DNA of 64,000 nt, taken from assembly GCA_964520045.1 (NCBI GenBank), contig CAZFMJ010000003.1:10272-74271 (forward strand), given 5' to 3'. Below are positions 1-64,000 of this stretch, piece after piece. Under the pieces are notes generated by a model. It was not told where the DNA came from, did not search any database, and saw only the letters and a list, made by a program, of their open reading frames with translations. Source of the stretch: an uncultured Elusimicrobiales bacterium. GTDB taxonomy: Bacteria > Elusimicrobiota > Elusimicrobia > Elusimicrobiales > CAZFMJ01. How positions within the stretch are numbered: the stretch's first letter is position 1; the number at the start of each line of letters is the position of its first letter. The position numbers and the translations under genes are program-made.

Positions 1-729
1 ATCAACCGTACAGCCCGAAGCGGAAGCTATTTCATTCAATGCAGAGGCAAGACCGCCTCTTGTTAAATCCCTGAGAACATGTATAGCCGAAGAGACGCCT
101 AGCATTTTTTCCACAAGCGAATTAAGCGGAACGGCGTCGCTTTTTATTCCGCTTTCAAGACCCAGATTATTTCTGGCATTCATTACCGCTACGCCGTGCT
201 CCGCAAGATTTCCGCTCATGATTATAACATCGCCTGTTTGAGCGTTTGCGCCGGATAAATTCACGCCCTCCGGTATCACGCCTATGCCGGCAGTGGTTAT
301 AAACAGCTTGTCGGCATGGCCTTTTTCCACTACCTTTGTGTCTCCGGTAACTATCGAAACCCCCGCCGCGCGAGCCGATTCGGCCATGGAACCGGCGATA
401 CGCTCAAGAAGAGCGGCGTCCAATCCCTCTTCCATTATAAAAGCCGCGGACAGGGCTATCGGTTTTGCGCCCTTCATCGCAAGGTCGTTCACCGTGCCGC
501 AGACAGCCAGTCTGCCGATATCTCCGCCCGGAAATTCCAGCGGGCTTACGACATAACCGTCAGTGGTGAATGCCAGACGCCCGCCGTCTATGGATAATTC
601 CGCCGCATCATCCATGGCATTGAGCGCGGGATTGGAAAACCGTTTGGCAAAAACTTCTTTTATGAGCTCATGCGTCAGCCTTCCCCCGCTTCCATGCCCG
701 AGCATTATTTTTTGAATCCCTTTGCCCAT
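1..729 (-). CDS. hypE: HypE hydrogenase maturation protein (PurM/AIR-synthase fold), C-terminal part cut by window edge
   Basis: Not in the ORF track because it runs off the window. My reverse translation from the ATG at 729-727 reads MGKGIQKIMLGHGSGGRLTHELIKEVFAKRFSNPALNAMDDAAELSIDGGRLAFTTDGYVVSPLEFPGGDIGRLAVCGTVNDLAMKGAKP... and stays open to position 1. The GHGSGG N-terminal motif and overall pattern are HypE-like. Confidence 0.85.
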   Translation of the reverse strand, partial: MGKGIQKIMLGHGSGGRLTHELIKEVFAKRFSNPALNAMDDAAELSIDGGRLAFTTDGYVVSPLEFPGGDIGRLAVCGTVNDLAMKGAKPIALSAAFIMEEGLDAALLERIAGSMAESARAAGVSIVTGDTKVVEKGHADKLFITTAGIGVIPEGVNLSGANAQTGDVIIMSGNLAEHGVAVMNARNNLGLESGIKSDAVPLNSLVEKMLGVSSAIHVLRDLTRGGLASALNEIASASGCTVD

Positions 730-835
730 AATAAAATAATACCAAATTACCCGCGGCAATTTGCCTGCGTTGAAGCACAAATTATAGTATTGAAGGGCAG
801 TATATACCGCAAGAATAATTTTAAGGAGAAGCCTT

Positions 836-1462
836 ATGGGGTTTTCATTTATACCGAAGGAAATGAAATTTTTCGACCTTTTCGACCAGCAGAGCAAAAA
901 TGTGGTCAAGGGCTGTGAATGGTTCAAAGCGATGGCGGCCACCGGCGGTTTTGACGACGCGGGCGTGCAGAAAATGCGCGACATGGAACATGAAAGCGAC
1001 ACTCTTACCCATGAAACCATAGACATGCTTAACCGCACCTTTATAACCCCTTTTGACAGGGAAGATATTCATTCCCTTGCCTGCGAACTCGACGACGTAA
1101 TAGACCTTGTGCAGGCCATGACCACAAGAATACGGCTTTACAAGATAGCCGTGAAAGACGAATATCTTCCGCAGTTTGCGGAAGTCATACTTCAGTCCGT
1201 TAATTTTCTTTCAAAAGCCGTAACCGGCCTGCGCGACATGAAACGGCCCCGCAGAATACTTGACGCCTGTATAGAAATAAACCGTCTTGAGAATGTCGGA
1301 GATCAATTGCGCGAAATAGCCATAAGCAAACTCTTTGAAGATACAAAAGACCCGATAACCGTAATAAAATGGAAAGAAATCTACGAATGCGCCGAAACCG
1401 TGCTGGATAAATGCGAAGACGTGGCGAATATAGTCGAATCAATAATGGTGAAACAAGGATAA
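836..1462 (+). CDS. DUF47 / PhoU-like phosphate transport accessory protein
   Basis: 208-aa ORF with an AAGGAG RBS upstream. The N-terminus FIPKEMKFFDLFDQQ and helical-bundle composition are typical of DUF47 proteins paired with PiT transporters. The pit gene lies 10 nt downstream. Confidence 0.75.
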   Translation: MGFSFIPKEMKFFDLFDQQSKNVVKGCEWFKAMAATGGFDDAGVQKMRDMEHESDTLTHETIDMLNRTFITPFDREDIHSLACELDDVIDLVQAMTTRIRLYKIAVKDEYLPQFAEVILQSVNFLSKAVTGLRDMKRPRRILDACIEINRLENVGDQLREIAISKLFEDTKDPITVIKWKEIYECAETVLDKCEDVANIVESIMVKQG

Positions 1463-1472
1463 CGGACGCGGA

Positions 1473-2459
1473 ATGACACTGGCAATAATTTCCCTTATAT
1501 TTCTGGCCCTGCTGTTTGATTTTCTGAACGGATTTCACGACGCGGCAAATTCCATAGCCACGGTGGTGTCTACGCGGGTGCTTTCCCCGCGCTATGCCGT
1601 GATGTGGGCGGCATTTTTTAATTTTATAGCCTTCCTGTTTTTCGGCCTGCATGTGGCGGGCACCATAGGAAAAGGCATTGTTGATATCGGCGTCATGGAT
1701 TCTTATGTGATATTCGCCACTCTTATCGGAGCCTGCGCATGGGATATAATCACATGGCATTACGGACTGCCGACCAGTTCCTCGCACGCCCTGCTGGGCG
1801 GGCTTGTAGGCGCCGCGATAGTAAAAGCCGGAACCGCCTCCCTTGTGATGGCCGGCATATGGAAAACGATCGTATTTATGATTCTTTCCCCCCTCCTCGG
1901 ACTTTTTCTGGGGCTTCTGATAGGCGTAATCGTATACAGGCTTTTTGCCAAATCAGCGCCGGGACAGGTGGACCACTTTTTCAGAAAAGGCCAGCTCTTT
2001 TCAGCCGCCTGCTACAGTCTGGGGCATGGAGGCAATGACGCGCAAAAAACAATGGGCATAATAGCCGGACTTTTGTTTAGTTCAGGACTGCTTGCGGGGG
2101 ATTTTTATATTCCTTTCTGGGTGGTGCTGTCCTGCCACGGAGCAATCGCTTTAGGCACGATGTGCGGAGGATGGAAAATAGTAAAGACCATGGGCCAGAA
2201 AGTGGCAAAACTGCGGCCCGTGGACGGCTTCTGCGCGGAAACGGGCGCCGCCGTCACATTGTTTTTATCATCCGCGCTAGGGGTGCCGGTAAGCACAACC
2301 CACACGATAACCGGCGCCATAATGGGCATAGGCGCGCTGAGAAGATTCAACGCGGTGCGCTGGGGCATGGCAGGACAGATAGTATGGGCGTGGGTTCTCA
2401 CAATTCCCTGTTCCGCATTAATTTCCGCAATAACCTATTACGCAGTTAAACAGTTTTAA
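1473..2459 (+). CDS. Inorganic phosphate transporter, PiT family
   Basis: 328-aa polytopic membrane ORF with the PiT signature GFHDAANSIAT near the N-terminus and a second GGNDAQKTMG half-repeat. Confidence 0.9.
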   Translation: MTLAIISLIFLALLFDFLNGFHDAANSIATVVSTRVLSPRYAVMWAAFFNFIAFLFFGLHVAGTIGKGIVDIGVMDSYVIFATLIGACAWDIITWHYGLPTSSSHALLGGLVGAAIVKAGTASLVMAGIWKTIVFMILSPLLGLFLGLLIGVIVYRLFAKSAPGQVDHFFRKGQLFSAACYSLGHGGNDAQKTMGIIAGLLFSSGLLAGDFYIPFWVVLSCHGAIALGTMCGGWKIVKTMGQKVAKLRPVDGFCAETGAAVTLFLSSALGVPVSTTHTITGAIMGIGALRRFNAVRWGMAGQIVWAWVLTIPCSALISAITYYAVKQF

Positions 2460-2485
2460 CCGCATGGATAGCCAACAAGTCACCA

Positions 2486-2947
2486 TCAGCCCAGCTGTCT
2501 TAATATCTTCTTTGCGCGTTTTACAAATTCAGGCAGGGCTTTTTGTATTTCAGGGGAAAGTCTTTCGGTTAAAACAAGCGGATTTTCAATTTCCATGGCC
2601 AGTATGAGTATGTCTTTGGGGAAGGGGATGTTGAGTTTCTCCGCCATTTGAAGTATTTCGGGAAGGCCGGCAAAATGCGGGGAGGGCGCGGTTATTTTGC
2701 AAAAATCTTCGGAAGAATATTCAAGAATAGTTCCCGGCGGGCATTTGCCCGTTGAAATGGCGTCTAAAAGAAGGGCTTTGTCATAGCCTTCCAAAAAGTC
2801 TAAAAGCGCAAGTCCTGATTCGGCTGTTTCCTGAATATCGGCAAAGTCTTCAGGCAATTCTTTTTTTAACAGCCGCGCCGCCGCAAATCCCACGCCGTCA
2901 TCGCCCAGAATATCGTTACCGAGAGCAAGCACCAGCAAGCGCTTCAC
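2486..2947 (-). CDS. [NiFe] hydrogenase maturation endopeptidase (HycI/FrhD/HoxM family)
   Basis: LVLALGNDILGDDGVGFAAARLL motif. I place the start at GTG 2947-2945, which overlaps the TGA stop of the large subunit (cgGTGAag). The 185-aa track ORF (to 3043) would run 100 nt into mvhA. Confidence 0.8.
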   Translation of the reverse strand: MKRLLVLALGNDILGDDGVGFAAARLLKKELPEDFADIQETAESGLALLDFLEGYDKALLLDAISTGKCPPGTILEYSSEDFCKITAPSPHFAGLPEILQMAEKLNIPFPKDILILAMEIENPLVLTERLSPEIQKALPEFVKRAKKILRQLG

Positions 2948-4452
2948 CGCTTTATCTGCCTTATCACTTTGCCTGAAGCATCCCGGATGTTGAGCAAAAG
3001 CGGCATCTGCCCCGGAAGGGTATGAGTGGCGCAGCCGAAACACGGGTCATAAGCGCGAAACGCCATTTCCACCATATTCAAAAGCCCTTCGGAAACCTCG
3101 CCGTTTTTTATAAGGCTTTTTGCCGACTTATCAACGCTCATGGCTATGCGGGCGGCATTGTTCTGCGTGGCCACGATTAGATTGGCTTTTGAAATAAGAC
3201 CATTGTCATCGGTTTCATAGTGGTGTATAAGAGTTCCCCTCGGGGCCTCCACTATCCCTATTCCCTTTCCCTGCGGCTTTAACGCCATGTTGCGCAGTTC
3301 TTTGCTCGTTATCTCTTTGTCATTTAAAAGCTCGTTTATTCTTTCCGCCGCCTGCATCATTTCCACCACTCTGGCCCAGTGATTTGCCAGAGTATGATGA
3401 ACCGGCTTTCCTCCCAGCACCTTAAAATACTCCTCATACGCCTTCTGCGCCTGAGGAGATGCCATGCCATCGGCGGCATTAAGCCGCGCCAGCGGAGCCA
3501 CCGCATATATGCCGCTTGAAGGTCCGTCCATAAAACCCTGCCAGCCTATGGGCTTCAAATAGCAGAATTTCATATAGCTCCACGGCTCAACATGCTCGGC
3601 CACATAATCAAGATATTTATCCGGCTGGAACTTTGCGTATTCCTTGCCTTCGGGGGTCACCACCCGGATATGACCGTCATAGAAATTTACTCTATTCTTA
3701 TCGTCCACCATGCCCATGTAGTATGTTTTATGGGTATAAGCGTCCGAAGTTATAATATCCACGTACTTTTTGTTTTTAAGCACGATATCTTTGAACACCT
3801 GCAGGGTAAACGCTGCAAATTCCATGGAATCTTTGCCCAAATCCCTGAACTTCGGCAAATCCTCGGGAGAAATACCCTTGGCCACGCCGCCGGGAAGACC
3901 CATTACGGGATGTATAACTTTGCCGCCCAGATATGTTATAAGCTCCCGTATCCTTCTGCGCATGGATATGACTTTTTTCCCCACATCAAGACCCACTTTC
4001 TCTATAACTCCAGCCACATTCCTGAGATGTTTCGGCGCGTCCGGCCCTACAATGAAATCAGGACCGCCCAGTATATAAACGTGCAGGGCATGGTCTTCAA
4101 GCATAAAAGCGTTATAAAGCAGTTCCCGAATCTTGCGCGCGGCGGGAGTCGGCTGAACTTGATACAAATCGTCCAGCGCCTTTACAGCCGCCATATGATG
4201 CGCAGTGGGACACACTCCGCATATACGCGATGTTATCTGAGGCATATCTTCGGCTGGCCGGCCCCTGCTGAAAATTTCAAATCCCCTTAATTCGGGAATC
4301 TGCAGGTATGCCCTGTCTACATTGCCCTTGTCGTTAAGGAATATTTCTATTCTCCCATGACCTTCCAAACGCGTTATGGGGTCTATGGAAATTTTACGTC
4401 TATTATCTTTTACCGCGCTGTTTCCCGCCATATGATCTGTATGCGTAGCCAT
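2944..4452 (-). CDS. mvhA: [NiFe] hydrogenase large subunit, Mvh-type (group 3c-like by synteny)
   Basis: 502 aa. It has RLEGHGRIEI, the N-terminal Ni-binding motif RICGVCPTAHH, and C-terminal DPCFGCATH followed by a 25-aa tail of the kind removed by the maturation protease. Adjacent to mvhG, mvhD and hdrA. Confidence 0.9.
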   Translation of the reverse strand: MATHTDHMAGNSAVKDNRRKISIDPITRLEGHGRIEIFLNDKGNVDRAYLQIPELRGFEIFSRGRPAEDMPQITSRICGVCPTAHHMAAVKALDDLYQVQPTPAARKIRELLYNAFMLEDHALHVYILGGPDFIVGPDAPKHLRNVAGVIEKVGLDVGKKVISMRRRIRELITYLGGKVIHPVMGLPGGVAKGISPEDLPKFRDLGKDSMEFAAFTLQVFKDIVLKNKKYVDIITSDAYTHKTYYMGMVDDKNRVNFYDGHIRVVTPEGKEYAKFQPDKYLDYVAEHVEPWSYMKFCYLKPIGWQGFMDGPSSGIYAVAPLARLNAADGMASPQAQKAYEEYFKVLGGKPVHHTLANHWARVVEMMQAAERINELLNDKEITSKELRNMALKPQGKGIGIVEAPRGTLIHHYETDDNGLISKANLIVATQNNAARIAMSVDKSAKSLIKNGEVSEGLLNMVEMAFRAYDPCFGCATHTLPGQMPLLLNIRDASGKVIRQIKR

Positions 4453-4534
4453 ATTATGAAACTCCTTATTATGCCGTAAGACTGGGAACTAAACTATCAA
4501 TATTCTTTTTTCTGTTTCTTTTTTTACGCTTTCC

Positions 4535-4562
4535 GTCTACCTTCTACCGTTTACCATCTACC
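4535..4562 (-). repeat. 7-nt tandem repeat GGTAGAT GGTAAAC GGTAGAA GGTAGAC starting on the mvhG stop codon
   Basis: Reverse complement of 4533-4563 reads gGGTAGATGGTAAACGGTAGAAGGTAGACGG. The TAG of the first unit (4560-4558) is the mvhG stop. Confidence 0.85.
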
Positions 4563-5529
4563 CTTTATTTACCTTTCCGCGCAAAAGGCATTTTGAAAGC
4601 CCGTATCTGTAAAAAGAACCGATGGGGTCGGGAATACCCGCAAGCACCTTGTCTATGTCTTTCTCATCCTGTCCCGCTATTGAGGATGTTATTGAAGAAA
4701 CTATTTTAGCCCCCTGGTCCTTTACCCTTGAAGTAGGACCGAAGCACCCTGAGCACGGCATATTGCCTTTTACGCACAGGGCTTCGCATCCCGCCCTTGT
4801 GGCCGGACCAAGGCATAAAAATCCCTGAGCAAGAACACATTTTTCGGGATCGATAACGGCGCTGTGCGGACGCTTAAATTCGGAAATAACCATGTCCGCC
4901 GGCTTTGAATCCTTCCGCGGACACTCATCGCAAAGCGCTTTATCGGGAGCAAGCACCGAGCCTTTGGGAGGAAGTTTACCGGAAAGGAGCGCGGTGAGCG
5001 CCTGCATTATTATCTTAGGAGTAGGCGGACAGCCGGGCAGATAGTAATCGGTTTCAATGATCTCGTCAAGAGCCCGCACCATATTGCGCAGCTGGGGAAG
5101 CTCAAGCGCATTGCCGTCATTGGAGCAGGAAGTTTCCGGCCTGACATTCGTTTTATCGTTCACGCTGGGCGATTCACCGTATACATAATCAAATATCCGG
5201 CTTCTTTCAAACTGGTTTGAAAGGGCGGGTATGCCTCCGGCGCAGGCGCAGGCGCCGAATGAAATAACCGCTTGGCTTTTCCTGCGCAGAAGCCTTGCCA
5301 TTTCCTCCTGCTCGGAAGTCCGCAGAGCCCCGTTTATAAGCGCGGCGGCTATGGATTTATCCGGCAGGGCTTCTATATCGCTCTTTTTGAAATCCATGGC
5401 TACGGGCCAAAACACGATATCCACGGCGTCAAGCACCTTAAGAACATCCTCGGCTAAATCAACCACCGCCTCCTCGCACCCTCCGCATGAAGCGCACCAG
5501 TAAAACGCCACCTTCGGCTTATCTTGCAT
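4558..5529 (-). CDS. mvhG: [NiFe] hydrogenase small subunit, Mvh-type
   Basis: 323 aa. The N-terminal FYWCASCGGCEE proximal-cluster motif and further Cys clusters (CDECP, CLGPATRAGC, CSGCFGP) fit a small subunit. No Tat signal, consistent with a cytoplasmic group 3 enzyme. Confidence 0.85.
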   Translation of the reverse strand: MQDKPKVAFYWCASCGGCEEAVVDLAEDVLKVLDAVDIVFWPVAMDFKKSDIEALPDKSIAAALINGALRTSEQEEMARLLRRKSQAVISFGACACAGGIPALSNQFERSRIFDYVYGESPSVNDKTNVRPETSCSNDGNALELPQLRNMVRALDEIIETDYYLPGCPPTPKIIMQALTALLSGKLPPKGSVLAPDKALCDECPRKDSKPADMVISEFKRPHSAVIDPEKCVLAQGFLCLGPATRAGCEALCVKGNMPCSGCFGPTSRVKDQGAKIVSSITSSIAGQDEKDIDKVLAGIPDPIGSFYRYGLSKCLLRGKVNKG

Positions 5530-6076
5530 GGCTTACCGCCTCCTCTTTCCGCACTGCCTGCTCTTTGACTTCGGAAGAACCGTGTTTTGAGCCTTCCTTT
5601 ATTTCCTCATCCCATTTTGCGAATATGCCGGGCATGTCAAGCGGTCCCAGCCTGCGCACTTTCTCCACCATGTCGTTTACAACAGTCTTGACCTTTTCTC
5701 CCTCCGCGCCTGAAATCCATTCCAGCCTGAATCTGTCTTTTTCAATGCCCATATCTTTGAGCATTCTTTCAAGCAGGCGCATCCTGCGCAATGTTTTGTA
5801 ATTACCCTCGGAATAATGGCAATCCCCGGGATGGCATCCCCCTAAAAGAACGCCGTCCGCCCCTTTTGCAAAAGCGTCAAGAATAAACTGGGGATCCACC
5901 CTGCCCGAACACATTACTCTTATAATGCGCACATTGGGCGCGTATTTAAGCCGGGACACGCCGGCAAGGTCCGCCGCCGTGTAGGTGCACCAATTGCAGA
6001 AAAAGGCCACTATTTTCGGCTCCCATGCCGCCGCGCTAGCGCCGGGATCTTCTTTCGCCGTATTATGATTTTTCAT
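5519..6076 (-). CDS. mvhD: MvhD-like hydrogenase delta subunit ([2Fe-2S] adaptor to HdrA)
   Basis: 185 aa with FFCNWCTYTAADLAG...RVMCSGRVDP...GCHPGDCHY, the MvhD/FlpD signature. 4-nt overlap with the hdrA stop. Confidence 0.85.
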   Translation of the reverse strand: MKNHNTAKEDPGASAAAWEPKIVAFFCNWCTYTAADLAGVSRLKYAPNVRIIRVMCSGRVDPQFILDAFAKGADGVLLGGCHPGDCHYSEGNYKTLRRMRLLERMLKDMGIEKDRFRLEWISGAEGEKVKTVVNDMVEKVRRLGPLDMPGIFAKWDEEIKEGSKHGSSEVKEQAVRKEEAVSHAR

Positions 6077-8079
6077 TTTAAAAGAACCCCCTCTATTTCG
6101 CCGAATATCTGTTCGTCTTCAAAAAGTTTCTGCCTTATCGAGCCGGACGGACAGGCCGCGGCGCATACCCCGCAGCCTTTGCATAAAACTTCGTTTATCA
6201 CCGCTTTTTTCTTCGTTTCGTCAAAAGTTATCGCAGTGTAAGGACACAACGATATGCAGGATTTGCATCCCGAGCACTCCTCTTCAAGGATGTATGAAGT
6301 GTTAGGTTCCAGCTCCACATAGCCGGTGTCTATAAGAACAAGCGCCTCCGCCGCCGCCGCCCCCGCCTGCGCCACGGTGTCCGGAATATCTTTCGGCCCC
6401 TGACAGCATCCCGCTATAAACACCCCGTCCGTGAAAGTATTTACCGGCGCGAGTTTCGGATGACGTTCCTGAAAAAATCCTTCCACCGAACACCCTATAT
6501 TGAAAATACGCTTCATCTCCCTGACATCCGCATGGGGCTCCAATCCCACCGAAAGAACCACCATATCCACGGGTATTCTGCGCACAAAACCGCTCAGCGT
6601 ATCTTCCACCCGTATGACCAGCCTTCCTTCCTCGTCGGGCACCATCACCCAATCGGTCACTTCGGCCACTCTGCCCCGCACGAAATGCACGCCGTCCTGA
6701 AGAAGCTTGTCATAGAACTCCTCATAAGATTTGCCGGGGGTACGCATGTCTATATAAAAATTATAAACCTCAGCGGATGAATGCTCTTTGACCAAATGCG
6801 CCAGCTTCAGGGAATACATACAGCAGACCCTTGAACACCACTTATTGCTGTTTTCATCGCGGGAACCCACGCAGTGTATTATGCCCACCGCTTTGGGTTT
6901 TTTGCCGTCTCGAAGCACCACCTCGCCCTGAGTGGGGCCCGAAGCGTTTATGAGCCGTTCAACTTCAAGCGAAGTATACACGTTCGGGTACCTTCCGTAG
7001 CCGTAATACGGGTTTTTGGCGGCGTCATACGCCTGAAACCCGGTGGCTATTATTATGGTGCCCACCTGAATTTCCTTGAGTTCCTCTTTCTGCGTGAAAT
7101 CCACGGCTTTTCTGTCGCAGGCGGAGGCGCAGGACTGCTTGCACTTTCCTGTTTTAAGCTGAAGACAGGTCTCAGGATCTATGACAACCACTTTGGGAGT
7201 GGCCTGCGGAAACGGGATATACACGGGCTTGCGCTTGCCGAGCCCCTCGTTGAATTCATCCCGGAATTTACCTTCTTTATATACGCACTTTTCCACACAC
7301 TCCATACAGCCCACACAAAGCTCTTCCTTTATATACCTCGGCTTGCGCTTAACGGTCACCTTATAACTGCCCACATAACCGTCCACCTTCTGCACCTCCG
7401 AATACGTCCAAAGCGTGATATTGGGATGCCCTTTGACAGAAGACATCTTGGGCGTGAGTATGCAGGCCGCGCAGTCCAGCGTAGGAAAAGTTTTATCAAA
7501 CTTGGCCATGTGTCCGCCTATGGTGGGGTCTTTTTCCACAAGATAAACCTTTTTGCCGGCATTGGCCAGAGTAAGCGCGGAGTGTATTCCCGCTATCCCG
7601 CCCCCGACAATAAGCACGTCGGGGTGTATCGGCGATTTGCTTTTCTCAAGCGCTTTATGAAACCGCACCCTATATACCGCCGCCCGCACAAGGTCTTTCA
7701 CTTTATCAGTGGCTTTCTTCTTATCTTCATGCACCCATGAGGCATGCTCCCTGACATTGACCATCTGAAAAAAGAACGGGTTCAGCCCTCCCTTGACGCA
7801 GGCATTGCGGAAAGTCGCCTCATGAAGCATGGGGGAACAGGCCGCGACCACTATTCTTTCAAGCTTATGCGCTTTAATATCTTCGGCAATAAGCTGCTGG
7901 CCGGGATCCGAGCACATATATTTATAATCCCGGGACACGGCCACTCCGGGCAGGCCAGCCGCGTATTCCCGCACATTTTTTACGTCGATAACGCCGGCTA
8001 TGTTCGTTCCGCAGTGGCAGATATAAAAACCTATTCTGGGAATGTTATCAGACGTCTTTTTGTCTTTGGTTTCGGACAT
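6073..8079 (-). CDS. hdrA: Heterodisulfide reductase subunit A-like flavoprotein
   Basis: 668 aa. It has N-terminal FYICHCGTNIAG, an FAD motif VGGGIAGI, and several CxxCxxCxxxCP ferredoxin motifs. Confidence 0.9.
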   Translation of the reverse strand: MSETKDKKTSDNIPRIGFYICHCGTNIAGVIDVKNVREYAAGLPGVAVSRDYKYMCSDPGQQLIAEDIKAHKLERIVVAACSPMLHEATFRNACVKGGLNPFFFQMVNVREHASWVHEDKKKATDKVKDLVRAAVYRVRFHKALEKSKSPIHPDVLIVGGGIAGIHSALTLANAGKKVYLVEKDPTIGGHMAKFDKTFPTLDCAACILTPKMSSVKGHPNITLWTYSEVQKVDGYVGSYKVTVKRKPRYIKEELCVGCMECVEKCVYKEGKFRDEFNEGLGKRKPVYIPFPQATPKVVVIDPETCLQLKTGKCKQSCASACDRKAVDFTQKEELKEIQVGTIIIATGFQAYDAAKNPYYGYGRYPNVYTSLEVERLINASGPTQGEVVLRDGKKPKAVGIIHCVGSRDENSNKWCSRVCCMYSLKLAHLVKEHSSAEVYNFYIDMRTPGKSYEEFYDKLLQDGVHFVRGRVAEVTDWVMVPDEEGRLVIRVEDTLSGFVRRIPVDMVVLSVGLEPHADVREMKRIFNIGCSVEGFFQERHPKLAPVNTFTDGVFIAGCCQGPKDIPDTVAQAGAAAAEALVLIDTGYVELEPNTSYILEEECSGCKSCISLCPYTAITFDETKKKAVINEVLCKGCGVCAAACPSGSIRQKLFEDEQIFGEIEGVLLK

Positions 8080-8086
8080 AAATCAT

Positions 8087-8950
8087 TTACCTCCGTTTTG
8101 ACAAAACATTTTCGGCCGAAACTATACAGCGGTTAAGGCCTAATTTATCCGCGGGCAGACCCATGGCAAGGCCCAGCACCTGGGTAAAATAGAGCACCGG
8201 CATTGAGATATCGTCGTATCTGCTTCTCATCTGGTCCTGATAGCCGTCCAGATTAAACTGGCACAGCGGGCAAAGCGTAACTACGGCGTCGGCGCCGCGC
8301 TTTTTCGCCTCTTTGAGTATAATATACGACAGACGCAGTCCCACCTCCGGAATCGTGCCGGTGAGGCTTCCGCCGCAGCATTTTGTTTTAAGGGGAAACG
8401 GCACTGTTTCCGCCCCCGACGCCTCTATAAGCTTATCCATCGCCGTGGGATGAACCTGATCGTCGAATACCGCATACGGCCTTACCACCTGGCATCCGTA
8501 ATAAGCGGCAAATTTTAGGCCTTTGAGGGGCGCGCATATCTTGGACGCTATTTTATTTATGCCTATATCGTTTAAAAAGATGTCCGCCGGATGGCGCACC
8601 TTTATTTTGGGATCAATGCTTAATCCCGCGGTCTTCAGCGCGGTTTCAACCCTGCTTTTTACCTGCGAATTTTCATCGATGGCATGCAGAGCCTTGTTAA
8701 GCACAAGATAACAGGCGGAGCACGGCGCCATTATTTCGGCGTTTTTTCCGGCAAGAGCCAGATTTCTTCCGGCCAAAGCATGCGCCTGCAATTCATCCAC
8801 CGCCATATATGCGGTGGCGCCGCAGCAGTTCCAATCCTCTATCTCCTGCAGATCTATTTCCAGCGCGCGGCACACGGCTAAAAGCGACTCCTCATAAGCT
8901 TTTCCAGTACCTTTGAGCGAACAACCGGGATAATAAAGATATTTCATCAA
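8087..8950 (-). CDS. hdrB: Heterodisulfide reductase subunit B-like (two CCG domains)
   Basis: 287 aa with YYPGCSL, NCCGATAYMA and KCCGGSL CCG-domain motifs. Confidence 0.9.
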   Translation of the reverse strand: MMKYLYYPGCSLKGTGKAYEESLLAVCRALEIDLQEIEDWNCCGATAYMAVDELQAHALAGRNLALAGKNAEIMAPCSACYLVLNKALHAIDENSQVKSRVETALKTAGLSIDPKIKVRHPADIFLNDIGINKIASKICAPLKGLKFAAYYGCQVVRPYAVFDDQVHPTAMDKLIEASGAETVPFPLKTKCCGGSLTGTIPEVGLRLSYIILKEAKKRGADAVVTLCPLCQFNLDGYQDQMRSRYDDISMPVLYFTQVLGLAMGLPADKLGLNRCIVSAENVLSKRR

Positions 8951-9531
8951 TGTTTCCCCCCGCTTTTTTCAATGCTTCTAAGTATCTTCCGCAGTTCTCC
9001 CCGCCGTTTTATGGACTCAGGTATAAGAGAAAATCTTCCGGTGCGAAGAAGCGCTAATCCCAGCCTGCTCATACCCAGGAATTTAAACCAGTTGGTCCTC
9101 AGGAAAAGGTCGGTTACAAGCAGGGTTTCGGTCACCCTGCCCATTGCAAACACCATCTTGCCGAATTCTTTCGCAAGCACCGGCGTCGGGAATCTGCGCG
9201 GATAATAGCCCTCTTCGATAGCCCTTCTTTTCAGCGCATACATTATGTCGGTGATCATTATTTTTTTGGGGCATTCCGCACGGCAGGCGTAACAGCTTGC
9301 GCAGAGCCATATCGTGAAACTTCCGAGCACCTCTTTTTTAAATCCTTCGCGCGCAAGATTTATAAGCCTGCGCGGAGTGTAGTCCATATACAGAGAAAGC
9401 GGGCATGTGGCGCTGCAGAGCCCGCATTGTATGCATTGGCGTATTTTTTCCCCGCCTGAGACTTCGGTCACCCATTTCGCGAATCCGGGGTCGCGTTCTG
9501 CCTCGTATTTAATTTTAGTTTCCAGCGGCAT
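8947..9531 (-). CDS. hdrC: Heterodisulfide reductase subunit C-like (4Fe-4S dicluster)
   Basis: CIQCGLCSATCP and CASCYACRAECP motifs. Start placed at ATG 9531 (MPLETKIKY...), preceded by a GGGAGG RBS. The track ORF extends to 9606 with a non-conserved-looking leader. ATGA overlap with hdrB. Confidence 0.8.
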   Translation of the reverse strand: MPLETKIKYEAERDPGFAKWVTEVSGGEKIRQCIQCGLCSATCPLSLYMDYTPRRLINLAREGFKKEVLGSFTIWLCASCYACRAECPKKIMITDIMYALKRRAIEEGYYPRRFPTPVLAKEFGKMVFAMGRVTETLLVTDLFLRTNWFKFLGMSRLGLALLRTGRFSLIPESIKRRGELRKILRSIEKSGGKH

Positions 9532-9887
9532 TAAAACCTCCCGTGATGCATAATAAAATGAAAGGCTGTGATAATTTTTACTGCAGTAATACCCACAGTT
9601 TAGCATTTTAATTTTCGGTCTAAAATTCCATGCGGGCAGGGGGTAACGTAAAATGTTATGTGTAAGTTTGACTTAAGATAAAAAAAGGACCGCTATCCAA
9701 CTGCAGCTATGGAATCGACATAAGGAAGAGCGCTATGAATAAGACGGCAAAACGCGCCGCAGCGAAGCGGCGGCATAAGATTTAAACGCTCGGACGGATA
9801 CCCGCGATGCCGGCATCAGAGATGCCTTTGGCCGGAACATCCGCCGAACGCAAAGGAAGAACTTAAACCGCGGACAGGCATTGAGTT

Positions 9888-11276
9888 CTACGATTGAAGA
9901 TTAAACGATTTTTCGCTTTCCAAAATCGTTTTATTGTCCAAAGTGAAAGCAAAAATTACGCCTATTGCGAGCAGAATTGAACCGGCGACATAAGTGTATG
10001 TTGCGGCATCTCCTTTGTATGTATCCTTAATAAAAGCGGCGATCTGAGGTCCAACTATCCCCGCAACAGACCATGCCGTCAGTATGGTCCCGTATACCAC
10101 AGGCATCAGCTTTGCCGTAAATACATCTCCCACAAAAGACGGCATCGTGCCGAAACCTCCGCCGTAACAAAGCAGCACGTAACAAACCATGATCCCGAAA
10201 AGCCATGGATTTCCCACCCAGATAAGAGCTATAAAGACTAGTAATTGAGAAGCTAAAATTAAGCGGAACGCCTGAATTCTGCCGATTTTATCGGACAGAC
10301 CGCCCCAGAAGAAACGGCCTATTCCGTTAAATAATGAACTAATAGCGATCAGTGTTGCTCCGGCAACGGCTAACGCTGCGACATCCATTGAAGCCCCCGT
10401 TTTCTTTAACAGATCCTGCAGCATAGGAGACTGTAAGCCGATAAACATGATGCCGGCGGAAATGTTTAAGAAGAAAATAAGCCACATTCTGAAAAATTTG
10501 CTTGAAAGGATACACATTTTAGCGGTCAACTTATCTTCACTCGCCTGATTTGAAGCATTAGCCGCGGGAGGAGTAAAACCTGCCGGCGCATATCCGGCCG
10601 GAGGATTTTTCAAAACCAATGCGGCAGGAAGAGCAATAGCAAGTAAAATTACGCCGGCGTAAAAAAACACCGTCACCAATTGAGATTGAAGAGACGCCTG
10701 GACCACAGTGTCCACAAGCTTGCCGTCCACAAATGCTTCCGGCGGGATAGATTTCAAAACGCTGTTAAATCCGCCCATTAACGCGGGGGCGATGAACTTG
10801 GACATAATTAAGGCGCCAAGCCCGAATCCCATAACTACCATTCCCGTAATAAAGCCTTTTTTATCAGGGAACCATTTTGCGGCAGTGGCAACGGGAGTAA
10901 CATAACCAAGCCCTAATCCGCAGCCGCCTATGACGCCGTAGCCGATGTAAAGTAAAAATACGCTGTTTATCGACATGGCAAATGCGCTGATAAAATAGCC
11001 TGACGCAAATAAAATTGCCCCCATAACCGCTAATTTTTTAGGACCGAATTTGGCAAGATTCATACCTCCCCATGCAGCGGATAAGCCCAGAAAGCAAATG
11101 GCAAGACTAAAAATCCACATTACCTGCACGTTAGACCAACCGAAAGCGGTCATGATAGGTTTTTGAAAATAACTCCAGGCATAAACAGTTCCTAATGCAA
11201 GCTGCAGAACGGTCCCCATAATAGCTATCAGCCACCGATTGTGTTTTTCTGTTTCCATTTTTTTACCTGCCTCCAT
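9888..11276 (-). CDS. MFS transporter, oxalate/formate antiporter (OFA)-like family
   Basis: 462 aa with about 12 predicted TM segments. The N-terminus RWLIAIMGTVLQLALGTVYAWSYF is typical of OFA-type MFS proteins. Start could be 11276 or the second ATG at 11258. Confidence 0.65.
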   Translation of the reverse strand: MEAGKKMETEKHNRWLIAIMGTVLQLALGTVYAWSYFQKPIMTAFGWSNVQVMWIFSLAICFLGLSAAWGGMNLAKFGPKKLAVMGAILFASGYFISAFAMSINSVFLLYIGYGVIGGCGLGLGYVTPVATAAKWFPDKKGFITGMVVMGFGLGALIMSKFIAPALMGGFNSVLKSIPPEAFVDGKLVDTVVQASLQSQLVTVFFYAGVILLAIALPAALVLKNPPAGYAPAGFTPPAANASNQASEDKLTAKMCILSSKFFRMWLIFFLNISAGIMFIGLQSPMLQDLLKKTGASMDVAALAVAGATLIAISSLFNGIGRFFWGGLSDKIGRIQAFRLILASQLLVFIALIWVGNPWLFGIMVCYVLLCYGGGFGTMPSFVGDVFTAKLMPVVYGTILTAWSVAGIVGPQIAAFIKDTYKGDAATYTYVAGSILLAIGVIFAFTLDNKTILESEKSFNLQS

Positions 11277-11561
11277 TTTTTTGTTTGTTAATTTGAATTA
11301 TTAACTGATAATTAACCATGCAAATTCATTGCATACCGCAATATTACCATTTTTAGAGCAGCCTGGGTACCGGTTATTTTCTCTGTTATTTTCTCAATTC
11401 CGCATAAACACACCTTGAATTCAGGTATTTTTGCAACGGGGGCAACGGCAGGATTGGTTGTGGGATTTACAGCGCATTCCGCAAAATAAAACGGCGCGAG
11501 GACAACAGCCGCCGGAATACATGGATAACAATTATTTGGAAAACAAATCCGTATCTGGAAA

Positions 11562-12407
11562 TCAGATATCGCCCTGTGGAAGACGTTTTAACTGCTCAAG
11601 AGTGAAAACCGGCCCATCCTTACATACGTAAACACTGCCCACATTACACCTTCCGCACTTGCCCACGCCGCATTTCATGCGGTTTTCAAGCGTCGTATAT
11701 ATGTCGGGGGGACAAAATCCCAAGCCGGTCAATACAGGCATTGTCAGCTTTATCATTATCGGCGGACCGCATACTATCGCCGTGCAGTTTTTAGCCGCCG
11801 GAGCCAGTTCTTTCAGCACCGAGGGCACAAAACCTATCTTTCCTTTCCAGTCCGGGGTTTCGCCGTTCGGGTCAACCGTAACGGTAAGTTTGACATCCTT
11901 GCGCTGAGCCCATGTCTGGAGTTCGTTCTTATAGACCAGGTCGGCCGCGGTGCGCGCGCCGTAAACGATACAGACACTGCCGAATTCCGCTCTTCTGTCC
12001 AGGATATTCCAGATCACGCTTCTCATCGGGGGCAGCGCTATGCCGCCGGCTATAAAGAGCAGGTCTCTGCCGCGCCATGTATCGATCGGAAAAAAATTGC
12101 CGTAGGGGCCGCGGAAGGTTATTGTCTGGCCGGACTCTCTGCCAAAAAGGGCGCTTGTGACTCTGCCGGCCTTGCGGAAGGTGCACTCGATATAATCCGT
12201 CCGCGTGGGGGGGCTTGCCACGCAAAAAACACTTTCCCCCTCGCCCGGAAGACCGTATATTCCAAACATCCCGGTGCGGTAGTTCCTAAAAAAAGCTGTT
12301 TTGAAAGCTTCGTCCGTAAATTCCAGCATGAGCGTCCTCACGCATGGCGCTTCGTCCCTGGTTTCCGCAATCCGCATTATGGACGGCTGATATATATTTT
12401 CCGTCAT
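11562..12407 (-). CDS. flxA: FAD/NAD(P)-binding, [2Fe-2S] oxidoreductase subunit (FlxA / sulfhydrogenase gamma / AsrB-like)
   Basis: Ferredoxin-NADP-reductase-like fold with C-terminal CGVGKCGRCNVG cluster motif. Start placed at ATG 12407 (MTENIYQPSIMRI...), forming an ATGA overlap with the upstream stop. The track ORF extension overlaps flxB by 112 nt. Confidence 0.75.
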   Translation of the reverse strand: MTENIYQPSIMRIAETRDEAPCVRTLMLEFTDEAFKTAFFRNYRTGMFGIYGLPGEGESVFCVASPPTRTDYIECTFRKAGRVTSALFGRESGQTITFRGPYGNFFPIDTWRGRDLLFIAGGIALPPMRSVIWNILDRRAEFGSVCIVYGARTAADLVYKNELQTWAQRKDVKLTVTVDPNGETPDWKGKIGFVPSVLKELAPAAKNCTAIVCGPPIMIKLTMPVLTGLGFCPPDIYTTLENRMKCGVGKCGRCNVGSVYVCKDGPVFTLEQLKRLPQGDI

Positions 12408-13429
12408 TTTTTTGTTGTGGTTCCTTTTTTCGGAATAGACCCTATCCTTTCGCATACTTCGCAAATGGACATGCCGGACTGGCACACCCTGGCGCACCTG
12501 CCGCAGCCGGTGCAAAGGAGCATCCCGAATCTGTCGTGGAAATAACGGAATTTATGCATGATCCTTTGCCTGAAGCGCGCGGACTGATCGGGCCTCGGAT
12601 TGTGTCCGCCGGCATGCAGGGTGAAAAGGCCGAACCCGCACGAGTCCCAGTTGCGGGCCCTTACGCTTTTTTTATGGTTTCCCTCGTCTTGAATGTCAAA
12701 GCAGTGACATGTCGGACAGGTATACGCGCAGGCGCCGCATCCGAGGCAGGCAATGCCCGCCTCCTGCCAGAAAGGCGAGTCGAAATTGCCGCCGAGCCAT
12801 GATGTCACGGCTTGCGCGTCAAACCGCACCGGAACCTGCGCCGCCGCGCCGGGCGCGGCCGCTTCCGGCAGGAGGAGTTCCCCAGCCGCTTCAACGATTT
12901 CCCGCCCCTTGTCCGTTAAAGCTTCGAGCAGGAATTTGCCGCCGGCGGATATAAGCGCGGCATCCGCCCCAGCCATAGAATCCGGTTTCACTCCCACACT
13001 GGTGCAGAAGCAATATTCGTCGTGGGAAACGCAGGCAAGGCTCACCACGGTCATGGCAGCGCGCTTCGAGTTGTATAATTCGTCTTTAAAATCCCAGTTA
13101 AACACCGCGTCCAGCGCTTTGAGCGCGGCCAGATCGCACGGCCTAACGCACAGGCAAACCGTCCTGGGATTTCCGGTCCCCAGCTTTTCCTGTTTAAACG
13201 AGTTGCCCTCATGGGAGTACTTGGCTATTATCTCGCTCATGGGAAAAAGAAAATCCTTGATTGAATTGCCGGGGATGGCCGCTGTCTCTATCTTGTCCGC
13301 GGGCTGCCATTGGGCAAAGCGGACCCTGCCTTCGCGGGCAACGGGCGCAACGACGATCCAGCCTCTCTTTGACAGGCTGGAGGCCAGTTCCGGCAGCTTC
13401 CCCGCATCGAATCCTTTTTTTGGCGTCAT
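12404..13429 (-). CDS. flxB: 4Fe-4S protein (FlxB / sulfhydrogenase beta / AsrA-like)
   Basis: 341 aa with CLGCGACAYTCPTCHCFD and CTGCGRCARVCQ motifs. Paralogous in pattern to ORF 28217-29272. Confidence 0.7.
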   Translation of the reverse strand: MTPKKGFDAGKLPELASSLSKRGWIVVAPVAREGRVRFAQWQPADKIETAAIPGNSIKDFLFPMSEIIAKYSHEGNSFKQEKLGTGNPRTVCLCVRPCDLAALKALDAVFNWDFKDELYNSKRAAMTVVSLACVSHDEYCFCTSVGVKPDSMAGADAALISAGGKFLLEALTDKGREIVEAAGELLLPEAAAPGAAAQVPVRFDAQAVTSWLGGNFDSPFWQEAGIACLGCGACAYTCPTCHCFDIQDEGNHKKSVRARNWDSCGFGLFTLHAGGHNPRPDQSARFRQRIMHKFRYFHDRFGMLLCTGCGRCARVCQSGMSICEVCERIGSIPKKGTTTKK

Positions 13430-14283
13430 TTTATAAAAGTGTTGTCATCTTCAGCCGACCATGAGCCGATGAACGGCTTTTCAGCCGGGTCATAACCGGC
13501 CTTTGTTTTGAATTCTTCCATAACGATAGAATCGATCTTCGCGTTGAAAAGCATGAGCGGTATTCCCTGCGGGCAGGCCGACTCGCAGGAACCGCATAAC
13601 ACGCAGCGTCCGGCAAGATGGAACGCCCTGATGATGTTCCATGCGTAATTGCCGCGGCTGTCCGCCATGGAAGAGATCCATTGAGGGACGTTTTTCTCAA
13701 CGATGCAGCGCCGGCAGTAGCAGGCGGGGCATGCCGCCCTGCACGCGTAACATCTTGTGCACTTTGAGAACTGCAGCCGCCAGAACTCCGCTCTTTCTTC
13801 CGTTGTCATCAAATCCAGTTTGGAGACAGCTTCAAGAAGATCTTTGTCCGTGGAGAGATCGGAGTATTTTTCTTTCAACAGCTTGCTTGTCCCGGACAGG
13901 TCCAGCGCCCCATGATATTCTTTGGGCCCCGCCGCCAGTATAAACACGTCCTTTTCCTGCAGCTGTGATTCAGCGGCCAGCAGGACCATACTGCGGCAGA
14001 CGGCGGGGGACGCTACTACGGCCGCCGGGAATTGTCTGCGGATCTCGGGCTTGTGCAGATAGGCCGCAAGATTCTTTGTGCAAAGTTTATCATGCACAAG
14101 TCCGGAGACTTTGCCGGGCTCGATGATGAAAACGGGCTGCCGTCCGGCGCCCTTAACCTGGTGGCCGATGACCAGTTTAACCCTGCCTTCAGCGAGGAGT
14201 CTTTCCGCATCGGCGCGCACCGCTTCAATGAAGTTCACCGGCGCCGATGTCTGCTTAGGCTCAGTGTCAGGAGCTATGCTCAT
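13426..14283 (-). CDS. flxC: 4Fe-4S dicluster protein (FlxC-like)
   Basis: 285 aa with CTRCYACRAACPACYCRRC and CVLCGSCESACP motifs. Positioned between the flxB-like and mvhD-like genes, as in flx-hdr clusters. Confidence 0.6.
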   Translation of the reverse strand: MSIAPDTEPKQTSAPVNFIEAVRADAERLLAEGRVKLVIGHQVKGAGRQPVFIIEPGKVSGLVHDKLCTKNLAAYLHKPEIRRQFPAAVVASPAVCRSMVLLAAESQLQEKDVFILAAGPKEYHGALDLSGTSKLLKEKYSDLSTDKDLLEAVSKLDLMTTEERAEFWRLQFSKCTRCYACRAACPACYCRRCIVEKNVPQWISSMADSRGNYAWNIIRAFHLAGRCVLCGSCESACPQGIPLMLFNAKIDSIVMEEFKTKAGYDPAEKPFIGSWSAEDDNTFIK

Positions 14284-14743
14284 CAGACGGCCTCCCTGCC
14301 GGATTGTGATTTTTAAAAGAGCCCGCGGTTTTGACCCTTGCGGTTATGCCGCTGATCAATTCGGCGAATTTTCGTCCTTCCGCCGCCGAAACCCAGCTGA
14401 AAAAAAGCCTGTTCTCGCCTATTCCCGTGAATGCAAGCATCTTGCGGAAAATTGCCCAGCGCCTGCGCGCGTGGTAGTTGCCGTTCGTGTAATGGCAGTC
14501 GCCCGGATGGCAGCCGCTCACCAGTACGGCGTCGGCTCCGCCCTCAAAAGCTTTAAGTATAAAAAGCGGGTCTATTCGTCCCGTGCAGGGAAGCTTGATG
14601 ATCCTGATGTTAGGGGGATACTGTATGCGGCTGGTGCCGGTAAGATCAGCCCCTGCGTATGTGCACCACGTGCAGACAAAGACCGTTATTTTAGGTTCAA
14701 ATCCCGTTTCCGTGCGTTCTTCCGCTGTTGGGGTCATATTCAT
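14267..14743 (-). CDS. flxD: MvhD-like protein (FlxD)
   Basis: 158 aa with VFVCTWCTYAGADLTG...LPCTGRIDP...GCHPGDCHY. 4-nt overlap with the stop of the second hdrA. Confidence 0.8.
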   Translation of the reverse strand: MNMTPTAEERTETGFEPKITVFVCTWCTYAGADLTGTSRIQYPPNIRIIKLPCTGRIDPLFILKAFEGGADAVLVSGCHPGDCHYTNGNYHARRRWAIFRKMLAFTGIGENRLFFSWVSAAEGRKFAELISGITARVKTAGSFKNHNPAGRPSDEHSS

Positions 14744-16716
14744 TCAAGCGCCGCTATTTCCGAAAATATCTGTTCGTCGGTATAGCCGTCGAGCTCTATG
14801 CTGTTCGATCGGCAGACAGCCGCGCATGTTCCGCAGCCCTGACATAGGCCTTCATTGACTTCCGCCACGATATTGACCGTTTTGCCCGTTTTATCCTTAA
14901 TCTCCAGATCGGTTATGGCCTTATACGGGCACGCGCATATGCACGCCCTGCAGTGAACGCAGGTAACGCCGTTTACGCGCGCGATAATGGGTTCCCGCTC
15001 AAGCTGGGGGGTTGAAAACAGTCCCAGCACCTTTGCTGCAGAGGCGGAGGCCTGCGCCACGCTGTCCGGTATATCTTTCGGAGCCTGGCAGGCCCCTGCG
15101 AGATAGACTCCGGCCGCCGAGGTTTCGACCGGCCTGAGTTTCGGATGAGCCTCGCTGTAGAATCCATCCTCGTCGTAGTTCACGCCTAGCATCCGGGCAA
15201 GACGGGCGGAACCGTGCCTCGGCACTACGGCGTCCGCCAGAACCACCATATCCGCCTCTATGACCGCCGGCCGACCGGTAAGGGTGTCTGCCCCTTTCAC
15301 AATCAATTTGCCGTCCTTGCGCCTGTATATCCTGCTGACGCGGCCGCGTATATACTCAACGCCGTCCGCCTCTATAGCCCGGCGGACGAATTCCTCGTAG
15401 CCCTTGCCCGCGGCGCGGATGTCCATATAGAAGATAACCGCTCTCCCGTCATGGACTTTGTGCCGGTAGAGCATCGCATGTTTGGCCGAATACATACAGC
15501 AGATCTTCGAGCAGTATTTTTTCCCGGCCTTGTCGTCGCGGCTGCCGCAACATTGGATAAAGACCACGGTTTCCGGAACGGAGCTGTCGCTCGGCCTCCG
15601 GATCTCCCCGCTTGTCGGGCCGCTTGCTGAAGCAAGCCGTTCGAAGGCGAAGCCGTCGATGACGTCCTTCAAGCTCCCGCCTCCGTACTCTTTATACGCC
15701 GAATGGTCCCACAATTCGAACCCTGTGGCCAGGACTATCGCTCCTGCCTTTATCTTAACCAGCTTGTCCTGGTCTTTGAAATCTATAGCGTTTTTTTGGC
15801 AGACCTTGGCGCACAGCCCGCACGCGCCTTTAGCGAGCATTAGGCACTCCGTGCTGTCTATTACCGGCTTGTTGGGCACCGCCTGCGGGAACGGCACGTA
15901 AATAGCGGCTCTTGTCCCGAGCCCCGCGTTGAATTCATCTGGTATCTTTTTTCTGGGACACTTGTTCCAGCAGTCGCCGCAGCCGGTGCACTTGGAGGGA
16001 TCCACATACATGGCTTTACAGCGGACGGTTACCTCGAAATTACCCACGAAACCTTCAACCGACTCAATCTCGCTATACGTCATCAGCGTGATATTGGGAT
16101 GGCTTGCGGCCTCAACCATACGCGGAGTCAGTATGCACTGGCTGCAATCCAGTGTGGGGAAGGTTTCGCTAAGTCTCGCCATATGGCCGCCGATCGAGGG
16201 GCTTTTTTCTACCAAGATGACTTTTTTTCCTCCGCCGGCGATGTCAAGCGCCGCCTGGATGCCCGCAATGCCGCCGCCTATGACAAGAGCGGTCGGTTCA
16301 ACAGGAACGCGTATCGGATAAAGAGCGCGGTTTCTTATTGTTTTGGCGACCATTACCCGCACAAGGTCTATGGCCTTTTTGGTGGCTTTTGCCCTGTCGT
16401 CGTGCACCCATGAGCAGTGCTCGCGGATATTCGCCATTTCAAGCATATATGGGTTAAGCCCGGCCGCGGCCGCGGCGCTGCGGAAAGTCCGTTCGTGCAT
16501 GCGCGGGCTGCATGCCGCGACTACAACTCCAGTGAGGTTTTTTTCAACTATGGCTTTTTTTATAAGCTGTTGACCGGGATCGGAGCACATGTATTTGTAG
16601 TCCGTGCTGTATGCTACTCCAGCCATTGCGCCGGCGGCACGGGCAACTTCCGCACAGTCAACACTTCGGGCTATGTTTTCCCCGCAGTGGCAGACAAATA
16701 CTCCTACTCTGGCCAT
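14740..16716 (-). CDS. hdrA: Heterodisulfide reductase subunit A-like flavoprotein, second copy
   Basis: 658 aa with VFVCHCGENIAR, IGGGIAGI and multiple ferredoxin Cys motifs. Collinear with ORF 6073-8079. Confidence 0.9.
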   Translation of the reverse strand: MARVGVFVCHCGENIARSVDCAEVARAAGAMAGVAYSTDYKYMCSDPGQQLIKKAIVEKNLTGVVVAACSPRMHERTFRSAAAAAGLNPYMLEMANIREHCSWVHDDRAKATKKAIDLVRVMVAKTIRNRALYPIRVPVEPTALVIGGGIAGIQAALDIAGGGKKVILVEKSPSIGGHMARLSETFPTLDCSQCILTPRMVEAASHPNITLMTYSEIESVEGFVGNFEVTVRCKAMYVDPSKCTGCGDCWNKCPRKKIPDEFNAGLGTRAAIYVPFPQAVPNKPVIDSTECLMLAKGACGLCAKVCQKNAIDFKDQDKLVKIKAGAIVLATGFELWDHSAYKEYGGGSLKDVIDGFAFERLASASGPTSGEIRRPSDSSVPETVVFIQCCGSRDDKAGKKYCSKICCMYSAKHAMLYRHKVHDGRAVIFYMDIRAAGKGYEEFVRRAIEADGVEYIRGRVSRIYRRKDGKLIVKGADTLTGRPAVIEADMVVLADAVVPRHGSARLARMLGVNYDEDGFYSEAHPKLRPVETSAAGVYLAGACQAPKDIPDSVAQASASAAKVLGLFSTPQLEREPIIARVNGVTCVHCRACICACPYKAITDLEIKDKTGKTVNIVAEVNEGLCQGCGTCAAVCRSNSIELDGYTDEQIFSEIAALE

Positions 16717-17574
16717 TTATTTTGTTACCGTCCCCGTATTGATAAAGTGCCGGTCCAATCCCAATTCTTTAGGATTCAGCCCCGCCGCCAGGCCTAAAAG
16801 CTGGCTTAGATAAATTATAGGAAGATTATACGGTCCATGCCCCGCCTTGTTAATATCCCGCTGTCTCATGTCCAGGTTTGAGTGGCACATTGGACAGCCC
16901 GTGACGATAAAATCCGCGCCGAAAGCCTTTGCGTCGGAAAGCACGGCATTGGAAAGCTCCACAACAGCTCCGGTTTTTGACATACTCAATCCGCCGCCGC
17001 AGCATTCGGTAAGAAAATTCCATTGCACTATTTCGCAGCCGCTGGCCTTGATGGCCGCTTCCATGGAGGATGGATTCTCGCTGTCATCGCCTTCTATTAT
17101 CCCCTCGCCCCTGCTCAAAAGACAGCCGTAATAGGGAGCCGCGCGAAGTCCTTTCAGGGGAGTCTTCAGTTTGCCGGACAGTCCTTCCGCCAAAAGCATA
17201 TTCGCGAATTCGCTTATATTGATAACGCGAATCCCGCCGCTGTACGGCAGGCGCACTATTTTCTTAATATGCCCGGCCAGATCCGCGCTGCGCGCCAGAC
17301 GCACATTTGTCCCTTTAAGCCTTGAAAAACACGCCGCGCATGGCGCAAGGATATCTCTCAATCCCTGCGCTTCGCTGAGCGCAAGCACGCGGTACGGTAG
17401 AGCGACAGCCAAGTAGTGGTTGAGGCTGTGGGCCGCGGTGGCTCCGCAGCAGTTCCAGTCGGCTATTTCGCGCAGTTTGACTGACGCCGCGCCGGCCAGC
17501 GCCCGGATGGACATATCCAGTTCAACGGCTCCGCCGGAAAGAGAACACCCCGGATAATATCCCACCGTCCTCAT
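16717..17574 (-). CDS. hdrB: Heterodisulfide reductase subunit B-like, second copy
   Basis: 285 aa with YYPGCSL, NCCGATAAHS and ECCGGGL CCG motifs. Confidence 0.9.
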   Translation of the reverse strand: MRTVGYYPGCSLSGGAVELDMSIRALAGAASVKLREIADWNCCGATAAHSLNHYLAVALPYRVLALSEAQGLRDILAPCAACFSRLKGTNVRLARSADLAGHIKKIVRLPYSGGIRVINISEFANMLLAEGLSGKLKTPLKGLRAAPYYGCLLSRGEGIIEGDDSENPSSMEAAIKASGCEIVQWNFLTECCGGGLSMSKTGAVVELSNAVLSDAKAFGADFIVTGCPMCHSNLDMRQRDINKAGHGPYNLPIIYLSQLLGLAAGLNPKELGLDRHFINTGTVTK

Positions 17575-18212
17575 TTACCGCACCCCCTGCATTCGGAAAA
17601 TATCCTCTTTATCTCCCCGCGGCCGTTGATCCTGTGCGGTTTAAGCGGAAGTTTTCCCCGCATAAACATCGCGGGGCCAAGGTTTATATCGCTGAAAAAA
17701 TCCAGCGTCAACAGCTTGTAAAGCCCCACCAGCGGGATTTCGCTCATGCGGCCGGTGTGCTCTACGATTTTCAGGAAGGATTTATGAAACGCCAAAATCT
17801 TATCGGCAGAGGGGGATATCTTTCCCTGTTTAACGGATTCCTCCCTCGCTACGTCCATAACCGCGGCCGGGTCAAGTTTTTTGGGACAGCGCTGCGTGCA
17901 GGTCAGACAGCCGATGCAGTACCATATGGCTGAACTGCAAAGCGCCTCTTTTATGGACGCTTCCGCGCCTGTCTGTAAAAGCCGCATGATCTGATTGGGA
18001 CTAAAATCCATATGCTTTGCCATAGGACAGCCTGCGGTGCATTTACCGCATTGATAGCATTCGGAAAGATTGACGCCCGTGATTTTCCTGATTTTTTCAG
18101 ATAATACCGCTGGTTTTGACATAAATAATGCGTTATACGGATTTTGCAGTCTTGAGCAAACTGAACATGGCGCTGAATCTGCGCAGGATTTAGGCAAAGG
18201 CTGATATTTCAC
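17571..18212 (-). CDS. hdrC: Heterodisulfide reductase subunit C-like, second copy (start uncertain)
   Basis: CYQCGKCTAGCP and CIGCLTCTQRCP motifs. The track start at 18212 is a GTG. The ATG at 18122 (MSKPAVLSEKIRK...) gives a more typical 183-aa HdrC. Neither has a clear RBS. Confidence 0.75.
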   Translation of the reverse strand: MKYQPLPKSCADSAPCSVCSRLQNPYNALFMSKPAVLSEKIRKITGVNLSECYQCGKCTAGCPMAKHMDFSPNQIMRLLQTGAEASIKEALCSSAIWYCIGCLTCTQRCPKKLDPAAVMDVAREESVKQGKISPSADKILAFHKSFLKIVEHTGRMSEIPLVGLYKLLTLDFFSDINLGPAMFMRGKLPLKPHRINGRGEIKRIFSECRGCGK

Positions 18213-18258
18213 GGCCGCGGAATCAAAAAATCCAAAGGACGGCAGTTTCCGCTAACCA

Positions 18259-18287
18259 ATTATATATAATGCGCGGCGCGGTATCAA
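18259..18287 (-). promoter_or_regulatory. Sigma70-type promoter for the hdrCBA-flxDCBA operon
   Basis: Minus strand reads TTGATA (18287-18282), a 17-nt spacer, then TATAAT (18264-18259). This is 47 nt upstream of the GTG at 18212. Confidence 0.55.
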
Positions 18288-18290
18288 AAA

Positions 18291-18310
18291 CTGGGAACGC
18301 CTGGGAACGC
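18291..18310. repeat. Perfect tandem 10-mer CTGGGAACGC x2 just upstream of the -35 element
   Basis: ctgggaacgc at 18291-18300 and again at 18301-18310. Confidence 0.9.
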
Positions 18311-18315
18311 CGATC

Positions 18316-19329
18316 TTATATTTTCAGGACTTCCACTTTGGCCACAGAGCGCACATTCCGGTCAACAAAAAAATCCGCCGCTGAAAACAGCGAGAAGCGG
18401 CCCTCTTTATCCCGTCCCCTGTCCAGCAGCAGGAAATCGGCGTTATCTCCCCTGTTGATGATTTCGCTCAGACTGAAAACGGCGCGATAAGAATCCCTTG
18501 AGGAAACAATCACGAGCGCCGAGCCGCAATCCCGCGCGATCACTCCTGCGGCGGCCAAGAAATCCTTAAAGACCATCCCGCTCGGGGTTTTCAGGCCTTT
18601 AAACCCCCTCCCGTGTCCGTAGCCGGTATAGACATACCCGCGTTTCCCAGTAAGCTTGAGCGGTTTTTTCACGATGGTGGTTTTTCCGCCGGCAATGATT
18701 TCAAACTCCGGAGAGTAGGCGGACGAGTGCCTCCTGCCCGGATAATCGCCCGGAGCCGAGCTGACCGTTATCTTGCTGGGATTGGCAATGAAGCGGGTAT
18801 TGTAAAGATCAGCGGAGCAAACCAGGCGCGGAGCTTCCGGAAGGGGCCAAGTTATGTTTTTTTGGGAGGGATTAATCGGACGCGCGGATTTGTATATAAG
18901 GGAAGTAAAGCTGTTTTGGGCGTAATATATTTCGCCCCAGCTGAATACGGCCTTCTCTCCTTTGTCATTTTCCACTATGACGAAAAGATCTACTTCCGGC
19001 TTAAAATCCCCTGTGGTTTTCTTTGCGGCTTTTACGTTCAGTATATCGTACAGCGAATACCCGGAAAAAAAATAAGCGCCTTTGAATTCCGGTCTCCCCG
19101 CTTCAAAGGCCAGCTCCTTTACCGCCACTTCCCGGACCGGTAATAAGGAAAATTCAACCGTCCCCGGGTTTTCGACCTCCCCCCCCAAATAAATACTGCC
19201 GAGCTGATACTCTTTCGCCTGCGCCTTATCATAGAAGCTGTTAGCGGCCGGAAATATTTCCTGAGCAAAAACAGGCGGACATGAAGCAAGCGCCAAGAGA
19301 CCCGCAGTAATCATCCTTACAGTCGTCAT
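18316..19329 (-). CDS. Secreted protein of unknown function with two internal repeats
   Basis: 337 aa with signal peptide MTTVRMITAGLLALASCPPVFAQE. The two halves share ...YSLYDIL...KAVFSWGEI... and ...FKDFL...RAVFSLSEI... modules. Any resemblance to molybdopterin-oxidoreductase-fold domains is only an impression. Confidence 0.6.
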   Translation of the reverse strand: MTTVRMITAGLLALASCPPVFAQEIFPAANSFYDKAQAKEYQLGSIYLGGEVENPGTVEFSLLPVREVAVKELAFEAGRPEFKGAYFFSGYSLYDILNVKAAKKTTGDFKPEVDLFVIVENDKGEKAVFSWGEIYYAQNSFTSLIYKSARPINPSQKNITWPLPEAPRLVCSADLYNTRFIANPSKITVSSAPGDYPGRRHSSAYSPEFEIIAGGKTTIVKKPLKLTGKRGYVYTGYGHGRGFKGLKTPSGMVFKDFLAAAGVIARDCGSALVIVSSRDSYRAVFSLSEIINRGDNADFLLLDRGRDKEGRFSLFSAADFFVDRNVRSVAKVEVLKI

Positions 19330-19378
19330 TTTACCTCCGGTGTTTAAATTCCGCTCAGCCGGACTGTTTCAGCTTCTG

Positions 19379-19433
19379 AATAAGCCGGCGGCGCGGAGGA
19401 TTCCGCCGGTTTCGCTTACGCGACCGGCTTATT
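19379..19433 (-). terminator. Nested GC-rich stem-loop after the MogA/MoaB gene (possible terminator without a clean U-tract)
   Basis: Outer 10-bp arms are aataagccgg (19379-19388) and ccggcttatt (19424-19433). Inner 7-bp arms are ccggcgg (19385-19391) and ccgccgg (19403-19409). The two pairings share 4 nt. Confidence 0.35.
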
Positions 19434-19481
19434 GCCGTTTTTCCGAAGATATCCGCCCACGCGCTTTGACCGCGCTCCGCC

Positions 19482-20018
19482 TTATTTGCTTACGGCAATA
19501 CCATGCCCCTTGCCCCTGACCATATCAAGAGCATGAGGAATAATGTCCGAAATAACAGCCAAAGATTCTTCTACGCCTTTTGGGCTGCCCGGCAAATTAA
19601 TTATGATCGTTTTCCCTCTCATTGCGCTTACCCCCCTTGAGAGGGCGGCATTTTTTGTTTTTTTTACACCCTCCAGCCTGATTATTTCGGAAATGCCTGG
19701 AATTATCTTCCGCGCGATTTCCATTGTCGCTTCGGGAGTAATATCCCGCGGCCCCAATCCCGTGCCGCCGGTGGTAAAAATAATGTCCGCTTTTAATTCG
19801 TCGCAATAAAAAAGAAGCCGCTCTTTTATCAGCTCCAGTTCGTCCGGGATTATCTCGTATCGAATATTTCGTCCGTTAATGGCATTGATAACGTCTAAAA
19901 TAATCCTGCCGCTTTCGTCTTTGCACTCTCCTCTTGAGCATCTGTCGCTTACGGTCAATGCCGCAAACGTAAACTCATCGATGCTCCCGGAATTGCGCCG
20001 TTTTTGATCACTTTTCAT
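19482..20018 (-). CDS. MogA/MoaB family molybdopterin adenylyltransferase-like protein
   Basis: TVSDRCSRGE...FTTGGTGLGPRDITPEA motifs. Start placed at the second Met (MKSDQKRR). Confidence 0.85.
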   Translation of the reverse strand: MKSDQKRRNSGSIDEFTFAALTVSDRCSRGECKDESGRIILDVINAINGRNIRYEIIPDELELIKERLLFYCDELKADIIFTTGGTGLGPRDITPEATMEIARKIIPGISEIIRLEGVKKTKNAALSRGVSAMRGKTIIINLPGSPKGVEESLAVISDIIPHALDMVRGKGHGIAVSK

Positions 20019-20499
20019 GATTAACGATCTCCATTTCATCTCCCGCGGCGATCTCTCCGCCTTTTACTACTCCGGCGAATATGCCTTCTCTGGGCATTAT
20101 GCAGTCTCCGACTTTCTGATACACGGCGCAATATTTATGGCAGTCTTTGCCTATTTTAGAAACTTCCAACAGCGCCTCTTTGCCCACCCTTATTCTCGTC
20201 CCGATAGTTAACCGCGCGAGATCCAGGCCTTCGGTGGTAATGTTTTCCGCAAAATCTCCGGGCCCGAGAGTGATATTTTTCTTTTTGGTCTTAGGGCATT
20301 CGGCTTGTTTTTTGATGCTTTCTATGGCCAGAAGACTTACCTGTCTTAGTCCCGGCCCCGAATGCGCATCTTGTTCCAGCCCGAAGTGTTCTATTAATCT
20401 GGCTTTTTCTACAGCCTCTTTCGGAACTCCTTTTGTCCCGCTGGAATTAATGGAGAATATTCTTCCTTTCGCGTCTCCGGCTTCTTTTGTATATTCCAC
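20008..20499 (-). CDS. MOSC domain protein
   Basis: 163 aa with the SINSSGTKGVPK...GLEQDAHSG...RQVSLL pattern of MOSC domains. GTG start with an AGAGGAGG RBS. Overlaps the moaC 3' end by 53 nt. Confidence 0.75.
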   Translation of the reverse strand: MEYTKEAGDAKGRIFSINSSGTKGVPKEAVEKARLIEHFGLEQDAHSGPGLRQVSLLAIESIKKQAECPKTKKKNITLGPGDFAENITTEGLDLARLTIGTRIRVGKEALLEVSKIGKDCHKYCAVYQKVGDCIMPREGIFAGVVKGGEIAAGDEMEIVNHEK

Positions 20500-20920
20500 T
20501 TCTGCCTCCTCTTTTTTCCACTAGATAAACATCGCATATCTCTATTGATTTCGAGAACATCTTGCACATGTCGTATATGGTAAGAGCTGCGATAGAGCAC
20601 GCGGTCATTGCTTCCATTTCCACGCCGGTCTTGGAAGTAGTTCTAACGGTAGAATCTATGCTTATGCCGTTGTCCCCCGGCGCAAATGCAACATCCGCAT
20701 ATTCTAATCCGATATTATGGCACAACGGGATAAGGCGGGATGTATTCTTCGCCGCTAAAATTCCGGCCGTTCGGGCCGTTTCCAGAACATTTCCCTTAGG
20801 CATATCGTTATTCCCGATTCTTGCAAGCACCCTGTTATCCAGCTTAATAAAGGCATGAGCTTTTGCCATGCGCTTTGTTTCCGGCTTTTCTCCCACATAA
20901 ATCATGCCCGCGTTTTTCAT
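20447..20920 (-). CDS. moaC: Cyclic pyranopterin monophosphate synthase MoaC
   Basis: 157 aa with TARTAGILAAKNTSRLIPLCHNIGL and VEMEAMTA motifs. Confidence 0.9.
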   Translation of the reverse strand: MKNAGMIYVGEKPETKRMAKAHAFIKLDNRVLARIGNNDMPKGNVLETARTAGILAAKNTSRLIPLCHNIGLEYADVAFAPGDNGISIDSTVRTTSKTGVEMEAMTACSIAALTIYDMCKMFSKSIEICDVYLVEKRGGRSGIYKRSRRRERKNILH

Positions 20921-20923
20921 AAA

Positions 20924-21889
20924 TTATCCTCCGATGCTGCTCATTTCTATTCCCCTGCGGGATCCCGATTGTTCCTTGGTATACATCGGTTTTGCGGTTA
21001 TCACATCATTTATGGCTTTTAATAACCCGCTCTCCCCGTTTTTGTTTCTTAAAAAAGGTTTCAGGTCGCAGGTATGCCCGGAAAATAAACACGGCGACAC
21101 TCTTCCCGCGCAGTCGACCCGTATCCTGTTGCATTTGCGGCAGAAATCACGGCTGACACTGCTGATAAAGCCGATAATGCCTTTTGTGTCGCCGATATTA
21201 AAATATTCGGAAGGGCCGCTTCCTTTGATCCGATAAACCTTTTTCATCGCGCCGAATCGTTTAATTATTTCTTTTTTTACGCATTCGTTCTTTACCAAAT
21301 ACCCGGTCAAGCCGTTAAATCTTTTGTTTGTCGGGAAGAATTCGATAAATCTGACGATCAGCGGCCGTTCGAGAGCAAGGCGGGCGAAATCGGCTATTTC
21401 GTCGTCGTTTATCCCTTTCATTATTATAACGTTCAATTTTAAAGGCGACAGGCCGGCCCCGAGCGCCCGCTCTATGCCGGCCCAGACTTTGTCAAAACAA
21501 TTCAGCCCCGTGATGGATTTAAATCTTTCCTTTTTTAAGGTGTCCAGGCTTACATTTATCCTGTCAAGCCCGGCCTTTTTTAAGTTGTCCGCAATACCCT
21601 CGAGATATACGCCGTTCGTGGTCAGGGTTATTTCGTCCAATCCATCTATCGTCTTAAGCATGGTGATAAGATCGGCGATATTCTTTCTTCCCAACGGCTC
21701 GCCGCCCGTCAAACGCAGCTTCTTTATTCCCGCTTTGACAAATGCCCGTATAAGCGTTGCTATCTCTTCATCCCTCAAAATTTTTTCGCGCGCCAGAATT
21801 CTGTCCCTTTCAACGGGAGTGCAGTACAAGCAATTAAGATTGCATCTGTCTGTTATTGAAAATCTCAGGTAATCGGTCTTTATTTCCAT
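20924..21889 (-). CDS. moaA: GTP 3',8-cyclase MoaA (radical SAM)
   Basis: 321 aa with the CNLNCLYC radical SAM motif, the RLTGGEPL motif, and the C-terminal CxxCNRIRV auxiliary cluster motif. Confidence 0.9.
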   Translation of the reverse strand: MEIKTDYLRFSITDRCNLNCLYCTPVERDRILAREKILRDEEIATLIRAFVKAGIKKLRLTGGEPLGRKNIADLITMLKTIDGLDEITLTTNGVYLEGIADNLKKAGLDRINVSLDTLKKERFKSITGLNCFDKVWAGIERALGAGLSPLKLNVIIMKGINDDEIADFARLALERPLIVRFIEFFPTNKRFNGLTGYLVKNECVKKEIIKRFGAMKKVYRIKGSGPSEYFNIGDTKGIIGFISSVSRDFCRKCNRIRVDCAGRVSPCLFSGHTCDLKPFLRNKNGESGLLKAINDVITAKPMYTKEQSGSRRGIEMSSIGG

Positions 21890-23076
21890 AAAAGAATTTT
21901 TACCTTTGATCCTGCTCTAAGACGGCTGATGTTCTTATCAACAACCATAAAGCCGTCCGATTTGGAAAGCGCAAGCACATCCGCCGATCCATGGCAAACA
22001 ACGGGATTGACATGCCAGCCTCCGCTTTTTTTTTCAGCGGCCGCCAGAACAAAATGCGTGCGCCCCGGTTTCTGCCTGAAAGGGCTTGTGAGAATTCCCT
22101 TTTCAAATTTCGGCCGATGGGAAGCGTGTCCGGATATTTTACAGACCGCCGGCCTGATAAAAAGCTGATACGCTAAAAAGTTTGAAACGGGATTCCCTGG
22201 TATGCCGAAGACGAGTGTTTTTGCTTTCCTGCCGAAAAAAAGCGGCTTGCCGGGCTTAATGCCGACCTTGTGGAATATTTTCCTTACTCCCGCGCGCGCT
22301 AAAATTCCGGGCACGAGGTCATAGTCCCCCATGGATACCCCGCCCGAGATCAAAAATATATCGCTTTTAAGACCCCTTCTTACGGCCCGCGTTAATTCTT
22401 CGCGTTCATCTTTTACAATCCCCAGATAACGGGGAGAAATTCCGTCCGACTTAAGAAGCGCCGAAAGCTGGGGACCGTTTGAATTGTATATCCGGCCGCG
22501 GGATAATTTTCCGCCAGGAGGAGTAAGCTCGCCCCCCGTATTCAAAATAGCCGCTTCCGGCCTTTTAATCACTTTTACAAAACGTCTTCCAATGGCCGCC
22601 AAAAGAGCTATGCAGGAGCTGGAAATAACCCTGTTTTTCTCAAGGACTTTACTGCCTTTTTTAATATCTTCGCCTTTAAAACAAATGTTTTGACCTTTGG
22701 ACGCGGAAACCTTTATGGTTATAACTTCAGACGAACTCTCCGCGTCTTCCACCATTACCACGCTGTCGGCGCCCTTCGGCAGGGCCGCGCCGGTCATTAT
22801 CTTTGCGCACTCTCCGGCCAGCACCTTCCTTTTAAAGATTTCTCCGGCCTGAATAAGCCCGATGCATTTTAATTTTACGGGCGCGGACTTAGTGTTTTCC
22901 GCTATAAGCGCATATCCGTCCATGGCGGATTTATTAAAAGGCGGCATCGAAATTTCAGAGTAAATATCTTCAGCCGACACCATTCCCGAAGAATTCTCAA
23001 TTGCAACTTCCTCTTCAAATACCGAAACGTTCTCTAATATTTTTTTAAGGGCCTGCTCAAATGTGATCATGGTCAT
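21880..23076 (-). CDS. moeA: Molybdopterin molybdo/tungsto-transferase MoeA
   Basis: 398 aa with PPFNKSAMDGYA, ISGGVSMGDYD and FGIPGNPVS motifs. Confidence 0.9.
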   Translation of the reverse strand: MTMITFEQALKKILENVSVFEEEVAIENSSGMVSAEDIYSEISMPPFNKSAMDGYALIAENTKSAPVKLKCIGLIQAGEIFKRKVLAGECAKIMTGAALPKGADSVVMVEDAESSSEVITIKVSASKGQNICFKGEDIKKGSKVLEKNRVISSSCIALLAAIGRRFVKVIKRPEAAILNTGGELTPPGGKLSRGRIYNSNGPQLSALLKSDGISPRYLGIVKDEREELTRAVRRGLKSDIFLISGGVSMGDYDLVPGILARAGVRKIFHKVGIKPGKPLFFGRKAKTLVFGIPGNPVSNFLAYQLFIRPAVCKISGHASHRPKFEKGILTSPFRQKPGRTHFVLAAAEKKSGGWHVNPVVCHGSADVLALSKSDGFMVVDKNISRLRAGSKVKILLWK

Positions 23077-24131
23077 CTTTTAATCAAGTGAATCGCCGTC
23101 GCCTTAAAAACCGCAAAAACGTTCTGTCCGGCTCTTAAGCCCAGGCTTTCAATCGACCGGCGCGTAACCGCGGCGGCCAAATTAAATCCGCAATTCAAGG
23201 TCACTTTATATTCCAGGCCGAACGGTTCGATCCGCGCGATGGCGGCCTTAAAATGGTTTCGCGCGCTGTCTGTTTCCGGCAGCTTTGAAACGGTGACGTT
23301 TTCAGGGCGGATGCAGACAAAAACTTCGTCGCCGATCCCGCATTCCGAAACCGCCTCTAAAAACACGTCCCGCACTTTAACGGAACAGAGATTGTCTTCT
23401 TTTTTTACAACCTTTCCCTCCAGAAGCGTCTCTACTCCTATAAAATCAGCGACCGCTTCAGAAGCCGGCCTCAGGAATATATCCTGCGGAGCGCCCTGCT
23501 GTATGATCCGGCCGTCCTTCATTACGGCCAATTTGTCGGCCAAACTTAACGCCTCGGAATGGCTTTGAGTGACAAGCAGCGCGGTGGTCTTATTCCGCTT
23601 AAGTATACCGCGCAGATCCGCAATTAAAGAGCCTTTGTAGCGCTGATCTAAACTTAAGAACGGTTCATCCAATAACAGCAATTCCGGGTCCGTTACAAAT
23701 GCCCGCGCGAGCGACACCCTGCGCAATTGCCCCGCGGAAAGCGTGCCTGTTCTATATTCTCTCAGCTGGTTTATTTTGAAGAGCTCAAGAGTTTCATCCA
23801 CTTTACTCGTATCGCGGATACCGCGCAGGCGGAGAGGCAGGGCAACATTTTTATACACGGTTTCATTCAAAAGATACGCCTGGGGGAACACGAACGAAAG
23901 TTTGCGCCTGAAGCGCAGCGGATTTTTCAAAGTAAGAATATTTTCTCCGGCGACTTCGATCAATCCGCTGTCCGGCTTTTGCAGAAGGGCGATGATGCCG
24001 AGGAGAGTGGATTTCCCCGCGCCGTTGGGGCCGAGTATCGCAAGAGTGCCGGCTTCTTCGGCCCGGAGCTCATCGACGCAAAGCTTGAATCTTTGCGGAA
24101 ATTCCAATTTTAAATTCTCTATTTTAATCAT
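23073..24131 (-). CDS. tupC: ABC transporter ATPase with C-terminal TOBE-like domain (tungstate/molybdate type)
   Basis: 352 aa with Walker A GPNGAGKST, signature LSAGQLRR and Walker B LLLLDEP. 4-nt overlaps with both neighbours. Confidence 0.7.
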   Translation of the reverse strand: MIKIENLKLEFPQRFKLCVDELRAEEAGTLAILGPNGAGKSTLLGIIALLQKPDSGLIEVAGENILTLKNPLRFRRKLSFVFPQAYLLNETVYKNVALPLRLRGIRDTSKVDETLELFKINQLREYRTGTLSAGQLRRVSLARAFVTDPELLLLDEPFLSLDQRYKGSLIADLRGILKRNKTTALLVTQSHSEALSLADKLAVMKDGRIIQQGAPQDIFLRPASEAVADFIGVETLLEGKVVKKEDNLCSVKVRDVFLEAVSECGIGDEVFVCIRPENVTVSKLPETDSARNHFKAAIARIEPFGLEYKVTLNCGFNLAAAVTRRSIESLGLRAGQNVFAVFKATAIHLIKR

Positions 24132-24829
24132 GCTTTCCCCGCTCTGCTTTGCTGAATATAGGTAAGAGCAAGGTTAACTATAAAACTCATCGCAAGCAGG
24201 ATTATGCTTAAGGCAATTGCTATGTCAAAATTGCCCATTTGCGTTTCCAAAACAGTGGCCGTAGTCAAGACGCGGGTCTGCCCTTTGATATTTCCGCCTA
24301 TCATCATTACCGCGCCGACTTCCGAGATTATGCTTCCGAAACCTGCGATTACCGCGGCCGATACCGAAAGCCTGATCTCTTTGATAAGAATGCATATCGC
24401 TTGCCGGGTATCGGCGCCCAACATCAGGATCTGCTGATAAAACTTGGGATCAACCGCCTGGAATGCCGCCAGCGATAATCCGGTAATGATAGGCGCGGCT
24501 ATAATCACTTGAGCAAGAATCATCCCTTTCGGCGTATAGAGCCAATTTAAAAAACCGAACGGGCCGTTCCTTGACAGGGTTAAAGCAACTACCAGCCCTA
24601 CGACCACAGGGGGAAGTCCCATGGCCGTATTTGTAAGCGTAATAACCAGTTTTTTAAGGGGAAACCGCTTAAACGCTATTATTCCGCCCAGCGGAACGCC
24701 GATAACCGTAGCGATCAGAGTGGCGGTTATTGAAACGAACAGGGAGAGTTTTAAAATTACCAGGACATCTTCGTTAAGACTAAAGATAAGCGCCAGACCT
24801 TTTTCAATTCCGCCGAAGATATAATTCAT
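24128..24829 (-). CDS. tupB: ABC transporter permease (tungstate/molybdate type)
   Basis: 233-aa polytopic permease between the binding protein and the ATPase. Confidence 0.7.
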   Translation of the reverse strand: MNYIFGGIEKGLALIFSLNEDVLVILKLSLFVSITATLIATVIGVPLGGIIAFKRFPLKKLVITLTNTAMGLPPVVVGLVVALTLSRNGPFGFLNWLYTPKGMILAQVIIAAPIITGLSLAAFQAVDPKFYQQILMLGADTRQAICILIKEIRLSVSAAVIAGFGSIISEVGAVMMIGGNIKGQTRVLTTATVLETQMGNFDIAIALSIILLAMSFIVNLALTYIQQSRAGKA

Positions 24830-25659
24830 GACGCCGTTGGTTTATGATCCCAAAAGAATAACTGCTGTCCGTGCTTATCCATGCCGAAGGTTTCAATAAT
24901 CTTTCTCGTGTCCCCCGAAAGCAGGAAATCCAATAACGCTTCGGCGCCATGGGCGTTAATCCGGGGAAATTTCGCGGGATTAACCGGGATCAGGCTGTAG
25001 TAATTCAGGAGCGCCGGGTCACCTTCGCAAAGTATGATTAAGTCGACGGTATTCTTTAAAGATATATAGGTCGACCTGTCGCATAATATATACCCCTGCT
25101 TTTCATCCGCAACTCTCAGCGTCGCCGCCATTCCCTGCCCGGCTTCGATATAGCTGTTTTTATCGGGCGAAACTCCGGCTTTTTCCCAAATCTTGTTTTC
25201 TTTCTTATGTGTTCCGGAGTTGTCGCCCCTTGAAACAAATACCGCTTTTGATTTAGCTATTTTGTTAAAAGCATCCGCCGCATTTTTACCGCCCTTTATG
25301 CCGGCGACATCGTTCCTGCTTCCTAAAACAACAAAGTCGTTATGCATAAACGTCGTCCTGCCGGTTCCATAGCCTTCATCCATAAATCTTTTTTCATCCT
25401 CCGGGCTATGCACCCATAGTATATCCGCCTCTCCGTCCTGTCCCATCCTTAAGGCCTGCCCCGTGCCCACCGCTATTGCCTTAAGCGTGTAATCTGTTTT
25501 TTTCTGGAATATATCCGCAAGCACGTCTAAAAGACCCGTGTCCTGCACGCTTGTCGTAGTGGCCAGGATGACGGTCTTATTATCCGCGGTATAACGGATA
25601 AAAAAAATCCCGGAGACTGATACGGCCAATAAGGAGGCCAAAATGGTTTTTTTCAACAT
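24826..25659 (-). CDS. tupA: Periplasmic tungstate-binding protein TupA-like
   Basis: 277 aa with signal/anchor MLKKTILASLLAVSVSG. The ATTTSVQDTGLLD motif contains the TTTS signature I associate with TupA. Confidence 0.65.
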   Translation of the reverse strand: MLKKTILASLLAVSVSGIFFIRYTADNKTVILATTTSVQDTGLLDVLADIFQKKTDYTLKAIAVGTGQALRMGQDGEADILWVHSPEDEKRFMDEGYGTGRTTFMHNDFVVLGSRNDVAGIKGGKNAADAFNKIAKSKAVFVSRGDNSGTHKKENKIWEKAGVSPDKNSYIEAGQGMAATLRVADEKQGYILCDRSTYISLKNTVDLIILCEGDPALLNYYSLIPVNPAKFPRINAHGAEALLDFLLSGDTRKIIETFGMDKHGQQLFFWDHKPTAS

Positions 25660-26424
25660 TTAGATTATCCTTTCCTCGGCGCTATATACGTTCATTCTGC
25701 TGCCACGGGCAAAACCTACGAGCGTTAAATTCATTTCTCTTGCCAGCCTTATGGCCTGATCGGTCGCCGCGGCCCGGGAGATCACTGCGGGCATGCCGCA
25801 TTTTTTAACTTTAAAGACCACCTCCGAGGAAATTCTGCCGCTTGTTATTAAAATTTTATCTTCAAAGGTTTCGTTCTGCGACAGAGCATGTCCTATAACC
25901 TTATCAATGGCATTATGTCTTCCGATATCTTCTCTAAAAACTAAAATACCGCCTTTATTTGCCAATGCGGCGCTATGCACTCCGCCGGTTTTTAAGTATG
26001 TTTCCGAACGCTTTTGAAAATCCGACATCATCGCGCAAATTAAGCCGGCGGCTATTTTAAATCCGGAAATAATTTTTGCTCTGTGCGCGACGTCAAATAC
26101 ATTGTAAAAAAGAGCTCCTTTGCCGCATCCCGAAGTATAAAGCCGCTTAAACATTAATTTCTCAACGTCGGCATCGACCCCCTCGATACAGCAAGACCAG
26201 CGCCGGGTATCGATCAGTATTTTTTTGATATCGCTTAAGTTCCTGATAATTCCGGAGGTAAAAAGAAACCCTCTTACAAGGTCTTCCAGGTCAAAAGGAG
26301 AGCACAGCAGGGTTACAAGCTCATTCTCTGCCAAGTTTAAAGTAAAAGGCACTTCCTGCGCTACCACATCTTCCGCCGTTTCCCTGGCATTCTCTTTTAT
26401 CCTGGTAATTGTGAACGCTTCCAT
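25660..26424 (-). CDS. fdhD: Formate dehydrogenase accessory sulfurtransferase FdhD
   Basis: GGVHSAAL and GRHNAIDKVIG motifs. Start placed at ATG 26424 (MEAFTITRIK), one nt after the upstream stop. The track ORF extends 45 nt further. Confidence 0.85.
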   Translation of the reverse strand: MEAFTITRIKENARETAEDVVAQEVPFTLNLAENELVTLLCSPFDLEDLVRGFLFTSGIIRNLSDIKKILIDTRRWSCCIEGVDADVEKLMFKRLYTSGCGKGALFYNVFDVAHRAKIISGFKIAAGLICAMMSDFQKRSETYLKTGGVHSAALANKGGILVFREDIGRHNAIDKVIGHALSQNETFEDKILITSGRISSEVVFKVKKCGMPAVISRAAATDQAIRLAREMNLTLVGFARGSRMNVYSAEERII

Positions 26425-26425
26425 A

Positions 26426-26764
26426 TCAGAAGATTTCTCCGTAGAGCCGGTCCACGGATAATTTAACATGATGTTCTAAATTAAAGAACTTTTCCAACAG
26501 CTTTTCGGCATATGGCGTCAGTTTCGTATTGCCTCCGCTTGCGCCGCCCTTAGTGCATATAACAAGCTGTCTCCCCAGTCTTTTTTCCGCTGATTTTATA
26601 TAGCTCCATGCATGGCGATAGGACATGTTCAGGCTTTTTGCCGCGCTGTTAATCGAGCCTGTCTTTTGAACGCGGCTTAAAATCGCCGCCTTGCCGATGC
26701 CGAAGACAAGTTTCCCGTCTTTTTCAAGCCAAACCTTTGATTTTGCCCTTAATTTTGTCTTCAT
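26426..26764 (-). CDS. ModE N-terminal-domain-like winged-helix regulator (no Mop/TOBE domains)
   Basis: 112 aa with GSINSAAKSLNMSYRHAWSYIKSAEKRLG, the ModE-type HTH. Confidence 0.7.
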   Translation of the reverse strand: MKTKLRAKSKVWLEKDGKLVFGIGKAAILSRVQKTGSINSAAKSLNMSYRHAWSYIKSAEKRLGRQLVICTKGGASGGNTKLTPYAEKLLEKFFNLEHHVKLSVDRLYGEIF

Positions 26765-27381
26765 ATTGCATCCTTATCGGATAAGCCTTGAATTATTTCC
26801 AGATCTTCTTTCGTGTTTATATTCCTAAAGACGTTTCTGTGAAAAGAGGAGTCTTCTAAATTCCAATAGGCCGCATCTACCGTTTTCATGAAACTTCCTA
26901 TGGAATAATTTCCGCTGTTTTTGACAAAACGGCGGATATCCTCCGCCAGACTTTTTTTATAGATCGCATGAAGCGGCTCGACGCAATCGCCTACCGCGGG
27001 AATAAGGGCGTCGCATTTCTTTGTTTCAAAATACTCGAGCTGCCGCAGAATCAATCCGTTATGCAAAAAAGGCATATCGCAAGCCACAAAAAAAAGCGCG
27101 CTTCTTGAGGTCGCCGACAGGGCGGAATGAATTCCGCCCAGAGGGCCGATATTCCTTATCGCATCTTCGGTTATAACGGCCTCTTTTTTATATGATTCAA
27201 ATTCCGGGGGAGAATTGGTCACTAAAATGATTTCGCCGAATATTTCTTTTAAAAGCCCGATCGTCCGCTCAATGACAGGAACGCCGTTTATCCGGACAAA
27301 TGCCTTATTTAATCCCTGCATCCTTGAGTTTTTTCCGCCGGCCAATATCGCCCCCGCTATATCTGCGATCTTGCCCTTCAA
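26761..27381 (-). CDS. mobA: Molybdenum cofactor guanylyltransferase MobA
   Basis: 206 aa with the AILAGGKNSRMQG N-terminal motif and PLHAIY. Confidence 0.85.
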   Translation of the reverse strand: MKGKIADIAGAILAGGKNSRMQGLNKAFVRINGVPVIERTIGLLKEIFGEIILVTNSPPEFESYKKEAVITEDAIRNIGPLGGIHSALSATSRSALFFVACDMPFLHNGLILRQLEYFETKKCDALIPAVGDCVEPLHAIYKKSLAEDIRRFVKNSGNYSIGSFMKTVDAAYWNLEDSSFHRNVFRNINTKEDLEIIQGLSDKDAI

Positions 27382-28214
27382 AATGCTCCTTCCTTATGCG
27401 GCAGTTCCTTTACCTGTGAAAACGTAAACACCGGGCCGTCCACACAGACAAACTTCTCGCCGATATTGCAGTGCCCGCATTTACCGATCCCGCATTTCAT
27501 ATAACGCTCAAGCGTCATAATGATATCCTTATCCATAAACCCGGACTTGGAAAGCTGCTGTGTTACAAACCTTATCATTATCGGCGGGCCGCAGACGACT
27601 GCGACGGCGTTATTCGGATGAATCTCCGTCTGCTTCCATAGCTCGGTTACAACGCCCACGCTGCATCCCCAGCCGTCGCAGGGCTTATCAACGGTAAGCC
27701 AAACTTCGGTATCGGGAATTTTCTTCCAGGCCTCTAATTCGCCTTTAAAACAGATCTCATCCGGCGTTTTTGCGCCGTAAATTACTTTTATATGCCCGAA
27801 GTCTTTTCTATTATCGAATACCAGATTTATCAGGCTTCTTATCGGCGCCAATCCGATGCCGCCGGCTATAAAATAAATATTCTTTCCCTTAATTTCGCCG
27901 AATGGAAATGAATTGCCGTAAGGTCCCCGCAAATGCAAAATATCCCCTTTTTTAAGATTGTGGATGCCTTTCGTCACCAGTCCGGCTGCCCGTATGGTAA
28001 ATTCCAGAAACCCGCTCCTGGACGGCGACGAGGTTATGGAGATGGGGGCCTCTCCCAATCCCAATACCGAAACCTCCATAAACTGACCCTGCTTATATCG
28101 AAATTTTTCGGTTTGGTTCTTATCGGCGAACTTCACCGTAAATGTTTTTGTGTCGAACGTCTCCTGACGTATATCTTCTATTGCGGCCGGATAGGGAATA
28201 TATTCGTTTTTCAT
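27378..28214 (-). CDS. FAD/NAD(P)-binding [2Fe-2S] subunit (sulfhydrogenase gamma / AsrB-like), paralogue of flxA-like gene
   Basis: C-terminal CGIGKCGHCNIG parallels CGVGKCGRCNVG of 11562-12407. Start placed at ATG 28214 (MKNEYIPYP), 2 nt after the upstream TAA. Confidence 0.75.
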   Translation of the reverse strand: MKNEYIPYPAAIEDIRQETFDTKTFTVKFADKNQTEKFRYKQGQFMEVSVLGLGEAPISITSSPSRSGFLEFTIRAAGLVTKGIHNLKKGDILHLRGPYGNSFPFGEIKGKNIYFIAGGIGLAPIRSLINLVFDNRKDFGHIKVIYGAKTPDEICFKGELEAWKKIPDTEVWLTVDKPCDGWGCSVGVVTELWKQTEIHPNNAVAVVCGPPIMIRFVTQQLSKSGFMDKDIIMTLERYMKCGIGKCGHCNIGEKFVCVDGPVFTFSQVKELPHKEGAF

Positions 28215-28216
28215 CT

Positions 28217-29272
28217 TTACATTACCTTTTTTCCTTCGGTTATTTCCTGTATAAATTTGGACATGCCTATGTTCACCGGGCAGCCCGACAAGCATCTTCC
28301 GCAGGCGACACATCCGCTCATCCCCGTCTTTTTATGGTCGTATTTGAGCTTGTGCTCGTACCGCCGAGATGTTCTGTGCCATTTATCCCTCCTGGGATTA
28401 TGTCCGCTTGCTTCGCGGGTGTATCCCTCAAAGATACACGCATCCCAGGTCCTTAAACGCTGCCCCGCGGCATCCTTGGCGGTATCGAACACATTGAAAC
28501 ACGTGCAGGTAGGGCAGGAGTATAAACAGGCGCCGCAATAAATACATCTTTCGCCTATGCGCCGGTAATTTTCTTCCGGGATGAAATCATCCTTGCTCAT
28601 TAGGTCTATCGCCTTTTTGAAATCAACTTTTAATTCCACCGCGCTCCTTGCCTTAGCTTTTATCTGGTTGATTGTTTTTATATCTTTTTCCGGCGCGTCC
28701 TGAAAAAATATTTTATGCCCGGAGATAAACGCTTCTCCCATTTTTGAGCCCGCTTCCGCAAAATAGAAATCTCCGCCGTCAATGAACTGCAGGTCAAAAC
28801 CATTTTCAGCAAAAGGCCCCGTATCGGCTGACGCGCAAAAACAAGCCGCCCTGGGCGGCTTAATGCAGCCGATTACCACGATAAACCTGTCTTTTATGCG
28901 GTTGAGATAATAGGCGTCATCAAAATTACGCTTAAAAAAATCATCCGCAAAAAGAAGGCCTTTTAAGTCGCAGGATCTTATCCCGAAGATCAGTGCCGGA
29001 GCCGGCTCCGTTGTTTCCTTGATACCGCCGTCTTTAAACTCAAACATCGATTCAAGCTGGGGGAAAAATATATCCTTAGGCGGAACAACCGTATCCACGT
29101 CCTCCAGCGAAACATTGTTGAGCGCTGTTTCCAATTCTTTGCCTTCTTTGGGCAACGGCGCAAAACAGACATCGTCGCCCATGATTTTCTGCGGGACATA
29201 GACATTCTTTCCCGCCGCCAGCCCCCTGAGCAATTCTTTTATGTCTTTTTTCCAGATTATCGTTATAGTCAT
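28217..29272 (-). CDS. 4Fe-4S subunit (sulfhydrogenase beta / AsrA-like), paralogue of flxB-like gene
   Basis: 351 aa with CIYCGACLYSCPTCTCFN and CVACGRCLSGCP. 4-nt overlap with the fdhA stop. Confidence 0.7.
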   Translation of the reverse strand: MTITIIWKKDIKELLRGLAAGKNVYVPQKIMGDDVCFAPLPKEGKELETALNNVSLEDVDTVVPPKDIFFPQLESMFEFKDGGIKETTEPAPALIFGIRSCDLKGLLFADDFFKRNFDDAYYLNRIKDRFIVVIGCIKPPRAACFCASADTGPFAENGFDLQFIDGGDFYFAEAGSKMGEAFISGHKIFFQDAPEKDIKTINQIKAKARSAVELKVDFKKAIDLMSKDDFIPEENYRRIGERCIYCGACLYSCPTCTCFNVFDTAKDAAGQRLRTWDACIFEGYTREASGHNPRRDKWHRTSRRYEHKLKYDHKKTGMSGCVACGRCLSGCPVNIGMSKFIQEITEGKKVM

Positions 29273-31305
29273 TGCTTTTCCACCTTTACCGCGCAGACCT
29301 TATACTCGGGAATTTTGGCTATGGGATCAACCGCATTGATCGTTAAAATATTTGCCGCCGCCTCTCTGAAGTGAAACGGCATAAACAGCGAGCCCCGAAC
29401 CACCTTTTGGCCTAAAGCCGCCTTCAGCGTAATCGTTCCCCGGCGCGAGGTTACCTTAACTAATTGGCCGTCCCTTATGCCTAACTCTTTTGCATCATCA
29501 GAATGCATTTCCACATAAGGACATGGAGATTCCCGTTCTAAAACAGCGGTTCTGTTGGTCATAGTGCGGGTATGCCAATGCCAATATACGCGGCCCGTGG
29601 AGAGAACAAAATTATATTCCTTGTCCGTTTCCTCCGCGGGAGGCGCGTACGGCCGGGGCAGGAACGCTCCTTTTCCCCTTGTAAATTTTTCTTTATGCAG
29701 GATCGGCGTGCCGGGATGCTCCTTACTCGGACAAGGCCATTGCAGGCCGTAGGGATCCAGCCGATCATAGCTCACCCCGCCGTAAATAGGCGTAAGGGAG
29801 GAAATCTCGTCCATTATCTCCGAGGGGTGTTTATAATTCATGCCGTTGTAGCCGGATTTGCCTGCCACCGCGCCCAGTATCTCCCAGTCGGCCTTCGCCC
29901 CGCCCGGAGGCTCGATCACTTTTCTTATCCGCTCCACCCGTCTTTCAGTGCTGGTAAATGTCCCGTCTTTTTCCGCGAAGCTCGCGCTGGGCAGCACCAC
30001 GTGCGCGTATTCGGCGGTATCGGTCAGGAATATATCCTGCACGACCAGAAACTCCGCCTTCCGCAAACAGTCTTTAACATGGTTTGAGTCGGGGTCGCTG
30101 ATTACCGGATTTTCACCCATAATGTACATGCCCTTGACCCTGCCCGCTCCGGCTGCGCTCACTATCTCTGTTACCGTAAGCCCTGGTTTTGACGGCAAAC
30201 CGTCCACCTTCCATGCCGTCTCAAATTTTTTACGGATATTTTCATCAGCTATACTCTGGTATCCCGAGTATAGAGCGGGAAGCGCGCCTGTATCACATGA
30301 TCCCTGAACGTTGTTCTGACCCCTGAGAGGATTAACGCCCGTAGAGGAGCATCCGATATGTCCGGTTATCATGGCAAGATTAGCCAGGGACTTCACATTA
30401 TCGACTCCGGTTGTATGCTGGGTAATACCCATGGAATAAACAATCATCGCCTTGCGAGTTTTAGCGTACATGCGGGCTATCTCAATGATTTTTTCCCGGG
30501 GTATATTGGTGATCTTTTCCACGTATTCCGGGGTATACGCCTTAACCATATCTTTCAACTCTTCAAATCCTTCCGTCCTTTCCTGTATGAAGTTCTTATC
30601 ATGCAGATTTTCGGAAATTATCACATGGATAAGCCCGTTTATCCAGGCAACGTCGGTGCCGTTTTTATGCTGAACATGGATCGCGGCGTATTTAGCGAGT
30701 TCGATTTTTCTGGGATCGATAAGGATAAGTTTTGCCGCTTTATCTATGACGGCCTTGACTATGCGCGAACCTATTAAGGGATGCTGGGCGGTCGTATCCG
30801 AGCCGGTAATTAAAATAAGCTCGGCATCCTCAAATTCCGAGATAGAATTTGTCATTGCGCCGGAACCGAAAGACGCAGCCAGACCGGCGACCGTAGACGC
30901 GTGGCAAAGCCGGGCGCAGTGGTCCACGTTATTGGTTTTGAACACCGCCCGCGCCAGCTTCATCATCAGGAAGTTTTCTTCGTTGGTGGTCTTGGCCGAG
31001 CTCAAAAAAGCAAGGGCGTCCGGCCCGAATTTTTCTTTATAGCCCTTAAATTTTTCCGCGACCAAACTCAGCGCCTCGTCCCAGCCGGCCGAAACAAAGC
31101 GGTTATTTTTCTTAATGAGCGGAGTGGTAAGCCGGTCCGCGCTGTTGGAAAACTCGTGACAATTCCATCCCTTGACACAAAGCGCGCCTCTGGAGACGGG
31201 ATGATTTTTACTGGGGTATGCCCCTGTCAATTTCTTTCCGTCGGAAACCAGATAAAGACCGCAGCCGCACCCGCAATAGATGCAGGTCGTTAAAACTCTT
31301 GGCAT
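29269..31305 (-). CDS. fdhA: Formate dehydrogenase catalytic subunit (Mo/W-bis-PGD), cysteine type
   Basis: N-terminal TTCIYCGCGCGL [4Fe-4S] motif. The active-site region NNVDHCARLCHAST has Cys where Sec enzymes have U. Start placed at ATG 31305 (MPRVLTTC) behind a GGGAGGA RBS. Confidence 0.85.
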   Translation of the reverse strand: MPRVLTTCIYCGCGCGLYLVSDGKKLTGAYPSKNHPVSRGALCVKGWNCHEFSNSADRLTTPLIKKNNRFVSAGWDEALSLVAEKFKGYKEKFGPDALAFLSSAKTTNEENFLMMKLARAVFKTNNVDHCARLCHASTVAGLAASFGSGAMTNSISEFEDAELILITGSDTTAQHPLIGSRIVKAVIDKAAKLILIDPRKIELAKYAAIHVQHKNGTDVAWINGLIHVIISENLHDKNFIQERTEGFEELKDMVKAYTPEYVEKITNIPREKIIEIARMYAKTRKAMIVYSMGITQHTTGVDNVKSLANLAMITGHIGCSSTGVNPLRGQNNVQGSCDTGALPALYSGYQSIADENIRKKFETAWKVDGLPSKPGLTVTEIVSAAGAGRVKGMYIMGENPVISDPDSNHVKDCLRKAEFLVVQDIFLTDTAEYAHVVLPSASFAEKDGTFTSTERRVERIRKVIEPPGGAKADWEILGAVAGKSGYNGMNYKHPSEIMDEISSLTPIYGGVSYDRLDPYGLQWPCPSKEHPGTPILHKEKFTRGKGAFLPRPYAPPAEETDKEYNFVLSTGRVYWHWHTRTMTNRTAVLERESPCPYVEMHSDDAKELGIRDGQLVKVTSRRGTITLKAALGQKVVRGSLFMPFHFREAAANILTINAVDPIAKIPEYKVCAVKVEKQ

Positions 31306-31322
31306 AGTATCCTCCCTGTACA

Positions 31323-31547
31323 TTAAAGACCGATGGCCGCTGGAAATGAATTATCAGCAAGAAATGCGTTCCATGTTAATCCGGACAGCTCCAATGCGGG
31401 GTGCGTTAAGAGGGTATGATCTTTTAAAAATATGCCCTGCGGTATAAAATACATATAGGAGACCGAATATTCAAAACCCGCTGCCACAAAGGCCATAACA
31501 GGGAAAAACTGTTTCTCACATTCCAGCAAGCTTTCCAAACGCCACAT
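31323..31547 (-). pseudogene. Remnant of a formate/nitrite transporter (FocA/FNT) gene
   Basis: The 74-aa ORF contains FFPVMAFVAAGFEYSVSYMYFIPQGI, matching the FNT signature around GFEHS(I/V)ANM, but with the His replaced by Tyr. Only about 70 of the roughly 270 residues are present; both ends are missing. Confidence 0.7.
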
Positions 31548-31636
31548 TCATTATAATCAAAAACAGCTGATACTTTCAAGGACACACGCCTGAAGCCCGG
31601 CGCGGTAAGAGCGGATTCCAGCGGTGTGAATACGGG

Positions 31637-32731
31637 TTATTGTTCCCCGTATTTATACCAGGCGGCGCAAGCGCCTTCTGAAGATACCATGCAGGGACCG
31701 ACTGCGGATGAGGGAGTGCACAATTTGCCGAATAAGGCGCAGTCTTTGGGCAAAACTTTTCCCATAAGCACCTGACCGCATAGACATCCTTCGGGTTCAG
31801 TGGCTTCAATATAGGGAACATCAAAATATCTGCCGGCGTCAAATCTAAGATAATTAATGCCGAACACAAGCCCTGATTTAGGGATACCCCCTACGGCGCG
31901 CCAGTTTGCGTCCGCAGGCTCAAAAACCTGTTCAAGAACTTTTAAGGCCGCGACATTGCCCTCAGGCCTGACCGTGCGGGAATATTCAATCTCAATATCA
32001 GCCTTATTCCGCTCCCGCTGAATCAAAATCCTGTGTATGCCGTTTAAAATATCCAGAGGCTCAAACCCGGCTATAGCGCAGGGGACATGATAATCCCGCG
32101 CGACAAATTTATAAGGGACGGTCCCTATTATTGCGCTTACGTGTCCCGGAAGCAAAAACCCATGTATTTTATGCGCAGGGTCCGAAAGCACTGCTTTTAA
32201 AGCGGGGGGCACAAGCTTGAAAAGAGGCAGGACAAAAAAATTACCAAGATCCTCTTTTTCAGCTTCAAGCACCGCGGAGCCTATCAGGGGAGCGGTCGTT
32301 TCAAAACCCACCCCGAGAAACACTATTTTTTTATCTGTATTTTCCTTGGCAATCGTCACCGCGTCCAGCGGGGAATACACAATACGCACGTCCGCGCCCG
32401 AAATTCTGGCGTCTTCAAGACTGCCCGCGCTTCCCCTTACTTTCAGCATATCCCCGAAAGTGGCAAGAATAACGCCCGGTTTTTGCGCTATTTTCACGGC
32501 CCTGTCGACATCCCCCGGAGCGGTTACGCAGACCGGGCATCCCGGCCCCGAAAGCATTTTAAGACCTTTGGGCAAAAGCCGCCTCATTCCGCTGGCGGCT
32601 ATCGCCATAGTATGCGTTCCGCAGACTTCCATTATATTGATTACGCCGGCGTTTTTAGAAAGCCTGCCTATTTCAGCAAGCGCCCTAGCCGCCATATTCC
32701 TGTCTTTCCAGATCCGCCCTTCAATTTGCAT
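31637..32731 (-). CDS. hypD: Hydrogenase maturation protein HypD
   Basis: 364 aa with MEVCGTHTMAI, GPGCPVCVT and the C-terminal CxxxxxxC...C motifs. Confidence 0.9.
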   Translation of the reverse strand: MQIEGRIWKDRNMAARALAEIGRLSKNAGVINIMEVCGTHTMAIAASGMRRLLPKGLKMLSGPGCPVCVTAPGDVDRAVKIAQKPGVILATFGDMLKVRGSAGSLEDARISGADVRIVYSPLDAVTIAKENTDKKIVFLGVGFETTAPLIGSAVLEAEKEDLGNFFVLPLFKLVPPALKAVLSDPAHKIHGFLLPGHVSAIIGTVPYKFVARDYHVPCAIAGFEPLDILNGIHRILIQRERNKADIEIEYSRTVRPEGNVAALKVLEQVFEPADANWRAVGGIPKSGLVFGINYLRFDAGRYFDVPYIEATEPEGCLCGQVLMGKVLPKDCALFGKLCTPSSAVGPCMVSSEGACAAWYKYGEQ

Positions 32732-32751
32732 AAATCAATACTCTGGTTATT

Positions 32752-32853
32752 TAGACTGAAGACTATTAGTTTCTTATTTTATACCTTTCCGCCACTACGA
32801 CGTTGGCGGATCCGCCGTGGTGTTTGGCGGACAGGCTAACAGCCTTCAGTCTA
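32752..32853 (-). other. About 100-nt structured intercistronic element between hypC and hypD
   Basis: 19-nt arms: tagactgaagactattagt (32752-32770) versus the reverse complement of ggctaacagccttcagtcta (32834-32853), 16/19 matching. They enclose two CCGCC(A)...(T)GGCGG hairpins and the palindrome GGCGGATCCGCC (32805-32816). Confidence 0.55.
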
Positions 32854-33096
32854 TCTGCCTAGTGTATCTTCCCACAGCTCTTCTTTTCCGTACATTTCAC
32901 GGAAAAGGTCAAGGGTTTCCTGCGCGTCTTTTTCATCCAGAATCTGTATGGCAAATCCCGCATGCACAAGCACATACTCGCCCGCTTTGGCTTCGGGCGT
33001 AAGATTAAGCGAGACTTCCCGCAAAACGCCGCTGAAATCAACCTTTGCGGTCGTGTTTTCTATACTCTTGATTTTCCCCGGTATCGCAAGACACAT
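32851..33096 (-). CDS. hypC: Hydrogenase maturation chaperone HypC
   Basis: Start placed at the internal Met so the protein begins MCLAIPGKI, the obligatory HypC N-terminus. The track ORF adds MNY. Confidence 0.9.
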   Translation of the reverse strand: MCLAIPGKIKSIENTTAKVDFSGVLREVSLNLTPEAKAGEYVLVHAGFAIQILDEKDAQETLDLFREMYGKEELWEDTLGR

Positions 33097-33256
33097 ATAA
33101 TTCATTCTAACAAAAGAAAAGATTTAACCCAAATATTTTTCGCCGGGGCTGTTGTAACTCACGCTTTTATATTTGTAGTATATTTTTTAAGGATTGGCAT
33201 AACCCTGATATTGCGGGTTTAAACATCTTTTTTCCCAATCCGCCTGCGAGGAGAAC

Positions 33257-35110
33257 ATGATAAAAACCCCACAAAAACCAAAAACGATAAAAGAAGTAGA
33301 TTCTGTAACCATACGCTTTGCCGGAGATTCCGGAGACGGAATACAGCTTACCGGCAGTCAGTTTGCCACAGCCACGGCTCTGGCAGGCAATGATTTAAGC
33401 ACCATGCCCGACTATCCGGCTGAAATACGGGCGCCTGCAGGCTCTCTGGGAGGAGTAAGCGGCTTTCAGGTCCATTTCGGTCCGGATAAGATACTGACGC
33501 CCGGGGACAAACCCGATGTGCTGGTGGCGATGAATCCGGCCGCTCTGGCTGTAAATATAAAGAATATAGAGCGCGGAGCCATCATACTGGCCAATTCGGA
33601 CGCTTTTAACGCGCAAACCCTTGAAAAAGCCGGTTTTAAAACCAATCCGCTTGAAGACGGAAGCCTTGCCAACTACAGGGTATTTCCCGTGGCAATGACA
33701 ACTTTCACGCAGAAGGCTCTTGAAAAAACAAGCCTTACAAAAACGCAGATAGCCAAATGTAAGAATTTCTACGCTCTGGGCATAATGTATTGGATGTACG
33801 GACTGCCCATAGAACCGACAATACGGTGGATGGACCAGAAATTCAAGAAAACCCCGGAAATGGCGCAAGCCAACAAGCTTGCCCTCACTACAGGCTATGA
33901 TTTCGCGGAATCCACTGAAATTTTTGACGCAAAATACACGGTAAAAAAGGCCCCCGCTCCGCCCGGCAAATACCGCAATGTCACAGGCAATGAAGCGGCG
34001 GCGCTTGGTCTTATAGCGGCGGCAAACAGGGCAAAACGCGGTCTTTTCTATGCTTCCTATCCCATAACTCCGGCTTCCGAAATACTGCAGGAAATATCAA
34101 AAAGAATAACACCGTCCGTTAAAGTGCTTCAGTGCGAAGATGAAATAGCCTCCGTCTGCGCGGCCATAGGCGCGTCTTTCGCGGGCAGTCTGGGAGCAAC
34201 CGGAACAAGCGGTCCCGGCCTATCCCTTAAAACGGAGGCCATAGGCCTCGCCGTAATAGCCGAACTTCCGCTGGTCATAGTCAATGTCCAGCGCGGAGGC
34301 CCGTCCACGGGTCTTCCCACAAAAACCGAGCAGGCTGACCTGCTTCAGGCCGTTTTCGGCCGGCACGGCGAATCGCCGGTGGTGGTGCTGGCGGCCTCCA
34401 CATCCGCGGAATGCTTTACGCTGGCCGTTGAGGCAAGCCGGATAGCCATGAAATATATGACTCCCGTTATACTGCTGTCGGACGGCTATCTGGCAAACAC
34501 TTCGGGCCCGCTCAAAATACCGTCATTGAACGAGCTTCCGCAATTTGAGAATCCGCCCCTGCCCGACCCCGAAAAATTTGCGCCCTACATGCGCGATCCG
34601 GACACACTGGCAAGACCGTGGGCCGCGCCCGGCACGGCGGGCTATGAACACCGCATAGGCGGTCTGGAAAAAACAGATATCACGGGAACTGTTAGTTATG
34701 ACGCCGATAATCATGAAATAATGATGCGAAAGCGCGCTGAAAAAATAGCCGGAGTAGCGAGAGAAATACCGGCCACTAAAGTTCTGGGACCCGCCGAAGG
34801 AGACCTGCTGGTCATAGGCTGGGGTTCCTCCTACGGCGCCATAACCGCCGCTGTCACCGAATGCCAAAAGAAGGGAATGCATGTCTCTTCCGCTCATGTG
34901 CGCCACTTAAACCCGCTTCCTCCTGATTTGGGCTCGGTGCTCAGGCGCTTCAGAAGAGTGCTCGTGCCGGAGGAAAATCTCGGCCAGTTCAGTTTCATTC
35001 TGCGCTCCCGCTATCTTGTCGACACGATCCAGCTTAATAAGGTCAAAGGACAGCCGATAAAGATAGAGGACATAAAAAATAAAATCCAGGAATTGCTCTC
35101 AACGAGGTAA
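33257..35110 (+). CDS. korA: 2-oxoacid:ferredoxin oxidoreductase, fused gamma/alpha subunit
   Basis: 617 aa. N-terminal IRFAGDSGDGIQLTG (gamma-like) is followed by the GNEAAALG...SYPITPASE alpha domain. Substrate specificity is not determinable. Confidence 0.8.
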   Translation: MIKTPQKPKTIKEVDSVTIRFAGDSGDGIQLTGSQFATATALAGNDLSTMPDYPAEIRAPAGSLGGVSGFQVHFGPDKILTPGDKPDVLVAMNPAALAVNIKNIERGAIILANSDAFNAQTLEKAGFKTNPLEDGSLANYRVFPVAMTTFTQKALEKTSLTKTQIAKCKNFYALGIMYWMYGLPIEPTIRWMDQKFKKTPEMAQANKLALTTGYDFAESTEIFDAKYTVKKAPAPPGKYRNVTGNEAAALGLIAAANRAKRGLFYASYPITPASEILQEISKRITPSVKVLQCEDEIASVCAAIGASFAGSLGATGTSGPGLSLKTEAIGLAVIAELPLVIVNVQRGGPSTGLPTKTEQADLLQAVFGRHGESPVVVLAASTSAECFTLAVEASRIAMKYMTPVILLSDGYLANTSGPLKIPSLNELPQFENPPLPDPEKFAPYMRDPDTLARPWAAPGTAGYEHRIGGLEKTDITGTVSYDADNHEIMMRKRAEKIAGVAREIPATKVLGPAEGDLLVIGWGSSYGAITAAVTECQKKGMHVSSAHVRHLNPLPPDLGSVLRRFRRVLVPEENLGQFSFILRSRYLVDTIQLNKVKGQPIKIEDIKNKIQELLSTR

Positions 35111-35117
35111 ACCAAAC

Positions 35118-36146
35118 ATGAAAAATGCTCAATCAGCTCTAACAGCAAAAGATTACGCTTCAGACCAGCGGGTGAAATGGTGCCCGGGATGCGGCTGTTA
35201 TTCCGTGCTTGCCCAGGTGCAAAAAAATCTCGCTATGCAGGGGGTGCCTCCTGAAAACTGCGTGTTCATTTCCGGCATAGGCTGTTCCAGCCGGTTTCCA
35301 TATTACATGGGCACGTACGGCTTCCATACCCTTCACGGGCGCGCCCTTCCCATTGCCACCGGAGTAAAGCTGGCCAATCCGGCGCTGTCCGTATGGGTCA
35401 TAACCGGAGACGGGGACGGACTCGCCATAGGCGGAAACCACATGTTTCACGCCTTGCGGCGCAATGTGGGCGTGAAAATAATTCTTTTCAACAACAGGAT
35501 TTACGGTCTCACGAAAGGGCAGGCCTCTCCCACCTCAAAGCTGGGCACAAAGACCAAAACCTCTCCTTACGGAACCATAGAAAGACCGGTCAATCCCCTG
35601 CGGTTTGCCATAGGCGCGGAAGCCACCTTTGTGGCGCGCTCTGCGGCGTCAGACCCCGCGCATCTCCTCCAGATGCTTGACAGGGCGGCTAAACATAAAG
35701 GAACCGCCTTTATTGAGGTATATCTTGACTGCGAGGTATTTTCCGACGGCGAGTTTGCGGGCATAATGGACCCGCAGATACGGGAAGATAATCTTCTGCG
35801 GCTGGAGCACGGCAAACCCCTTGTTTTCGGCAAGAACAAAAACAAAGGCATCGTCATGGAAAACTGCGCTCCCAAAACAGTGGAATTTGACGCCGGCAAA
35901 CCGCCTTCAACCATAATGAGACACGATGAAAAAGCTCCGCCCGAACATGCCTTCCAGCTCACCAGATTCGCTCCGCCCGAATTTCCCGTGCCCGTCGGCG
36001 TATTCAGGCAGACCGACGAGCTTTCTCATGAGGAAAAAATGGCGGAACTTACAAAAGCGGCGGCTAAACCCGGAGGAGACACTCTTGAGGCCCTGCTCTC
36101 AGGACCGGACGCATGGGAAATTAATCCTTCGACTCCCAAGTCTTAA
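35118..36146 (+). CDS. korB: 2-oxoacid:ferredoxin oxidoreductase beta subunit (TPP-binding)
   Basis: 342 aa with WCPGCG and TGDGDGLAIGGNH TPP motifs. Confidence 0.85.
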   Translation: MKNAQSALTAKDYASDQRVKWCPGCGCYSVLAQVQKNLAMQGVPPENCVFISGIGCSSRFPYYMGTYGFHTLHGRALPIATGVKLANPALSVWVITGDGDGLAIGGNHMFHALRRNVGVKIILFNNRIYGLTKGQASPTSKLGTKTKTSPYGTIERPVNPLRFAIGAEATFVARSAASDPAHLLQMLDRAAKHKGTAFIEVYLDCEVFSDGEFAGIMDPQIREDNLLRLEHGKPLVFGKNKNKGIVMENCAPKTVEFDAGKPPSTIMRHDEKAPPEHAFQLTRFAPPEFPVPVGVFRQTDELSHEEKMAELTKAAAKPGGDTLEALLSGPDAWEINPSTPKS

Positions 36147-36171
36147 GGCCCGAGTAACATTGAAGGAGTTC

Positions 36172-36200
36172 GCTCAGGATTAATACGCTTAATACTGAGC
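36172..36200. terminator. Stem-loop between convergent korB and tatD (possible bidirectional terminator)
   Basis: GCTCAG-G-ATTAA tacgc TTAAT-A-CTGAGC: 11 bp with one mismatch and no clear U-tract. Confidence 0.3.
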
Positions 36201-36244
36201 AGCCGCAAACACATCTTTCTTATGATTAAGGAAAAGGATGTGAC

Positions 36245-37069
36245 TTACGCGCTGTCGAATGTATTAAAAAATAAATCACTGCAGTTTTTAAAAGTAATTT
36301 CAGCAACCGATTCGACCCTTACGCCTAATGCCTGAGCAAGAGCGCAAGCTATCTCGGGCAGACGCGAAGGGTCGTTTCTTTTCCCGCGTATTGACTGGGG
36401 AGGGAGGTAGGGGCAGTCTGTTTCCAGCACTATTTTTTCAAGTCCGGCCTTTTTTGCTATATCCCTGAGTTCATTGTTTTTTGGATATGTTATGGTCCCG
36501 TTTATGCCCAAAGCAAGCCCCATATCCAAAGCCCGGAATGCGTCTTTCTGCGTTCCGGAAAAACAGTGAAGCACGCCTGAAAACCGCGCATTTTTAAATC
36601 CTTTCCAATCAGCGCCTATAATTTCAAGCAGATCCGAGTAGGCATTCGCCTCTTTTTCAGGATTACTTCCGTTCCTGCAATGGAATATAACAGGTCTGCG
36701 CAGTTCATCGGCGATTTTCAGCAGACGCGAAAAAACTTCTTTCTGCATGTCTTTGGGATGTTTTGTCCGGGCATAATCCAGACCTATTTCTCCCAAAGCT
36801 GTTATTTTGTGCTCGCCGAATATTTTTTTTAATTTTGCCTCTGTTGAAGGATTAAACAAATCGCAGCCATGCGGATGCAGCCCAAGGGCGCAGAATATTT
36901 TGTCCGGATATTTTCCGGACAAGCCGATAACATTGTCCCAGTCGGACGGGAAGCATCCTATTTCAATTATTTTTGTCACGCCCGCGGAAAACACATCCGC
37001 CACAACCTCGTCCCTGTCGGAGTCAAAGGCGGAATCGCAAAGATGCGCATGTGATTCAAATAGTTCCAT
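36245..37069 (-). CDS. tatD: TatD family metal-dependent hydrolase/nuclease
   Basis: Start placed at MELFESHAHL. It has the HAHL motif, GEIGLDY, and HCFSG. Confidence 0.85.
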   Translation of the reverse strand: MELFESHAHLCDSAFDSDRDEVVADVFSAGVTKIIEIGCFPSDWDNVIGLSGKYPDKIFCALGLHPHGCDLFNPSTEAKLKKIFGEHKITALGEIGLDYARTKHPKDMQKEVFSRLLKIADELRRPVIFHCRNGSNPEKEANAYSDLLEIIGADWKGFKNARFSGVLHCFSGTQKDAFRALDMGLALGINGTITYPKNNELRDIAKKAGLEKIVLETDCPYLPPQSIRGKRNDPSRLPEIACALAQALGVRVESVAEITFKNCSDLFFNTFDSA

Positions 37070-37155
37070 GGCAATATAATACAAAAAACTCACAATGCAA
37101 TATTATGATAGAATACTGGCTCGACTAACGACGGGGAAATATCCGGAGGAATAAA

Positions 37156-38178
37156 ATGAAACGCGAACTTGCCTCAATTCAAAAGATATTAAACATTACG
37201 GGGATAGACGGAGCGGATAAAATAGAATTGGCGCACATACTGGGCTGGCAATGCGTTGTGAAAAAAGGGGAATTTAAAACCGGTGATTTATGTGTTTACT
37301 GCGAAGTTGATTCCGTTTTACCCGAAGGGAATCCGCACTTTGAATTCCTGCGCGAAAGATGCTTCAGGGACAACGGCGCGCAAAAAGGCTTCCGCATCAA
37401 AACGATACGCCTGCGCAAACAAATCAGCCAGGGGATTGCGTTTCCATTGTCTATCCTTGCCCCCGGTGAATACAAGGACGGAGACCCTGTCACCAAAATA
37501 CTTGGAGTAGTCAAATGGGATCCCCCTGTTCCGGCGGCGCTTGCGGGCGAGGTTCTGGGTGAGTTCCCGTCATTCATTCCTAAAACCGACGAGCTGCGCA
37601 TCCAGTCGGCGCCCGAAACCTTAGATGAACTCAAAGGCAAAAAGGTCTATATAAGCGAAAAGGTTGACGGCACCAGCGCTACTATATATTTCAACAGCGG
37701 AGATTTCGGCGTATGCAGCCGAAATCTTGAATTAAAAGAAACCGAAAATAATGCTTATTGGAAAGTTGCCAAAAGACTGGATGTTGCGAATAAGCTCAAA
37801 ACCTTTGGAAAAAATATTGCTATACAGGGTGAACTGGCAGGACCGGGCGTGCAAAAGAATTTACTGCGTCTGCAGGATTTGGAAATATTTGTCTTTAATA
37901 TTTTCTTTTTGGACGAACGCCGGTATTGCGGTTTTTCCGAACTCAAAGAGCTGGCGGACAAATTCGGCTTAAAAACAGTGCCTGTTCTGTCTAAAGATAT
38001 TGAATTTAGTTTTACCTTAGACCAGCTTCTGGAAATGGCAAAAGGCAAATATGCCGGCACAAGCAATGACAGGGAAGGCATTGTTATACGTACGATGACG
38101 GAAACGCATTCCGAGGCCATGAAAGGAAGAATGTCATTTAAAGTATTGAATAATGACTTTCTTGCTAAAGAAGAATGA
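37156..38178 (+). CDS. ATP-dependent RNA ligase, Rnl5 (DraRnl/NgrRnl)-like: N-terminal OB-like domain plus nucleotidyltransferase domain
   Basis: 340 aa. Motif I is SEKVDGTS (KxDG lysine). Downstream are IQGELAG (motif III-like), EGIVIR (motif IV-like) and SFKVLN (motif V-like). The size and N-terminal extra domain match the DraRnl layout. Confidence 0.7.
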   Translation: MKRELASIQKILNITGIDGADKIELAHILGWQCVVKKGEFKTGDLCVYCEVDSVLPEGNPHFEFLRERCFRDNGAQKGFRIKTIRLRKQISQGIAFPLSILAPGEYKDGDPVTKILGVVKWDPPVPAALAGEVLGEFPSFIPKTDELRIQSAPETLDELKGKKVYISEKVDGTSATIYFNSGDFGVCSRNLELKETENNAYWKVAKRLDVANKLKTFGKNIAIQGELAGPGVQKNLLRLQDLEIFVFNIFFLDERRYCGFSELKELADKFGLKTVPVLSKDIEFSFTLDQLLEMAKGKYAGTSNDREGIVIRTMTETHSEAMKGRMSFKVLNNDFLAKEE

Positions 38179-39209
38179 GATTTGATCTTATAGAAGATTT
38201 TGCCCGAAAAAACAGCTGGCCTGAGTACAGGCTGACGCAGATTTCCGGCTATATCTTCAAAAAAAGCATCTCCTCATGGGATGAAGCGGTGTCTCTTCCT
38301 GCTGATTTAAGAACCGAACTTAAAAAAAACTTCGGCATTCTTTCATTTTCCGCCCAGCAAACGCTTCGTTCAAAAGATTTACGGGCAAAAAAAGCCCTGT
38401 TAAAACTTGAGAAAGACGGCCTTAACATAGAGACGGCGCTCATACGGCCGATGCCGGACAAATGGTGCGCCTGCCTGTCAACTCAGGCCGGCTGTCCGAT
38501 AAAATGCCCCTTCTGTGCCACCGGTCGGTCGGGATTTGCGCGAAATTTAAGCGCGGAAGAGATATGCGATCAAGCGCTTTTCTGGAATCAGGTTATAACA
38601 AAGGAAAACATAGCCAAACGCCTGTCCAGCATAGTTTATATGGGAATGGGCGAACCCTTTTTTAATTACGGGGCGCTTTCTAAAAGCATAAAGCTTTTAT
38701 CTTCTCCCGACTTGTTCGGGTTGGGCCAAAGGCATATTTCGGTATCAACCGCGGGCCACATGCCGGGAATACTTCAGCTTGCCAAGGATTTTCCGCAAGT
38801 TAATCTTGCGGTATCCCTTCATTCGGCGGATGACAGACTGCGCGACAAGCTCGTGCCCATAAACAGGACCTTCGGGCTTAAAAATCTCAGACACTGCCTG
38901 AACGACTATATAAAAATTACAAACCGGCGAGTGTTTATAGAATATGCGCTTATGTCGGAGGTAAACGATTCAAAAAAAGACGCGGAAGTTCTGGCTGAAT
39001 GGATAAAATCTTTAAATGACGGAAAGCTTCTGCATGTGAATTTACTGCAGTGCAACGAAACGTCCGGCTTCTACAAGCCGTCTTCGGACGACAAAATGAA
39101 AACCTTTTCCAATATGCTCAAAAGAGTAAAAATCCCCGTCACCATCCGCAAAAGCCTCGGCTCGGATATAAAAGCCGCCTGCGGGCAGCTTAGAAATCAT
39201 CCTCAGTGA
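38175..39209 (+). CDS. rlmN: RlmN/Cfr family radical SAM RNA methyltransferase
   Basis: 344 aa with CPIKCPFCATG, GMGEPFFNY and C-terminal AACGQL. ATGA overlap with the RNA ligase stop. Confidence 0.85.
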   Translation: MRFDLIEDFARKNSWPEYRLTQISGYIFKKSISSWDEAVSLPADLRTELKKNFGILSFSAQQTLRSKDLRAKKALLKLEKDGLNIETALIRPMPDKWCACLSTQAGCPIKCPFCATGRSGFARNLSAEEICDQALFWNQVITKENIAKRLSSIVYMGMGEPFFNYGALSKSIKLLSSPDLFGLGQRHISVSTAGHMPGILQLAKDFPQVNLAVSLHSADDRLRDKLVPINRTFGLKNLRHCLNDYIKITNRRVFIEYALMSEVNDSKKDAEVLAEWIKSLNDGKLLHVNLLQCNETSGFYKPSSDDKMKTFSNMLKRVKIPVTIRKSLGSDIKAACGQLRNHPQ

Positions 39210-39302
39210 TCAGCGGGTACCTCCGGAGCGACAGCAAAGGAGGTGCCAGCTCACCCCATTCTTTCCTTAACAGCATTGAGAATGGGGCGACCCAAACTCA
39301 CT
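39193..39302 (+). repeat. 110-bp direct repeat, copy 1 (includes the last 17 nt of rlmN)
   Basis: gaaatcatcctcagtgatcAgcgggtacc...cccaaactcact. Identical to 39327-39436 except one position (A/G). Confidence 0.95.
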
Positions 39303-39326
39303 ACCTTCAAGGTTTTGTTTGGGACG

Positions 39327-39436
39327 GAAATCATCCTCAGTGATCGGCGGGTACCTCCGGAGCGACAGCAAAGGAGGTGCCAGCTCACCCCATTCTTTCC
39401 TTAACAGCATTGAGAATGGGGCGACCCAAACTCACT
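39327..39436 (+). repeat. 110-bp direct repeat, copy 2
   Basis: 109/110 identical to copy 1 and separated from it by 24 nt. Confidence 0.95.
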
Positions 39437-39443
39437 GCTTTTT

Positions 39444-39480
39444 CCGCCTCTCTGCTTTTGGCAGAGGGCGAGATCCCGCC
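39444..39480 (-). repeat. Palindromic element related to the tRNA-Ser trailers
   Basis: ccgcctctcTgctttTGgcAgagggcgagatcCcgcc versus ccgcctctcCgctttCAgcGgagggcgagatcTcgcc at 41345-41381: 32/37 identical. The C-to-T and G-to-A changes are compensatory in the hairpin. Confidence 0.8.
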
Positions 39481-39540
39481 GGACTATGCGGCGGAAAAGA
39501 CTGTTTGGGGCCGTTTAGCTATCCCGTCTGTATGCCCGCT

Positions 39541-39573
39541 GTCTACTATCTGCCTTCTACTATCTGCTGCCTA
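39541..39573 (-). repeat. Degenerate heptad/14-mer repeat starting on the stop codon of ORF 39571-40053
   Basis: Minus strand reads TAGATAGGCAGCAGATAGTAGAAGGCAGATAGTAGAC, containing AGTAGAA GGCAGAT AGTAGAC. Confidence 0.6.
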
Positions 39574-40053
39574 TCTATAGCTTTCTAATCTTCTGAACTT
39601 CAAATCAACTCTCTCAGTAAGAATTTTCAGTTCGGGAATGCTAACCTCGATGCGGACGCACGTCTTTATGAGTAGAGCCCTTTTGAAATACTCAAGAGCG
39701 CGGACAATGGCAATATCCGAAGCTCCGTCTAAAACCTCCAGATTGTCTTTGAGTAGTTTCTTTTCTACGGAATTCAAATTTTCAAGGGGACCGGAACCCG
39801 CCAAATCATAAATCACATTGAACGCATGATTTATTTTCGCCAAAACCTGAGGAGGCACCGGCGGAGTAATGATCGGCGGATATGGAAAGGGCGAAGGCGG
39901 GGGAGGAGGCGGAATAAACGGATTTCCGACGGCGGACAAGCCGTCTGCCGCAGACTGCGCCTTTTCAAAAACCGTCAAATTCCCGGCATGAGCCATAGCC
40001 AAATTCAATGACATCACTGCGGGAATCAATACTGCTAATTTGCTTTTTTTCAT
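39571..40053 (-). CDS. Secreted protein with a proline-rich linker, unknown function
   Basis: 160 aa with signal peptide MKKSKLAVLIPAVMSLNLAMAHA, then PFIPPPPPPSPFPYPPIITPPVPP, then a helical C-domain. Confidence 0.6.
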   Translation of the reverse strand: MKKSKLAVLIPAVMSLNLAMAHAGNLTVFEKAQSAADGLSAVGNPFIPPPPPPSPFPYPPIITPPVPPQVLAKINHAFNVIYDLAGSGPLENLNSVEKKLLKDNLEVLDGASDIAIVRALEYFKRALLIKTCVRIEVSIPELKILTERVDLKFRRLESYR

Positions 40054-40175
40054 TTTGTCTCCTTTTCTTTTGTCATGCCCAAACGTCGTTACCGGCTTGT
40101 CCGCGTCCCGCCCTGAGGGACAGTCCCGTCCTTTGAATTATCGGAATGGGACGTCCTGCGGGACATCGTATAAAA

Positions 40176-40346
40176 CTACGGCAAATGAACCTTGAAAGGC
40201 GAAACACTAACCACTTTGTTGTTTTTCCAAATAACAAGCGGTATCTTGGTTTTGCGATGTTCAAGAATAACCTCAGCAACAGCTTCGCGCATAGCCAATT
40301 CGGCTTTTTCACTGATATTAAGCCTTTTTTTAGCGGCACGTTTCAT
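40176..40346 (-). CDS. Unannotated 56-aa ORF (possible small DNA-binding/antitoxin-like protein)
   Basis: Hand translation: MKRAAKKRLNISEKAELAMREAVAEVILEHRKTKIPLVIWKNNKVVSVSPFKVHLP. A GGGAGG RBS lies 9 nt upstream. The 88-aa track ORF 40073-40339 is a different frame of the same region. Confidence 0.45.
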   Translation of the reverse strand: MKRAAKKRLNISEKAELAMREAVAEVILEHRKTKIPLVIWKNNKVVSVSPFKVHLP

Positions 40347-40388
40347 TTTACGGTTCCTCCCATGCGCGAAAATACAGGAAGCGGTTAT

Positions 40389-40562
40389 TTATTCCGCCAA
40401 AGATTTTTTGGACCAAAAACCGCAGGAAATGGTCTTATTGATAACATCCTCCGGCATTTTATGTCCGAAACATTTGTGTTCGCTGTCGAGATTTTTGCAA
40501 TCCGCACAGCGCACATTGCTTTTACCTGTAAACATTCCGAGAATCATGCAGATAAACCGCAT
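40389..40562 (-). CDS. Unannotated 57-aa Cys-rich ORF
   Basis: Hand translation: MRFICMILGMFTGKSNVRCADCKNLDSEHKCFGHKMPEDVINKTISCGFWSKKSLAE. A GGGAGG RBS lies 5 nt upstream. CxxC plus CxH suggests a small zinc-binding module. Confidence 0.45.
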   Translation of the reverse strand: MRFICMILGMFTGKSNVRCADCKNLDSEHKCFGHKMPEDVINKTISCGFWSKKSLAE

Positions 40563-40601
40563 TGAAACCTCCCGAGAAAATTGAGCGACAATCCCAAGTT
40601 C

Positions 40602-40988
40602 CTAGACGCCTCTGCTAAACGGATGTATTTGAACGCGCGCTGTGGAAATCAGGAACAACGCATATTGATTTACTGAAACACCTTCTTCTATAGCTTCTTC
40701 CTTCAGGCTATACTGCAAGGCCTTTGGAATGCGCGGGAGAAATCGCCCGCCCAGTTTCTGCCCCGACAGTGTTTGCGGAATAGGCAGTTTATTTTCTTTC
40801 CTAATGCGGAGATGCAGGTTTATCGCATTATCAAGTTCTTTCAACGCTTCGTTATCGGTATCACCTAAAGCAGAGCACCCCGGTATTTCTGGAGCAACAG
40901 CAACCCAGTATTTATCTTCCGCGCCGTAGAAAACTTTTCGGATGTAGGTGGACTTATTATGTGTTTCTCTTTTAGCCGCTTTGCGCAT
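40602..40988 (-). CDS. hicB: HicB family antitoxin
   Basis: 128 aa with the YWVAVAPEIPGCSALGDTDNEALKELDNAINLHL HicB N-domain and a C-terminal RHH-like RIPKALQYSLKEEAIEEGVSVNQY. GGAGGAG RBS. Confidence 0.8.
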   Translation of the reverse strand: MRKAAKRETHNKSTYIRKVFYGAEDKYWVAVAPEIPGCSALGDTDNEALKELDNAINLHLRIRKENKLPIPQTLSGQKLGGRFLPRIPKALQYSLKEEAIEEGVSVNQYALFLISTARVQIHPFSRGV

Positions 40989-41000
40989 AACTCCTCCGTT

Positions 41001-41246
41001 TCATTTTATCGTTAAGCCGTAAACATCCACTATCTTTAGAAACCGGGCAATTCGGCAAGGCTTGGCTTCCCTGTCTTTTTCCTGTAGATTTAAAACCGCC
41101 CCTCAGGAATGCTTGTAGCCTCTGTGGCTTCCGATTTGCCCCGCAAATATAAATCCATGCGCTTCAACCAGCCTGACGAAATCAGCGAAACGAACATTAT
41201 TCTTGGCTCCAGACCGAAGCCGCCGGAGCAGGATTTTGTTCTTCAT
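41001..41246 (-). pseudogene. hicA: hicA-like toxin gene interrupted by an in-frame TGA
   Basis: Hand translation: MKNKILLRRLRSGAKNNVRFADFVRLVEAHGFIFAGQIGSHRGYKHS*GAVLNLQEKDREAKPCRIARFLKIVDVYGLTIK*. The internal stop is at 41105-41103. Both halves together look like one HicA/YcfA-type toxin. Confidence 0.65.
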
Positions 41247-41348
41247 ATTAATACAATATCACCCGCAATATCATTTGTCAAGGGCTAGGCCGCGGAAAGC
41301 CGTATAATACCATAATCGGACAACCGATGTTATCCTTGGCGGATCCGC

Positions 41349-41400
41349 CTCTCCGCTTTCAGCGGAGGGCGAGATCTCGCCAAAATTTGCCAGCAAATTT
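41349..41400 (-). repeat. Conserved 52-nt 3' trailer of tRNA-Ser(CGA): stacked palindromes
   Basis: 51/52 identical to 41605-41656. Contains CTCCGC-tttca-GCGGAG, GGCGAGATCTCGCC and CGCCAAAATTTGC..GCAAATTTTGGCG. Confidence 0.9.
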
Positions 41401-41490
41401 TGGCGGAGAGGGTGGGATTTGAACCCACGAGGGTCGTAAAACCCTACAGGTTTTCGAGACCTGCTGTTTAAACCGCTCACACACCTCTCC
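41401..41490 (-). tRNA. tRNA-Ser (anticodon CGA), CCA encoded
   Basis: Reverse complement GGAGAGGTGTGTGAGCGGTTTAAACAGCAGGTCTCGAAAACCTGTAGGGTTTTACGACCCTCGTGGGTTCAAATCCCACCCTCTCCGCCA folds as a type II cloverleaf: 7-bp acceptor, anticodon stem CAGGT/ACCTG, loop CTCGAAA, long variable arm, and T-arm GTGGG/CCCAC. Confidence 0.9.
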
Positions 41491-41604
41491 GTTCACGCAA
41501 GACTGCCGACCACAAAGTAACTTGAAAGTCGAAAACAGAAAGTTTGCTGCCGATAAATCCAATCGCTTTTCCGCAGTCAAATCTTTATTTCCTATTACCG
41601 ATTG

Positions 41605-41656
41605 CTCTCCGCTTTCAGCGGAGGGCGAGATCTCGCCAAAATTTGCCGGCAAATTT
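41605..41656 (-). repeat. Conserved 52-nt 3' trailer of tRNA-Ser(UGA)
   Basis: Same sequence as 41349-41400 with one A/G difference, which makes the 28-nt palindrome cgccaaaatttgccggcaaattttggcg perfect. Confidence 0.9.
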
Positions 41657-41747
41657 TGGCGGAGAGGGTGGGATTTGAACCCACGAAAGGTTATTCACCT
41701 TTACCGGTTTTCAAGACCGGCTCCTTAAACCGCTCGGACACCTCTCC
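41657..41747 (-). tRNA. tRNA-Ser (anticodon UGA), CCA encoded
   Basis: Reverse complement GGAGAGGTGTCCGAGCGGTTTAAGGAGCCGGTCTTGAAAACCGGTAAAGGTGAATAACCTTTCGTGGGTTCAAATCCCACCCTCTCCGCCA. Anticodon stem CCGGT/ACCGG, loop CTTGAAA, long variable arm. Confidence 0.9.
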
Positions 41748-41917
41748 TATCAACTGCCAGCAAGAAAGCGATAAGCAGTAAGTCATAAGCAAGAGTTTTA
41801 ACTGCCCACATGCTCATCTTCAGCCCATCAGCCTGCCTTATTATTTTACAAAATAGATGACATATAGCTCTTGTTTTTGTAATCTATTATCTACACGCTC
41901 AATATAGCACACAAACT

Positions 41918-42778
41918 ATGCGCGCATTTATTTTATTCTTCAGCCTGTTTTTACTTTTACCTTCCGCCTCAAGAGCATGGTGGCTGCAGAATGACTATTC
42001 TTTCGGAGACAACACTTTCAGGGCCGATTCTCTTTCGGTGTTTGCCAATATTTCCACCCGCGCCGTGGCTGGAATAAATACAGCAGCCTACAAAGACGGC
42101 GGTTATCAAGGCAGCGTATATTCCCTGCGCCTGCCGCTTTCCTTTTCATGGCCCGGCTGTCTTGTTTCAATTAAACCGTTTTATTACCCTAGAACATCCA
42201 ATGCCGCCACTACCGCCAAAGGCTTGACGCTTCAAACGCTGTTTCCGATTGACAGAGATAACGAGGGCAGTTACTCGAATCTCATGCTTTCCATATCCGC
42301 CGCGAATCAGCGCCTAAACACGGCGTCCGCCGCCGGAGCCGTCAGCCGCAAATCCTTTTCCGAAGGCTCCATCGATACGCAGTTTGAAAAAACCTTTTAT
42401 AATGAATTTTTCTTTCTGGCTTCAGTCTCCGCATTCCATCATTTCAGGAACGCCGGAGATGAAAGACTTCTTCTGCCCGCACTTGACCATTCGGATATGG
42501 CGTTTCTTTCAAGCGTGAGGCCGTTGACCGAATCCCCTTCATGGATGGCGGGATTTCAGTTCGCGCGCAACATGGAACCCGATTCAGACAGCCATGTCTA
42601 CATCGGATACCAGCGCGTAGCCATGACCAGAAACATCGACAACGCCAATTCCGCAATGGCAGGCGTAAAGATAAAACTGCTGGAAGCGCATCTTTTTGAT
42701 TTTACTTATAACTGGTGGAAGCCCGACAACAGCAAAGCGCGTAATTATTACAGGTTGCTGTTGAGACTTTTCTTTTAA
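41918..42778 (+). CDS. Putative outer-membrane beta-barrel protein
   Basis: 286 aa with signal peptide MRAFILFFSLFLLLPSASRA. Alternating hydrophobic pattern and a C-terminal ...YYRLLLRLFF ending in Phe, as in OMP sorting signals. Confidence 0.5.
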   Translation: MRAFILFFSLFLLLPSASRAWWLQNDYSFGDNTFRADSLSVFANISTRAVAGINTAAYKDGGYQGSVYSLRLPLSFSWPGCLVSIKPFYYPRTSNAATTAKGLTLQTLFPIDRDNEGSYSNLMLSISAANQRLNTASAAGAVSRKSFSEGSIDTQFEKTFYNEFFFLASVSAFHHFRNAGDERLLLPALDHSDMAFLSSVRPLTESPSWMAGFQFARNMEPDSDSHVYIGYQRVAMTRNIDNANSAMAGVKIKLLEAHLFDFTYNWWKPDNSKARNYYRLLLRLFF

Positions 42779-42792
42779 GCGAGGATATTATC

Positions 42793-44403
42793 ATGGCGCA
42801 GCAGGCGCAGGAAAATCTTGAAATGCTTGTGATGATAAGCAGACTGCTCTCTTCAAAACTGGATTTAGGAGAACTGCTTACCACCGTAATGCAGCTTGCG
42901 ACGGACGTGGTGGGAGCCGAAAGAGCGTCTCTTTTTCTGCTTGATGAGACGACAAATGAATTATATTTTGACGTAGCCCTGGGCCTTGAGCCCGACCTGC
43001 CGACCATACGGCTTAAAATCGGAGAAGGAATAGCCGGCCTGTGCGCCAAAGAAAGAAAGCCTATAATTATAAACGATACGGCCAATGACCCGCGCCATTC
43101 CCAAAAAGTGGACCAGGAAAGCGGTTTTGTAACCCGCTCAATAATGTCGTGCCCCATGATAATGAAGGGCCGGATTCTGGGCGTTGTTCAGGCTATAAAT
43201 CATATAGACGGTCCATTCACCGAAAAAGACCAGCGCAATTTTGAGGCATTCGCGGCGCAAGCCGCCATTGCCATAGAAAACGCAAGGCTTTTCGCTTCAA
43301 TAAATGAAGAAAAGCGCAGACTGCAGGTGGTATTCCGCCAGACACGGGAAGGGATGGTGGTCACAAACACAGATAATCACATAGTTTTGGTGAACGATGT
43401 CGCCCAGCTGTATTTCGGCCGGCAATTCGACAAAACCATGAAAGAAGCGATTTCCGGAATGGAAATAAAACCGGCCTATGATGAAATACTCTCCTCCCCT
43501 GAAAACATCGTGCGCTTTGAGCTTACCAGAGAAAAACCGAAAAAACTGCTGCTGGACGGCTCCGCCATACGTCTTTTCATGCAGAAAGAAGACGGAAAGC
43601 CCGAACCCGAAGGATGGTTATGGATGTTTCGCGACGTAACGCAGGCCCGCGCCGAAGAAAAAATGTCCCGCAATTTTCTTTCACTGATATCGCATAAGCT
43701 TAAAACCCCGCTGGCTCCCATAAACGGCTATTCGCAGATGCTGTTGGACGACACGAAAGCCGGGCAGCTCACTGATTTTGCAAAAAAAGCGATCTTGGCC
43801 ATAAACCAGCAGGGCATGAAGCTCGCCCATCTGGTAGAAATGCTTCTCAATTATATAACCATAGAAGAGCTTGATTCGGGCAATCTTAGAAAATCGCAGT
43901 TTGATATCAGCGAACCTCTGAAGGAAGCGGTTTCAAGCATGTCCTCCCGATTGGAAGCCGCAAAGGTAAAATGCGAATTAAAGGATGCGGACACGCCTCT
44001 TACCGCAACGGGCGATTCATATCTTATGCGGGAAGTATTCAGGGCCGTTATAGACAATGCCGTAAAATTCAACCAGTCTCCGGAAAAAAATGTGATGATT
44101 TCCTGCTGTCACAACGGAAACACCGCCCTTATTTCAATAGCGGACAACGGTCCGGGAATCCCCCCCGAGGAACTGGAAAAGATTTTTGATAAATTCTATC
44201 AGGTGGAATCTTCTTTTACCGGACAGGTGGAGGGCTGGGGACTTGGTTTGGCATTTACAAAAAAAGTAGTTGAGGCTCACTGCGGACGAATAATCGTCAA
44301 ATCCCAGCTCCAAAAAGGATCAATTTTTACCATCACGCTGCCTATTGTAAAATCCTCTCCCGCACCTGCGGCGCCGTCCCCCGATCCCCAGCCCCCGTCA
44401 TAA
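42793..44403 (+). CDS. Cytoplasmic GAF-PAS sensor histidine kinase
   Basis: 536 aa. It has a GAF-like N-domain, a PAS-like middle, the H-box FLSLISHKLKTPL, and HATPase motifs DNAVKF, DNGPGI and GWGLGL. Confidence 0.85.
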   Translation: MAQQAQENLEMLVMISRLLSSKLDLGELLTTVMQLATDVVGAERASLFLLDETTNELYFDVALGLEPDLPTIRLKIGEGIAGLCAKERKPIIINDTANDPRHSQKVDQESGFVTRSIMSCPMIMKGRILGVVQAINHIDGPFTEKDQRNFEAFAAQAAIAIENARLFASINEEKRRLQVVFRQTREGMVVTNTDNHIVLVNDVAQLYFGRQFDKTMKEAISGMEIKPAYDEILSSPENIVRFELTREKPKKLLLDGSAIRLFMQKEDGKPEPEGWLWMFRDVTQARAEEKMSRNFLSLISHKLKTPLAPINGYSQMLLDDTKAGQLTDFAKKAILAINQQGMKLAHLVEMLLNYITIEELDSGNLRKSQFDISEPLKEAVSSMSSRLEAAKVKCELKDADTPLTATGDSYLMREVFRAVIDNAVKFNQSPEKNVMISCCHNGNTALISIADNGPGIPPEELEKIFDKFYQVESSFTGQVEGWGLGLAFTKKVVEAHCGRIIVKSQLQKGSIFTITLPIVKSSPAPAAPSPDPQPPS

Positions 44404-44409
44404 CAAGAA

Positions 44410-44430
44410 GGTAGATGGTAAACGGTAAAA
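44410..44430 (+). repeat. 7-nt tandem repeat GGTAGAT GGTAAAC GGTAAAA, 7 nt after the kinase stop
   Basis: Read directly: taacaagaaGGTAGATGGTAAACGGTAAAAc. Confidence 0.85.
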
Positions 44431-44662
44431 CAAATTTTCTTCCGTCTATCGTCTTCCTTCTTCTGAGGACGCAATTGAACTTGTTACTTTTGTGCTTCTG
44501 TTGCCTCTTTTGCCTCCGCTGCTGTCTTCATAGGTCTTTTTGCCCAATCCCCGATAGGTCTAAAAATTTTCACAAAAGCGCCTAAGGACCCATGTAAAAA
44601 CCGGCGGCTGATTGTACAATTTACTCATTGATAGCCAAGGCTATCACCACAAGGAGAAATAG

Positions 44663-45514
44663 ATGAAAACCATACCAGCTTTAATTTTTGCGGCAACATT
44701 TACGGGCTTTGCCTCGGCGGGCCAGATAACGCCGAGTTTTGACACAGCGGTAAAAACACAGACCGCGCTTCCTGCCCTGCTCAATAGCGCGCAGCTGCCC
44801 CTGCCGGTTCCGCAAACGGCGGTATATGCTTCTTCCTATGAATCTGGAGCTCTTACGGAGGAATTGGAGCGCGCCGGATACCAAATTACAGCCAGCGGGG
44901 TGCGTTACGGCGTTCCTTATGTAGGGATTAAGATGCCAGTAGGTTTTAAGATTTACGCTTTCTGCCGTGAAATTCCAAGCCTGAAGAATCAGGCTGAATT
45001 ATGCAAAAAACAGCTTGGCTTTTTTAATACTATCAATCCCTTTTATGAAAAAACCAGCACATCCCAGCCATGGTCAATAGAAGCCGATATCCTTAAAATT
45101 CCCATGGACTTAAACCAGGCGCCGGAAATATTCCCGTCTTATAACTCATCTCTGTCCGGATATCCGAAATATCTCCACATAGACGCCGGAAAGAGTTATC
45201 TGGCGCTTTATGAAAGCGGCCAAATGGTTAAAATCTATCCTATTTCCGCGGGAGCAAAAGGACACACTACCCCGTCTTTTACATTTAAGATAGGCTTTAA
45301 AGACGCCAAATACTGGTCCAGAACATACGGTGGAGAAATGCCATGGTCGCTGCAGATTAACGGCGGATACTTCATACATGGAGGAGCATTGCCGGGCCAG
45401 GCTGATTCGCACGGCTGTATAAGAATGCTGGTTGAAGACGCTAAAGAGCTGTTTTATCTGGTGGATGCAGGAACGCCGGGCATAGTGACCAGAACCCAGC
45501 CGGACAATAATTGA
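44663..45514 (+). CDS. L,D-transpeptidase (YkuD domain) with signal peptide
   Basis: 283 aa with signal MKTIPALIFAATFTGFASA and catalytic motif FIHGGALPGQADSHGCIRM. Confidence 0.85.
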   Translation: MKTIPALIFAATFTGFASAGQITPSFDTAVKTQTALPALLNSAQLPLPVPQTAVYASSYESGALTEELERAGYQITASGVRYGVPYVGIKMPVGFKIYAFCREIPSLKNQAELCKKQLGFFNTINPFYEKTSTSQPWSIEADILKIPMDLNQAPEIFPSYNSSLSGYPKYLHIDAGKSYLALYESGQMVKIYPISAGAKGHTTPSFTFKIGFKDAKYWSRTYGGEMPWSLQINGGYFIHGGALPGQADSHGCIRMLVEDAKELFYLVDAGTPGIVTRTQPDNN

Positions 45515-45522
45515 TTGGGGAC

Positions 45523-45557
45523 GGTAAATGGTAGAAGGTAGATGGTAAACGGTAACC
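45523..45557 (+). repeat. 7-nt tandem repeat x5: GGTAAAT GGTAGAA GGTAGAT GGTAAAC GGTAACC, 9 nt after the L,D-transpeptidase stop
   Basis: Read directly at 45523-45557. Perfect 7-nt phasing of GGTA. Confidence 0.9.
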
Positions 45558-45637
45558 ATACTGCCGGTCACAAGATTCAGAACTCCAAGTTCACAACCTT
45601 CCGCCGTTGTTTGTTCTCTGTTGCTCTTTATACTTTG

Positions 45638-45651
45638 TGTTACCGTCTACC
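45638..45651 (-). repeat. Two heptads GGTAGAC GGTAACA covering the stop codon of the XDH-family gene
   Basis: Minus strand reads aaGGGTAGACGGTAACAc. The TAA at 45642-45640 is the stop. Confidence 0.6.
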
Positions 45652-47949
45652 CTTTGTTTTAATGATTTCCCGTAAAACTTTATCGGGCGTGAACGGCGGC
45701 TCGTAAAGCCTTATGCCTGCGGCGTCATAAATGGCGTTTGCAATGGCCGGCTGGGGCCCGTTTATTCCTATCTCGGAGACAGATTTTGCGCCGAACGGGC
45801 CGTTCGGCTCATAGGTGGGAATAATAATGGTTTTTATACGGGGAGCGTCTTTTGTGTTGAATATCTTATATCTTCTGAAAGTCCCGTTGTTCATCGCGCC
45901 GGAAGGCGAAAACTCCATCTCTTCGGTCAGCGCATAAGATATGCCGTTTAAAACAGCCCCGTCATTCTGACCTTCCGCAAGAGCCGGATTAATAGCCGTG
46001 CCGCAGTCAACCGCCGCTACATAATCAAGGATCCTCACTTTTCCGGTCTCCATATCCACTTCAATATCGGCAAAATGCGCCGCAAACGGAGGCGGAGAAG
46101 TCTGGGCCGTATGCGAGGCGGAGGCCGTTATCTGATGCTGGTCATGATAATAAAGCGAGGTATTCGCGACCTCGGACAAAGAGCAGGATTTTCCTGATTT
46201 TGAAACTACTTTTCCGGCTTCCAGCGCAAGATTTTCCGCTTTTTCATCCAATATTCCTTCGGCAGTCTTGAGTATCATTACCCGGACTTTCTCCGCAGTT
46301 TTTTTTACCGCATTACCCGAAATGAAGGTGGTGGAAGAAGCATACGCTCCCACATCAAACGGCGTGATATCGGTGTCGGAAGAAAGAACTATAATATCCT
46401 CTGTTTTGACTCCCAGAACTTCGGCCGCAATCTGGGCAAGTATGGTGTCGGAACCGGTGCCGAGGTCGGTCGCGCCTATAAGTAAATTAAACGAGCCGTC
46501 TTCATTCATTTTTATCGTTGCGCAGGCCATGTCGACTTCGGGAATCCCTGAACCCTGCATAAGGCACGCCATGCCGAGCCCTCTTCTGACCGCGCCGGTC
46601 TGATTTGCGTATTTTTTCTTTTTTTCATGCCAGCCTATAGCCTTAATCCCCTGCTCTATCGCCTCAAAAAGGCCGCTTGAAGTTATTTTCTGCTCAACGC
46701 CTTCCCTCCCCTCGCCCATTGCCTTAAAAACAGGGGAACTCTCTCCTTCCCGTATATAATTTTTCTTTCTGAATTCCAGCTTGTCCATGCCGATGATTTC
46801 AGCCATTACATCCATATGGCTTTCCCATGCAAAAAAACCCTGGCTTGCGCCGTATCCCCTGTACGCTCCGGCCACGGGAAGATTGGTATACGCGGTCTTT
46901 CCTATAAATCTGGTGTTTTTGGCCTGATACATGGGAAGCGTATGAGAGCCGGAACACATCATAACGGTAAGGGCATGCGAGCCGTACGCTCCGTTGTTCA
47001 TACATATTTCCATATGGGCGTCCGTTATCGTCCCGTCTTTTTTCACGCCGGTTTTAAGTTTCACGACCGAAGGATGCCTTGTCCTTGAGGATATAAAGGT
47101 CTCCCTTCTGGTATATTCAATTTTCACAGGGCTCCGGCTGGCGATGGAAAGAGCCGCGCAGATATCCTCAATAACTATCTCCTGCTTGGAGCCGAATCCC
47201 CCGCCGATTCTCGGCTTTATGACGCGGATATTTTTAACGGGGATATTGAGGGCATAGCCCACTATCCGCCTTACATGAAATGGCACCTGCGTGGAGGTCC
47301 TTATCACCAGCCGTCCCTGCGGATCAAAATATGTTATCGCGGTATGAGGCTCAAGCGCGCAATGCTGGGCATATTGGGTTTTATATTCGCGCTCAACCGT
47401 AAAATCAGCCTCGGAGAACCATTCCGACTCCTTTACCTCAAACTCGTATTTAGCGCAGATATTATGTTTTGCGTCCGGGATATTTTTTGCGTCTTCCTCG
47501 TCATGGATAACGGGGGCGCCTTCCCTCATGGCTTCAATAGGATCAAAAACAGCCGGCAGAATTTCGTATTCCACTTTTATTTTATCCAAAGCCTCCTGCG
47601 CCGCTTCGGAAGTCTCCGCGGCCACCGCCGCTACCCTGTCGCCTACAAACCTCACTTTGCTGTCAAGGATAACGCTGTCATACGGAGACGGCTCGGGGTA
47701 GCCCTGCCCGGCTTTTGTATGCGGGAAGCGGGGCGTATTTTTATAGGTAAGAACGGCTTTTACTCCGGGGGTTTTCTCGGCTGAACTTATGTCGATTTTT
47801 TTTATACGCGCATGCGCATGCGGACTCCAGAGTATCCTGCCTATGAGCAGACCTTTCAGTTCAACATCATCCGCGAACTCGGCGGTTCCGCACGCAAGCC
47901 CGAGCGCGTCTATTTTGTTAACGCTTTTATTGACGGTTTTAAATTCCAT
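45640..47949 (-). CDS. Xanthine dehydrogenase / aldehyde oxidoreductase family molybdopterin-binding subunit
   Basis: 769 aa with an a/b-hammerhead N-domain and the IGGGFGSK motif, typical XDH-family length. No [2Fe-2S] or FAD subunit gene is adjacent. Confidence 0.8.
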   Translation of the reverse strand: MEFKTVNKSVNKIDALGLACGTAEFADDVELKGLLIGRILWSPHAHARIKKIDISSAEKTPGVKAVLTYKNTPRFPHTKAGQGYPEPSPYDSVILDSKVRFVGDRVAAVAAETSEAAQEALDKIKVEYEILPAVFDPIEAMREGAPVIHDEEDAKNIPDAKHNICAKYEFEVKESEWFSEADFTVEREYKTQYAQHCALEPHTAITYFDPQGRLVIRTSTQVPFHVRRIVGYALNIPVKNIRVIKPRIGGGFGSKQEIVIEDICAALSIASRSPVKIEYTRRETFISSRTRHPSVVKLKTGVKKDGTITDAHMEICMNNGAYGSHALTVMMCSGSHTLPMYQAKNTRFIGKTAYTNLPVAGAYRGYGASQGFFAWESHMDVMAEIIGMDKLEFRKKNYIREGESSPVFKAMGEGREGVEQKITSSGLFEAIEQGIKAIGWHEKKKKYANQTGAVRRGLGMACLMQGSGIPEVDMACATIKMNEDGSFNLLIGATDLGTGSDTILAQIAAEVLGVKTEDIIVLSSDTDITPFDVGAYASSTTFISGNAVKKTAEKVRVMILKTAEGILDEKAENLALEAGKVVSKSGKSCSLSEVANTSLYYHDQHQITASASHTAQTSPPPFAAHFADIEVDMETGKVRILDYVAAVDCGTAINPALAEGQNDGAVLNGISYALTEEMEFSPSGAMNNGTFRRYKIFNTKDAPRIKTIIIPTYEPNGPFGAKSVSEIGINGPQPAIANAIYDAAGIRLYEPPFTPDKVLREIIKTKGRR

Positions 47950-48094
47950 TTTTCCGTTGTTTTTTCTTTTGCTTTTTTGCTTCCTCTGCTTCTGCGGCTT
48001 CAGTTGCTTCCATGGCCGCGCCCCGCGGCGCGTCCGCGGGCAGGCGTTTGCGTCCCTTGCTTCCTTTGCTTCTTTTGCCTCCGTTGCTGTGGTT

Positions 48095-49411
48095 CTATTT
48101 TGAACTACTACGGCCTTTCATTCCGGCGGAGCTGAAACTGACCAGTCCGAGCAGATACGCAATATCCTTGTCTTCAAAGGTCACATTGGCGGTATACTGA
48201 ACGCGCTTTGTTTCCCGTAAGTCATTTACCCGGGCGCCCAAAGCGACAAACCTGTTTAATTTTACCTCCGCCCCGATATCATATTCCGTATGATCAAACC
48301 GCCTGCCTTCTACTATCCTGTTTCTCGCGAAATCAAAAGCTTCGGCAAGAAGAACGATCCTGTCCCAGTCTTTATTCGCATGGAACGGCCTGTATTTTAT
48401 GCCTGCGCCCCCGGACCCGCGGGTGATGCCCGCATAAAGATCAAAGGCGTCGTATTCCCAGCCGAGCTGGGCGTCTATTCTATTCTTCCTTTCATAATCC
48501 GTCGCCTTGGGCATGTCGGAAGGATTGCCGAAATTGGAAACGCCGAGATAATAATATCTGCCCTCGCGCGGATATATTTTTACGCCGATATCTCCCCTTG
48601 AGGCCTTTGCAAGCGGTTCATATCTGTTTCTGTACTGCCAGTATGTCCTGAATGAATTAATTCTGCCCAAAACGTCTTTTGCCGAAGCTGAAGCCTCCTT
48701 GAAATTGCTCAGGGTCTCGGTGACATTGTCTTTTACTTTTTCGTCGCTTACCAAAGCCCCGATTGTGCCGGTTCCGGAATTTATTTTGGTCACCAGCGTG
48801 TCTACTTTCGACAAAAGAGAATCCAGCTTCTCTGAAACAGAATCCAGCCGCGACATGGCGTTCTCCATATGCGGCCCCGAATCGCCCACAATATCATTTA
48901 TCCTAGCCGTGGTTTCTCTGATATTGGAAAGGGTGGCATTAAGACTTTCGCCGATTCCGCTTTCTCCGCCTACGTCGTCCAGAAGCTTTTGCAGACTGCC
49001 TAAAGCCTGGGCAAGCGATTTGTCCAGCGGAACGGTATCCTCGCCCTTGACCGTGCTTCCGGCCGGAATTATTCCCGCCGACGGAGTCCCTTGGTCTATC
49101 TGAAGAAACTTGCTTCCTATAATACTGGTGGAGCCTATTGTGAATCTGGCATTTCTGTATATTTTCATGTCCTCATAGATCGAAAGCTCAACAACCACTT
49201 TATCTTCTTTTATGCTGATTTTTTTCACCTTTCCGGCTTCCACTCCGGAAAGTTTCACCAGAGATTTATCAGGAAGGCCCGCCACATCCCCAAACACCGC
49301 ATAAATATCGTACCGCCTGTATATGGAAAAATCCCCCAGCAGAAAGATAGCGGCGGCCAGCAAGGCAAGGCCTGCCAGCATGAAAAGCCCTACTTTTGTC
49401 TCATTGGTCAT
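48095..49411 (-). CDS. mlaD: Long MlaD/MCE-domain protein with helical stalk and beta-rich C-terminal domain
   Basis: 438 aa. The N-terminal anchor TKVGLFMLAGLALLAAAIFLLG is followed by an MCE domain and about 130 aa of helical repeats. The last roughly 170 aa have alternating beta-strand-like patterns (DIGVKIY, YYYLGVS, AQLGWEY, GAGIKYRPF, YDIGAEVKL, VQYTANVTF). Confidence 0.75.
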   Translation of the reverse strand: MTNETKVGLFMLAGLALLAAAIFLLGDFSIYRRYDIYAVFGDVAGLPDKSLVKLSGVEAGKVKKISIKEDKVVVELSIYEDMKIYRNARFTIGSTSIIGSKFLQIDQGTPSAGIIPAGSTVKGEDTVPLDKSLAQALGSLQKLLDDVGGESGIGESLNATLSNIRETTARINDIVGDSGPHMENAMSRLDSVSEKLDSLLSKVDTLVTKINSGTGTIGALVSDEKVKDNVTETLSNFKEASASAKDVLGRINSFRTYWQYRNRYEPLAKASRGDIGVKIYPREGRYYYLGVSNFGNPSDMPKATDYERKNRIDAQLGWEYDAFDLYAGITRGSGGAGIKYRPFHANKDWDRIVLLAEAFDFARNRIVEGRRFDHTEYDIGAEVKLNRFVALGARVNDLRETKRVQYTANVTFEDKDIAYLLGLVSFSSAGMKGRSSSK

Positions 49412-50177
49412 ATTCGTCCAAATCCCGCAGTTTCATTTTTATGGGACCGGCGCTTGAGCCTTCCATAAACTGCCTGACATGCGCATTAGCGGTGGTCTTG
49501 AATTTTTCAGGAGTATCCGTCAGCAGAAACTTCCCATCGTAAAGCATGGCTATTCTGTCGGATATTTTATAGGCCGATTTTATATTATGCGTCACGACTA
49601 TCGAAGCGATGCCCAGCTTCAGCTTTAAATCCGATATAAGATCGTTTATGATATCCGACATTATCGGGTCAAGACCCGTCGTAGGCTCATCATACAAAAT
49701 AAACTCGGGCTCAGTCGCGATGGCGCGGGCCAAAGCCACGCGTTTTTTCATTCCGCCGGAAAGCTCCGAAGGAGGCATGTCTTCCACCCCTTTTAATCCC
49801 ACCAATGCCAGTTTCTCCGAAGCGATACGTCTATACTGAGACGGCGGGATATCCGTCAGATACTTCAGGCCGAAAGCCACATTTTCGCCCACCGTAAGAG
49901 AGTCAAAAATAGCGCCCTCCTGAAAAAGATATCCGAATTTTTTTCTGACCGAAGCAAGCTTGTATTCATCCGTTATGCCGGAAATATCTTCGCCGTTTAC
50001 TATTATCCGCCCGCTGTCAGGCTTTAAAAGCCTTATTATGCATTTTATAAAAGTGCTTTTTCCGGAGCCGGACCCTCCCATGATGCTCACTATTTCTCCT
50101 TCCTTAAGGGAAAGAGAAACCCCTTTAAGCACCTGCCGGTCCCCGAATTTTTTATATAAATCAACTACTTCAATCAT
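49401..50177 (-). CDS. mlaF: ABC transporter ATPase MlaF
   Basis: 258 aa with Walker A GGSGSGKST, signature LSGGMKKRV and Walker B ILYDEPT. Overlaps mlaD by 11 nt. Confidence 0.85.
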   Translation of the reverse strand: MIEVVDLYKKFGDRQVLKGVSLSLKEGEIVSIMGGSGSGKSTFIKCIIRLLKPDSGRIIVNGEDISGITDEYKLASVRKKFGYLFQEGAIFDSLTVGENVAFGLKYLTDIPPSQYRRIASEKLALVGLKGVEDMPPSELSGGMKKRVALARAIATEPEFILYDEPTTGLDPIMSDIINDLISDLKLKLGIASIVVTHNIKSAYKISDRIAMLYDGKFLLTDTPEKFKTTANAHVRQFMEGSSAGPIKMKLRDLDEYDQ

Positions 50178-50182
50178 TTACA

Positions 50183-52834
50183 TTACACCAGCCCTGAAAC
50201 ATCTTTAACATGTTTAAATTTTACTTCGGGAAATTCCCTAAAATGCGCTTCCCCGCATTTGATTTTCATTTTTTCCTGCGGCCTGAGTTTATTCATATCT
50301 ATGGTGGATTTCGTTTCCGCCACAAAATAAATCTTATTCTCGTTTTTATAAATCAATGCCCAATCCGGATTATACTCCCCTATTGGGGTTTGAATAACAA
50401 ACCAGTCGGGCAATTTAATAAAAAACTCCACATTATCGTTGCGCTCGCAGTCTTCGGCAAACTTCCGCTCCACATCCGACATGGAATCAATGATTAAATG
50501 ATCGGTTATGGTCTTTTCGGTTTTGGTTATTTTATAGAGATTATTTGTATAGGTTTCAACATCCTTGTCCGCAAACCGCATCATCGCGTAGGCATTCCCC
50601 GCTATCTTCTCGTATTTTATCCCATCGATCATCAACTCATGCAATGAACCCTTAATCTCATTCACCGCCAAATCAAGAAATAACTGAGGATTTTTCATAA
50701 TATCCCTCAGCCTGCAGGACTGTTTTAAAATTTTAAGTATTGTGGAACGGGTAAGCTCCGTTTTGCTTTGGATATATCCTGCCGCATCCGGAATTTCCAT
50801 TTTAGGCAAAGCCCGCCAGCCCGCTGAAGTTTCTCCTACAATTTCTGAATTAACCTCCTGTTTGGTTATCTTAATTTCAGCCCTTACGGCTTTTATAACC
50901 GGTCTTAGAATCTCCGGCATGGATTTAATTTTTCGGGCAGACATCTTTACCAGCTCGTCAGAATCGTATTTAACCCTGTATGTGGTTTTTTGCTTAATCT
51001 TCTCCCAAAGTTCAAGGAATTTTGTATCAAGCTCAAAACCTTTGCGGTATTTAATTTTTATCCTGTCCCTTTTATTCTTTATCCTACCCTCAAATTTAAC
51101 CCCGCATTCATCTTCAATTTCAATCTGAAGCCTTTTTGCAAAATCCTCATAGCTTTCATTGGCAATAACCGTAAGCCGGTTTATGTTCTTATCGCGCAGT
51201 CTCAAGCCGCTCTGATCAACGCAAAGTCTCATGCCCCGTCCGATTTCCTGCCTCTTCTTCATCTCAGATTTGGTTTCATGCAGGGTGCAAATCTGAAAAA
51301 CATTAGGATTATCCCAGCCTTCGCGCAACGCCGAATGGCTGAAAATAAACTGCAAAGGCTCATTGATATCCAAGAGGCGCTCTTTGTCTTTCATGATAAG
51401 ATGATACGCATCATCATCTGCTTTGGTTTCCCGCCCTTCCGATGAATCTTTTAAGACGCCTTTCTTGTCTTGGGCAAAATAGCCATTGTGAACATTGTCC
51501 GCCGAATAATCGGCGATACCGGCATACATGGGCTTTTGCTTAAATTTTGTGTAAATTTCTTCAAACCACTCCGCAAACTTGCCTTTTTGGGGAGTCCCGT
51601 CTTCCGCATAATGCCGATAATTATCAACCCTGTCTATGAAGAAAAGGGAAAGCACCTTAACGCCCTTGGACTTAAGTTTTAACTCTTTCTTAAAATGCTC
51701 TTCTACGGCTTTCTCCATCTGATATTTCATTATCTGGTCATTAAGTCCGCCGTGTGTTTGGCCTTTATAAAGAACATCGCCGTTTGAGAACTCAATGAAG
51801 CCATCCCGTGCGTCTATATTGTTTATGATATAGCCGTCTTTATACGCTTCCCGTTTATTGGAATGCTCGTAAAGGTCATCGCCGTTTTTAGCCGTCAGGC
51901 TCTTGCGCTCAACAGCATTATTTGTATTAACATCTATTTTTATTTTTACCGCCAGCGTTGTTCTGGCAGTTTTAAAATCTTCAATCTGGATAAAAGCCCT
52001 GTTCTTGTCATTGGCGGCAAAAACCGAATCTACCTCTATCTGTTTCACAAGCCCTAAGTCATAGGCCTGCACGGGGTCAAGTTTATATATCGGATTATAA
52101 AGGTTTCGATGTGTCGCGGAATAACGAAGCGTAAAAGCCGGGCTAAGATTTGAGAGAGCCTTCTTTCTAATATCCGTCTCCATGTTCTGCGGCTCATCCA
52201 CAATCACCACTGGATTAACCGCCTGTATAAACTCTACCGGTTTTTTGCCGTTCAGCTTATCATTGCGTTTATTTATTACATTCTCGTCCTTGGCAAAAGA
52301 ATCGATATTTATAACAAGAATCTGAATGGCATTGCTATCGGCAAAACTTCTGAGGACGGAAACCCTTTCTGCGGCATAAACCTGATATGCTACAGGGGTT
52401 TTATTGTAGATGGTTTGAAAATGCTCAGTGGTTATCTCAAGATTTTTGAGAGCGCCTTCCTTTATGGCAATACTCGGCGCTACTATCACAAATTTCTTAA
52501 AACCGTAACGATTGTTCAGCTCATAAATTGTGCGCAGATAGACATATGTTTTGCCGGTGCCTGTTTCCATTTCAACGGAAAAATTCAACCCCTCAAGTTT
52601 CTCCGAAAGCGGCAGATTGTTGTTTTTTTGAACTTCCCTGAGATTCTTTAAAATCTGTTCTTCTGAAATTGCCAAATCATTGCGGACTCCGGAAAACTTA
52701 AGCCCCAACCCGTCATTTCCGCCCAAGGAAAACTCAAAGTCACCCTTATTCAGAGGCTGGCCGTCAAACAACCCAATCACAGATTGGATAGCTTGAAGTT
52801 GATAGTCCTGGTTTGCGTCAAAGTGAAGTTTCAT
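50183..52834 (-). CDS. Type III restriction Res-like SF2 helicase with C-terminal PD-(D/E)xK nuclease motif; no Mod partner in window
   Basis: 883 aa. N-terminus MKLHFDANQDYQLQAIQSVIGLFDGQP, Walker A VEMETGTGKTYVY, motif II VIVDEPQN, and C-terminal YNPDWALIY...YFVAETK. No SD upstream (ctattagtaaatccATG). Confidence 0.75.
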   Translation of the reverse strand: MKLHFDANQDYQLQAIQSVIGLFDGQPLNKGDFEFSLGGNDGLGLKFSGVRNDLAISEEQILKNLREVQKNNNLPLSEKLEGLNFSVEMETGTGKTYVYLRTIYELNNRYGFKKFVIVAPSIAIKEGALKNLEITTEHFQTIYNKTPVAYQVYAAERVSVLRSFADSNAIQILVINIDSFAKDENVINKRNDKLNGKKPVEFIQAVNPVVIVDEPQNMETDIRKKALSNLSPAFTLRYSATHRNLYNPIYKLDPVQAYDLGLVKQIEVDSVFAANDKNRAFIQIEDFKTARTTLAVKIKIDVNTNNAVERKSLTAKNGDDLYEHSNKREAYKDGYIINNIDARDGFIEFSNGDVLYKGQTHGGLNDQIMKYQMEKAVEEHFKKELKLKSKGVKVLSLFFIDRVDNYRHYAEDGTPQKGKFAEWFEEIYTKFKQKPMYAGIADYSADNVHNGYFAQDKKGVLKDSSEGRETKADDDAYHLIMKDKERLLDINEPLQFIFSHSALREGWDNPNVFQICTLHETKSEMKKRQEIGRGMRLCVDQSGLRLRDKNINRLTVIANESYEDFAKRLQIEIEDECGVKFEGRIKNKRDRIKIKYRKGFELDTKFLELWEKIKQKTTYRVKYDSDELVKMSARKIKSMPEILRPVIKAVRAEIKITKQEVNSEIVGETSAGWRALPKMEIPDAAGYIQSKTELTRSTILKILKQSCRLRDIMKNPQLFLDLAVNEIKGSLHELMIDGIKYEKIAGNAYAMMRFADKDVETYTNNLYKITKTEKTITDHLIIDSMSDVERKFAEDCERNDNVEFFIKLPDWFVIQTPIGEYNPDWALIYKNENKIYFVAETKSTIDMNKLRPQEKMKIKCGEAHFREFPEVKFKHVKDVSGLV

Positions 52835-53097
52835 GGATTTACTAATAGTTTTACCAATATTTACTAATAATTTAATCCCAAAAAATGCTTAATTTTGTTA
52901 TGTTTTTTAGAAATATGCTCATTTTATAACTATTTATTACTAATCTATAACTAATTTTTTCATTTCGTCCAGACAAACGACACCACCATCACATGACCAT
53001 CACATGAGATTTATGCCCAAATGGGTAACCCTCAAAAAGCCAAAGCACAGCCTAAATAGCCCAAACTTAATAATCCCAGTTCGCGTCAAATGTGCCA

Positions 53098-53125
53098 TTG
53101 ACTTTTCCAATAAATGTGTTATACT
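53098..53125 (+). promoter_or_regulatory. Strong sigma70-like promoter with extended -10, pointing antisense into the DUF3800 gene
   Basis: TTGACT (53098-53103), a 16-nt spacer ending in TGT, then TATACT (53120-53125). Confidence 0.5.
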
Positions 53126-53249
53126 ATAGACACAAGAGCTGGTGTGGGGCTATCATGTCCTGCTATAAGTTAATTATACTCCGTCTGGATATATTTAACT
53201 GCCAGCTTTTTTCTTTTTCCGACACATGTAATTGCTTTGTATATCCGGG

Positions 53250-54005
53250 CTATGACTCTGCCCCTGTTTCTTTTGCGCTATCCGTCCTTGGTTTTGCAAC
53301 TTTTATTCCCCGCATACGGTTATTCTCATTACTAATAAATTGCGCATTTTTTATCCGCGTGAAAAAATCATGCACATTTTCATCTCCCGTAAATCTCCTG
53401 CCTATTATGTGCGCGAAATTATCAGCCAATTGTATCCCCACATTCTCATTCGAGATCGCAAAAAATGGAACTTTCAATATTTTATCAAAGGATTGTCCCG
53501 ACTGGCTTCTATGGAAAAAATTGCTAATTGACATGGATATGCGGCGATTGCCTTCCGCGCCTCTGTCGTCAAAAACTATTTTTGCGATTAATGAGGCATG
53601 ATTTTCCTTCACATATTGATGTATTCTCTCAAATAAAAAGAAAAAAGGCCGGTCAAGATTATTCGGATCGGAGCAGGACAAGCCGAGTTCTTTTTCTTCA
53701 AAAGTTACTACCCCAAAAATTTTACCTCCGTTGGATATGTATAAATCAAATATTTCTCTGGCAAGCGCCAGTTGATTACAAGGAATCCCTTTTGCCTCCA
53801 ACCGGAACATGAATTTGCCGAAAATTGATTTCCCTTTTAGTTCAATATTGCCGGCATCTTTGCCGATATGTTTACATTTTAACCTATAAACATTTCTGGA
53901 AAACTCATTATAAGAAGCGCTTGATATAGCCACCGCAGATAGTACCCCTGCTCGGAATTTACCATCTGCCGTTTTCTGCCATGATTCATCTATAAAAACA
54001 AGCAT
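53250..54005 (-). CDS. DUF3800 family protein
   Basis: 251 aa. N-terminal MLVFIDESW and C-terminal NVGIQLADNFAHIIG match the DUF3800 pattern (acidic FIDES start and QLAD motif). Confidence 0.65.
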   Translation of the reverse strand: MLVFIDESWQKTADGKFRAGVLSAVAISSASYNEFSRNVYRLKCKHIGKDAGNIELKGKSIFGKFMFRLEAKGIPCNQLALAREIFDLYISNGGKIFGVVTFEEKELGLSCSDPNNLDRPFFFLFERIHQYVKENHASLIAKIVFDDRGAEGNRRISMSISNFFHRSQSGQSFDKILKVPFFAISNENVGIQLADNFAHIIGRRFTGDENVHDFFTRIKNAQFISNENNRMRGIKVAKPRTDSAKETGAES

Positions 54006-54279
54006 TTCATACCCCGATATTGTGTTAATTCCAATTAAATCGTCCGAAACTCTATTCCGGCGTCTTTCATTTGCAGGGCTGTGTTGGTTTTGAGCTGATC
54101 ATTGGCTTCAAAATACTATCAAGGCAACCGATTTTTTGCGGCTTACGCTTAATTCTGACGTTTTAGCCCTCCCCCCACACTCTCTCCCACAAGGGGCGGG
54201 AGTTTATCTCTGATGGCGTAGGAAAATACTCCTACTTCGATAAAGCTATCGGTAAAGCACGTTTTTCAACTACCTTCCT

Positions 54280-55062
54280 CTATGTTATTCCTATCGCCAC
54301 AAGCACCGCCGTTACAAAATAATCCAAAATCATGATAAGCACCATACTGGCAACAACCGCGCCCGTGGTTGATTTCCCCACTCCCTCGGCTCCGCCTTTG
54401 GTTGAAAGCCCTTTGAAACAGCAGACCGTGGCTATTATAAACCCGAAAACGAAAGTCTTTAAAAATCCGTGCATGAAATTTTTTATTTCCATGAACGTGA
54501 AAATATCGTCAAAATAAACGCTGCTTGAAACTCCCAGTTTTGAGGCGCTCACCAGCATGCCTCCTATAATTCCGGAAAAATCCGCAAACACGGTCAGCAA
54601 AGGAAGCATAACAAGAAACGCTATATATCTGGGTATGACAAGATATCTTATGGGGTTGGTGCCGAGAGTGTAAAGGGCGTCTATCTGCTCGGTAACTTTC
54701 ATTGTTCCTATCTCCGCGGCCGCCGCGGCGCCGGCGCGTCCCGCAACGACTATGGCGGTAAGCACCGGGCCAAGCTCTTTGACAAGAGAAAATCCAACCA
54801 CCGTGCCCACGAAAAGCGGTTCATTAAAAAGGCTTTTTGAGGTTGAACCGGACTGAAGAGCCAGAACCATTCCGGTAAAAAAACTCGTAAGCATGGTAAC
54901 CGGCAGGGACTGCACTCCCACGCGGAAACACTGCAGTACGGCCTGCTTTATCTCAAGCTTGGAATGAAAAAACCAAAAAAAAGACGAACGCACCATAAAA
55001 GCCGCGCCGCCGGCGGTTTCCGCCGCAAAAATAAGCCTTTTGCCCAAAAACCGTAAAATCAT
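54280..55062 (-). CDS. mlaE: ABC transporter permease MlaE
   Basis: 260-aa polytopic protein with GRAGAAAAAEIGTMKVTEQIDAL and NPIRYLVIPR motifs typical of MlaE. Confidence 0.85.
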   Translation of the reverse strand: MILRFLGKRLIFAAETAGGAAFMVRSSFFWFFHSKLEIKQAVLQCFRVGVQSLPVTMLTSFFTGMVLALQSGSTSKSLFNEPLFVGTVVGFSLVKELGPVLTAIVVAGRAGAAAAAEIGTMKVTEQIDALYTLGTNPIRYLVIPRYIAFLVMLPLLTVFADFSGIIGGMLVSASKLGVSSSVYFDDIFTFMEIKNFMHGFLKTFVFGFIIATVCCFKGLSTKGGAEGVGKSTTGAVVASMVLIMILDYFVTAVLVAIGIT

Positions 55063-55066
55063 AAAA

Positions 55067-56203
55067 TTACGAATTTATAAATACTCTTGGCACCCTTCTG
55101 GAAATATTGCAGACCGTCTCATACGGTATGGTTCCCGCCGTTTCGGCAAGTTCACGCGCCGTTATTTCTTCCGCGCACTGTCTGCCTATGAGAACCGCCT
55201 CATCTCCGATATTTACCTGCGGCACATGGGTGACGTCTATCACAATCATATCCATAGTCACCGAACCCAAAACCCCGCACCTTTTGCCCCGCACGAGAAC
55301 TTCCCCTTTATTTGAAAAAATCCTTGAATATCCGTCCGCATACCCCACCGGCAGGGTGGCGACGCTCATATGTTTTTTGCTTTTAAAAGTCCTCTCATAG
55401 CCTATGGAAGTTCCGGAACGGATATTTTTGATAAAAACTATTCTGCTCTTAAAAGAAAGCGCGCGCTTAAATCCATCCATAAGACCGTATACAGCCAGCC
55501 CCGGTCTGACCATATCAAAACGGCTTTCGGGATAATACAATGCGGCATGGGAATTGGCAGTATGCCTGATGCCGGGATTAATGCCGTTTGCGGAACAATC
55601 ATTAAGAGCTTCCCTGAAATATTTTAACTGAAGCCTTGTGTAATCCTGATCCGAATCCGCGCTGGAAAGATGGGTGTAAATCCCGGCTAGTTTTATGCTT
55701 TTGCTTGAGGACAATTCACCGAGTATCTGCATGGCGGACGGACGCCGGACGCCTATCCTGCCCATGCCGGTTTCCAGTTTTACATGGCAGGAGGCGGTCA
55801 TACGCAGGCTTTGGGCGGCTTTAATAAGCTGTTTGGCCGCATCCATGCTCGCGACCGTAACCGTCAATCTGTTTTTAATGGCGTAGACAAAGCTTTTGAA
55901 CGGATATAGGCTTCCAAGAACAAGGATAGGAAGTTTTATGCCCGCTCTGCGCATTACAATCCCTTCTTCAATACATGAAACTCCGAAACCGCGGCAAAGC
56001 TTTTCTTTTTGGCAATACTTTGAAAGCCGGACGGCTCCATGGCCGTAAGCATCGGCTTTCACAACAAAAAGCACGCCGCATTTAGGAGGTATTGTTTTTT
56101 GTATTTTAAGAAGATTGCTGCGGATGGCGGATAAATCGATTTCGGTCCAGGTCGGCCTCAAAAAAACGCTTCCAGCTCCTGCCTGCCCAAACATAGCCGT
56201 CAT
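55067..56203 (-). CDS. alr: Alanine racemase
   Basis: 378 aa with the PLP-lysine motif VVKADAYGHG and the C-terminal barrel domain. Confidence 0.9.
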   Translation of the reverse strand: MTAMFGQAGAGSVFLRPTWTEIDLSAIRSNLLKIQKTIPPKCGVLFVVKADAYGHGAVRLSKYCQKEKLCRGFGVSCIEEGIVMRRAGIKLPILVLGSLYPFKSFVYAIKNRLTVTVASMDAAKQLIKAAQSLRMTASCHVKLETGMGRIGVRRPSAMQILGELSSSKSIKLAGIYTHLSSADSDQDYTRLQLKYFREALNDCSANGINPGIRHTANSHAALYYPESRFDMVRPGLAVYGLMDGFKRALSFKSRIVFIKNIRSGTSIGYERTFKSKKHMSVATLPVGYADGYSRIFSNKGEVLVRGKRCGVLGSVTMDMIVIDVTHVPQVNIGDEAVLIGRQCAEEITARELAETAGTIPYETVCNISRRVPRVFINS

Positions 56204-56239
56204 TTAGCGGTTACTCCTTCCGGGGCACACAACGCCCAT

Positions 56240-57622
56240 TTAGGCTACGGGCTCCAGCCCCTGAGGAGCAAGATTGTCAAATCGGGTGCACTCTCTTGAA
56301 AAATACAGTTCCACATCGCCGGTAGGACCGTTTCTCTGTTTGGCAATTATAAGCGTGGCCTTGTTTTCATCTTCGGGATTGGGCGTTTCGCCCTGCTTGT
56401 AATATCCCTTGCGCCATATAAGCGCCACGACGTCGGCATCCTGCTCCAAAGATCCGGACTCCCGCAGATCGGACAACTGGGGTCTATTGCCCTCATTGCT
56501 TCTTTCTTCGCTTCTGCGGTTAAGCTGAGAAAGAGCCAGAATCGGTATATCTAAATTCCGGGCCAGACTTTTTAAATTTCTGGAAATTTCGGAGACTTCC
56601 TGCTGGCGGCTTTCAATCCTGGCTCCGCCTCTTATCAGCTGAAGATAATCGATTATTATCAGCCCAAGCTCTTTGCCCCGGCTTTTAATATCCGAGGCGA
56701 GTCTTCTTGCCCGCATTCTTATATCCAAAACCGTAAGCGCCGGCGTATCGTCGATCCATAACGGCGATTCCGAAAGCTCGGACAAATGATGCGTCAACTC
56801 CGTCCATTTTTCCCTATGAAACATCCCGTGCCGGACATGATGCAGATTCGCCCCGGCGGCGCTGCACACCATTCTCTCAAATATAGAGTGCCTGCTCATT
56901 TCAAGAGAGAAAACGGCGACCGGCACTTTCTTCTTGACGGCGGCATGATAGGCGATATTAAGCGCCATCGCGGTCTTGCCCTGGCTGGGTCTGGCCGCGA
57001 GTATAATAAGATCGGATTTCTGAAGACCTCCGGTCAAATAGTCCAAATCCGTAAACCCCGAAGGCACGCCTGTGATGCTGGCTTTGTTTGTATGGGCCTT
57101 TTCAAGTATGTCCGCCACCTCGCGCGCCAGAGTGTTTGCCGTGTAAAATCCCTGAAGGACCTGCTTCTGCGCTATGGAAAAAATCTGCTCTTCCGCATAA
57201 TCAAGCAATGCGTCGGAATCGCGCGCCTGCGAATAACACTGCTCTACTATGCTTGTGGAAGCCCGTATGACCTCGCGCATTACTGATTTCTGCCGCACTA
57301 TTTCGGCATAATTCTGAACATGCGCGGCGGTGGAAACTTTGCTTATAAGCTCGGAAAGATAATCTTCTCCGCCGAGCTCCTGAAGCAGATTCTGCCGTTT
57401 AAGTTCGTCGGAAAGCGTTATTATGTCTACCGCGCGGTTTTTATTATGCAGGTCAAGAATGGCTTTAAATATCTTACGGTGCGCTTCGCTGTAAAAATGC
57501 CTGGGTTCGAGTATTTCCGCCGAGGAATCTATGGCTTCCTTCTCGACAAGCATGGAGCCGAGCACCGCCATTTCCGCTTCGGGCGATTGGGGTGGTACTT
57601 TTTCCGGAAATTCTGCGTGCAT
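56240..57622 (-). CDS. dnaB: Replicative DNA helicase DnaB
   Basis: 460 aa with PPQSPEAEMAVLGSML, Walker A ARPSQGKT, and IIIDYLQL. Confidence 0.95.
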   Translation of the reverse strand: MHAEFPEKVPPQSPEAEMAVLGSMLVEKEAIDSSAEILEPRHFYSEAHRKIFKAILDLHNKNRAVDIITLSDELKRQNLLQELGGEDYLSELISKVSTAAHVQNYAEIVRQKSVMREVIRASTSIVEQCYSQARDSDALLDYAEEQIFSIAQKQVLQGFYTANTLAREVADILEKAHTNKASITGVPSGFTDLDYLTGGLQKSDLIILAARPSQGKTAMALNIAYHAAVKKKVPVAVFSLEMSRHSIFERMVCSAAGANLHHVRHGMFHREKWTELTHHLSELSESPLWIDDTPALTVLDIRMRARRLASDIKSRGKELGLIIIDYLQLIRGGARIESRQQEVSEISRNLKSLARNLDIPILALSQLNRRSEERSNEGNRPQLSDLRESGSLEQDADVVALIWRKGYYKQGETPNPEDENKATLIIAKQRNGPTGDVELYFSRECTRFDNLAPQGLEPVA

Positions 57623-57637
57623 TGGCGTTATTGCTTA

Positions 57638-58087
57638 TTACTTGCTGCGGGCTGAAACAGATACTTTTATTTTAGCGGAAACACCGGGCTTTAACGCTAT
57701 TTCCACCTCATAATCCCCTACGGCTTTTATTGCCGAATCAAGCTGTATGAAATCTTTGTGCACTTCAAGACTTGACGCCTTAAGGCTCTTTATTATATCG
57801 CTTTTGCCTACAGAGCCGAAAAGCCTGCCGTTTTCACCGACGGACCGGCTGAATGAAAGCGTCATCTGCGAAAGTTTGGAAGCCATATCCTGAGCGGACG
57901 CCAACCCCTGTTCCCGCTGTTTTTTAACGCGGGCTTCGCAGTCTTTCCAAAATTTTATTCTGCCGGGAGTGGCAAGCTCCGCCAATTTGCAGGGAAGCAG
58001 AAAATTTCTGCCGTATCCGTTGGCTACCTGCTTGACATCTCCGATACTTCCCAGCTTAGGCACATCTTTGCGTAAAATAACTTTCAT
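57638..58087 (-). CDS. rplI: Ribosomal protein L9
   Basis: 149 aa with the MKVILRKDVPKLGSIGDVKQVANGYGRNFLLP N-terminus. Confidence 0.95.
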   Translation of the reverse strand: MKVILRKDVPKLGSIGDVKQVANGYGRNFLLPCKLAELATPGRIKFWKDCEARVKKQREQGLASAQDMASKLSQMTLSFSRSVGENGRLFGSVGKSDIIKSLKASSLEVHKDFIQLDSAIKAVGDYEVEIALKPGVSAKIKVSVSARSK

Positions 58088-58099
58088 TAAAGTCTCCCT

Positions 58100-58450
58100 C
58101 TAAAAAACGATATGCGGAAGTATGGCCATATTCCTGTTGCGCTTAACCGCTCTGGCTACCTGCCTCTGATGTTTTGCGCATGTTCCGGTTATGCGGCTTG
58201 AAAGCATTTTGCCGCTTTCCGTTGTGAATGTCCTTACGATCTGGAACTGCTTGTAATCTATATATCTTATCTGTTCGGCGCAAAGGCGGCAGACCTTTCT
58301 TTTCGGATGACCATACGGACGTCTTCTCGCGGGATATGCCGTTTTCCCGGCCGCGGCCGGAGCCGGCGGCGCAGATTGTTTCACTGCCGGGACTGCCGGC
58401 GCCTGCGTGGTTTTTTCTATATCTTTTTCCGGATTCGGATGCATAATCAA
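58100..58450 (-). CDS. rpsR: Ribosomal protein S18 with an Ala/Pro-rich N-terminal extension
   Basis: Core CRLCAEQIRYIDYKQFQIVRTFTTESGKMLSSRITGTCAKHQRQVARAVKRNRNMAILP, preceded by about 45 aa that are not typical of S18. An internal start is possible. Confidence 0.85.
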   Translation of the reverse strand: MIMHPNPEKDIEKTTQAPAVPAVKQSAPPAPAAAGKTAYPARRRPYGHPKRKVCRLCAEQIRYIDYKQFQIVRTFTTESGKMLSSRITGTCAKHQRQVARAVKRNRNMAILPHIVF

Positions 58451-58468
58451 CCTTCCTTTATCATTAAA

Positions 58469-58936
58469 CTAAAACGGCACTTCCTCGAGTCCGTCTTCCT
58501 GGGAAATCGCGTCTGCCTGCTCCGCGGAAACTGTTTCGGCGCCGGACTCAGAAGACTGCTGGCCGGTTTCTCCGGTCTGAGGCCTGGAAGCTGCCGCCAA
58601 AAACTGCACCCGCCTTGCCACGACTTTCATTACTCTTCTTTTTTGTCCGCTTTTGTCCGTATATTCTGAACCCGCCAGCCTTCCCTCAATATGAACAGGA
58701 CTGCCCTTTTTTATTTTTTCTTTGCACCGCTCCGCCATGGGGCCCCAAACGGTAATGGGAACAAAAGTCGCATCGTCCTTCCACTCTCCGGAGGCGGCGT
58801 CTTTGTATCTGCGGTTGACCGCTATGTCAAAATGACAGACGGCAAGACCCTTCTGCGTAAAACGCAAATCGGGATCATGCGTCAGCCTGCCGGCAAGTAA
58901 AACATGGTTCTGCTCGGGAAGCCGTATAGAAATCAT
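58469..58936 (-). CDS. ssb: Single-stranded DNA-binding protein
   Basis: 155 aa with an OB-fold N-domain (NHVLLAGRLTHDPDLRFT) and an acidic tail ending EEVPF. Confidence 0.9.
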   Translation of the reverse strand: MISIRLPEQNHVLLAGRLTHDPDLRFTQKGLAVCHFDIAVNRRYKDAASGEWKDDATFVPITVWGPMAERCKEKIKKGSPVHIEGRLAGSEYTDKSGQKRRVMKVVARRVQFLAAASRPQTGETGQQSSESGAETVSAEQADAISQEDGLEEVPF

Positions 58937-58991
58937 TTCTCCACCTCGTTCCTTCGAGTTTTGATATTTTGGCGTTAAGGGATTAAACAGG

Positions 58992-59312
58992 TCAGGCCTG
59001 TTTTGCGGAAACTTTAGCAGCCTCTTTTTCCGGCCCTTTGACTATCATAGTACGCAAAACGGAATCCTGCACGCTTAAATGCTGGTTCAGCTTGCTCAGA
59101 GACTGCGGAGGGAACTGGACTTTCATATAGGCGTAAAATCCGTCTTTTGTGTGTCCGATAGGATGCGTCAGCTTGCGCCTTCCCCATTTATCCTCGGAAA
59201 GAATTGTTCCGCCTTCATGAGCTATAAGCTTCTTTGTCTTTTCCAGAAAATCCGAAGTCTCGATATCCGACAACTGCGGTTTCAATATAAGTATCATTTC
59301 ATATGTGCGCAT
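58992..59312 (-). CDS. rpsF: Ribosomal protein S6
   Basis: Start placed at MRTYEMILILKP. The track ORF adds MS. Confidence 0.9.
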   Translation of the reverse strand: MRTYEMILILKPQLSDIETSDFLEKTKKLIAHEGGTILSEDKWGRRKLTHPIGHTKDGFYAYMKVQFPPQSLSKLNQHLSVQDSVLRTMIVKGPEKEAAKVSAKQA

Positions 59313-59344
59313 AGACATATTTTATTAAATTTTAGAGGTGAATT

Positions 59345-60607
59345 TCAAGAGAGCCCCCATACCTGCGGGTCCAGATTCGACTGGCTTATGATTTGATTGT
59401 AAAGATATTTCACTGTCTGCTTGGAATTCAATTCGCAGGACGGCGCGTCCAAGACAGCGCACAAATCCCTATCATAGACAAAAGGCTGCAGTTTTAAATT
59501 GCTTCCGACGCGCATCTTCCGGGCATGGCCGGAGGCATTTATCACATGAAGCATAGCGCGTATGCGCTTATCATAACCGAGGCATTTGGAATAATACCTC
59601 GCCGTAAAATCAATAACCTTTTCCAAAAAAGGAATGACCGACTCGGGGGAAAAAGAATTAACGCTTTCGGGAAGCTTGGCTAAACTGGCATCGGCGAACA
59701 CAAGCACGTCATTTTCATAAAACCGCGCCAGCTGCATCTTGTCCGCCGTTATGCTTTCCGAATGATACAGCGTAAATCCGCCGAAACCTGCTTCCTCAAG
59801 CATAAAAACAGGGGTCAGCATCGGCAGGGACGGGAAATGCTCAAGTATCCATTTTTTATGCGCATTGATTTTAAAACTGCTTTTTTCCAGAGCCGCCGGC
59901 TGGGCGCTGAATGCCACATAGAGCTCTTTTTTGCTCTTAAAATACCAGTTTGAATCAAGCAGAGAGAAAAAAGTTATTTTACTTGAGGCAGCCACGCCGG
60001 ACAATGCCTGAACCGTCTGCGTTTCGGGCTTGGTTAAAACATGGCCGGCCCCGGGCTGAACATATAAATACGCTTCCTGATTCCCAAGCACAGTGCCCAC
60101 CGATGTATAGAGCGGCTGTATTGAATCATCCAGAACCATGTATATCTCGCTGGGAATAAGCATTGCGGAGCCCGATGCCAGCTCCCTTGCCTGATCTTCC
60201 ATTCGCGCGGCCAAAACAACGCCGGGACTTCTGATCATGCGGTCGACATCATTCCAATAGCGGGCCGGAGCAGAAGCAATGCCTATCCGGAACCTGTTGT
60301 CGGGAAGAATTTTGAACAGCTTATCCAGAATATCCCGCGCCATCGACTCGCCCAGCCGCATTATCTCGTCTTCATCTCCAGTCGTGCCCAAAAACGCCAC
60401 CGCTCCGTCCCCCTGCCACGACCCGCCCCCCCCGCCCCTTGCCCTTACTTCCTGTTCCACGAGCTCGGTATATGCTTTGCTCATACTGCGGTATTGGCCG
60501 GGGCTGGTATTGGATATGATCTTTTCGCTGCCGACCATATCTATGCGCATGAAAAAAAGCTGTCCGTATTCTCCGTCTTTGAGCATAAGAGTAGTATATT
60601 TTAGCAC
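59345..60607 (-). CDS. Class III nucleotidyl-cyclase-like N-domain fused to an unknown roughly 230-aa C-domain
   Basis: 420 aa. FFMRIDMVGSEKI, SWQGDGAVAFLG, RFRIGIASAP and PGVVLAARMEDQA fall in the order and spacing of class III cyclase core motifs. The C-terminal half is unrecognised. Confidence 0.5.
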   Translation of the reverse strand: MLKYTTLMLKDGEYGQLFFMRIDMVGSEKIISNTSPGQYRSMSKAYTELVEQEVRARGGGGGSWQGDGAVAFLGTTGDEDEIMRLGESMARDILDKLFKILPDNRFRIGIASAPARYWNDVDRMIRSPGVVLAARMEDQARELASGSAMLIPSEIYMVLDDSIQPLYTSVGTVLGNQEAYLYVQPGAGHVLTKPETQTVQALSGVAASSKITFFSLLDSNWYFKSKKELYVAFSAQPAALEKSSFKINAHKKWILEHFPSLPMLTPVFMLEEAGFGGFTLYHSESITADKMQLARFYENDVLVFADASLAKLPESVNSFSPESVIPFLEKVIDFTARYYSKCLGYDKRIRAMLHVINASGHARKMRVGSNLKLQPFVYDRDLCAVLDAPSCELNSKQTVKYLYNQIISQSNLDPQVWGLS

Positions 60608-60708
60608 AAAATCCGCATGGCTATTTCTCTATGCAACAAAACCCGCACAACAAAAGAGGAGCGCTTTCGCGCTCCTCTTATTAAATTAAACCGTCCCTGA
60701 TAAAAATA

Positions 60709-61644
60709 TTATCGGCCTAGAATCCTTTCCGCGTCTTTTTCCATACCTATAAAAAAGATAACGTACTTGGAAGAGCACCTATTCGGAGGCCCCCCGCAGC
60801 CATCACCCTCGGCATAGAACTTAAGCACAGGAATGCCGGCTGACGCAAGTTTGGCCGCGTCTTGTTTAACTATTTCATCGGCTTTTTTAAGGGATTCCCG
60901 TTCGGCCAGGGCCGACCCGCCCGGTCCCACGAGGGTCTCTCCAACCTTGTATTTCGAAAAAGTTCCGGCTTTGTAAGTTGCTTTTTCGCTGGGAGAATAC
61001 TTAACCATGTAGTAAATACTGTATCCGAATTTATTTCCAGGCGCGGTAGATGCCGTCGCATATATGAGCCTGAATCTGCCTGTAAAATTGACGAGAACAG
61101 CCCTAAGCGCCTTTTCAGCGTCTGTCAGCGTTTCATACCCTCCATCGCCGTATCCCCCGACATAACCCTCATAATTTTTAGCGGAATAGTAAATCGAGAA
61201 GGTATAATCGCTGATTTTGCCGGGCACTTCTTCCACAGCGGCAAACACCGGTTTTACGCCGGCCTTTTGAAACATCGGAAGCCATTTATTAAGCATCCTG
61301 CCGGCCTGTTCCTTCGTATATTCCATGCTTGAGGGAGAAAACTTCCACACAGGCGACATCTTTCCGTTCACAAGCATAGTCATGGGCTCAACCGGGCCCA
61401 GATAGCCCGGCAAACTGTCCCACGCAGGCGGATATTTATCCGGATTAAACGGCTCCGAGGGAGGCGGAGGAGGAAAAACTTTTGTGGTATTTTCAGCGCC
61501 GATATTAGTTTTTACCGCAGAATAAAGCATTCCCGGTTCACCGCCGGCGCTATCCCAATTTACAACAGCCGAAGATAAACCGCACATTTTTATTACAAAC
61601 ACCGCCGTTAAAACAGCGGCAACTATGATTTTTTTGTTCGTCAT
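60709..61644 (-). CDS. Secreted/anchored protein with three internal repeats, unknown function
   Basis: 311 aa with N-terminal anchor KKIIVAAVLTAVFVIKMCGL and a PPPPPSEPFNP linker. Repeated modules end in DYTFSIYY, KFGYSIYY and KYVIFFI. Confidence 0.55.
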   Translation of the reverse strand: MTNKKIIVAAVLTAVFVIKMCGLSSAVVNWDSAGGEPGMLYSAVKTNIGAENTTKVFPPPPPSEPFNPDKYPPAWDSLPGYLGPVEPMTMLVNGKMSPVWKFSPSSMEYTKEQAGRMLNKWLPMFQKAGVKPVFAAVEEVPGKISDYTFSIYYSAKNYEGYVGGYGDGGYETLTDAEKALRAVLVNFTGRFRLIYATASTAPGNKFGYSIYYMVKYSPSEKATYKAGTFSKYKVGETLVGPGGSALAERESLKKADEIVKQDAAKLASAGIPVLKFYAEGDGCGGPPNRCSSKYVIFFIGMEKDAERILGR

Positions 61645-61777
61645 TTTATATTTTTCTCCTTAACCAGTCTGTCTGGAGTAAGTATAGCAAGACAGGACTG
61701 CCCAACCATGAGCCTTATGGGGACATATGGATTAGTCTTTGGTCCTATTTGATTTTGGGACTTTAAGGTTCGGGATT

Positions 61778-62179
61778 TTAAGTTTTTAAGGAACGTTTGC
61801 GGGCGGTTTCAATGGCATGCCTTATCTTAGAATCAAGTGTCTCTATTTCCACCGGCTTAACCAGATAATCTATGGCGCCGAAAAGAAGGGCGTCATTAAG
61901 AGTGGCGGCGTCAGAAAGACCGCTCACGGCCAGTATCGGCACATGCGAAGTTTTCGGATTGGAGCGGATATCTCTCATAAAACTTATTCCGTCGCAGCCC
62001 GGCATCATTATATCCATGAGAATCACATCCGGAATGTTTGCATCCAGATATTTCCGGGCCGGCTTATCGCCGGATGCGCACGTAACGGAATATCCCTTGG
62101 CGGTAAGCCCTTCCTCATATACATCTAATATGGCGGGGTCGTCATCCACAGCCAAAACCGAATATTTTTCGTTTTTCAT
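61778..62179 (-). CDS. Single-domain response regulator (CheY-like receiver)
   Basis: 133 aa with VLAVDDDP, DVILMDIMMPGCDG and the conserved Lys in YLVKP. Confidence 0.9.
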   Translation of the reverse strand: MKNEKYSVLAVDDDPAILDVYEEGLTAKGYSVTCASGDKPARKYLDANIPDVILMDIMMPGCDGISFMRDIRSNPKTSHVPILAVSGLSDAATLNDALLFGAIDYLVKPVEIETLDSKIRHAIETARKRSLKT

Positions 62180-62187
62180 TTTTCCGG

Positions 62188-62619
62188 CTACCCGCCTATT
62201 GGAATCACGGTGTCAATTTCGGAACCGTTGCGCAGACATTTCAGTTCTATCGCTCCGCCCGCCGCGGATTTAATAATAGCCGCGAATTCTCCGGCCTTAT
62301 CGGCGCTTTTCAAATCCAGTTTTTTGCCGTTTACGGCAGTGATGACATCCCCGGGAATGAGCCCCGCCATTTCCGCGCGGCTTCCGTCTATAATGCGTAT
62401 GATAAGCACGGCTGAATTGCCGTTTATTTTTAAGTTGCCGGCCGTCTCTTCCGACAAACCCTGCACTTCCACTCCAAGCCTTGGATTGCCGCCGCTTCCG
62501 AGGGAAAAAATCAAACCCGCCGAAACCCCGGCGACCAAAACCGCCAGAACGGCGATTTTCTTTACATCCTTTATCTGCTTTATTCTTTTCCGCATGTTTC
62601 TTCCCCGGCTTTTGCCCAC
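62188..62619 (-). CDS. Membrane-anchored PDZ domain protein
   Basis: 143 aa with a TM helix IAVLAVLVAGVSAGLIF and the PDZ-like GLIPGDVITAVNGKKL. Confidence 0.7.
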   Translation of the reverse strand: MGKSRGRNMRKRIKQIKDVKKIAVLAVLVAGVSAGLIFSLGSGGNPRLGVEVQGLSEETAGNLKINGNSAVLIIRIIDGSRAEMAGLIPGDVITAVNGKKLDLKSADKAGEFAAIIKSAAGGAIELKCLRNGSEIDTVIPIGG

Positions 62620-63065
62620 ATATCCGCCGTATATTTCCGCCCGCCGTGCTTAAATGCGACGAATGCGATAAAAAGAAGAATAATATCCTGAATTATCGCG
62701 GCGGGGATAGAATGGCCCTGCCCTCCTCCGAAACAACCGCAATCAGCGAGCGGAATGCCCCTGGCCAGCGCCGAAAATAATGCCATTATAAAAACGCCTA
62801 TTATACCGCCGGCAGCCGTAATGCTCAGCCGCGTCAGAATTCCGGCCGCTATAAATCCTCCGACGTACAATTCCGCCCAAGGCAGAACATAGGCCGCCCA
62901 TAAAGACAGGGAAACAGGAATTATTTTATATCCCTCTATAACAGCGGCGAATTCCTCGGCGGGGGCGGCCGCCTTCAAATAGCCGGCATAGATAAAAAGA
63001 CCGCCGAGAATAATCCTGCATGCCAGGCCCGCCGTCAGCTGATAAACATTACTTCTGTTTTCCAT
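62580..63065 (-). CDS. MauE/DoxX family membrane protein
   Basis: 161 aa with four TM segments and the LADCGCFGGG motif typical of MauE-type proteins that partner thioredoxin-fold proteins. Confidence 0.7.
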   Translation of the reverse strand: MENRSNVYQLTAGLACRIILGGLFIYAGYLKAAAPAEEFAAVIEGYKIIPVSLSLWAAYVLPWAELYVGGFIAAGILTRLSITAAGGIIGVFIMALFSALARGIPLADCGCFGGGQGHSIPAAIIQDIILLFIAFVAFKHGGRKYTADMWAKAGEETCGKE

Positions 63066-63687
63066 AAATTATTTTATCAAACCGCTGAGCCGCATCTGTC
63101 AGCTGGTTTGCTCCGACCATGCGTTTTTTATTGATAAAAAATGTCGGGGTGGCGTTTACTCCGCGCATTTCCCCCTCTGCGATATCCAGCCTTACGGCTC
63201 GTGCGGCGGCGCCGTTTTTTCTGCATGCGCCGAAAGCTTCCATATCCAGCCCCAGCGTCAGCGCAAAATCATCAAATTCTTTGGGTGAATTTTCAAGGCC
63301 GGCCCATTGCGACTGCTTATCAAACAGTATCTGCGCATAATCCCAGAATTTTCCCTGTTTTCCGGCGCACTCCGCGGACACAGCCGCGTCAAACGCCCAT
63401 TTATGCGTTTTCATCAGCGGATAATATTTAAAACTAAGTTTTATGTTTTCCCGATAAACCTTCAGCATCATTTCAACGTTTTTATTGGCATACTTGCAGG
63501 CCGGGCAGGCGAAATCAGTGAATTCCTGTATGTTTATTTTTGCGTTCTCCCTGCCCTGGGACCGAAAATCAGGCGCAGGCCTCAACGGAACCCAGCTGAA
63601 CCTCCGCCCCAAAAGAACCGCCAGGGTAAGAATAAAGACCACAAAAAATACGGCTATCCCGTATCTAAGAAAAATTTTTAATCGCAT
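63049..63687 (-). CDS. DsbA/thioredoxin-fold thiol:disulfide oxidoreductase, membrane-anchored
   Basis: 212 aa with an N-terminal TM and the active site FTDFACPACK. Confidence 0.8.
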   Translation of the reverse strand: MRLKIFLRYGIAVFFVVFILTLAVLLGRRFSWVPLRPAPDFRSQGRENAKINIQEFTDFACPACKYANKNVEMMLKVYRENIKLSFKYYPLMKTHKWAFDAAVSAECAGKQGKFWDYAQILFDKQSQWAGLENSPKEFDDFALTLGLDMEAFGACRKNGAAARAVRLDIAEGEMRGVNATPTFFINKKRMVGANQLTDAAQRFDKIIYGKQK

Positions 63688-63690
63688 CTC

Positions 63691-63978
63691 TTAATCTCGT
63701 CTTGACCGTCTGCCATCTACCCCAATATGACCGGCTTCGCGGTCATATTGAATTAATTGTACTATTTTGGAGGATGAATGGCTCCCTTTTACTATCCTCA
63801 TTCCCGTCCCCTGTCCGCCAAGCGCTTTGCCGAGAAGCCCGAGGGCCGCGCAATTAGCCAACCCCCGCTCCGCGGGAGCGCGCACCCACGCCTCAAAAGA
63901 ATCATTCCCCTTTTTTATAATTTTATCTTCTTTTGAGCCGGGATGCACCTTGAGTTTTATAAACATTCCCTTATCCAC
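63691..63978 (-). CDS. DUF167 (YggU) family protein
   Basis: KLKVHPGSKEDKI...WVRAPAERGLANCAALGLLGKALG...IVKGSHSSSKIV follows the YggU pattern. The last roughly 20 aa read through a heptad repeat. Confidence 0.75.
   Translation of the reverse strand: MDKGMFIKLKVHPGSKEDKIIKKGNDSFEAWVRAPAERGLANCAALGLLGKALGGQGTGMRIVKGSHSSSKIVQLIQYDREAGHIGVDGRRSRRD
63701..63721 (-). repeat. Heptads GGTAGAT GGCAGAC GGTCAAG inside the 3' end of the DUF167 ORF
   Basis: Minus strand reads GGGGTAGATGGCAGACGGTCAAGACGAGATTAA. Confidence 0.6.
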
Positions 63979-64000
63979 TTTTCCGCCATTTCAACCGGAA

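Follow-up and report, generated by a model that had tools for sequence, protein, structure and literature searches.

The reverse-strand reading frame at 59345..60607 of the window (the whole stretch of DNA analyzed, 64 kb in length) joins a class III cyclase-like head to a C-terminal part of about 230 amino acids, and it lies directly in front of rpsF. This raises the question of what such a protein does at this position, and whether it belongs to bacterial immunity or to the signaling of the cell. A first-pass annotation made from the sequence had described an orphan protein of 420 amino acids. The reading frame is real, and the 420 amino acids are obtained by counting from the GTG at 60607. 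In all homologues of the cyclase-like protein, the first residue corresponds to the internal Met8 (MLK[DN]GEYGQ). Because of this agreement we prefer the ATG at 60586 as the probable start, which gives a protein of 413 amino acids, the same length as the metagenome protein P0001. The coordinates of all features are collected in Table 1, with residues numbered from the GTG.

Upstream of the gene lies the gene for a secreted 311-aa protein, which ends in a strong terminator and marks the cyclase-like gene as the opening of a new transcription unit. The Rfam search around the gene returned this terminator hairpin only, well below threshold. The sequence TGCTAAAAT is a possible extended −10 element; the consensus promoter scan missed it, since a good −35 element is absent. 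Downstream, the spacer to rpsF measures 26 nt (about 30 nt had been estimated), and the gene heads the rpsF-ssb-rpsR-rplI-dnaB cluster, with which it is probably co-transcribed. The first-pass annotation regarded the gene as inserted directly upstream of rpsF. The position is right; signs of a recent insertion were not seen, and the GC content of the gene is native (0.503; window, 0.49). The nearest defence-like genes in the window, encoding a type III Res-like and a DUF3800 protein, are 7-8 genes away.

Table 1. Coordinates of the features of the cyclase-like gene, its product and its flanks in the window.
Feature	Position	Strand	Basis
CDS of the two-domain protein, 413 aa plus stop	59345..60586	-	ORF list; homologue starts (Met encoded by 60586-60584); homologues to E=1e-118
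Class III cyclase homology domain, residues ~14-182 (ORF numbering)	60062..60568	-	Foldseek; profile against PDB; invariant columns; weak PADLOC PycC matches
D23, metal-binding Asp	60539-60541	-	Invariant columns
D67, metal-binding Asp	60407-60409	-	Invariant columns
R105-x-R107-x-G109 strand motif	N-domain residues 105-109	-	Invariant columns/alignment
V131 at the canonical Asn position	60215-60217	-	HMM alignment
R135, transition-state Arg	60203-60205	-	Invariant columns
Variable linker, probably disordered, residues ~190-210	59978..60040	-	pLDDT 31-40 in full-length model; length and sequence variation in alignments
C-terminal alpha/beta domain, new family, residues ~213-417	59357..59971	-	Domain model; no Pfam/PDB sequence match; recurs with other heads
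Intrinsic terminator of the upstream 311-aa gene	60654..60679	-	11-bp stem with 7 G-C pairs, then TTTTGTTG
Candidate extended −10 promoter element (TGCTAAAAT)	60598..60606	-	Read from sequence; 11 nt 5' of ATG
Spacer to rpsF, 26 nt, without terminator	59319..59344	-	ORF list; terminator scan; sequence reading

Four class III cyclase motifs had been read from the N-terminal part. They are all present as written, namely FFMRIDMVGSEKI (residues 18-30), SWQGDGAVAFLG (residues 63-74), RFRIGIASAP (residues 105-114) and PGVVLAARMEDQA (residues 128-140), and align with the cyclase core in profile searches. When the window protein was searched as a single sequence, Pfam, NCBIfam and the PDB yielded nothing usable, and Pfam PF00211 does not detect it in this way. 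The family profile of the N-domain matched the solved structures of CyaB (E=1.8e-6) and Ma1120 (E=2.2e-6) over profile positions 13-159, and also photoactivated cyclases, the cytidylate cyclase 8jsf and BcPycC, with the whole range of matches at E=1.8e-6 to 1e-3. In these profile alignments the metal Asp, RxG and AxRLE motifs are in register with known cyclases.

The reading as a cyclase had been made dependent on a palm domain and on conservation of the metal-binding aspartates, and both were found. Foldseek comparison of the AlphaFold model of the N-domain with the PDB returned more than 40 class III cyclase chains (E=1e-8 to 1e-6, target TM 0.6-0.76), including CyaC, Rv1900c, CyaB and BcPycC (E=1e-8 to 5e-7; 1wc1 at E=1e-8) as well as the Pycsar cUMP synthase 7r65 (E=5e-7). 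The order of secondary structures in the model fits the palm-type beta-alpha-alpha-beta-beta-alpha-beta cyclase fold. D23, D67 and R135 are invariant in the 14 full-length members, which are 31-56% identical, and D23 and D67 align with the metal Asp of CyaB, Ma1120 and Rv1900c. The window protein thus has the palm-type fold, both metal Asp, the RxG strand motif and the AxR(L/M)E helix with its Arg in common with the class III cyclases (PF00211; CyaB, Ma1120, Rv1900c, CyaC). The N-domain is a divergent class III cyclase homology domain, and its activity is predicted from sequence and model.

It differs from these cyclases in several active site positions. HMM alignment puts the canonical Asn position at Val131 and not, as first thought, at Leu132; this position is occupied by Val or Ile in 13 of the 14 full-length members, and by Asn in P0007 only. 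Where Lys would be expected, four residues ahead of the second metal Asp, the window protein has Ser63 and the whole family a small residue; the second base-specifying position falls into a variable, gapped region of the alignment, so that the Lys/Asp or Glu/Cys pair is absent. Next to the second metal Asp, Trp64-Gln65 are invariant, a pair that precedes this Asp in the window protein and not in the class III cyclases compared. EaPycC contacts CTP through Q144, two residues before its second metal Asp D146 (PMC11224242), which is the same offset as that of Gln65 to D67 when offsets are compared by residue numbers only. A Spirochaete sister group of about 320 aa has the signature WxWQGDGG in common with the family, keeps the Asn and has His in place of the Arg. 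The sister-group protein P0025 reaches 21.4 bits against PF00211, where the cutoff is 21.9 bits.

These substitutions could mean that cyclization has been lost and that the domain serves as an NTP/metal-binding or dimerizing scaffold or in other nucleotidyl-transfer chemistry, with the activity lying elsewhere. The exchange of the ribose-orienting Asn, the missing base-specifying pair and the failure of PF00211 all fit this explanation, as does the His of the sister group, which implies that the clade tolerates loss of transition-state residues. We nevertheless hold a pseudo-cyclase to be quite unlikely. Without nucleotide or metal chemistry, one can hardly account for the invariance of the metal Asp pair and the Arg down to 31% identity, and Pycsar cyclases are active despite non-canonical base-recognition residues (PMC11224242). 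In addition, the solved class III cyclase Ma1120 appears in the alignment with Ala at the R-4 position and an Asn two residues earlier. Catalysis with Val131 in place of Asn may be slow or different.

The C-terminal part had been reported to match nothing recognizable, and all searches bear this out. Pfam searches with all 18 C-domain sequences gave scattered single matches only, all above E=0.02, and the C-domain profile had no match in the PDB. The domain is modeled with confidence (pLDDT 91.8, pTM 0.89) as an alpha/beta domain of about 24 kDa in the order beta-alpha-beta4-alpha-beta2-alpha. Conserved motifs are FxFxD(306), FYP(321)E, N(357)xxG(360)xxR(363)K and LY(403)xxIxxQS(410)xLD; transmembrane segments and a recognizable catalytic motif were not found. 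Foldseek searches with the C-domain model against the PDB and BFVD returned nothing below E=1e-3. The sole recurrent matches, weak at E=0.008-0.3, were TBP-like folds (TATA-binding protein, CENP-N/L, S-adenosylmethionine decarboxylase), in which the order beta-alpha-beta4-alpha resembles that of the first half of the modeled C-domain. Since these matches have TM values of at most 0.32 and an rmsd of 7-9 A and none is significant, they are a lead and not a classification.

A degenerate second cyclase domain would make the protein a tandem pseudo-heterodimer, as in mammalian soluble adenylyl cyclase and clade A PycC. Foldseek alignments of some 420 columns were indeed obtained between the full-length model and human soluble adenylyl cyclase or AC9; these, however, have an rmsd of 17-20 A and TM values of 0.25-0.33. 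Searched alone, the C-domain model finds no cyclase among its PDB matches, the profiles of the two domains, compared by hhalign, are related with a probability of 0.6%, and there are C-domains that have no cyclase partner at all. The C-domain is not a second cyclase domain; the tandem explanation is effectively refuted and retains next to no probability.

Homologues were found down to 31-36% identity and still align over the full length (E=1e-44 to 1e-118). About 25-30 homologues exist in all, and a set of 1.84 billion proteins contains only 15 representatives of the family at the level of 50% identity, so that "orphan" was too strong a term for a protein that is extremely rare. Homologues in viral contigs, plasmid records and phage records were not found. 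Both domains of the family escape Pfam, NCBIfam and PADLOC.

The same C-domain is found behind a PIN_4 head in P0018, behind a DUF4062 head in P0021 and alone, as a protein of about 206 aa, in P0020 and P0022-24. Among the C-domains of the PIN-headed protein, one cyclase-headed protein and the head-less proteins, mutual identity is 47-52%, whereas this group shows only 21-37% identity to the other cyclase-fused C-domains. Judged by these comparisons, heads are swapped on a constant C-domain. As it folds confidently and recurs behind other heads and alone, the C-domain is an autonomous module. Upstream of a stand-alone C-domain gene lies a 409-aa gene, which was considered as part of a split form of the protein and rejected; it does not encode a cyclase head and corresponds to the PADLOC candidate PDC-S54.

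This distribution bears on the idea, raised in the first-pass annotation, that the C-domain is the effector. The protein would then be a self-contained Pycsar-like unit, in which the cyclase senses infection and makes a cNMP that activates the fused C-domain in cis. The architecture of a cyclase plus an unrecognized domain is compatible with such a unit, a separate effector gene was not found at homologous loci, and several members give weak matches to the PycC HMM (best in the family P0012, E=2e-5; the window protein E=0.019, over residues 19-72 only). The C-domain, however, is fused to PIN and DUF4062, which are effectors themselves, and it occurs alone; in the neighborhood of C-domain genes that are fused to PIN or DUF4062 or stand alone, a cyclase of the window type was not found. 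Moreover, Foldseek detected no likeness to the CNBD, SAVED, CARF and STING folds, all of which are represented in the PDB, and the lack of transmembrane segments and of a recognizable catalytic motif also argues against an effector. We consider a cis-acting effector very unlikely.

Pycsar, which consists of PycC and a CNBD-TM or CNBD-TIR effector, and its cGMP offshoot Pucsar likewise have a divergent class III cyclase in defence islands. The HMM matches to PycC, the structural matches to BcPycC and the profile matches to 8jsf go no further than the cyclase superfamily. As had been noted for the window, no TM or TIR effector gene is adjacent; the neighbors of the gene in the window are those of the secreted 311-aa protein and rpsF, and in precomputed Pfam annotation of the approximately 13 dereplicated homologous loci a cNMP_binding, TIR or TM effector was absent. 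The C-domain has not been described for PycC. Because no cNMP-receptor effector adjoins any member, the family is not Pycsar, and the analogy drawn earlier fails as an assignment to these systems.

Genomic contexts were counted over 13 dereplicated loci, nine of them cyclase-headed (the loci of P0014 and P0015 were left out). Hallmarks of defence or mobile elements are present in 8 of the 13 loci and in 4 of the 9 cyclase-headed ones, numbers that carry weak statistics in so small a family. The hallmarks comprise type I restriction-modification (R-M) systems (three times), CBASS, Gabija, AbiE, PDC-S54, SIR2-like genes and integrases. P0007 is enclosed by a type I R-M locus that also contains Fic and a CBASS operon, and P0011 lies directly 3' of hsdR. 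The homologue at locus L030 is flanked by AbiEi/AbiEii and by an overlapping hsdR-like gene on a contig with a TrwC relaxase, and P0008 adjoins a NERD gene with an integrase on the same contig. The PIN version has Gabija as its neighbor, the DUF4062 version shares an overlap with a SIR2-like gene and is adjoined by three integrases, and a stand-alone C-domain gene lies between PDC-S54 and a DUF4062-NACHT gene, overlapping the latter. A conserved small downstream partner was rejected: the candidates, a 114-aa gene downstream of P0018, another of 114 aa downstream of P0008 and a 75-aa DUF2188 gene downstream of P0007, are mutually unrelated.

The window copy and its closest relatives, from Elusimicrobia-type MAGs, are found in housekeeping contexts outside defence islands, which makes a domesticated signaling role of the window copy a live rival. 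According to this explanation, the protein is a housekeeping second-messenger cyclase of the Elusimicrobia-type lineage, active in everyday physiology such as growth-phase or stress signaling, with the C-domain as ligand-binding regulator and the adjacent phosphoesterases of relatives turning the nucleotide over. Native GC content, the position at the head of the rpsF cluster with no terminator between and retention of the gene across the clade at 45-56% identity are all in line with it. So are the relatives: in some, translational coupling joins the gene to that of the 5'/3'-nucleotidase SurE within a single conserved block of synteny, and in another relative the gene lies between PHP and GDPD phosphoesterase genes and overlaps them. 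Homologues of SurE, PHP and GDPD are, however, absent from the 64-kb window when it is searched by tblastn with the neighbors of the relatives. The gene context also shifts even among close relatives (the window, L031, L005 and L001), the more distant members and all other C-domain architectures are in defence islands or mobile elements, and the family is too rare and patchy for core signaling. Taken together, we judge the housekeeping explanation to be unlikely, though a serious contender.

Two groups of fused enzymes resemble the window protein in layout. AGS-C is an Ig-like C-terminal beta domain of about 18 kDa on CD-NTases and PycC, where it is thought to tune phage sensing. The logic of these fusions, a nucleotide-synthesizing enzyme followed by a C-terminal domain, is the same, but the C-domain of the window protein is alpha/beta, about 24 kDa in size and without Pfam match, and it is not AGS-C. 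The DUF4062 defences Swarozyc and Evangelion, like the family described here, combine an N-terminal enzymatic head with a C-terminal auxiliary region without recognizable domain. DUF4062 has been shown experimentally to be a TIR-like NADase effector, and the C-terminal auxiliary regions act as phage sensors. P0021 carries DUF4062 with the same C-domain as the window protein, and the comparison with the published auxiliary regions is one of layout; the window protein itself has a cyclase head and no DUF4062.

Our best explanation, to which we give an even chance of being right, is a rare and undescribed modular family in which a portable C-domain is the sensing or regulatory module and the N-terminal head supplies the enzymatic output. 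We read the C-domain as sensing or regulatory because the same domain follows PIN and DUF4062 effectors and occurs without the cyclase. Analogy and architecture make a sensor role the best reading, and the domain is possibly an oligomerizing module; a ligand site or structural match that would support sensing was not found in the C-domain, where the best Foldseek TM was at most 0.32. Of the explanations considered, a sensor-controlled cyclase of the type known from bacterial immunity is the likeliest for the window protein, although the window copy is placed among housekeeping genes; a defence role for this copy is inferred.

Active sites of class III cyclases form only at the dimer interface. 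In the resting state, the cyclase heads of the sensor-controlled enzyme would be held apart or autoinhibited. A trigger would bind the C-domain, presumably a phage component in members from defence islands and some ligand in members from housekeeping contexts, and would join two cyclase domains into an active site. The dimer would then convert NTP into a cyclic or otherwise non-canonical nucleotide. A cyclic-nucleotide receptor or effector was not found near any family member; the product could signal to a receptor encoded elsewhere, or the reaction could act directly by draining NTP. In a stricter version of the latter, a single protein would form the immune sensor, with the cyclase itself as terminal effector in the "executioner" slot that PIN and DUF4062 take on the same C-domain. 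A trigger bound to the C-domain would dimerize the heads, and the NTP pool would be burnt or a toxic or non-canonical nucleotide made. We regard this version as fairly improbable; if true, the cyclase would kill rather than make a messenger, and the C-domain would be a new portable class of phage sensors.

If the sensor-module explanation is correct, a new domain of about 200 aa occurs on at least three unrelated heads (class III cyclase, PIN nuclease and TIR-like NADase) or alone. Such head swapping would be what marks a trigger-sensing module of bacterial immune systems and would provide a handle on what these systems detect. It would also mean that a class III cyclase works without a co-encoded cyclic-nucleotide receptor, either by unlinked signaling or with the cyclase reaction as the antiviral act. 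To our knowledge, neither has been described for Pycsar-type systems. The window copy, a gene of native composition directly before a ribosomal protein operon, may be a defence-type module that was retained or domesticated at a core genomic position. For annotation, the family is a useful stress test as well.

All homologues of the cyclase-like ORF start at its internal Met8 (MLK[DN]GEYGQ), so that the gene most likely starts at the ATG at 60586 and encodes 413 aa; residues are numbered here from the GTG of the 420-aa ORF. The four motifs of a class III cyclase core quoted in the first-pass annotation were found as written in this ORF. On the 3' side a 26-nt spacer without terminator is followed by rpsF, ssb, rpsR, rplI, dnaB and alr. 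The gene resembles its neighbours in composition (GC 0.503, GC3 0.575), and there was no sign of recent insertion; the gene lies in a non-defence context. In the sole sigma-70-like match before rpsF (TTGAAA-18-TAAAAT, 10 of 12 positions), the -35 element overlaps the cyclase-like gene's stop codon and the -10 element ends 1 base short of the ATG annotated for rpsF. Use of this candidate promoter would leave three options: read-through into rpsF from the upstream gene, translation from a downstream start (M3 or M8), or a leaderless mRNA.

Features in the window, architectures of the family and loci of its relatives (L, locus handles; P, protein handles)
Feature	Location	Strand	Details
Cyclase-like ORF	window 59345..60607	minus	420 aa from GTG
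Strong intrinsic terminator of the upstream 311-aa secreted-protein gene	window 60654-60679		11-bp stem, then T-tract
Sigma-70-like match	window 59319-59348
mlaD; mlaF	window 48095-49411; 49401-50177		one side of low-GC stretch
ResIII + RE_endonuc protein, type III restriction Res-like	window 50183-52834	minus	883 aa
DUF3800 protein	window 53250-54005	minus	GC 0.39
mlaE	window 54280-55062		other side of low-GC stretch
Cyclase + C-domain			~396-437 aa
PIN_4 + C-domain	L011 3491-9581		P0018, 526 aa; two genes downstream of Gabija pair
DUF4062 + C-domain	L013 10-2636		P0021; overlapped by downstream 403-aa SIR2-like gene, then three tandem tyrosine-recombinase (integrase) genes
C-domain alone	L014 1140-5705; L015 538-3872		P0020, P0022-24, ~206 aa (206 aa in L014 and L015, there overlapped by downstream ~903-aa DUF4062-NACHT-like gene)
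P0007			inside type I R-M locus: hsdS-hsdM-Fic-hsdS-[gene]-DUF2188-patatin-SMODS-E2-hsdR
P0011			immediately after hsdR; Fic nearby
P0008			abuts NERD gene; integrase on contig
Cyclase-headed homologues within or against type I R-M	L006 246-12062; L020 961-5409; L030 5787-13747		L030: between AbiEi/AbiEii and overlapping hsdR-like gene + methylase/S-subunit fusion; TrwC relaxase on contig
Translational coupling to phosphoesterase genes	L001 9197-9952; L018 11188-11949; L009 2595-3347; L005 407-3148

Searched with the single sequence, Pfam, NCBIfam and the PDB gave no match for the protein, and PADLOC returned only a weak PycC match (E=0.019). The family alignment served to build a full-length AlphaFold2 model (mean pLDDT 77.9), for which Foldseek returned over 40 chains of class III cyclases (E=1e-8 to 1e-6), including CyaC, Rv1900c, CyaB, Ma1120, photoactivated cyclases and the Pycsar cUMP synthase 7r65. 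The profile of the N-domain (residues ~14-182) matched CyaB (E=1.8e-6), Ma1120 (E=2.2e-6), the cytidylate cyclase 8jsf (E=3e-4) and 7r65 (E=1e-3) over almost the whole domain. In the profile alignments D23 and D67 fall on both metal-binding Asp residues of class III cyclases; R105-F-R107-I-G109 aligns with the RxGxH strand and AAR135xE with the (N)xAxR(L)E helix. D23, D67 and R135 are invariant in the 14 full-length members, at identities down to 31%. Predicted fold, profile and metal site place the N-domain in the class III cyclase superfamily.

The ribose-orienting Asn site (Arg minus 4), read as Leu in the first-pass annotation, is Val131 by alignment, and Asn is retained only in the relative P0007. 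Given this valine, the N-domain may, less probably, be a pseudo-enzyme. The purine-specifying Lys position is occupied by Ser63, and an invariant Trp64-Gln65 stands just before the second metal Asp. In EaPycC, CTP is contacted by a Gln equally far from the metal Asp (PMC11224242); since Ma1120 also has Gln there, the residue does not tell substrates apart. The N-domain lies in a divergent branch of the superfamily, and its chemistry may be non-canonical.

Spirochaete proteins of ~320 aa (L019 9605-10621 from a Spirochaetes MAG, and P0025-P0044; range ~300-326 aa) form a sister group having the WxWQGDGG signature in common with the family. They consist of a ~140-aa N-terminal region of no known kind and a C-terminal cyclase-like domain, whose helix motif IN[YF]AAHLE keeps the Asn and carries His for the catalytic Arg. 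A few of them reach or approach Pfam PF00211, one scoring 21.4 bits against a cutoff of 21.9.

The C-domain (residues ~213-417) was modelled separately from 18 sequences, yielding a very confident model (pLDDT 91.8, pTM 0.89) with the element order beta-alpha-beta4-alpha-beta2-alpha. Its profile had no sequence match in the PDB, no Pfam family matched its members consistently, and Foldseek against PDB and BFVD found nothing below E=1e-3; the only recurrent matches, to TBP-like folds (TBP, CENP-N, AdoMetDC), were weak (TM-score <=0.32). The C-domain is a new domain family, here joined to a class III cyclase domain. A second cyclase domain in tandem was rejected (hhalign probability between N- and C-domain 0.6%). 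Foldseek also aligned the full model over long stretches to tandem-domain cyclases (rmsd ~19 A); these alignments are artefacts, because the C-domain alone gives no Foldseek match at that threshold and because of the same hhalign value.

Searched exhaustively with HMMER, 1.84 billion representatives yielded only 15 proteins, and a word-indexed search of 5.8 billion recovered 8. The main limits are this very small family size, the absence of clues to the C-domain from structure or ligand, and the non-defence surroundings of the window copy. C-domain identity is 47-52% among the PIN-headed protein, the head-less proteins and one cyclase-headed protein (P0011), compared with only 21-37% to the other cyclase-fused C-domains, a pattern which indicates that the C-domain stayed constant while its heads were exchanged. 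Scanning all fetched loci with HMMs detected no family-type cyclase near the PIN-fused, DUF4062-fused or stand-alone C-domain genes, showing that the C-domain does not depend on this cyclase.

Defence or mobile-element hallmarks were present in 8 of 13 dereplicated loci overall and in 4 of the 9 cyclase-headed loci. Three independent cyclase-headed homologues lie within or against type I R-M genes, two of them with Fic nearby; PrrC-type genes are likewise embedded in type I R-M loci. The Gabija pair in L011 comprises a GajA-like (AAA_15 / OLD-TOPRIM) and a GajB-like (UvrD) gene, separated from the PIN_4 fusion by a 300-aa gene of no assigned function. The SIR2 matches of the 403-aa gene in L013 are weak (Pfam SIR2_2 E=1.4e-3, PADLOC SIR2 E=7e-5). 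The ~903-aa protein has an N-terminal DUF4062 and weak, STAND-like NACHT/NPHP3_N/AAA_22 matches, and with the stand-alone C-domain gene it may constitute an undescribed two-gene defence system; 5' of the latter, L014 encodes the PADLOC candidate PDC-S54 (E=4e-156) and a Hypoth_Ymh / PD-Lambda-3_B-like gene. No homologues were found in the viral contigs, plasmids and phage genomes searched.

In the Elusimicrobia-type relatives, which are in a non-defence context, the gene is translationally coupled to surE within one conserved block (gap of 3-7 nt or overlap of 4 nt), at the head of a surE...pcm-like block. In another relative the gene lies between a PHP and a GDPD gene and overlaps both, with rpsF-ssb-rpsR-rplI-dnaB 5 kb downstream. 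This phosphoesterase coupling may point to a nucleotide product that is turned over; SurE, PHP and GDPD genes are absent from the 64-kb window. P0012, which overlaps a glycosylase gene, and P0009, near a Trans_reg_C gene, are also in non-defence contexts. In view of its housekeeping position, its native composition and the phosphoesterase neighbours of its relatives, the window copy may instead be a domesticated signalling protein.

The C-domain is most simply seen as a sensing, regulatory or oligomerising module, since it follows PIN (a nuclease) and DUF4062 heads, with heads swapped, and is also encoded alone beside a DUF4062-STAND protein; the cyclase domain would then fill the output slot. 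Class III cyclase active sites form only at the dimer interface and assembly also activates TIR-type enzymes, so that trigger-induced association via the C-domain would be an economical shared activation mechanism. No cNMP receptor linked to family members was found in any locus; either the product would act on a distant receptor, or the effect would come from the reaction as such, by draining NTP or making a toxic nucleotide. Pycsar was ruled out, as no CNBD effector is present, and so was an AGS-C fusion, as AGS-C is an Ig-like domain. The protein probably works most like single-chain defence proteins with an enzymatic head and an auxiliary sensor. DUF4062 was recently demonstrated to be a TIR-like NADase effector, and unannotated C-terminal auxiliary regions of DUF4062 proteins to be phage sensors (Swarozyc and Evangelion preprints).

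Elsewhere in the window, the mla operon is interrupted at 50000-54200 by a stretch with a GC content of 0.37-0.43, compared with 0.49 for the whole window. No Mod methylase gene is adjacent to its Res-like gene. The stretch resembles a small defence-type insertion acquired by horizontal transfer and lies 7-8 genes from the cyclase-like gene.
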